DNA of 64,000 nucleotides, taken from NCBI GenBank assembly GCA_951406725.2, contig OX597821.1, positions 5,332,001 to 5,396,000 on the forward strand, read 5' to 3'. The notes beneath the pieces are model-generated. The model had not been told where the DNA came from. It searched no databases and saw only the letters and a program-made list of their open reading frames with translations. The position numbers and the translations under genes were made by a program. This DNA comes from Octopus vulgaris (lineage: Eukaryota). Positions 1 through 64,000 of the stretch are shown piece after piece (within the stretch, counting starts at the first letter, position 1; every line of letters begins with the position of its first letter).

Positions 1-25094: not shown

Positions 25095-26813
25095 GAAATC
25101 GTATAAAATAAAAATTGATTTGCAGTTTGTTCTTGGTCGTCCAAAGCTCTGTTGTACCATTGTCTTTATAACTGATTGCATTGTAAAGAGGGTTCAGTGA
25201 TGTAGAAGAAATCTATCCACACATACGAATCCATACACAGGAATTCTCGGATTCTCGAAGGGTTCAGGAAGTGGTCTTACTCGGTTAAATCTTCAATGGC
25301 ACCATGTATATAGATAATTGCTTGTTCCTCCCTTATCAAGCAGAATTAAGTAGAACAATAACACGCGTAAAAACATTGACTATCCCGAGTTTGTTTCTAA
25401 TATAATAAACCCAGAACTGCAATATTTCAAGCACACGCGACAATTTCAATTTTAAAATAATAAACGATGATTTAAGAGAGGTTTGGCTTCTATGACTTGC
25501 TGCTAATGCTAACAAGACGAGATACCGTTTATTTGCTACATCTTGATTAATGACAGACTGAAATCTTGAAACATTTCTTGGTTGAAATAAGAAACACCAA
25601 TCTATCACAAATAATTTACTTAGTTATTCGAGAACACGCAGTCACAACTGTCTTCCTAATAAGTAATTATCCTTACATTAGTATCTTAATAAAAGTACGT
25701 ATATTTATTTACATGTAATTTAAAATCATGTTATTTCATATCCTTTTTCTTCGGATAGACTTTTCATCTCTCTCCAGATACAAGCTTCCTATTCATTTTC
25801 AAATATATTTAATACTCAAAATAGTGACTTGTTCCTTTATGATGCAGTTCAATAACAGAACGTAATATCACACCAAACGCTCACAAAATATAAAGAAATG
25901 TCCGTGTGTGCGTCTGTGTATATGTCTGTCTGTTTGTCTGTATATACATGTACTCATCAATGTACGCTTTACATATGAACGTATGTATGTATTCCACGGA
26001 GCGACAAGTTCAAACGAAACCGTCCACTCAGAATTAAGAACTCAAACGTATGACTAAAAGAGAATAAAGTGTTTGATCCAAAATCATTAGTTCCAGAAAA
26101 TATATATTGACAAGTTAACAATTATGGATTTTGTGTGTGGTCGAGTATCATATGATATACACAGAGCTATAGTTAAATGCCCCAAATCCATATAAATACT
26201 GAATGCTAAAATAGATCATTAATTATGTCAACTGAGACACATCACACCACTGATACTTACAGTCGCGGTTTTAAGGGGAGAGAAAAAATAACGCCATTTT
26301 CTACACGCAAGAATTGAACATGCTTCCATTAAACTTAAACAAAAGAGAATAAAGCCTATGTTATATATCGTTTATTTCACTATATCGTAATCTATATGTA
26401 CTACGTTATCAAATTACCAAGATAAATTTTTCCAGTTATTAAATCTCTGACATTCTCACAATATATCCTTTGCTCTACGGTTGTTTACTATTAGGTTATC
26501 TGCAGTTATTGGATTGATATCGGAGATAAATATCTCCCAGTTATATGATATCTTGTTTGTAACATTTTATTAATTGATGCACTGGCTATTATTAGTTACA
26601 TAGCTAGCCATCTTGAATTAGTTTTTATTGATGCAGCTGTTGTTGCTATTGTTGTAGTTTTTAAAACGACGAGGTAGCAAAATCGTTAAGTCGCCGATAT
26701 ATATGTATATATATATATACATATATATGTATATATATATATATTGTCTGATGAACGGCAACGAGAAACTCAGAGTAACAGATTTTGTTGAATTTTCTGC
26801 TGCTTAAAATAAA

Positions 26814-26850
<37 letters not shown>

Positions 26851-27179
26851 TACATATATATAGAAAATAGTAAAAAGTGAAAAAACTACAGAAGGCTTGT
26901 TTTAAAAGGTTAAAAAATATATATTTGAGTCAATATGTCTGAAGAATATTATAAATTTTTTCCTTACAATGACATAGTTTAGAAGAAATGACCGGTTCCG
27001 CGTTCAGCTTTTCAAATTTCTTACATCGTTATGTTTACGTTGAGACGAGTTATCGTTATGTTTATGTTGAGAAGAGTTCTAGATAAGGGGAGGTAATAAG
27101 TGATTTCTTCCGGTGTAAGGGCGATAATCGTTTAAAATTTTTTGCCTTTCCTTTGGAGTGAATTTCTCTGTATAAGTAT

Positions 27180-27828
27180 GTTGGAATGGTTAAGTCTGGG
27201 CTTGTACTTTTCAATGAAGAATGTTTCCTTGTTTAGTCTAATTTGTGTTGGTGTTCCGATAGCACATTGGTAAAATGGAAAGATTTAAAATTGTGGTAGT
27301 AGTTGCTTTGCGCATTTCTCAATGTGCTCACTAAAAGGTATCATTCTGTATTCTGGGAATGCAATCTGCTGTCGATGCAGTGTGCATCTACGTCTGAGTG
27401 ATAGTCCCGTGGATCCCACGTAGTCTCGGTGGCAGCCCGAGCATTTTATGACATAAATTATGTTTTCAGAGGCACAAGTAAAATTAGATTTGATCTTGAA
27501 TTTCTGTCCCTCTTTGAAGAGGAATTCTGATCGTTCTAGCAGGTTTGGACATGTTGCACAGTTCGGTCTACCACATTTTTTTACTTTTGCATCGTAATTT
27601 CAGAAAACAATTTTGCTTTTGTGAGAATCTTCTTAAGTGATTTAGGTTGTTTGTAGCTTTTAATGATTTGGTGTATATTTAGAATTTCCTTTAATTTGGG
27701 GTCCTTATGAAGTATTGGTAAATTCTGGGTGATGATGGTGAAGGCTTCTTTCTTTTGGGGGTTGTATGTGGATATGTAAGGTAGTATTTTCGGGGAAGGT
27801 GTGTTGTTGTGTTGAACTTTTCTTAAAG

Positions 27829-27830
<2 letters not shown>
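27180..27830 (-). pseudogene. Penelope-like element (Neptune-type) Cys-linker and GIY-YIG endonuclease remnant
   Basis: LPYISTYNP...QPKSLKKILTKA, then after a frameshift CGRPNCATC...FTCASENIIYVIKCSGC..DYVGST...EHIEKC...ETFFIEKYKPRLN. Confidence 0.85.
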
Positions 27831-27914
<84 letters not shown>

Positions 27915-27919
<5 letters not shown>

Positions 27920-28110
27920 TGTCTGTTTGTCCCCCACCATCACTTCACAACCGATGTTGGTGTGTTTACATCCCCTAACTTGGCGGTTCGGCAAAAGAAA
28001 CTGATAGAATAAGTACTAGGTTTACAAAGAATCAGTCCTGGGGTTCACTTTTCGACTAAAGGCAGTGCTCCAGTATGGCCGCCGTCAAATGACTGAAACA
28101 AGTAAAACAG
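27915..28110 (+). mobile_element. SINE family A, 3' half
   Basis: GATAGAATAAGTACTAGG...GACTGAAACAAGTAAAA. Confidence 0.75.
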
Positions 28111-28599
28111 TATAAGAAAGAATAAATATTCGCTCGCAATACACACCACCTGCTCCCTTGAAATGCAGGAAATAGGAACCAATTCTCCCCCTGGATACAC
28201 CCTTCCATCTCAAGATATAAAGGAAAGAAACATTGGATTAAATAGTGTAGTGCTTGAAAATTAACAAAAAGACGGGACCATCTTATAATAATTGTTAGTC
28301 ATTCCGTTACTTAGCCCATCCGTAACGGTTCCACGTTTCCACGTGATTAATTGAAGGGGGATAATAGGAATGGAAGGATGGGTGCTGAGTGACAGAGGTT
28401 TCGGAGCGGGGAGGAGAGTGGGTTGGGGAGCTGAGGGAGAGGTTTGTGGTGAGTGAGATATGTAATCCTTTTAACTAGGTCTTTTTTCTTCAGTTACATA
28501 GCCCCTCTCTAATGCTTTCATGTGATTATTTGAGCGAAAGAAAACGGCAAGAGAAAAAGAGGATAAGGCGAAGAGTGAGAGAGAACGAGGGAGAGTGTT

Positions 28600-28990
28600 C
28601 TCTTTTACTCTTTTACTGTTTTACTTGTTTCAGTAATTTGACTGCGGCCATGAGGGAGTACCACCTTTAGTCGAGCAAATCGACCCCCAGGACTTTGTAA
28701 GCCTAGTACTTATTCTATCGGTCTCTTTTGCCGAACTGCTAAGATACGGAGACGTAAACACACCAGCATCGGTTGTCAAGCGATGTTGGGGTGTGGGGCA
28801 AATACAGACACACAAACATATACACACACACACATTATATTCGATGGGCTTCTTTCAGTTTTCATCTACCAAATCCACTCACAAGGCTTTGGTCGGCCCG
28901 AGGCTATAATAGAAGACACTTGCCCAGGGTGCCACGCAGTGGGACTGAACCCGGAACAATTTGGTTTGTAAGCAAGCTACTTACCACACA
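28600..28990 (-). mobile_element. SINE family A, near full length
   Basis: Reverse-complement match to 52825-53226. Confidence 0.85.
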
Positions 28991-29857
28991 TCCAATGTCT
29001 ATAAAATTATGCATAAATATATAAAGTGCATCGAATTCCAATTTCCTTCACTTTTCAATGATTAGCACATGAGCGACTATCATTTGATTTTGACTCTACA
29101 CGGACTTCGCTTTCAGGTTTCGGGATAAAATTTTCAGAAATAAACCAGTAAGTTCACCATTATTTCCGTGAAATATTCACAGGTTCCGCTAGTATTTAAA
29201 ATTCTACCCGACCAGTGCTGATCTGTAGTTGATCAAGAACGATAATAAGTATGACAACGACTTCGATCCATTGAATATATCTCCTTGTGTTGTTTTATTT
29301 CCCGTGTAAAGAAATCAACCAGGCGATGGATGCTGTCCCTTATTCTCATAATGAAATCAGCCACGACGTAGGATTCTCGTAGAAAGGTGACGTGGTCATT
29401 GTAGCTTAAGTAAATTACTTCGCCGAGACAGTGAAACCATGTTACGATTTGCATCAGGCTACTAACAGTCTTAATGAGCTTGTATCAGGTATTAATGTTT
29501 AGAGAGACAGACAGAGAAAGAGCGGGTGAGGGTGGCAGAAAGAGTGTGAAAAAAATTAGATAAATAGAAAGAGAGAGAGAGAGAATGCGTGAGACTGTGA
29601 AGAGAGAGAAAGCGTTGAAGACGATGTAGAGAGAGGGAGGAATCAAAGAGGAAGAAAGGAATGAAGAAAGTGAAAGAGAAAAGGAGACTATGACTGAGAC
29701 AGACGTTCTAATGACACTGAGAGAAAGAGAGGGGGAAGAGGGGAGTGTTCATCGGATATAATCTAAAGAGACAGAAAGAAATATGTAGAGAAAGACACAA
29801 ATCATACATATACATATATATATGTGTGTGCGTGTGAGTGTGTGTGTGTGCGTGTGC

Positions 29858-29893
<36 letters not shown>

Positions 29894-29900
29894 GCACACG

Positions 29901-29935
<35 letters not shown>

Positions 29936-31469
29936 TAATATTAACATGAACACAGAGTATGAGAGAGGGCGACACGAATATAAATTTACAGACAGAAAGA
30001 AAGAGACAGAGAGATAGAGAGTGAGGGAGAGAAAGAGAAATCGCCATCTAGAGAGAAAAAAAGTTATTTTCCATCTCAAGCTCAACTAGAAAAATCTTAA
30101 TGGTGATCTGCTTAGTGAAGCAAGTCTATAATAAATCATGGCGAATCAATGACCCGTGACAACTAAAGTCGGATTAAAACTCGCAAGTGTTATTGACTTT
30201 CTTGACAGAGGTAGGAATATGTAATCTCATAGAAGCGAGATATTTGGGAAAAAAATATCACAAAAAAAAATTCAGAATTTCAAAGAAACACACAAAAAAT
30301 TAAAAAAGAAAAACAGAAATAAATAAATTAAAGAAATGGTGATTAATAAATAGGCCAACTTTTTTTTTCTGTCTTCAGGCAATTGTAACTGGTGTCTTGA
30401 ACGAGTTCAAAAATTTTAAGAATAAGATATCAGATACAATGTGATTAGAATAATTGTTCCTAACACCTGAATTTTTACATTTTTGTTTTTAAATTTATGT
30501 CTTTCAAGAAGAGTATTAAGGTAATGTGGGGTGGGGGAAGAAAATCTATGTAAAAGCGAATGAAAATAGGGATGCTGTTGTTTTACTCTAAGTCATCCCT
30601 CATATATCAACTTTATAATCAAAGGCAGTGAAGCACTGGCTGCAACCCGCATCCCTGCTTTGAGATACCGTGTTTTCCCAGGAAAACTATCTAATGCGTC
30701 CATCCTTTAACGTTTTTCTTCCTTAAGAATGTGGGTTATGGTTTGAATAATACCTTGATTACTGATAATTGCAACCCTAGCAACCACATAGATTTTTCAC
30801 TCATTGTCCTTTTCTCTCACGTTCTTCCTTCCTTGTATTCTCAAGTCTATAAACGATACAATATGATTCATTTACGTGTGTATATCGAAAGAAAATACAA
30901 ACGGTTTTATCGTTAATTTCATTTCGAAATTTTAGTTAGTAAATTCTTGTTCACTACAGACAATTATGAATGCGAGAGAGAGAGAGAAGATATTCGATTG
31001 CTGGCACAAAATGTGATAAAGAAGTGCAATTGTCCATACGAACTCTTTTACCTTTCCTACCATAAGGTGATATAAAATTGATAAACGCGTGCGATTGTTC
31101 TTTGTATCTAGTAAATTTTAACTAATTTATCTTTGGATATACTCCTGAGTAAAGTTTAATATGAAAATAAATATTTCTGCCACAGTAGTAATTTGCTTTT
31201 TAACATATCGATCCGGGTCAATCAAAGCACTGTGACTCAATATAATCAGTGAAATCCTCTTCCCAAGTCTTTGATCCTGTGTTGGACACATTTGTTGTTG
31301 TTAGTAGTATAATTAATAGTAACACATGGTGCTGTAATATGGTACCACATTCGGTATCTTTAGCAGGGTTGACTCTCTTGCAAGAATTCCCGGTGTTTGG
31401 GTTGGGACAGCTGTCACTCTCCATTTAATCCTGGAAATCCCGTGAAGGGTCACGATCACTTCTGATCTC

Positions 31470-31846
31470 TCTTTACTCGTTTACTCTTTTACTTGTTGCA
31501 GTCAATTGACTGTGGCCATGCTGGAGCACCACCTTTAGTCGAGCAAATCGACCCCAGGACTAATTCTTTGTAAGCCTAGTACTTATTCTATCGGTCTATT
31601 TTGCCGAAACGCTAAGTTACAGGGACGTAAACACACCAGCATCGGTTGTCAAGCGATGTTGGGGGATAAACACAGACACACAAACATATACACACACATA
31701 CATATACTTATATGCATGTATGCGACGGGCTTCTTTCAGTTTCCGTCTGCCAAATCCACTCACAAGGCTTTGGTCGGCCCGAGGCTATAGTAGAAGACAC
31801 TTGTCCAAAGTGCCACGCAGTGGGACTGAACCCAGAACCATGTGGA
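31470..31846 (-). mobile_element. SINE family A
   Basis: High similarity to 28600-28990. Confidence 0.85.
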
Positions 31847-32239
31847 AAACAGTTAAAACAAAGTCTGTTAGTTTGAAATACAAATTGCAATGATTGGATA
31901 CTATGACGGTTTACAATAATCTTCAATTGCTTAAAATTCTAATCTCGCCAATTAACATTAGCTGCAACTGTGATTGTGTAATGTGGTTTTGCCCCAAGCC
32001 TATTCTAATTTAAGGAAAAAATCTCTTATCATAGTAGTACCATCGTGGGTATTCAATTTCTTGATTCATTCAAGAATAATCAATCCGTTATCCAACACGT
32101 CCTCCTTTTTATGAGAGTAGCGAGTGATTTAAAGAAAGATTTTGCCGCAATCTTTAAAAATCTGACCGACACGCTCAGGCTTTGCCATTATTGGCAGTGC
32201 TAGTTTGTTGTGGCTACCCCTAATACACGTATTGTCCAT

Positions 32240-32510
32240 CGGAGAGAAAATAAAAGAAGGCCTCAGCTTGAGCTGACATTACTCGGCCATTCCATTCCTC
32301 TTTTATGTCACCAACTGGTTGGTTCGCCCTGGACGATCTGTCTACTGACATGTCCGTGAAACCAGAGGAAATAGCCTATAAATGCGGAGACGTAGCGGCT
32401 CCATCTGTTCAGATTTTCTGATCTCCGAGCTATATATTATACAGAGTAAGGTTACCCCAGAGACCCTTCGGAGGAAATCCATTTCGGCCACTTGTTTTTG
32501 AACCGTTGGT
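32240..32510 (-). pseudogene. RTE-clade LINE ORF C-terminal remnant
   Basis: VAEMDFLRRVSGVTLL...SSEIRK...MEPLRLRI resembles the RTE C-terminal motif (AEMxFLRRVAG..SSxIR..VEPLLLRI). Confidence 0.7.
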
Positions 32511-33386
32511 TTAGTATAATACGCAGTCATCGAATTAGCAAAAGAAATTTAAGGGGAGATTTAAATAGCCTTAATAAATTTTAATATCCTTACACAAAAT
32601 GCAAGTAGGCAATATTTAAAATAATTCAATATGGTCTCTCTGAAGGAGAAGAACTGAATAGACAAGTAAGATAAGATGGTACCCCAGTTTAGCCGCAGTC
32701 CAACAACTGATACAGTAATATGGTAAATCGAGAGAAATTTTCAAGGCAAGACTGGCCGTGGTCGTACGAATGAAACTGCAAGAGTAAAACACAGAAACTT
32801 AGATGGCTGTGCCCAAGTATGACCGCATCCCAGAGACTAGTATATTGTATTTACAGTTTTCTTTTTTGCGGTCCAATTAAAAGAGATGGCGTTGATATAT
32901 TGTGAATAATTTACTAGCTTGAATACGAAGAGAGCGAAAGAGACGGAAAGAAAATTGATAAAGACAAAGATAAACGTGGAATGATTGTGTCATTTCAGAT
33001 AGAGAAAAAGGCAGAAGATAATTTATGTAGAAATTTAGTTCGCTCTCTCGATTCTAGATCGATGTTATTTGAATGTGCAAACAAAATTAATTGTGACTGT
33101 TTTTAAAGAGTTTATCACACTATAGCAAGGTTGTTATCATCTGGCGAATTATCAGCTATTAATACACAATAAAAACATCTGTAACTTCATTTCGCTTCGC
33201 CTTTAAAGGCAGAATTATCCGGGTTGTTGTTTCGCCTTTAATGTTTATGTACACAGCCAAAATAATTATATTCAATATATATAAAATGTTCTCTTTAAAT
33301 ATTCCCTCCTTATTCACTCATATATACACACATACATATGAGTATGGATATAGGCATATAAATATATATATATATATATATATAAT

Positions 33387-33430
<44 letters not shown>

Positions 33431-33472
33431 AACATATGCCTATATGTATATATATATATATATAAACATATG

Positions 33473-33512
<40 letters not shown>

Positions 33513-34156
33513 TAAACACACATATATATATAGAATGTGATAAAGTAGATGAAAGACGTATTAAGTGTACTCTTTAAAGAATTCTTGGTTAATGATAAAT
33601 AAAGAACATGACAGATTATAATCAATAGGAAATAAATAGATATAATTATTTTTGTTTTTATATTTTTATCCTTTGGCTTTGATTTTTCTGGTTTTTTGCA
33701 TTTTCTATATTCTGTTTTCCTGTTTTGTTTTTGTTTTTGTTTTTTTTTGTTTTGTTTTGTTTGTTTTTTTTTTGTATGGCGAAGTTAAAGGAAGGAGAGT
33801 TACAATGCCAATAACCTTTAATCAGCTCTCGCTGATAAAAATCTGGCTCTGACACCGGAAGCCATTCGACATAATTCGAAAACTCAAAATGATCTCTCGA
33901 AGCTGAACGAGTGTGTGGAGGACGGTTTCAACATTGGTTTTGCTTGTTCTGGACGTCAGACTGACAGCATATCAGATGATATTTATTCCTAAATAGCGAC
34001 GTGTTGTTTTTGTGAACAGTCTCCAATGTTTCTGTTTTATATATTAAACAAAGACATTTGTATAATACTTCTCTACACTTACATTGTAACATCAACGTTT
34101 CGATTTTCGCCAGTAACGTCATCACGATAAAATCATCGAAAATGATACTTTCGCTT

Positions 34157-34222
34157 AGATAGACAGATAGATAGATAGATGGATAGACAGATAGATAGAC
34201 AGATAGATAGATAGATAGATAG

Positions 34223-34277
<55 letters not shown>

Positions 34278-34282
34278 GGATG

Positions 34283-34327
<45 letters not shown>

Positions 34328-34328
34328 G

Positions 34329-34401
<73 letters not shown>

Positions 34402-34402
34402 G

Positions 34403-34461
<59 letters not shown>
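34157..34461. repeat. (GATA)n microsatellite
   Basis: Directly visible. Confidence 0.97.
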
Positions 34462-34795
34462 GACGAGAGAGAAATAGAGAGACTAACAGAGAGGAGAGAG
34501 AAAGATACTGTATATATGAATATATGCGTGCAAGCTTCCTTATACCAAAAACAGCAGGAAACTAACGAAAGTGTTTAAGTAACTCCTGTTCTTTTATCAT
34601 TCATTTATATAACATCATTTATATGATATGATGCTGTCTAATGATCTGCTTCCTATAAGTGTACGGAGCGGAGTACGTTAGACGATTCATGCCTTCTGCC
34701 TGTATGAACCCACCAATACTGTAAAGTATAAGTATATTCATCTCAAGCAACCGGCTGTCAGTACTATTCTAGCCAAGAGAATAACACACACACAT

Positions 34796-34858
<63 letters not shown>

Positions 34859-35026
34859 TAAATTAGAGATAAGACCACTCTTAGGCAAATCAAACAGGGA
34901 AACATATAACATACATAAAATTAATTTAAAAATATAAAAGTTAAAAATTAAAAAAATATTTAAATAATTTAAACTTATAAATTTTAAATATATATATACA
35001 AATATATATATATATATATGTATGTA

Positions 35027-35071
<45 letters not shown>

Positions 35072-35499
35072 GTGCGTGTGTGTGTATGTGCATGTGCGTG
35101 TGTGTATGTGGATGTATCTAAGTGTGTCTGTGTTTCCGGATTATTGCCGTATCTTTAGGTTTTTTTAGTTTGTCTTTGTTGTATTGCACATTCGATTGCT
35201 TTCTCCCAAAATATTTAATACTCTTATCTTAGATATTGGGGCCAGCTAAATTTGAACAGTTTCAAGTGTAACCGGCCGAAACTGTGGGGATGTTCTGGAA
35301 ACTTGGCTGAGGAGAGAAGGCCACGAATAACCTCTCCTTGTTTTGACCTGACCGTCTTTTTGCTGTATTTTCTGTCCGTCTTTATATCGACTATCTGTCC
35401 GGATGCATTTTTTTTGTCATCTGTTGCGTTCTTGTTCCATTTTGGAGATTTATATATACATATAGCGGCGTAAGTATACTTTTGCTCACCTTGTAAGTA

Positions 35500-35550
<51 letters not shown>

Positions 35551-35732
35551 TTATTTCTAATTCTCCCTAAAGGAGACTACGGCAGCGGAACTGGATATTA
35601 ATAGTTATCGCCAAGCTAGCATGGCAGTCCAGAAAAATAGGATGAATGCTGCCGTTGATTAGCTCCAAGAGGCCATCGCCTCTAGCTAACTATGTAACAC
35701 ACAAACCTGTGTCCATTATAACCTTCGAACAG

Positions 35733-35821
<89 letters not shown>

Positions 35822-36381
35822 CAAGATATAAGAGAAACGAGGTGAGAGAATATGTGTATTACATTCGTTTCATAATCTTATTATTATATATATAACAGAT
35901 ATGACATCATTTGCAACATATAGTACATATACTTTAATGTACGAGGGTCAGCTGAAAAGTTCATAGGTTGACCGAGACACTTTCAAGGAATGAGACCAAA
36001 TGAGCCTAATTTTGCTAAAATAAACTCCCGTGCGATCCACACACTTCCTTCGTGTTTCGATCCCATTGATGAAATTTTTCGTCCTGGTGGTCAAAAACGT
36101 TTTAAATATATACCAACAGCATATACATAACAGTCTAATCTACCGAAAGATTCAAGGTAGTTCAAAATATCAAAACTACCAGGGGCGTATATTCCGGGTA
36201 TTCTATGTGTGTGCTGTACACCCATGGAAAATGGCAAATTCATTAAAAATGTTAACCTTTCACATTAAATTATTGAAAAATCTTAATGAATGTCTTTTAT
36301 TATACTCCTGCTTGAAATTTGGTGGCATTGGGTGTTACAGCACACACAATGCAACAACCACAACACACCACTGAAAACAAC

Positions 36382-36463
<82 letters not shown>

Positions 36464-36468
36464 AATTA

Positions 36469-37304
36469 TCTCTCTATATATAAACGGCAGTTTGTCTCTG
36501 TGTCTCTGTGTCTGTCAGGTTGTACCCTCACCCTGACCACGGCTTTCAACCGATTATGATGAAACTTCACACACACATAGCCCAATGTCATAATTCAAAA
36601 CTAACGCAGCGAAAATTTTAAAAAGTTCCCTCAGTTCTGAAAAAAATTGATAAATTCGACATAAGGTCGAGAATCTAAGCTTCTTATATGCAACACATTT
36701 TCTGTTGTAGTTTTCGCAACTTGCAATCGATTTTCACCAAACTCATGGTGAAGCTTAATGTTACCCTAAGAAACTTAATTCTGACGTTAGTTTTCCATGC
36801 AATACCTTACCATCAGAAAAAAATCGATAAAATCATGCCATTTTGGGAAATCGCGTTCAAATTCAAGATGACATATTTTCGACAATATCTTTCACAAATT
36901 GGCAGGAATTTTTTTTTTAATTCACAGCGAGCATCATGTCTGCTCCAAGGAGCTATATTGTCCTTTTCATTCCAATAGGATACTTTATTACTGGAAAAAA
37001 TCGGTTAATTAAATCATATGTGGCACACATAGCAAACCGATTTGTGTATTAAACACAAACCACAGACTGTCTAGGGGACGCAACGCGGCCTTTTTAACTC
37101 TCTTCTGAGGCGCAATGATGTTTTCATGTTTTCGCCCAAATGGACAGCTAGGAACATCGTATACACAGAAGTATTCGAGTGAAGAGAAGACATTGCAACC
37201 TACACATGCGCCTTCGTTCCCTAGGGGGAAAGGACTAGATTGGGATTAGTCATTGCCTACTAGGGGCTCTTACATACCAGGGCAACGCCGGGCTATGCTG
37301 CTAG
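36469..37304 (+). mobile_element. Non-autonomous Helitron
   Basis: 5' TCTCTCTATATATAAA after an A; 3' GC-rich hairpin-like GGGCAACGCCGGG then CTAG followed by T; internal RNIVYTEVFE* resembles a Helitron helicase C-terminus. Confidence 0.75.
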
Positions 37305-38393
37305 TTATATATAAAAGAATTAAACTAAAAATTTGGTTTTGTATCTTATTCATATATAAAATACTACAATTAGCCGTCATTTTTTACGTCACGGGACCAG
37401 CGTGTATGATAATAATAAATAGCTCTTTCAAGGCGATGTGTTTGCAGAATCGTTACCACGGCGAGCAAAATGCTTAGCGGCATTTCGTCCGTCCTTACAA
37501 AGTTTTGAGTTCCAATTCCACCGAGGTCGACTTTGCCCTTCATCCTGTCACGTTTGATGAAATGAAACGCATTCAATGTAATCAACTATCATACGCGGTC
37601 GAAATCGCTGGCCTTGGGCCAAAATTTGAAACCAATATAGAGCTCTATTGTAAGTACACTCCTCATTCCTTCTTGTTTACCTTCATTATTTTCCACACTC
37701 ACATACATGTATATAGTATATATGTATATATATATATATTCGTATAATATTCATCATATCTGTGTACATATGCGTGTATGCATTCATATATAACACAGTA
37801 TACTTACTCAGGTGAAGCTGATTGTTCACTCCACCTCAACACCGAGTTTCCGCTCCCGTATGTGCATTTATGTGTGCGCAAACGCTTAACCACTAATAGT
37901 ACAGAATTTGCCCAGCGCACGTATTGGCAACATACACAGTAGCATATTTGTCTCCTCTTCATGTTTATAATTTATTTCATTAGAAATATTATATAAAAAA
38001 GGAATTACTGTTTCGCTGCATCATAAAATGCTTAGTTACCGCATAACAACAAAATTAATATAACATAATAAAATGCTATATCGCCAGAGCAACTCACTCT
38101 ATCTCTCTATCTACGAAATTTAGCTCTATATTCCTCTCTTTTCTTATGTTAGGGACTTCTCCATAATCTTCGCCTGCGTAAGCTACATTATTCTGGTCTC
38201 TAGAGGAATACTAATAAATAATATTAATTTATTTCGTTCATATTACGAAGTTGAAAGGTTTACACATTTTATTTTTCTTTTGGCATTTATCGGAAAGAAA
38301 TTAAAATAGTTATAGTAGTCTGGTGAGAGACAGAAAAATTATAAGATTTAATAAGGGAGTCTGTGCGCGCTCAGTGGTGGGTGTCATAAGTTT

Positions 38394-38451
<58 letters not shown>

Positions 38452-38807
38452 CGTATGTGTGTGCCTGTGATTGTTTGTGTATGTATGTGTGTCAAGAATG
38501 AAGAAATATATTGTTTACTTTTATAATATCTGAAACTGCGTAACTAAGTTTCTGATTTTCAAATGAGTAATTTTAATATTGTATTCAAACCTAAGAGAAT
38601 GCTTACTGAATATCGATAGCCGAAATAGTTGTCTGATTGAGCAGATCTAAGCTTGAGGCTGAAAAGGCAAAAATGAAGATATCCTCTACAGACAGCTCCC
38701 AAATATCACACTTTATAACCTTGCATCAAAAGAAATGAAAATGCTATATCCAAAAATAAAAATTCTCAAAAAATATGAACTGGGTTAGGGCTGGGAGAGA
38801 ACAGTTC

Positions 38808-39295
38808 ACTCAAAGTAGCCGCCCTCTGTTATCTACACGGCCGCGATGAGTCGGCTCCGAAACCTGGCGCATCTGTTCCTTTTCATGTCGTCGAAAACAT
38901 CTTCGAATGCCTTCATCTTGGCCACCAGCTCGGCCTTGCTGTTGCAGGCAGAGTGTTTGGGTATCATTCTCAACTGCGCCCCATACTTAGTAATCGATAA
39001 GATTACAATTGGAAAAATTCGAAGGCCAGAAATTGAGGCTGATGAAGTCATAGAAATTCTTCGATAACCACTTCTGACTCTTTTCAGAGATATGGCAAGG
39101 AGATGAATCTTGCCGCCCCATATATGACCTTCCAGCAGACATCCTCTCCAGGCAGGGATTGATCACAGTGTCTAGCAGCTTCACACAGCTGCTCGACACT
39201 ATGACTAAGTCCCTGTTCATAGATGTGGTGTTGTTATCTGAAATGAAAACACACCCTAAGACTATCAAATTCGGGGGGAACTTAGATTTCATGAT
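38808..39295 (-). pseudogene. Tc1/mariner transposase remnant, DD37D (maT-like) spacing
   Basis: QDSSPCH...WPSNFSNCNLIDY*VWG with 37 residues between the last two Asp; C-terminal CARFRSRLIAAV..EGGYFE. Confidence 0.8.
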
Positions 39296-40275
39296 ACGTG
39301 GAGCATCATCTTAATATCTTTACAGTGTTTATAGAGAATTGAGCAAGCAGGTCGTGATGTCGGCATTTTGATACCTAGTGCGAATCATTATCATACAGGT
39401 AACTCATTTCTATTATTCTGATGGCTTCCAATCCTCCATATCAGCTAACTTTTCCTCAGTTACAGTTTCGATCTTTCTTTCTCCGACGCTGTTCAAATTA
39501 AGCTGTCCCAGTAAAGAGAGGAGATATAAACATCGTCACATTTAGCCCGAACAGACCGTAGTATGCCAGTATCTTAACTTTCGAAACAGTTTTAAAGAAG
39601 TAAAACTTGAATTGAAGGGGATTTGGTTGATCTTTCTAGCATATCAAAACGACCGTATAGAGGCCTCTTCTTTTCCTTTCATATACAGAAGCTTTTGTAG
39701 GAAGATTTTACAAACATCCATATTCTTATTTGATTAGTACCTGGAGAAGGATCCATATATCACGTTAAAAAGACAATCAGCAGATAAAATAAACAGATAT
39801 ATCTACTCTAATTCGCTAATTCATTTATTTAACAATCTTAATCTAATTTAGTTATTGTATATTTTATCTCACCTCTATTTAGTTGAGAATGACTTTAAAA
39901 TCTAATTACATCTTTCTTTCAAATTATTCTCCAGAAGCATATGAAAGTAAGTTCATCTGTTTTTAAACTTACGGTAGTTCTTGTTTTTGTTTTTAATTGT
40001 TTAAATATATTTTCGTTAAAATTAATATACGAAATTTTCTAAATGCGAAATTTTCTATATTTGAAAATATTTCTAGACATTTTTTCTAAAGGAAAAAAAA
40101 ATGTAATTTTAGAATTTTTGATAATAAAAATATTATATGTCACATAGCTGAAATTTTTTTTTTAAAAACCAAGTATGGTTTCTTTTAAAATTAGATTTAT
40201 AGAAATGGTATGTGCCCTCTGTAGCAATTTTCTCTGAATATTCACTTTCTGTTTTCTTTACAAATATATTTACAG

Positions 40276-40518
40276 TAAAAAGAAATGTGAAATATAGGTG
40301 CGGTGGCCGCGGGAAGAAGGCGTTGATATTGAATTCTAATGGAGATTACCTGAGAAGATTCGAATCCGAACAACAACGACTTTGTTTCTCGGCGCAGACA
40401 AGACTTTGTGGTTACGATAGTCTCTCTACAACAACGTGCGGAATTTTTTATTGCGATTACACCACGCAGGACCTTCAGCAAGCGTCTTTAACCATGATCA
40501 TGGGTCTTCTCACGCATG
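40276..40518 (+). CDS. Candidate internal host exon (243 nt, phase 1-1, Cys-rich), product unknown
   Basis: Pyrimidine tract plus TTTACAG acceptor, ATG|GTAAGC donor, open frame, length divisible by 3, higher GC than flanks. Confidence 0.5.
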
Positions 40519-40559
40519 GTAAGCGAATTTGGTTGAGTAAAACTATACAGAAACGTTAG

Positions 40560-40900
40560 CATGCAGGCAGAATCGTTAGCAAGCAGGGCGAAATGCTTAG
40601 CGGTATTTCATCTGCCGCTACGTTCTCAGTTCAAATTCCGCCGAGGTCAACTTTGCTTTTCACCCTTTCGGGATCGATTAAATAAGTACCAGTTACGCAC
40701 TGGAGTCGATATAATCGACTTAATCCGTTTGTCTGTCCTTGTTTGTCCACTCTGTGTTTAGACCCTTGTAGGTAGTAAAGAAACAGGTACTTCGTCTGCC
40801 GTTACGTTCTGAGTTCAATTTCCGCCGAGGTCGCCTTTGTCTTTCATTCTTTCGGGGTCGATAAATTAAGTACCAGTTACGCACTGACGTCGATATCGAC
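40560..40900 (+). mobile_element. SINE family B with tandemly duplicated body
   Basis: GGCAGAATCGTTAGC head; GTTCAAATTCCGCCGAGGTC unit present twice. Confidence 0.8.
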
Positions 40901-41489
40901 GCAGAAAGGATGAAAGTTAAAGTCAACCTTGACGGAATTTGAACACAGTTCGTAAAGAGAGACGCATTGTCGCTAAGGTTTGTTTGGACGGCCTGCTAAC
41001 GATTCGGCCAGCTCACTCGCGGCCTTTACTTACGAGAAGGCTGTTCCGTTGATCGAATCATCTGGAACACTCATCGTTATAACCGACGGAGGGTCAGACC
41101 TGTATGTGTGTGTGTGTATGTGTGTGTGTGTGTGTGCCTGTGTGCCTGTGTGCCTGTGCATTTGAGTGTGTGTTTGTGTGTGTGTATGTGTGTATGCGTG
41201 AGGGGGTAGGTGTGTGTGTGTGTGCTTCTGAAAAAGGTGACAACCGGTGTTGGATCGTTTACGTCGCGAAACCTCAGTGGTTAGGCGAAAAGACCTATAG
41301 AATGAGGAGTAGCCAGTTTAAAATGTAAATATCGGAGTCGATTTCTTCAACTACATCTTTCAATGCGGCGCCCCAGCATGGCCGCAATCCAGTGAGTGCA
41401 ACGTGTAAAGTGAAAGATTTCTCTGCTACCCAATTCTTCGTTGCTTTATACATACATGCATACATACACACACACATACTAATCTCTAT

Positions 41490-41896
41490 ATTGCCCACAG
41501 GGGGCTAAATATATAGAGAACAAACAAGGACAAACAAAGGGATTAAGCCGATTATATCGACCCCAGTGCGTAACTGGTACTTATATAATCGACCCCGAAT
41601 GGATGAAAGGCAAAGTCGACCTTGGAGGAATTTGAACTCAGAACGTAACGGCAGACGAAATACCTGTTTCTTTACTACCCACAAGGGGCTAAACACAGAG
41701 GGGACAAACAGGGACAGACAAACGGATTATGTCGATTACATTGACCCCAGTGCGTAACTGGTACTTAATTTATCGACCCCGAAAGGATGAAAGGCAAAGT
41801 CGACCTCGGCTGAATTTGAGCGCAGAACGTAAGGACAGAGGAAATTCCGCTAAGCATTTCGCCCAGCGTGCTAACGTTTCTATCAGCTCGCCGCCT
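41490..41896 (-). mobile_element. SINE family B with tandemly duplicated body
   Basis: Reverse-complement homologue of 40560-40900. Confidence 0.8.
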
Positions 41897-41962
41897 TTAC
41901 ATACACACACACACACACACGTACATACATACAAATATAGATACACACACATGCATACATAC

Positions 41963-42098
<136 letters not shown>

Positions 42099-42164
42099 TA
42101 GATAGATAGATAGATAGATATATATATATATATATATATAACGATAAACGTCGCCCTTCTCAAG

Positions 42165-42428
42165 CCTCATGGGCCCGGCTACCCGATTTCTGTGGCGTAT
42201 GTGTTCCCCTCAGCTGGACGGGATGCCAGTCCATCGCAGCGTTACTCAAGACACAGGAAGAGAGAGTGAGAGATAGTTGTGGCGAAAGAGTACAACAGGG
42301 AGTCGCCACCACCCCTGCCGGAGGCTCGTGGAGCTTTTAGGTATTTTCGCTCAATAAACACAACGCCCGGTCTGAGAATCGAAACCGCTAGTCTGCTGCC
42401 CTAACCACTGAGCCATTGCGCCTCCACA
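42165..42428 (-). mobile_element. tRNA-derived SINE family D
   Basis: Minus strand: A box TGGCTCAGTGG, B-box-like GTTTCGATTC; 3' part shared with 12625-12760. Confidence 0.75.
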
Positions 42429-42629
42429 ATATATCGTGTATACCGTTGGCGATTTTTTTTTTCCTCTATCTTCCCTTCTCTGGATCTTTCCCTTTCCTAT
42501 GTTTCCGACGAAGAACTCCACTCGAAACGTTAAACCCTCCTTCTTCCCTTTTTTCCTGAGCGTCCAATAATACTTTATTTGTTCTACATCCTCGCGTCGT
42601 TGTGCTTTTTTGTGTTTTCTGGTTTGGAT

Positions 42630-42673
<44 letters not shown>

Positions 42674-43242
42674 TTATATATATATATATATTCTTAATAA
42701 ATAACAAACAAGTAAATCTGCTGTTAAGAGGATTAGGTGCTACAAGGTTACATCGACCTGGATTCAATGTTTTATAGGATATTTGGACAATAAATTGATA
42801 GAAATATGGCGTTTTGGCTTTAGATGTTTACAAGGAAACTACTCAACTGAAATGGAGCTAGCATGTCACGGCAAAAGCTTATTTATGCTCTCGCGGTTCT
42901 TTGATTGGAATTAGACAGAAATCTACTCGTTCGACTTCTGGATCATTGTTTTGAGTTATAAGTCACATTGCCGGGTTGTAAACACTTAACATGTCTTAAA
43001 TCAACAATGCCTTTCGGAATGATGCATTTCAGAAACGACAAGCAGAATTGTTATTTATTCCGTACTTGAGTGTTTGGGAATTATCTAAATAAGAATATTC
43101 TTGATGTCACTCTGCTGTTTGATTTTACCGTATTGCTAAATAGTGGTCACAGGTTCAATACCGCTGCCGAGCTTTAGGTTCCAGGTGCGTGTCTACGTGT
43201 CAGCGCTTAAATTTTGTTTTTATTTCGAGAATCAAATAACAT

Positions 43243-43273
<31 letters not shown>

Positions 43274-43415
43274 CGACGACGACGATGATGATAATGATGA
43301 TGATAACGACGATAGTAACGAAGATGTTGATGATGATGATGATGATGATGATGATGACGATGGTAACGAAGATGGTGATGATGATGATAATGATGATGAT
43401 GATGATGATGATGAT

Positions 43416-43454
<39 letters not shown>

Positions 43455-43620
43455 GATGATGACGATGACGACGATGATGATGGTGATGATGATGAAGATA
43501 ACGACGATTATGATGATGATAACGACGATGGTAACGAAGATGTTGATGATGATGATGATGATGATGATAATGATGAAGATAATGACGATGTGATGATGGT
43601 GATGATAATGATGACGAGGA
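43243..43620. repeat. (GAT)n/(GAC)n microsatellite
   Basis: Directly visible. Confidence 0.95.
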
Positions 43621-44879
43621 TAATGGAGATGGTGGTGATGATTATGGTGGTGTTGGTGTTGGTGATGTGATGAGGAGGAGGAGAGGGAAGGGGAGAGAAG
43701 GAGGAGGAGGAAGAGGATAGTTTTGTTGTTGCTGTTGCTGATCGAAAATTATTGAAATCGTCAATAACAAACTATGATGAATATCGATTAGAGCCGTAAT
43801 CATAAAACCTGTTAAGAAGTGGCTAAGTAAAAACCAACAAAAAGTATAACAACACGGTATGCAACCAGTTTATGTGACGGAGGGGTTGGCATAGTTGAGT
43901 GATTAAAACAGTCACTTCGGAACAAGTGTCTTGAGTAAGTGTCGACCATTAAAAGCCCCTCGGTCGATTAATTCCTGATGAATGAATTTACTTACATCCC
44001 CGTAACTTAGCTGTTCGACATATAAATTGTTAGAATAAGGACAAGATTTTATAGCTATGTATTGGAGTCGTTTTATCCGACTAAGCCCTTCGTGATAGTG
44101 CACCAGTATGGCCGTGGTCCAATGACTCAAAGCAGTAAAATGTAAAAAAAATAAAAGATATTACCAGTAATTATTTAGTATTTTTTTGTTTTTTCTTTGC
44201 CTTTTTTACTATTTTTGGTATATTTTCCAGACTCTTGCACCGTTATTAATCAATAAAAATAAAATGAAATACAAACAAAATCTGATCAGTATCAAACCTT
44301 TTAGAATAAACCAATCAATCACTATCTCGTATGTAGCAATTCAGCAACCCCAATTTACAGTTCCATTTTCATCGGTAATTGCTTTGAAAAAATAAATAAA
44401 TAAATAAATAAATAAATAAGTAAATGAATGAATGAATGAACAATGAAACGCTGAAATGAAAGACCGAAGGCAATTTGCTTCCTTGCATACCGACGACTTT
44501 TATACGATGTCTGATCAATATGTATCCGGACCGTCAGCATAGTAACGAAGATGAAGCAAGCAGAATGAAGCCGCTTGGCTCAGATTGACTGCGTAAGCTA
44601 CTGCGCATGCGCACAAAGTTCTAATGTTCTAGCTCACTTCCGCTTTTCACAGCAGTATTTTGAAGGAAGGTGTGTAGCGTGTGATCGTCGCATTGACCAT
44701 GACATAGAAAGTTGTCATGGCGATACCCAAGACATACAAAAATGAGTTCGTGATGTACTTATCAATCCATCAAGAGTTAAGAGCGGAAGGCAATATTTTC
44801 TGCTATACTTTGTGATTAATTAGCAAAATTGCATGATTCAACAATTATACAAGATTTTACTAACCTAGGGATCGTTTGA

Positions 44880-45170
44880 AAGCCGTGAAATCACTTTTGT
44901 CCTTTATGTGTGTCTGGTACGATACGATGCTGAAGAGAGCAGGGCCAATTCAGGTGAAATAGTTCTGTCATAGTGTTGTGATACGACACGAACATTTCTG
45001 TAGTGGACGGATAGCACGGGGGCCAAGCCTCGGACGAATTTTAAAGATGGGCAATGTTGCTGGAATATTCTCCAAATCATACAGATGATATGAAGCTGAC
45101 AACGGCGGTGGAGGGAGCATAGCCTGAGCTTTACGAGTCGATCCCAATAGTCAAGGCTTGTCATGTCATC
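44880..45170 (-). pseudogene. CR1-like LINE ORF2 C-terminal remnant
   Basis: LDYWDRLVKLRLCSLHRR...IICMIWRI matches the Y.ERL..L.L.SL.RRR motif. Confidence 0.7.
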
Positions 45171-45436
45171 CTCCGCAGACTTCCGCCAAGTAGCTCATTT
45201 TAAGATAGATAGGAGAGTAAAATTACTAATAGAGAAACGAAAATAAACTTTGGGAACAGCAACGCCACCATAGGTTACGTGGAAACGATGAACGTGTTTC
45301 AAGGGAGATAATCAAAGAACGTAACAATGTAATACTTCATGTAAATTAAATATAACAAATGAAAAATCCTTAAAAAATCCATAAAAATCATCGGATCACT
45401 ACCAAAATTTCATCATCTGTTCCTTGTGTCATTACA

Positions 45437-45630
45437 CTCCAGCCTTCTTCGGGTGTCTCGGGGAAATTTCAAACCTGGGTTCTTATTTCCCCAAGACACC
45501 TGAAGAAGGCTGGAGGGTATATCAGCCGAAACGTGGTATTAACAATAAACAAGATGGGGATAAATATCTGTCGAATGTAAATAATGAAAATAATGAACAT
45601 AATTCCTCATCGCTTAAATATAGAACTGTA
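45437..45630 (+). mobile_element. Hammerhead-like repeat with short 5' inversion (same family as 60335-60520)
   Basis: ACAC CTGAAGA A GGCTG-loop-CAGCC GAAA CGT; 45437-45484 is an inverted copy of family sequence. Confidence 0.6.
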
Positions 45631-45854
45631 AGCCCTCCGATGTGTGGACATGGCCTGATGTAAAGTCAACCAATACGTTGTCCGGGCCTTGTGTCTTAAG
45701 AGTGAGCGTGAGACTAGTAGACCAAACCGTAAATAAACTAACAGAAGGCATCGGTAAACCATTGTTGCATCGTCCTTAAGAAAAATCATGATTTTTTCTA
45801 ATTTTGGCATGGACTTGATGGCCGACGTCTGGAGACAAGACACATGAAAACAGT

Positions 45855-45893
<39 letters not shown>

Positions 45894-46699
45894 CATACAG
45901 ACAGAGACAGACAAACAGACAGTATATGGGGCTTCCTTTATACCGTCCGTCTATTTTGAAAACTGTGTGGTTTATAATTTGCCTACTATCATTGTAACAG
46001 TTTCAGCGATGACTTAGAGACTCCATCCCAGACACTGAAAACGTTTTTGGTGCCTGATTCCAAGCGATAACAAAGAAAATAGGCAACCTGTTTAAATATA
46101 TATTTCAATACGTAAATTAGATTCGATTCACTCAACAATATATTTCCAAAAACAATATATTCTCCATAAGAAAAGTATAGAAAATCAAAAATATATCCCA
46201 GAATACAATGCTGTATCTAAATCAATTCCAATTTCTACTCGTTCCCTAAATTCCCAAGATAACATTTTGCTAAAATCCCATAAAACTCTGCTATATTACA
46301 TTTCGTTGAGGTCTTCTCTATATTATATTGTCTGCTTTGCTGTTGTTGTTATTGTTTTTTATATTAATGTTGTTGTTGTTGGTGGTGATGGCGGTGGTTG
46401 GTTGCTTTATTAATCTCTTATTCTTCCATATTTCGTTTATAAAAAAAAAACCTATTAAATGGTTTCCTCTAAACAACAAATGGACTATTATGGCTGCTAC
46501 CAACAGTATTTTACTGTTAAATTGGTCTCTGCTGTGGGAGAAAACACACAACCACCAACCCACACACCTGCACACAAGTTTATTATATGTGTGTGAGTGT
46601 ATATACATATGCATCTATATAACTATAGCTACATTTTGTATATACACACATGTATACATACACACAAACATATATGTGTATACATATATATACACACAC

Positions 46700-46780
<81 letters not shown>

Positions 46781-47516
46781 CATACATACATACATACATA
46801 CATACATACATACATACATACATACATACATACATACATAGACATACTTATATGCATATATTCACATATATATACAGATATATATGTGTGTGTGTGGGTG
46901 TATAGAAATATGCATGTATATGGATATGGCTGTATCTATGTATAGATGTAGACACACACATATACATATATACATACAAACAAAATGTCCGTTCATACGA
47001 TCGAATGAATCCACAATTAAAGATGTCAATGTGTAAAACCAGACGAGATGGAGATTATATTCAATACTCTCACTGCTAGATGCTCGATGAACCTACTAGA
47101 AATAGCAGCCAAATTTATCAAACCAAAACTACCTTCTTTAAGATAAAAACGAAAGACTGGATAATATAAGTAGGGGATGATTTTATCGCTTACTGAGGGG
47201 GAATTACATTGTCCTCGGCTTCAACAAGGTCTTGGATGAAGGTCATCACTCTCCACGCGAAGATCTGGTGCAAATATCTACGTCAGAGTGGATCCGAATG
47301 TAGGCAACTAAGAAGGATTTGGTTGCCTTTAATGTGGTGGGGAATTAGTTCTGAATGAATAATTACAGTCGATAGACATTTGGCTTGAATTAGTGGAATG
47401 ATCTACTCCTGAATTCATTTTAAGCATTTGCGCCTTCCACTGACACATGAAGACTTAACGTAATTCTAAAACGTAAAGGATGTGACACAATAAGTCTGTT
47501 AAAGGCTGCTTGTGAG

Positions 47517-47840
47517 GGCGCGTGGCTTAGTGGTTAGGGCATTCGGCTCATGATCGTAAGGTTGTGAGTTCGATTCCCGGCGACGCGTTGTGTCCTTGAG
47601 CAAGACACTTTATTTCACGTTGCTCCAGTCCACTCAGCTGGCAAAAATGAGTTGTACTTGTATTTCAAAGGGTCAGCCTTGTCACTCTCTGTGTCACGCT
47701 GATTATCCCCGAGAACTACGTTAAGGGTACACGTGTCTGTGGAATGCTCAGCCATTTGCACGTTAATTTCACGAGCAAGCTGTTCCGTTGATCGTATCAG
47801 CTGGGACCCTCGTCGTCGTAACCGGCGGAGTCTTTTTTTT
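47517..47840 (+). mobile_element. Full-length tRNA-derived SINE family C with target-site duplication
   Basis: A box TGGCTTAGTGG, B box GAGTTCGATTCC, T-rich tail; TSD TTAAAGGCTGCTT at 47499-47511 and 47841-47853. Confidence 0.88.
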
Positions 47841-48145
47841 TTAAAGGCTGCTTACGAGAGGATTTCGCAGTGCTGTTTTGGTACCCGCTATTGAACGTCG
47901 TTGATTGGATGAGAGAGAGAGAGAGACAGAGAGACAGACAGACAGACAGACAGAGAGAGCAAGAGAATATAAAGAGAGAGACGAGATGTACGATGTAAAA
48001 GTTTGTTTCACCAACTGAAATCCATAACTGCGAATGTTTTCCGCAGCCTTTATCATATAAAAAAATGTATTTTATTGTACAATAAAACTATGTGGTTCCT
48101 AGCCTGATCCATTAGAACACCATTTATATCCATATATGGAATATG

Positions 48146-48252
<107 letters not shown>

Positions 48253-48856
48253 AGGTGTAAAGCGAGCTTAATTTGTAGGTATATATATATATACAATATG
48301 CTACTTTTGCACACATACGGTCTCAGATTCAGTCCTGCTGTGCGGTATCTTGAGCAAGAGTATTCAAGAGTTTGATTATCTGAGTCTATGTACAAATCCG
48401 TCGTATATATGTAAGTTTGTGAGCGCATGCGCACTCGTATATGTGTGTACGTGCGTATGTGATTATGCGCGTCTCCCTTTGCATCTTTGTCCCTTCAACA
48501 TCGCCTGTAAACCGGTTTCAAAACCAGTTTTCAAGAGGTTTCAAAAACAAAACCTAGGGTCGATTTGTTCGACTACATTCTTCCACACGGTGCTCCAGCA
48601 TGACCGCAGCCCAATGACTAAAACAAATAAAAGAAAAATATATTGATGGATCTAAATTTCAGTTTATGTGCACTCTGCATGTTTCTAATGATTAGGACTG
48701 TTATGTCGATTAAAGTGAATCTGCCATTAAAATATTAATCATCAAATGAATGATTTTATCTACTTCAGCTCACGTTTCAAAATATATTATCGCCATTAAT
48801 ATCATGACGTGTCGCGCGTGTACTTACCATTACCAAGTCAAGGGTTTTATATATAT

Positions 48857-48909
<53 letters not shown>

Positions 48910-49019
48910 AGCAATAATACATCTCTGGGTTACAAGTTACAGCAGCATCCACCCTTAAGGGTTATCCACATTTAAGTGGCAAGTATACCTTATACATATA
49001 TATATTTATATATTATCAA

Positions 49020-50343
49020 GTTCCAGCACATGAGCTATGCCCATGCTGGGGCACCTCCATTCGGTGTTGCTACATGATTTTACTTCACGAATGCTTTTTA
49101 GCAATTGACATTTGGTGTATGAGAGAGTTTGATGCAGCTGCCCTCATCTGCACCTCCTGCTGTGAGGTTGGTTCATCTGGGACATCTGAGAGGAAGAGAT
49201 CCAGTTTTATTTTAAAGACATCTGCATCCACCCCATGCATGACTCTCAGGTTCTTCGGGAGGATATTGAAGAGCTGCGGACTTCTGAAGCCCAGGCTATC
49301 ACAATATCTTGTCCTACATCTTGATGGCAAATTTGGAGTCCTTGGTACTATGCAGTGGCGCCCAGTTCTAGCATTTGTGTAACTCTCGATGCTAAAGTTT
49401 GGGACAAGTCCTTCCAGGATCTTCCAGATGTATATTATGGCATATCTTTCTCGCCTACGCTCTAAGGATTAGAGTCTTAATGTCTTGAGTTTCCCATTAG
49501 CTTATGTTGCACGTGTAGCTTCGTTGGATCTCCACAAGTTCTGTGATTAACTTGACACTGGTTGGTGACCAAAGCTGAGAGCAATAGTCAAAGAGGCTTA
49601 GGACAAGTGTCCTCCAGAGGACCATCATGGTTTCCTGGTCTCTTGTTCTAAAAGCTCTAAGAATCCATTCGGTCAGCCGCCTACATTTCATTGCCAATTT
49701 AGCAACATGCACATGAAAGGTTGCATCATTACTCATGTAAATACCCAGGTCTCGCACTGATTGTGCCTCTGGGATTGCAATCCCTCCAGGTCCAGTGTAT
49801 TTATTGGGTATTGCATTTAGTTTTGCATGCTGATAACATAAAGCTTGAAACTCTTCAGCATTGAACTGCATGCTATTCTTTTCAGCCCACTTGTATATTT
49901 TGTCCAGGTCACATTGCAGGTGCATAGTGTCTTCAGGGTTCTGTATTACCTGTGAAACTTTTGTATCATCAGCATAATTTGTGATCGTGGCTCTCTCTCT
50001 GTGTTTGCGGGTATATCTAAGCAGGCCATTTTGAACAGCAGTGGTCCCAAAACAGTGCCTTCCAGAACACCGCTCACTATTTGCGTGTTATTGGAGGTGG
50101 CCCTATTGGCTAGTACCACCTGACTTCCATCCTTCAGAGAGTCATGAAGCCATTCTCCCAATTTTCCAACTATGCCAAGATTACGCAGTTTGTGACATAT
50201 CAGTCCATGATCGATTTTATCAAAGGCCTTTGCAAAGTCGAGATATATGACTCTTCCACATTTGAGTGGTTGAGCAGTTGTTTCAGCACCCAGTCATAGT
50301 GTTGTAGGAGCTGAGTTAGGCAGCTTCTTCCTGGTCGGAAACC

Positions 50344-50346
<3 letters not shown>
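49020..50346 (-). pseudogene. CR1-like LINE reverse transcriptase remnant (5'-truncated, frameshifted)
   Basis: YGFRPGRSCLTQLL, DFAKAFDKIDH, SGVLEGTVLGPLLF, YADDTK, LQCDLDKIYKWA, RDLGI, DYCSQLWSP motifs occur in order. Confidence 0.92.
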
Positions 50347-50404
<58 letters not shown>

Positions 50405-50410
50405 TATATA

Positions 50411-50647
50411 GGCGTAGGAGTAGCTGTGGTAAGTAGCTTTGTTACGAACTACATAGTTCCGGTTTCAGTCCCACTGCGTGGCACCTTGGGCAAGTGTCTT
50501 CTACTATAGCCTGGGTCCAACCTAAGCCTTGTGAGGGTATTTGGTAAACTGAAACTGAAAGAAGCCCGTCGTATATATGTATATGTATATATCTATATGT
50601 GGGTATGTGTGTGTTTGTGTGTCTGTGTTTGTCACCCCAACATCGCT
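50411..50647 (+). mobile_element. SINE family A, 5' part
   Basis: GGCGTAGGAGTAGCTGTGGTAAG..CCTTGGGCAAGTGTCTTCTACTATAGCC. Confidence 0.78.
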
Positions 50648-50958
50648 TGTTATATTTTTTTTTAGCAAATAAGCAACTCTTTGTATTAATTTTTACGGTT
50701 CATAGGATCATAGTCAAGGTAGCTTCGTCATTCATACGTGCCATCCTTGCTACATTCTCTCTTTTTCAAAACATTCACTAGACAAAACTTGCCTCTCTAC
50801 ACTCACTTTCCTTTTCAAGTGATACTTGAAGAAATTGATGAGAGATTGACCAGAGAGGAAAGTGTTTGTCTCTAATCATTTCAGGCGCGTCCACCAGATA
50901 CATTCTTTCGCCATAGCCACAAGTATGATAAAAATGGCTCTTCCTTCCCGTTTGAAGG

Positions 50959-51202
<244 letters not shown>

Positions 51203-51771
51203 ATGAAACCTACTGGGAAATAATGTTGCAAAAAAAAATATCGATTATTTGTAAACATTGTCCTTCGGTGTAGTCGTTCATTTTGTCTGACAATATGTCG
51301 AGATTTATTTTATATTTGACTTTATAACATCGTGTATTACAGCTTTCTGGTTGGTTAGTTCACAATGTATATGATGTTAGTGTATGGTTTTAATGTTTAT
51401 ATGTGGCCCTATTTATTTATGCATGTGCGCTACTGGTTATTACATAAACATTCGTGACATCCTATAAAAAGTGGATGTGTATGAGTATGTGCATATATTA
51501 AAAGATTTATAATACGTCATCACCGTCGTCATCATCATCATCCTCATTGTTATTATTATTATTAATATTTTTATCATTATTATTTTATTATTGTTATTCT
51601 TATTATTAATGCGGTGAGCTGGTAGAATCGTTAGCGGCATTTGATCTGCCGCTACGTTCTGCGTTCAGATTCCTTTTGGGGTCGATTAATAAAGTACCAG
51701 TGAAACACTGGAGTCGATGTAATCGATTAGACCCCTCCCATTAAATTTCAGGCCTTGTGCCTTTAGCAGAA

Positions 51772-51825
<54 letters not shown>

Positions 51826-51842
51826 ATTATTATTATCATCAT

Positions 51843-51933
<91 letters not shown>

Positions 51934-52009
51934 ATTACTCTTTTACTCTTTTACTTGTTTCAGTCATTTGACTGCGGCCATGCTGGAGCACCACCTTTCT
52001 GGTTGGTTA

Positions 52010-52040
<31 letters not shown>

Positions 52041-52824
52041 TATCATTATTATTTAATCTGGCGAATTGGCAGGATCGTTAGCATGCCGGGCAAGTGTTTA
52101 GTTGCATTTCGTCCGTCTTTAGGATCTGAGTTCAAATTCCGCCCACGTCCACTTTGCCTTTCATCCTTTCGTGGTCGATAAAATAAGTTAACAGTTGATC
52201 ACTGACTGAGGGTGATGTAATCGACGCCCCACCCCCCGCACCCAAATTATCATGTTCTGTAATAACCGTAGAAAATATAATTATTATCATTATTAAGGCG
52301 GCGAGCTGGCGGAATTGTTAGCACTATGTTTAATGACATTTCATCTGTCTTTACTTCCTGAGTTTTGACTTCGCAGTTCGTCGAGATCCACTTTGCCTTT
52401 CATCCTTTCTGGATCGATAAATAAGTACCAGTCAAGTAAAAGGTTCGATGTAATCGATTCATTCCATGCCCCAAAATTTTAAGCTTTGTGAGAATGGATT
52501 GAACACACTTTGTTGCATAATACAACAATCGTTTCATCACGTTTCAGTTTAGTAGTAGATTGTTGCAGAAATATCATATAATAATGCATCTAATCTTTAC
52601 TTTAGCAATATCAATAACTGTTGATTCTCCAGATATAAGCATAAACGGTTTGCTAAACCATATCTTATTCCACAAAATATATATCTCACATTGATTCTAG
52701 TAGGATCATTTCATTAGCATTTCAAAGTTAATTGAAGAAAACAAATACTATTAGATTGTTAACCACAAATCCAGTTCAACAGATGAATAAAACAAAAAAA
52801 TCAAAGAAAAATATGCTAAAGGTA

Positions 52825-53226
52825 GATGTGTGCTAAGTAGCTTGTTTACCAACCACATGTTTCCGGGTTCAGCTCCACTGCGTGGCACCTTGGGCGAGTG
52901 TCTTCTACTATAGCCTCGAGCTGACCAAAGCCTTGTGAGTGGATTTGGTAGACGGAAACTGAAAGACGCCCGTCGTATATATGTATATATATATGTGCGT
53001 GTATGTGTTTGTGTGTCTGTGTTTGTCCCCCTAGCATTGCTTGACAACCGATGCTGGTGTGTTTATGTCCCCGTCACTTAGCGGTTCGGCAAAAAGAGAC
53101 CGATAGAATAAGTACTGGGCTTACAAAGAATAAGTCCCGGGGTCGAGTTGCTCGATTAAAGGTGGTGCTCCAGCATGGCCGCAGTGAAATGACTGAAACA
53201 GGTAAAAGAGAGTAAAAAGAGAGTAA
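52825..53226 (+). mobile_element. SINE family A, near full length
   Basis: Complete body and GTAAAAGAG-type tail. Confidence 0.85.
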
Positions 53227-54221
53227 ATAAACAGATAAAGTATATGACTTAACTGACCCTATCTCTTAATATTCAATGTCTCCCCTAACGTCAGTTAGTC
53301 ATTTGAGCGCCATAGTTCAGTATGATATCGCCTTCTTTTTTTCAGAGCTGTCCTTCACCTCAAACTGAGCTATAACTGAATCGCTATCTCATTACGTCTA
53401 TAGTTCATATAATAACACGATGTGCTTGTATTGAAGATGTAAGCCACTAAAGCTGGTAAATAAACATTACGTACAGTGATTCGGGAATTTGAAATCATCT
53501 TCCATTCACACGCGCGCGAACACATACACTCACTCTCACATTTACACACACACACACTCACACATCATATATATATATACAAATACACACGCATACAGAC
53601 ACATACACATGCAAAGAAATACGCTATTAATAAGATGATGCATACTAAGGTAAAATTCTCACTGTCCTGTTCTTGTTACCACTTTCAACCTCCGCAAAAA
53701 CTTTGATTTAATTTGCTTTGCGGGAAGGATTGTTTCAGGAGTAGATGAAACAGGTACAACTGATGAAAGGGGAATATTCTTTATGTTGCATGTCTCATTT
53801 CTGTGTTTGTGTTTTCGTTGCTCGAAAAAAAAAGTTCGTTTTCTATGCTTTTGTTTTTACATTTTGGTTTCTGATTATGTTCAAGTTTTTTGATGTCCTG
53901 TAACCATATATGCATGTATATATACATATATATGTCGCTATGTACATATATGTATGTATATATGCATATATCAATATATTATTTATATTATATATATATA
54001 TATCATATATATACATATATATATATATATGTATATACATATATATATACGTATATATATATTTGCATATAATTGTCACTAAATATGACTAGGGTGTTAA
54101 AAAATACCTACATTCCTAAAGATAAGAGCTAAAATGTTCTAATTCTGTAGTTAAAGCACATGAATGAAATCATATACACAAACAGGAACAATAATTGTCC
54201 GAAAAATGCAGACCAACAAGT

Positions 54222-54273
54222 CTTAAGACTAACGCGTCAGTTTCGCTAATTTCCGTTGCCACCATCAGTTAAG
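54222..54273 (-). ncRNA. Degenerate type I hammerhead ribozyme
   Basis: CTTAA CTGATGG TGGCAACGGAAATTAGC GAAA CTGACGCGTTAG TC TTAAG; one core mismatch. Confidence 0.6.
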
Positions 54274-54709
54274 CCAGCTCGGTTTTCGGCTATTTCCGCA
54301 CCTGTTTCCCTATTAGCTATATGTTTTCGTCATCCAAATTAATGGTTGATTTAACGATTCGCTAATGTGTAAACACAAGATTAATGTAAACAGCAATGAT
54401 GGCAACGGAAATTGCCGAAACTGACGCGTTAGTCTCAAAAGTTCGCGGTCGGTATTTTTTGGACAATTATGGGCTCTGTTTGTGTATGTTTTCACTCATG
54501 TGTGTTAACTACAACATTACAGCATTTTAGCTCTTACCTCTAGCAATGTAGATGTTTACTAACAGCCTAGTCACATTTAGTGACAATATAATTCTGCTTT
54601 TTGGTGAAGCATTGGAACCTGCTTTTTACATTAATTTTGTGTATATACATTAGCGAATCGCTAATACTAATAGAGAAACAGGTCCGGAAATAGCAGAATA
54701 CCGAGCTGT

Positions 54710-54760
54710 CTTAACTGCTGATAGCATCGGAAATTGCCGAAACTGACGCATTAGTCTTAA
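54710..54760 (+). ncRNA. Degenerate type I hammerhead ribozyme
   Basis: TTAA CTGCTGA TAGCATCGGAAATTGCC GAAA CTGACGCATTAG TC TTAA; one core mismatch. Confidence 0.55.
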
Positions 54761-54971
54761 TTGTTTTCAGTCGGCAATTTTCGGACAATCACGGTCCCTG
54801 TTAGTGTATACCTTTTCATTCATGTCCGTTTACTACTGCATTAGGACATTTTAGGTTTTATTTCTAGCAATGTAGGTGTTTTTTAACACCCAACTCACAT
54901 TTAGTGAGAATTATAATTCTCCATTTTGGTGAAACATTCCAACCTGTCCTTTACATTAATTTTTTATATAC

Positions 54972-55067
<96 letters not shown>

Positions 55068-55123
55068 GTGTGTGTGTGTGTGTGTGAGTGAGTGTGTGTG
55101 TGTATGTATGTATATACATATAT

Positions 55124-55236
55124 ACATAATGCTGAAAGATTTAAAAGGCCAGACAATGGAAATGGATTTTAAGATTTCAGTTTACGTTAAAATCTATTTG
55201 CATTCTTTGGCCTTTTAAATCTTTCAACATTATGTT
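55124..55236. repeat. ~110-bp imperfect palindrome/hairpin
   Basis: ACATAATGCTGAAAGATTTAAAAGGCCA...TGGCCTTTTAAATCTTTCAACATTATGT. Confidence 0.85.
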
Positions 55237-55290
55237 CCTTATACAATGTTTCAAGCAAACTATAAATTCTTTATATATATATATATGCAT

Positions 55291-55688
55291 GGGCGCAGGT
55301 GTGGCTGTGTGGTATGTAGCTTGCTTCCCAACCACATGGTTCTGGATTCAACCCCACTGCGTTGCACCTTCGACAAGTGTCTTCTATATTTCAGAGCGAC
55401 CACAGTGAATTCGGTAGACAGAAACTGAAACAAGCCAGTGGTATATACGTGTTTGTGTATGTGTGTGTGTGTGTGTGTGTGAATGTATGTATGGATATGT
55501 TTGTCCACCATCGTTTCACAACCGATGTTGGAGTGTTTACGTCCCCTGAGCTAGCGTTTCGACAAAAAAGTGCGATAAAATAGGTATTAGGTTTACAAGA
55601 GAATAAGTCCTGGGGTCGATTGGTTCGACTAAAGGTGGTGCTCCAGCATGGCTGCAGTTAAATGACTGAAAGAAATAAAAGACTAAAG
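55291..55688 (+). mobile_element. SINE family A, full length
   Basis: GGCGCAGGTGTGGCTGTGTGG head through ATGACTGAAA tail. Confidence 0.82.
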
Positions 55689-56271
55689 GTGTGTGTATGT
55701 GTGTCTGTGTGTATGTGTGTGTGTATATATATATTCTGTTTTGACTAAATCAGTCATAATCTTTGTCTTCCCGATTTCATGTTTTTCTTTTCTATTGACA
55801 ATTGCGTGGCAATTTTTTCTTCATGATTTTTTACTGAGACAGACTTAGAATTTTGCGAAAAAAAACCTTACATTTCCAAAGCTGAAAATTTCATCTCAAT
55901 GATTACATTTAGTTTGCATTCACCATAGCTCTTCACCACAATTTTGCAGTTGCTGCAGTTCTTATTCATTATAATTTCTAACTGTATCGTTGTCATTGCA
56001 ATTCGCCTATTTATCTCGTTTCCCCATAAAGGGTTCATCATAATGCATAAAGGAATGTCCAGGACAGAGAACGATGTAGGAGGTTAATAAAAAAATTCAA
56101 TGTGACAGAACGTCAGATATATAATGGTAACAAATGGACTTATAGTTCTATTTATCTATATAAACATGTATATATCTAAATGGTTCCATGTGTTTGTGCG
56201 TGCGTCTCTATGCGTCTTAAAATTTCCTGGGGTGATATATCATACACGCACAGGCACAGTGTTCTACATGC

Positions 56272-56337
<66 letters not shown>

Positions 56338-56385
56338 AAAGTTAAATGCGATACAATAAAATTAATTATAATCGCCGGTGTACCA

Positions 56386-56468
<83 letters not shown>

Positions 56469-56939
56469 CCTCCCTTGTTCCTACTATATGTATATATATA
56501 TATATATAGTAGAAACAAGGGAGGGGGAGATTTTCGATAATCCCCACTGGTGAGCTGTAATGCAAAAAAATATATACGTAAAGTAAAAGAGAAATGCAAA
56601 CAGTTTACCCAGTTTTAATATATTTTTTTATATATTTTATGAGAGAGTATTCTTTTTTCACTGGTTTCGCTTTCGCTAATCATGACATTGAAATCATGGT
56701 AATTTCGTATTTCTTTCACAAGCTTTTTAATCCCTGCTGTGTATGGGAGTTTGTGAATGAATCAACAAGTAGAAAAATTTAAGGGGAGGTAATTGGTGAT
56801 CGTTTTTATTCGGGACAAGGTTCAAATTCGTGCAAGGTGTTAAATAAATATACAAAAACTGAAACGGTAAAGTAGTGAATGGTATATGAACATGAATTAA
56901 AACATACACTGAGACCAACGTTGGTTGTTCGTTTATATT

Positions 56940-57800
56940 TAAGCGTGTTCTGTATTTTTCGATAAATAAATTTTCTTTATTTAAATGTTCTTATACATGA
57001 ATTGTTTCTTTGCAGTGGTAGATGGGGAAAACTGTGAAGTTTCGTTGGATATTACCTGGTTGAAACACATCAGAGTATGCGTTCACTCAAAGGAATCTGT
57101 CTGATCTGTGTGAAACAGACATGCTCCTTATGTTGTGTGGTTCTCCGTCTAAGTGCTATATTGTCTGTCCTTTATAGTTATGTCCACAACCTGAACAAGT
57201 TATGACATAAATTAGATTCTCTGACGCACAAGTGAAATTGGTTTTAATTATGAACCTCTTTCCTTGTTTGAATAGGAATTCTAAGGCTTCGAGTAATTTT
57301 GGGCATGTTCCACAGTTTGGGCGTCTACATCTTCTAACCATTGGTTCCGTGTTTTCTGTGAAAAGATTCGCATTTGTCAGAAGTCTTTTCAGTGATCTGT
57401 GATTATATTTGCTTTGGATTACTTTATGTGTTAGCAGAATGCTGTTCATTTTGGGATCCCTAGTGAGCATAGGTAGATTTTGAAGAATAGTGTTGTATGT
57501 TTGATCGTTTCTAGAGTTGAGAGTTGGTATATACGGTAATGTTTTGAGATAAGGTGTGGTGTTACGTTATTCTAATGCCTAAGATTTTGACACACTTAAT
57601 TCCACCTTCTATAAGTGGGGATGAATATTGTGTCTCAGTTTTGTTCTGAGGTTTTGGAAGCTGAGATTCCGGATATTTACACCAGACACTATTGTGCAAA
57701 TCCTTTTTGCGAAATTTAAGGGGATATTTATTTTCATGTGTTTCGGGTGTCATGAGATAAGCAGAAGATATTGACTTTTGAGTTCGTTGGTTTATGATAA
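56940..57800 (-). pseudogene. Penelope-like element (Neptune-type) RT thumb, Cys linker and GIY-YIG remnant
   Basis: QYLLLIS*HPKHMKINIPLNFAKRICTIVS; LPYIPT; CRRPNCGTC; FTCASENLIYVITCSGCGHNYKGQT; homologous to 27180-27830. Confidence 0.88.
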
Positions 57801-57926
57801 ATGTCATTTACAATTTGGTTGTTAACTTCTTTCCTCATATGTATAAAAAAAGGGCGCTGTTCTCTTCTGTATTCTATTTACACACACACACACACATACA
57901 TATATATATATATTTGTATATGTATG

Positions 57927-57984
<58 letters not shown>

Positions 57985-58168
57985 TATATGTATATATGTA
58001 TGTATATATATATACTTCAATTAACAGGTTGATATATATTAATATAGAGATATGTGAGAAATTTGACAGCTGACTGTTGGTGCTGCCACGTAGAGAGAGA
58101 TAGACACACATACATCATTGAAAGACACGCAAAACAGACAGAGAGAAACACAGAAAGATAGACAGATC

Positions 58169-58262
<94 letters not shown>

Positions 58263-58598
58263 CAGATAGATAGATAGATAGATCTTAACGTTTAAATGGA
58301 GGTAGTTAGCCTTTCTAGAAAGTGTGAGATTGTGAGATTAACGGCTAACGGTGGTACCGAAGACAATAATGATGTTGAACCATCAACTTCCATTTGCTCT
58401 GCTTCCAAGACATAATAATTAGGCTATATGGGCGGGTTATGGTCAAACCCTGCTGCTCGCATACAGTGTGTCAATTAACGCGCTGATTTATAGGGCCACA
58501 TAAACGTAGGTGTATATGTTTCCGTGTGAATTATATTCATATATATACATACATATATATATTATACATCTCTCTCTCTCTCTCTTTCGCTCTGTCTG

Positions 58599-58657
<59 letters not shown>

Positions 58658-58676
58658 CACTGTACGTATGTATATA

Positions 58677-58716
<40 letters not shown>

Positions 58717-58808
58717 TGAGATATATATAATATCTCAATTTATCCAATTATATCTCTATATGTACACACACTCTAATGTATATATATATATATATACTTA
58801 CACACACA

Positions 58809-58876
<68 letters not shown>

Positions 58877-58990
58877 CTTAGCATAGATATGTATAGATAT
58901 AGATATACAGATATACAGTTGTACATACATACATATATATTTTATGTACGTATAACCTCATAACCGTATGTAAATATATATGAATATAAC

Positions 58991-59030
<40 letters not shown>

Positions 59031-59674
59031 ATATATATATATATATATACACACAGACCTATACAAACGCAGACTATATGACAATATATAAATGTGTGTG
59101 TGTGGTAAGGTTTAATATATGAGCACGTACACTGCACACACATACACACACACTCACACGCACGCACATAAACATATAAACCCATATATACATACATACA
59201 TATATAACATATTTACGTATGTAGAAACACATATACGTATAACACAAGTAACATTAAGATTTAAATTACTGTACTGCAGTCGTTTTCATCTCCATCGTTC
59301 CCGGTGGATCCCATTCGCTGATATTTGCCTTCACTGCAGCTATCGATGCAAAAATATACTTATTGGTGCCTGAATAATGAAAGTTGAGGTTTATAGAATA
59401 ATGTGAAGCATACAAACTTTAGTACCTCATTATTGCCAACGAAGGTCTCCTTCATTTACCAGATTGCCAGTACTATTATGCTCTAGGGTAGTGGTCATAG
59501 AATTGAAATTAATTCTGCGTTTTCGTCGTGTGGTTTATGAGTAACTCTGTACGATAATAGTCAGTCGTTCGATGATCGAAAGAGGTTTCACCTGGTAGCT
59601 TGATGTCCTAGAAATAGCAACGGAAAGCTTCATTAAATCAACCTATTAGGATCTTAGGGAAAAGAATTAGAACT

Positions 59675-60007
59675 GCCTATGTGGTAAGAAGTTTAGTCGC
59701 CAACCTCATGAGTCCAGGTTCAATCCCACTGCCTGCCACCTTGAGCAAATGTCTTCTTGAGATGGATTTGATAGACAGAAACTCAAAGAATCCGGTCGTA
59801 AATATGTATATATATTTGTATGTGTGTGTGTATGTGTGTCTACTCCTTGGCCACAGGTTTTGTCGTGTTTACGTCCCCCAAACTTAGCGATTATGCATAC
59901 GAGATCGATAGAATAGGTACCAGGTTTTAAAAAGTACTGGGGTCGATTAATTCGACCTGAATTCTTCTATATTATGCCTCAGCATCGTTGCAGTCTAATG
60001 GCTTGAA
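59675..60007 (+). mobile_element. SINE family A, diverged
   Basis: GGTTCAATCCCACTG..CCTTGAGCAAATGTCTT..GATAGAATAGGTAC. Confidence 0.65.
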
Positions 60008-60032
60008 ATCTTAACCACTACTCCATATGCCC

Positions 60033-60134
60033 GTGGGCATATGGCCTAGTGGTTAAGAGCGCGGGCTACTAACTCCAAGATTGCGGGTTCGATTCCAAGC
60101 AGTGACCTGAATAATAATAATAATAATAATAATG

Positions 60135-60185
<51 letters not shown>

Positions 60186-60201
60186 TAATAATAATAATAA
60201 C

Positions 60202-60279
<78 letters not shown>

Positions 60280-60298
60280 CATAATCATAATAATAATA

Positions 60299-60333
<35 letters not shown>

Positions 60334-60520
60334 AACATCGAAAAATACCTTAGAAAGGAGAATCCAGGTTCGAAATTGCCACAAGACACATGATAAAGGC
60401 AGGAGAGTATATCAACTGAAACGGTGTGTTAACAACAAATAAGATGAGGACAAATATCCGTCAAATGTAAATAATTTAAATATTGTACATAATTCCTCAT
60501 CTCTTAAATATAGAACTGTA
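60033..60520 (+). mobile_element. tRNA-head + (TAA)n + hammerhead-like tail composite element
   Basis: A box TGGCCTAGTGG and B box GGTTCGATTCC; 60335-60520 is homologous to 45460-45630. Confidence 0.6.
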
Positions 60521-60975
60521 TGAAACAGTTATATTTTGGCAGAACCGTTCTAGTCTTTTAATAACACTCAAAAATGTTAAGCTAACTTGCGTGTTAGTAA
60601 TTGGGTTGAATGACTCTTCTACAATTTAAATGCTCCGCACACACGCATACTCGCACTCACACACACACACACACATACGCATACAGACATTCACACACGC
60701 ACTCACACCTATACACACGAACGCTCTCACGCGCACACAAACACGCATACATATTTGGTAAGTGAAAAAGAGATGGTCAGTGAAAGGAAGGTGTAGAGAG
60801 AGACAAAATGTTAGCCATAGATTTGGAGGAGAGAAACAGAGGGACACAAATACATGTGTGTGTGTGCGTGTGTGTGTGTGTGAGTATGTGCGTTGGTGTG
60901 TGTATGTGTATTTGAAATACTGTGCCAAGAACTTTCTATTTCTTATTTATATATATATATATATACATACATACA

Positions 60976-61052
<77 letters not shown>

Positions 61053-61165
61053 ATATATATATATAAATACACACACAAGCATATATATATGCACATATAA
61101 CTATATAAATATACATACATACATGCACATATGCAAACACACTCACACACACATACAATCACACC

Positions 61166-61251
<86 letters not shown>

Positions 61252-62027
61252 CACGCACACTCATAGATATAAAGAGCTAGATGTAGAGACAGAATGTGAC
61301 TGAGTGATATAGAATTAAAGAGATTCGGAAAGAGAAAGAGAAGGTCAGGGAATGAGAAAGGACGGAAAAAGAGTTATAAGAAGATACGTGAACAGACAGA
61401 CAGACAGTAAATAAAGCATATATGCAAAAAAAGACAAGGACTAGAGGACAAACGGACAGAGATTTACTTAAAATTTCTCAGACAGGAATTCCTAGACACG
61501 AAACCAACATTGCAAGAATTATGAATCCGTCTTATAAATCGAATTATTCCCCGCATCTTTTTTTTATTATTCTAATATATATATATTTCTTTTTTTATTC
61601 TCATACATACATTTCCTTTTTTTTTTTTGCTTACCAAATTAGTTTCCAGACTTGGAATATATAAATATGCGACCTTTACATTGCAAATTATTGATCACTA
61701 AAAACTATCCACATTCGAGAAGAAAGTAGAAAATATGGTAAAATAACAAATCTTCTGTGGCGAAAGATAATCCATAGCAACATTGAACTGCATAGTTAGA
61801 ATTATTGAACTTCTCATTTATCTCTATATACATATATACACATATATGTATATATATGAGGAATAGGTGTGTGTCTGTAGGCTGTACAATAAATAATTAG
61901 AGAAACGGAATGTGAGGTTTGGGGTGAGTGGGGCTGGCGGAAAACCCAGTCAATGGCAGAGTATAAGTTCTGCTTGTATTGTTTTGACGTTGCATCTTTA
62001 AATAAGAACGTCTTTCTTGCCACTTTT

Positions 62028-62077
<50 letters not shown>

Positions 62078-62079
<2 letters not shown>

Positions 62080-62220
62080 GACGGTCGTCTTTCAGTTTTC
62101 GTTTACTAAATCCACCGGCAAGGCTTTGATCGGCCCGAGGCTATAGTAGCTGACACTTGCCCAAGTTGCCACGCAGTGGGACTGAACCCAGAACCATATG
62201 GTTGGGAAGTAAGCTTCTTT
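62078..62220 (-). mobile_element. SINE family A, 5' part
   Basis: Reverse complement of the family head. Confidence 0.75.
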
Positions 62221-63059
62221 ATTTTATGGACAGCACAAGGAGGGGACAAAAATAAGAAAACGGATGGAATTAATGAAATTGTACAATGAAAGATGAAATG
62301 AAGATGCCCGGCCCCACCTCCAAAGGACTTCATTGAACCCTTTGCAACACCATTTACATTAATCTTTTGCAACAACTACTTTATACAGCCCCTTTTTTGT
62401 TTTAAATTATATTAATTTATAATACTAATAATCCTGCCTTAGAAACAGCTATTTTTTTAGACATAATATTTAACTTATTTTTTTTTAGATATCAACAGGG
62501 CTTACCAGTTCTGCCACTGTTCTGGTATCTGTCCTCTTGGTCCACCACTCATAATCGTAGTCTTCCTCGTAATCCGATAGTTTTACAAGGCATCCCAGGT
62601 CTGCCATCACACCTTAATAATTCCATTCCACGAGCTTATCTCGTTATCAAGATTTTCAGTTTCTCCGTCGTATATTACATATATTTCATTATCGGTCAAG
62701 GGTGGGAAAATTTTGGGCTCCTGTATGTTGCAATTGTATTTTTTTTTCAGACTGGGTATGGGGAGGATTGGTGTCTGTAGGAGTGGTTGGGGTAGAGTGG
62801 GTGAGGCTTCGGGTCATTTTTTACCCATGTGTTTTACTCCTCTTGCTGCTCTTTTTCTCCACCATTTCTCAGCTGTCATTTGATTGTTCCTCCTCAACGC
62901 TGGAATGTCTTCCTCTGTGGTGCCACATCTCTTTCTTCTTCCTCCAAGGTCAGTGGAGCATCAACCACTTTTCATTCTGTATCTCTTTATTCTTTTCATG
63001 TAGTGGAGAACACTCTGCTCTAATGTGGCCTTTCAGGCCACAGCCAAATTTATAGCATC

Positions 63060-63257
63060 GTGGAATCCTCAGCAATTTCGGAGCAGGTTGTAAGTCGATT
63101 ACATCAACGCTAATGTTAAAGTGGTACTTATTTCATCTACCCCGGAGAATGAAAGGAAAAGCCAACATCGGTGGAATTTGAACTCAGAACGTAAATGTGA
63201 ATGAAATGCCGATAAGCATGTGACCTGGCTTGCTTACAAATCTGCCAGGACACCGCC

Positions 63258-63259
<2 letters not shown>
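63060..63259 (-). mobile_element. SINE family B, diverged
   Basis: GGAATTTGAACTCAGAACGTAA signature. Confidence 0.65.
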
Positions 63260-63331
<72 letters not shown>

Positions 63332-63399
63332 AAGAAGAAGAAGAAGAAGAAGAAGAAGAAGAAGAAGAAGAAGAAGAAGAAGAAGAAGAAGAAGAAGAA
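63260..63399. repeat. (TAA)n(GAA)n microsatellite
   Basis: Directly visible. Confidence 0.97.
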
Positions 63400-64000
63400 T
63401 CTGATAATCGCTACCTCATGCGAGTGACAATGAAAAAGATATTGTGAATAGCTGTGGTAATGAAACTGAAGCCTTTGATGTTGACAGTATCGTACCCGGC
63501 TGGCTCAGAGATACTCGTCCGACTCCAGCTTGTCGTTATCCAGCAAGGACCAGCACATACGGCGTAGATGGAACAAACATGGGATACCGACAACGTGTGT
63601 ATGATGAATGGAGAGAAAGAGGATTGTTTCAACTCACGGAACAGAGATTATGTGATCAAGCTATAGCAGTATGAAAAAATCGTTGGTTCACAGAAGTAGG
63701 GCTCGAAGCTATCAAAAGACGGGTATTGGAAAACAGCAGCAGACGAAATGATGAAAATACAGTTCCTACTGATAAAAGCAATCTCATAGTCAAAAACAGA
63801 GGTGATATCTCTAATAAACCACAAGAAAGGAACAGTGACAGCTTGGTCGAAGAGTGATATATAGATGGTTTGGAAGAAGATAAGTAAACTAATGGTGACA
63901 TGACAGATGGGCAAAAGTCAATCTACGACAGAATAAAGGCAAGGCTACAGGAGAATTATAGCGATATTATTTGCAACCTTAAAAAGGTTGATTGGTGGAA
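63400..64000 (+). pseudogene. Dong/R4-like non-LTR retrotransposon, N-terminal ORF remnant (runs off the window)
   Basis: GYRQRVYDEWRERGLFQLTEQRLCDQAIAV*KNRWFTEVGLEAIKRR resembles the GYR.RM...W...EQRL.DQ N-terminal motif of R4/Dong elements; internal stops. Confidence 0.6.

Follow-up and report, generated by a model that had tools for sequence, protein, structure and literature searches.

A decayed inverted-plus-tandem insertion of a dispersed 354-nt hammerhead repeat in Octopus vulgaris, a probable non-autonomous PLE derivative

Architecture of the locus

The window, a 64,000-nt stretch of the Octopus vulgaris genome (GCA_951406725.2, contig OX597821.1, positions 5,332,001 to 5,396,000 of the forward strand), contains at 54068-54969 a single insertion in which one arm points left and two tandem copies point right. 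The following features can be recognized, in window coordinates:

53900..54067, no strand: TA-rich microsatellite, left flank
54068..54395, minus strand: inverted, left-pointing arm, with about 28 nt of the preceding unit's end and then a unit that has the 32-nt segment missing in c3
54222..54273, minus strand: decayed type I hammerhead of the left arm, with A9 changed to G and two changes in helix II
54396..54647, plus strand: copy c2, 5'-truncated at the inversion point within the catalytic core, its first base being A6
54396..54439, plus strand: partial hammerhead of c2, with helices II and III and the GUC site intact and C3-G5 and the helix I 5' strand absent
54648..54969, plus strand: copy c3, a whole unit minus a 32-nt deletion at 54664
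54710..54761, plus strand: decayed hammerhead of c3, with A6 changed to C, changes in helices I-III and a predicted cut after 54756
54916..54969, plus strand: 54-nt extension at the right end only, a candidate PLE "tail" proposed from this single locus
54970..55128, no strand: TA and then (GT)n microsatellite, right flank

The original prediction had described three decayed copies, one pointing left and two in tandem pointing right, between TA-rich microsatellites. This arrangement is borne out, with a TA-rich left flank, a right flank that is TA and then (GT)n, and three homologous arms: in BLAST comparisons the inverted pair shows 82% identity over 249 nt (E 8e-69) and the tandem pair 80% identity over 257 nt. 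The unit is about 354 nt long instead of about 320 bp. The three arms diverge from each other by 17-20% (17.2, 17.4 and 20.0% in the pairwise comparisons), and across the 195 columns available for a three-way comparison the copies have 15, 17 and 20 private differences, with only 2 columns in which all three differ. Given the near-equality of the pairwise divergences and of the private-change counts, the three arms are of one age, each about 8-10% removed from their common sequence. The private differences agree with the earlier suggestion that each copy is mutated at different positions; c2 is, beyond its mutations, truncated at A6, and all three copies share a T at 54752. A profile of the three copies found no fourth copy in the 64-kb window.

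The unit length of 354 nt follows from c3 when the 32 nt that it lacks and the left arm has are counted in. This gap can be attributed to a deletion in c3, because other copies of the family have an extra 31-37 letters at the same site (4 of the 12 joint rows listed) and because the predicted fold has the 32-nt segment base-paired to sequence further downstream. The left arm opens with about 28 nt of the preceding unit's end and is hence a partial tandem itself, with unit end and unit start joined in the register also seen between c2 and c3. The outer ends of the two arms are unequal: the left one lies 159 nt and the right one 213 nt beyond the predicted cut site, the left arm thus terminating 54 nt before the equivalent of the right arm's end. 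The locus is free of ORFs, with a longest stop-free stretch of 60 aa and a GC fraction of 0.36. An ORF combining RT and GIY-YIG domains is absent from it, the nearest decayed endonuclease fragment being 2.2 kb off, beyond the microsatellites and another repeat. Close to the 3' end of the unit, three small hairpins are seen at 54840-54915 (plus strand); the left arm stops just past the third, and the family-variable letters 54882-54883 sit in the loop of the middle one. This region is a candidate recognition site for the reverse transcriptase. A match of 54870-54917 to the Rfam histone stem-loop (E 0.53) was rejected.

The hammerhead motif and its family-wide consensus

A scan with a type I hammerhead descriptor detected six intact motifs in the 490-bp family of the same window (see below) and none at 54068-54969, where all three copies are damaged. 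The majority of the three copies nevertheless reproduces the compact type I hammerhead with a GUC site that the original prediction had read as a consensus: it satisfies the descriptor, having the CUGANGA core, the GAAA element and an NUH cleavage triplet, which only 30 of 200,000 resampled 355-nt sequences do when both strands are counted, the descriptor having been composed after the motif had been seen. As c2 starts at A6, the bases C3-U4-G5 and the helix I 5' strand are based on two local copies. The majority motif can form three helices of 5, 5 and 5-6 bp with helix I open, and is distinguished by an extra base at 9/10.1, a G10.1-C11.1 pair and a palindromic helix III. With these sizes and the extra base it does not match the 6/4/1-2 bp helices of the canonical retrozyme, but the available text of a 2026 preprint (10.64898/2026.07.22.740005) also counts minimal motifs, so that those sizes are typical rather than required. 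An active retrozyme in the sense of the same text (Li 2026 preprint) is judged by intact copies, of which the locus has none among three; we accordingly file it as a fossil, predicted from its sequence to be dead. Rfam listed no hammerhead family among the best 150 of 223 matches to the whole window, among the 7 matches at the locus or among the 9 matches at 5075-6100, a blank that says little since the intact cores of the 490-bp family were missed as well.

The stretch, or part of it, is contained in 13 of 24 listed public runs, which come from 7 studies with 4 organism labels. Contigs of four runs were aligned on c3 at 80% likeness. The three DNA-type runs, X1 (perhaps the window's own sample), X2 and X10, gave 950, 1041 and 535 matching contigs, and 877, 961 and 511 of these, respectively, are less than 95% alike, showing the repeat family to be dispersed; contig depth in these data does not equate to copy number. 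At the damaged core position 54718 the family majority has A in place of C, in 2207 of 2344 summed depth in X1 (28 contigs), 2046 of 2279 in X2 (32 contigs) and 106 of 128 in X10 (17 contigs), that is, in 83-94% of summed depth across the three runs, and this A restores CUGAUGA. The same majority letters are found in X1, X2 and X10 alike at 54723 (A>G), 54727 (T>A), 54750 (A>G) and 54761 (T>G), and the other core bases are unchanged in the best 40 of 84 rows. Taken together, the family-wide letters restore CUGAUGA, helix II and helix III. The proposal that CUGANGA and GAAA would persist in a family-wide consensus is thus upheld at the sequence level by the contigs of all three runs. Position 54752 is a T in all three local copies but a C in the family majority of the three runs (2670 of 3328 summed depth in X1, 21 contigs); with this C helix III becomes a perfect 14-nt palindrome family-wide, in agreement with the palindromic stem III originally proposed.

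Variation within the family is seen at several points. A one-base deletion at 54722/54723 is present in a minority of contigs (5 in X1, 11 in X2 and 5 in X10), which may be copies without the extra 9/10.1 base. Some members have a GUA in place of the GUC site (loose ends before 54771 in X10 and X12), and in some X10 loose ends before 54771 the helix III palindrome is 12-nt rather than 14-nt; such members suggest the existence of subfamilies. Joints from unit end to unit start, in about the register of the locus, were recovered in 8 of the 12 joint rows listed. Opposite-strand joints make up 4 of the 15 joints listed, with breakpoints that differ each time, and one of them was found in all three DNA-type runs. 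No RNA run is named among the listed runs that contain the stretch. The fourth run, X12, taken by guess to be RNA, gave 95 contigs, 90 of them less than 95% alike and none 99% alike, and its bin with the hammerhead core is uncovered; neither result was counted for or against expression. Summed contig depth is about 25 times greater at 54856-54879 than across the hammerhead, a ratio not read as copy number, since contigs are lost where mismatches cluster in the reference copy. Metagenome matches to a 21-nt stretch were set aside as coincidences, as 13 of 13 loci are alike over those 21 nt only and lie on contigs of 52-68% GC. The 354-nt family is undescribed among the literature titles found and might be present as a Repbase or Dfam library entry.

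Folded as a circle, the majority unit has a predicted energy of -90.3 kcal/mol, which corresponds to z -3.2 when 60 dinucleotide-shuffled sequences serve as the background. The hammerhead caps a long rod into which helix I runs on past an internal loop, and no contact between loops 1 and 2 is assignable in this fold; these and the following predictions leave out magnesium and tertiary contacts. In the isolated 52-nt majority motif the minimum-energy fold is not the hammerhead: the helix III 3' strand pairs with the core, a fold favored by 3.5 kcal/mol with either letter at 54752, and the mean pairing probability of helix III, about 0.01 in this motif, reaches 0.09-0.34 when longer flanks are included. 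Two copies, on the other hand, can form a 14-bp duplex through the palindrome (-20.7 or -25.1 kcal/mol). Such a predicted intercopy duplex would suit hammerheads that cleave as dimers within tandem RNA, as has been described for metazoan hammerheads (PMC4209133, in the parts available).

The rarity of the motif among resampled sequences, together with its recurrence in the family majority, bears on the possibility that the unit is a DNA element, such as a fold-back MITE or a non-autonomous Helitron, that has its hammerhead-like motif by chance. The long inverted arms would suit a fold-back element, and near 54891 a small hairpin has CTAG behind it, a configuration which we take to be loosely like a Helitron 3' end. 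This CTAG ends neither arm, the two ends of the insertion are not mirror images and the inversion points vary, so that a DNA element is extremely improbable here and largely refuted already.

Related elements in the window and alternative accounts

A second hammerhead family, with a unit of 490 bp, occupies 5073-7502 and 22540-23152. Local alignment of its unit with the 354-nt unit scores no better than chance, being equaled or exceeded by 92 and 61 of 200 shuffles, in accord with the earlier statement that the two lack similarity. They are alike in having a type I hammerhead with a near-palindromic helix III and a GUC or GUA site, an inverted-plus-tandem layout, TA flanks and two unequal ends downstream of the cut. 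They differ in that the 490-bp family has a 68-nt helix II region and intact cores and is far younger at 5073-7502: two of its arms are 100% identical and 93% identical to the third locus, against 17-20% divergence between the arms studied here, consistent with the 354-nt insertion having been called an older wave. Both 490-bp loci terminate at the same pair of ends, which are separated by 104 nt along the unit. From this correspondence in layout a mechanism common to the two families, as originally proposed, may be inferred. The locus at 22540-23152, a third one of this family with an intact core, a GUA site and an inverted pair, is nested in an element with 207-bp terminal inverted repeats (22009-22215 and 23476-23682, 98% identical).

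The recurrence of a layout with fixed ends at two loci of an unrelated family is not expected if a single old hammerhead copy had been inserted and the tandem and inversion had arisen later at the DNA level, through slippage and fold-back repair in the manner of a minisatellite. Unstable microsatellites on both sides of the locus could have promoted such events, and the accessible part of the 2026 preprint puts forward that PLE ends are locally amplified into tandems. The arms are nonetheless near-equally diverged (the 15, 17 and 20 private changes in 195 columns), which fits a simultaneous origin, and the 354-nt family has further opposite-strand joints elsewhere; later rearrangement is therefore very unlikely to account for the locus.

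Two related, decayed, endonuclease-bearing PLE 3' ends are present in the window, both on the minus strand. The one at 26865-27820 has a weak Pfam GIY-YIG match (E 0.0095, under the curated cut-off). For the one at 56515-57885, most atlas neighbors are unnamed clusters from eukaryotes, and in two rows 18-27% of the cluster members have GIY-YIG. Each 3' end has a CX4CX2C motif ahead of the endonuclease and is non-coding behind it, both as described for the Neptune and Nematis PLEs in the available text of PMC8557442. The profile of the 354-nt unit gave a match to 56931-56881 (minus strand; E 0.073; 6.7 bits, the highest score in 20 control windows being 5.0), located directly behind the PLE ORF near 57 kb and in the same orientation as the unit; this likeness is only a sequence hint of a link between the unit and a partner PLE. 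Comparisons of the unit with the 490-bp unit, the 27-kb PLE end, a fragment at 26742 and the 207-bp inverted repeat were at chance level (10 of 12 comparisons), the remaining two, both to the 57-kb PLE 3' region, being equaled by 1 and 4 of 200 shuffles.

These remains raise the question of whether the unit is simply the pseudo-LTR (pLTR) of an autonomous PLE, produced by an internal start of reverse transcription behind the 5' pLTR and by template jumps, with no independent retrozyme RNA. Such an origin would explain why the hammerhead geometry is of the PLE type and not that of a canonical retrozyme, and internal initiation close to the pLTR-ORF junction has been shown for an anole PLE (PMC11167929, as far as available). 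The weak same-orientation likeness to 56931-56881 also points this way, as does one 2013-nt contig of X2 that opens with part of the unit and is then unlike it for 1.77 kb. The same contig, however, departs from the unit at 54900, ahead of the tail, and end-to-start joints keep one register in both arms here and in the 8 listed contig joints elsewhere. Past 54946, moreover, the three listed loose-end consensuses (best 24 of 512 rows) are the unit end, a TA run or A/T-rich sequence, with no recognizable common ORF start. A pLTR origin in this form is consequently rather unlikely, and the evidence leans to an ORF-less unit of the retrozyme type over the pLTR of an intact PLE, these being the two options that had originally been left for decision.

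Likely origin of the insertion

The locus is probably best explained as a decayed three-arm insertion of a dispersed non-coding 354-nt repeat that is a non-autonomous PLE derivative, or non-LTR retrozyme, and that likely entered a TA microsatellite with the help of a reverse transcriptase-endonuclease borrowed from a PLE. In the accessible parts of PMC7229834, non-LTR retrozymes are described as short GC-poor tandem repeats with type I hammerheads, the mussel units being about 350-390 bp, and PLEs are proposed as their mobilizer; the 2026 preprint, in its available text, adds co-occurrence of retrozymes and PLEs in Xenopus together with pLTR homology. The present unit resembles the metazoan forms of both sources in being a non-coding head-to-tail unit within 150-450 bp, with a type I hammerhead, GC below 50%, a self-paired predicted circle, coexistence with PLEs and a proposed PLE origin. 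It departs from them in the extra 9/10.1 base, in having 5 bp in each of helices I and II and in the 14-nt palindrome of helix III, as well as in the inverted arm and unequal ends of the locus. The word "inverted" does not occur in the available main text of PMC7229834 and occurs once, in a reference title, in that of the preprint.

The features by which the locus departs from known retrozymes are largely those of EN+ PLEs. An extra nucleotide between 9 and 10.1, the G10.1-C11.1 pair, a short helix I and a palindromic helix III are traits of PLE pLTR hammerheads in the parts of PMC4209133 available, and PLE insertions in those of PMC8557442 are biased to microsatellites and combine a partial tandem with an inverted copy truncated at its 5' end and a one-sided tail. 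A partial tandem with an adjacent inverted 5'-truncated copy is present at 54068-54969. Relative to these EN+ PLEs, the locus lacks the RT-endonuclease ORF, its helix III is a full 5-6 bp stem and not a minimal one, and its end offset, 54 nt at one locus (104 nt at the two 490-bp loci), exceeds the published tail of 30-40 bp. The non-autonomous Chlamys PLEs such as MRC1 (PMC8557442) offer a further parallel, being ORF-less PLE derivatives with multicopy head-to-tail insertions. These are green-algal, belong to clades with an N-terminal EN reported in the same accessible text to be without canonical hammerheads, and usually resemble their autonomous family at the 3' end, where the 354-nt unit has only the weak 56931-56881 likeness.

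The arm layout is observed, whereas the RNA and enzyme steps that we infer behind it draw on the available parts of PMC4209133, PMC8557442, PMC11167929 and PMC7229834. A tandem source locus would have been transcribed and the multimer cut by its hammerheads to 354-nt monomers, probably as dimers via the 14-nt palindromic helix III; the monomers may have been circularized. A PLE protein, plausibly of the Neptune type given the decayed remains in the window, would then have nicked both strands of the TA tract, reverse transcription beginning at two internal sites 54 nt apart. Two cDNAs, each longer than a unit, would have been joined where their 5' sides were truncated, leaving one arm that points left and one that points right. 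PMC11167929, as far as available, reports for one PLE in vitro that both strands are cut and extended and that there are two internal start sites. The equal decay of the three arms argues for a single insertion, as does the T at 54752 that all of them have where the family has C; this T also suggests one template. Neutral decay of each arm by about 8-10% would have followed, and from it the locus is predicted to be dead.

Several results count against derivation from a PLE. No target-site duplication is legible in the microsatellite flanks, no partner PLE is tied to the unit by sequence beyond the 56931-56881 match, and the run contigs have no depth step at 54915; to these are added the want of an intact hammerhead in all three copies and the alternative fold of the isolated motif. 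In the literature, hammerhead cleavage was dispensable for insertion of the one PLE tested in vitro (PMC11167929, parts available), and 1 of 9 predicted Xenopus retrozymes cleaved while 8 of 9 did not (2026 preprint, available text).

The existence of animal retrozymes and their likely PLE origin are already known from the accessible text of PMC7229834 and the preprint, the latter stating that the mechanism is still to be elucidated. What is added here is a second independent family in one genome that combines a PLE-type ribozyme with a PLE-type insertion footprint. The occurrence of this footprint, an inverted arm and two fixed RT start sites (54 or 104 nt apart), on two unrelated ORF-less families might be taken as direct genomic evidence of retrozymes integrated by PLEs, with the palindromic helix III of the older family acting as a switch, off in the monomer, where it folds on the core, and on in the tandem, where neighbors pair; this fuller interpretation is tentative and, on present grounds, doubtful. 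What may interest specialists is the PLE insertion footprint on these families and the fold predicted to be off in the monomer and on in the dimer; for the locus itself there is no suggestion of a host function. The two defined ends provide concrete templates for probing PLE-driven copying in vitro.

Some smaller pieces in the window deserve mention. Within the non-coding 3' portion of the 27-kb PLE fragment lies, at 27015 (minus strand), a candidate minimal hammerhead. It has the U3-A8 swap, one mismatch in the core, 7 bp in helix I and a palindrome of 6 nt; shuffled windows yield 0-2 matches each in the relaxed scan that found it, and the candidate is not significant alone. The fragment at 26742-26815 (plus strand) is 75 nt long and bordered by TA tracts; it has CTGATGA, GAAA, a GUA site and a short palindrome, along with a broken helix II. 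It was noticed by eye and missed by the scans, and is possibly a decayed hammerhead of a further family. A broken LINE-type reverse transcriptase lies at 49085-50293 on the minus strand (Pfam RVT_1, E 6.7e-07 for one piece).
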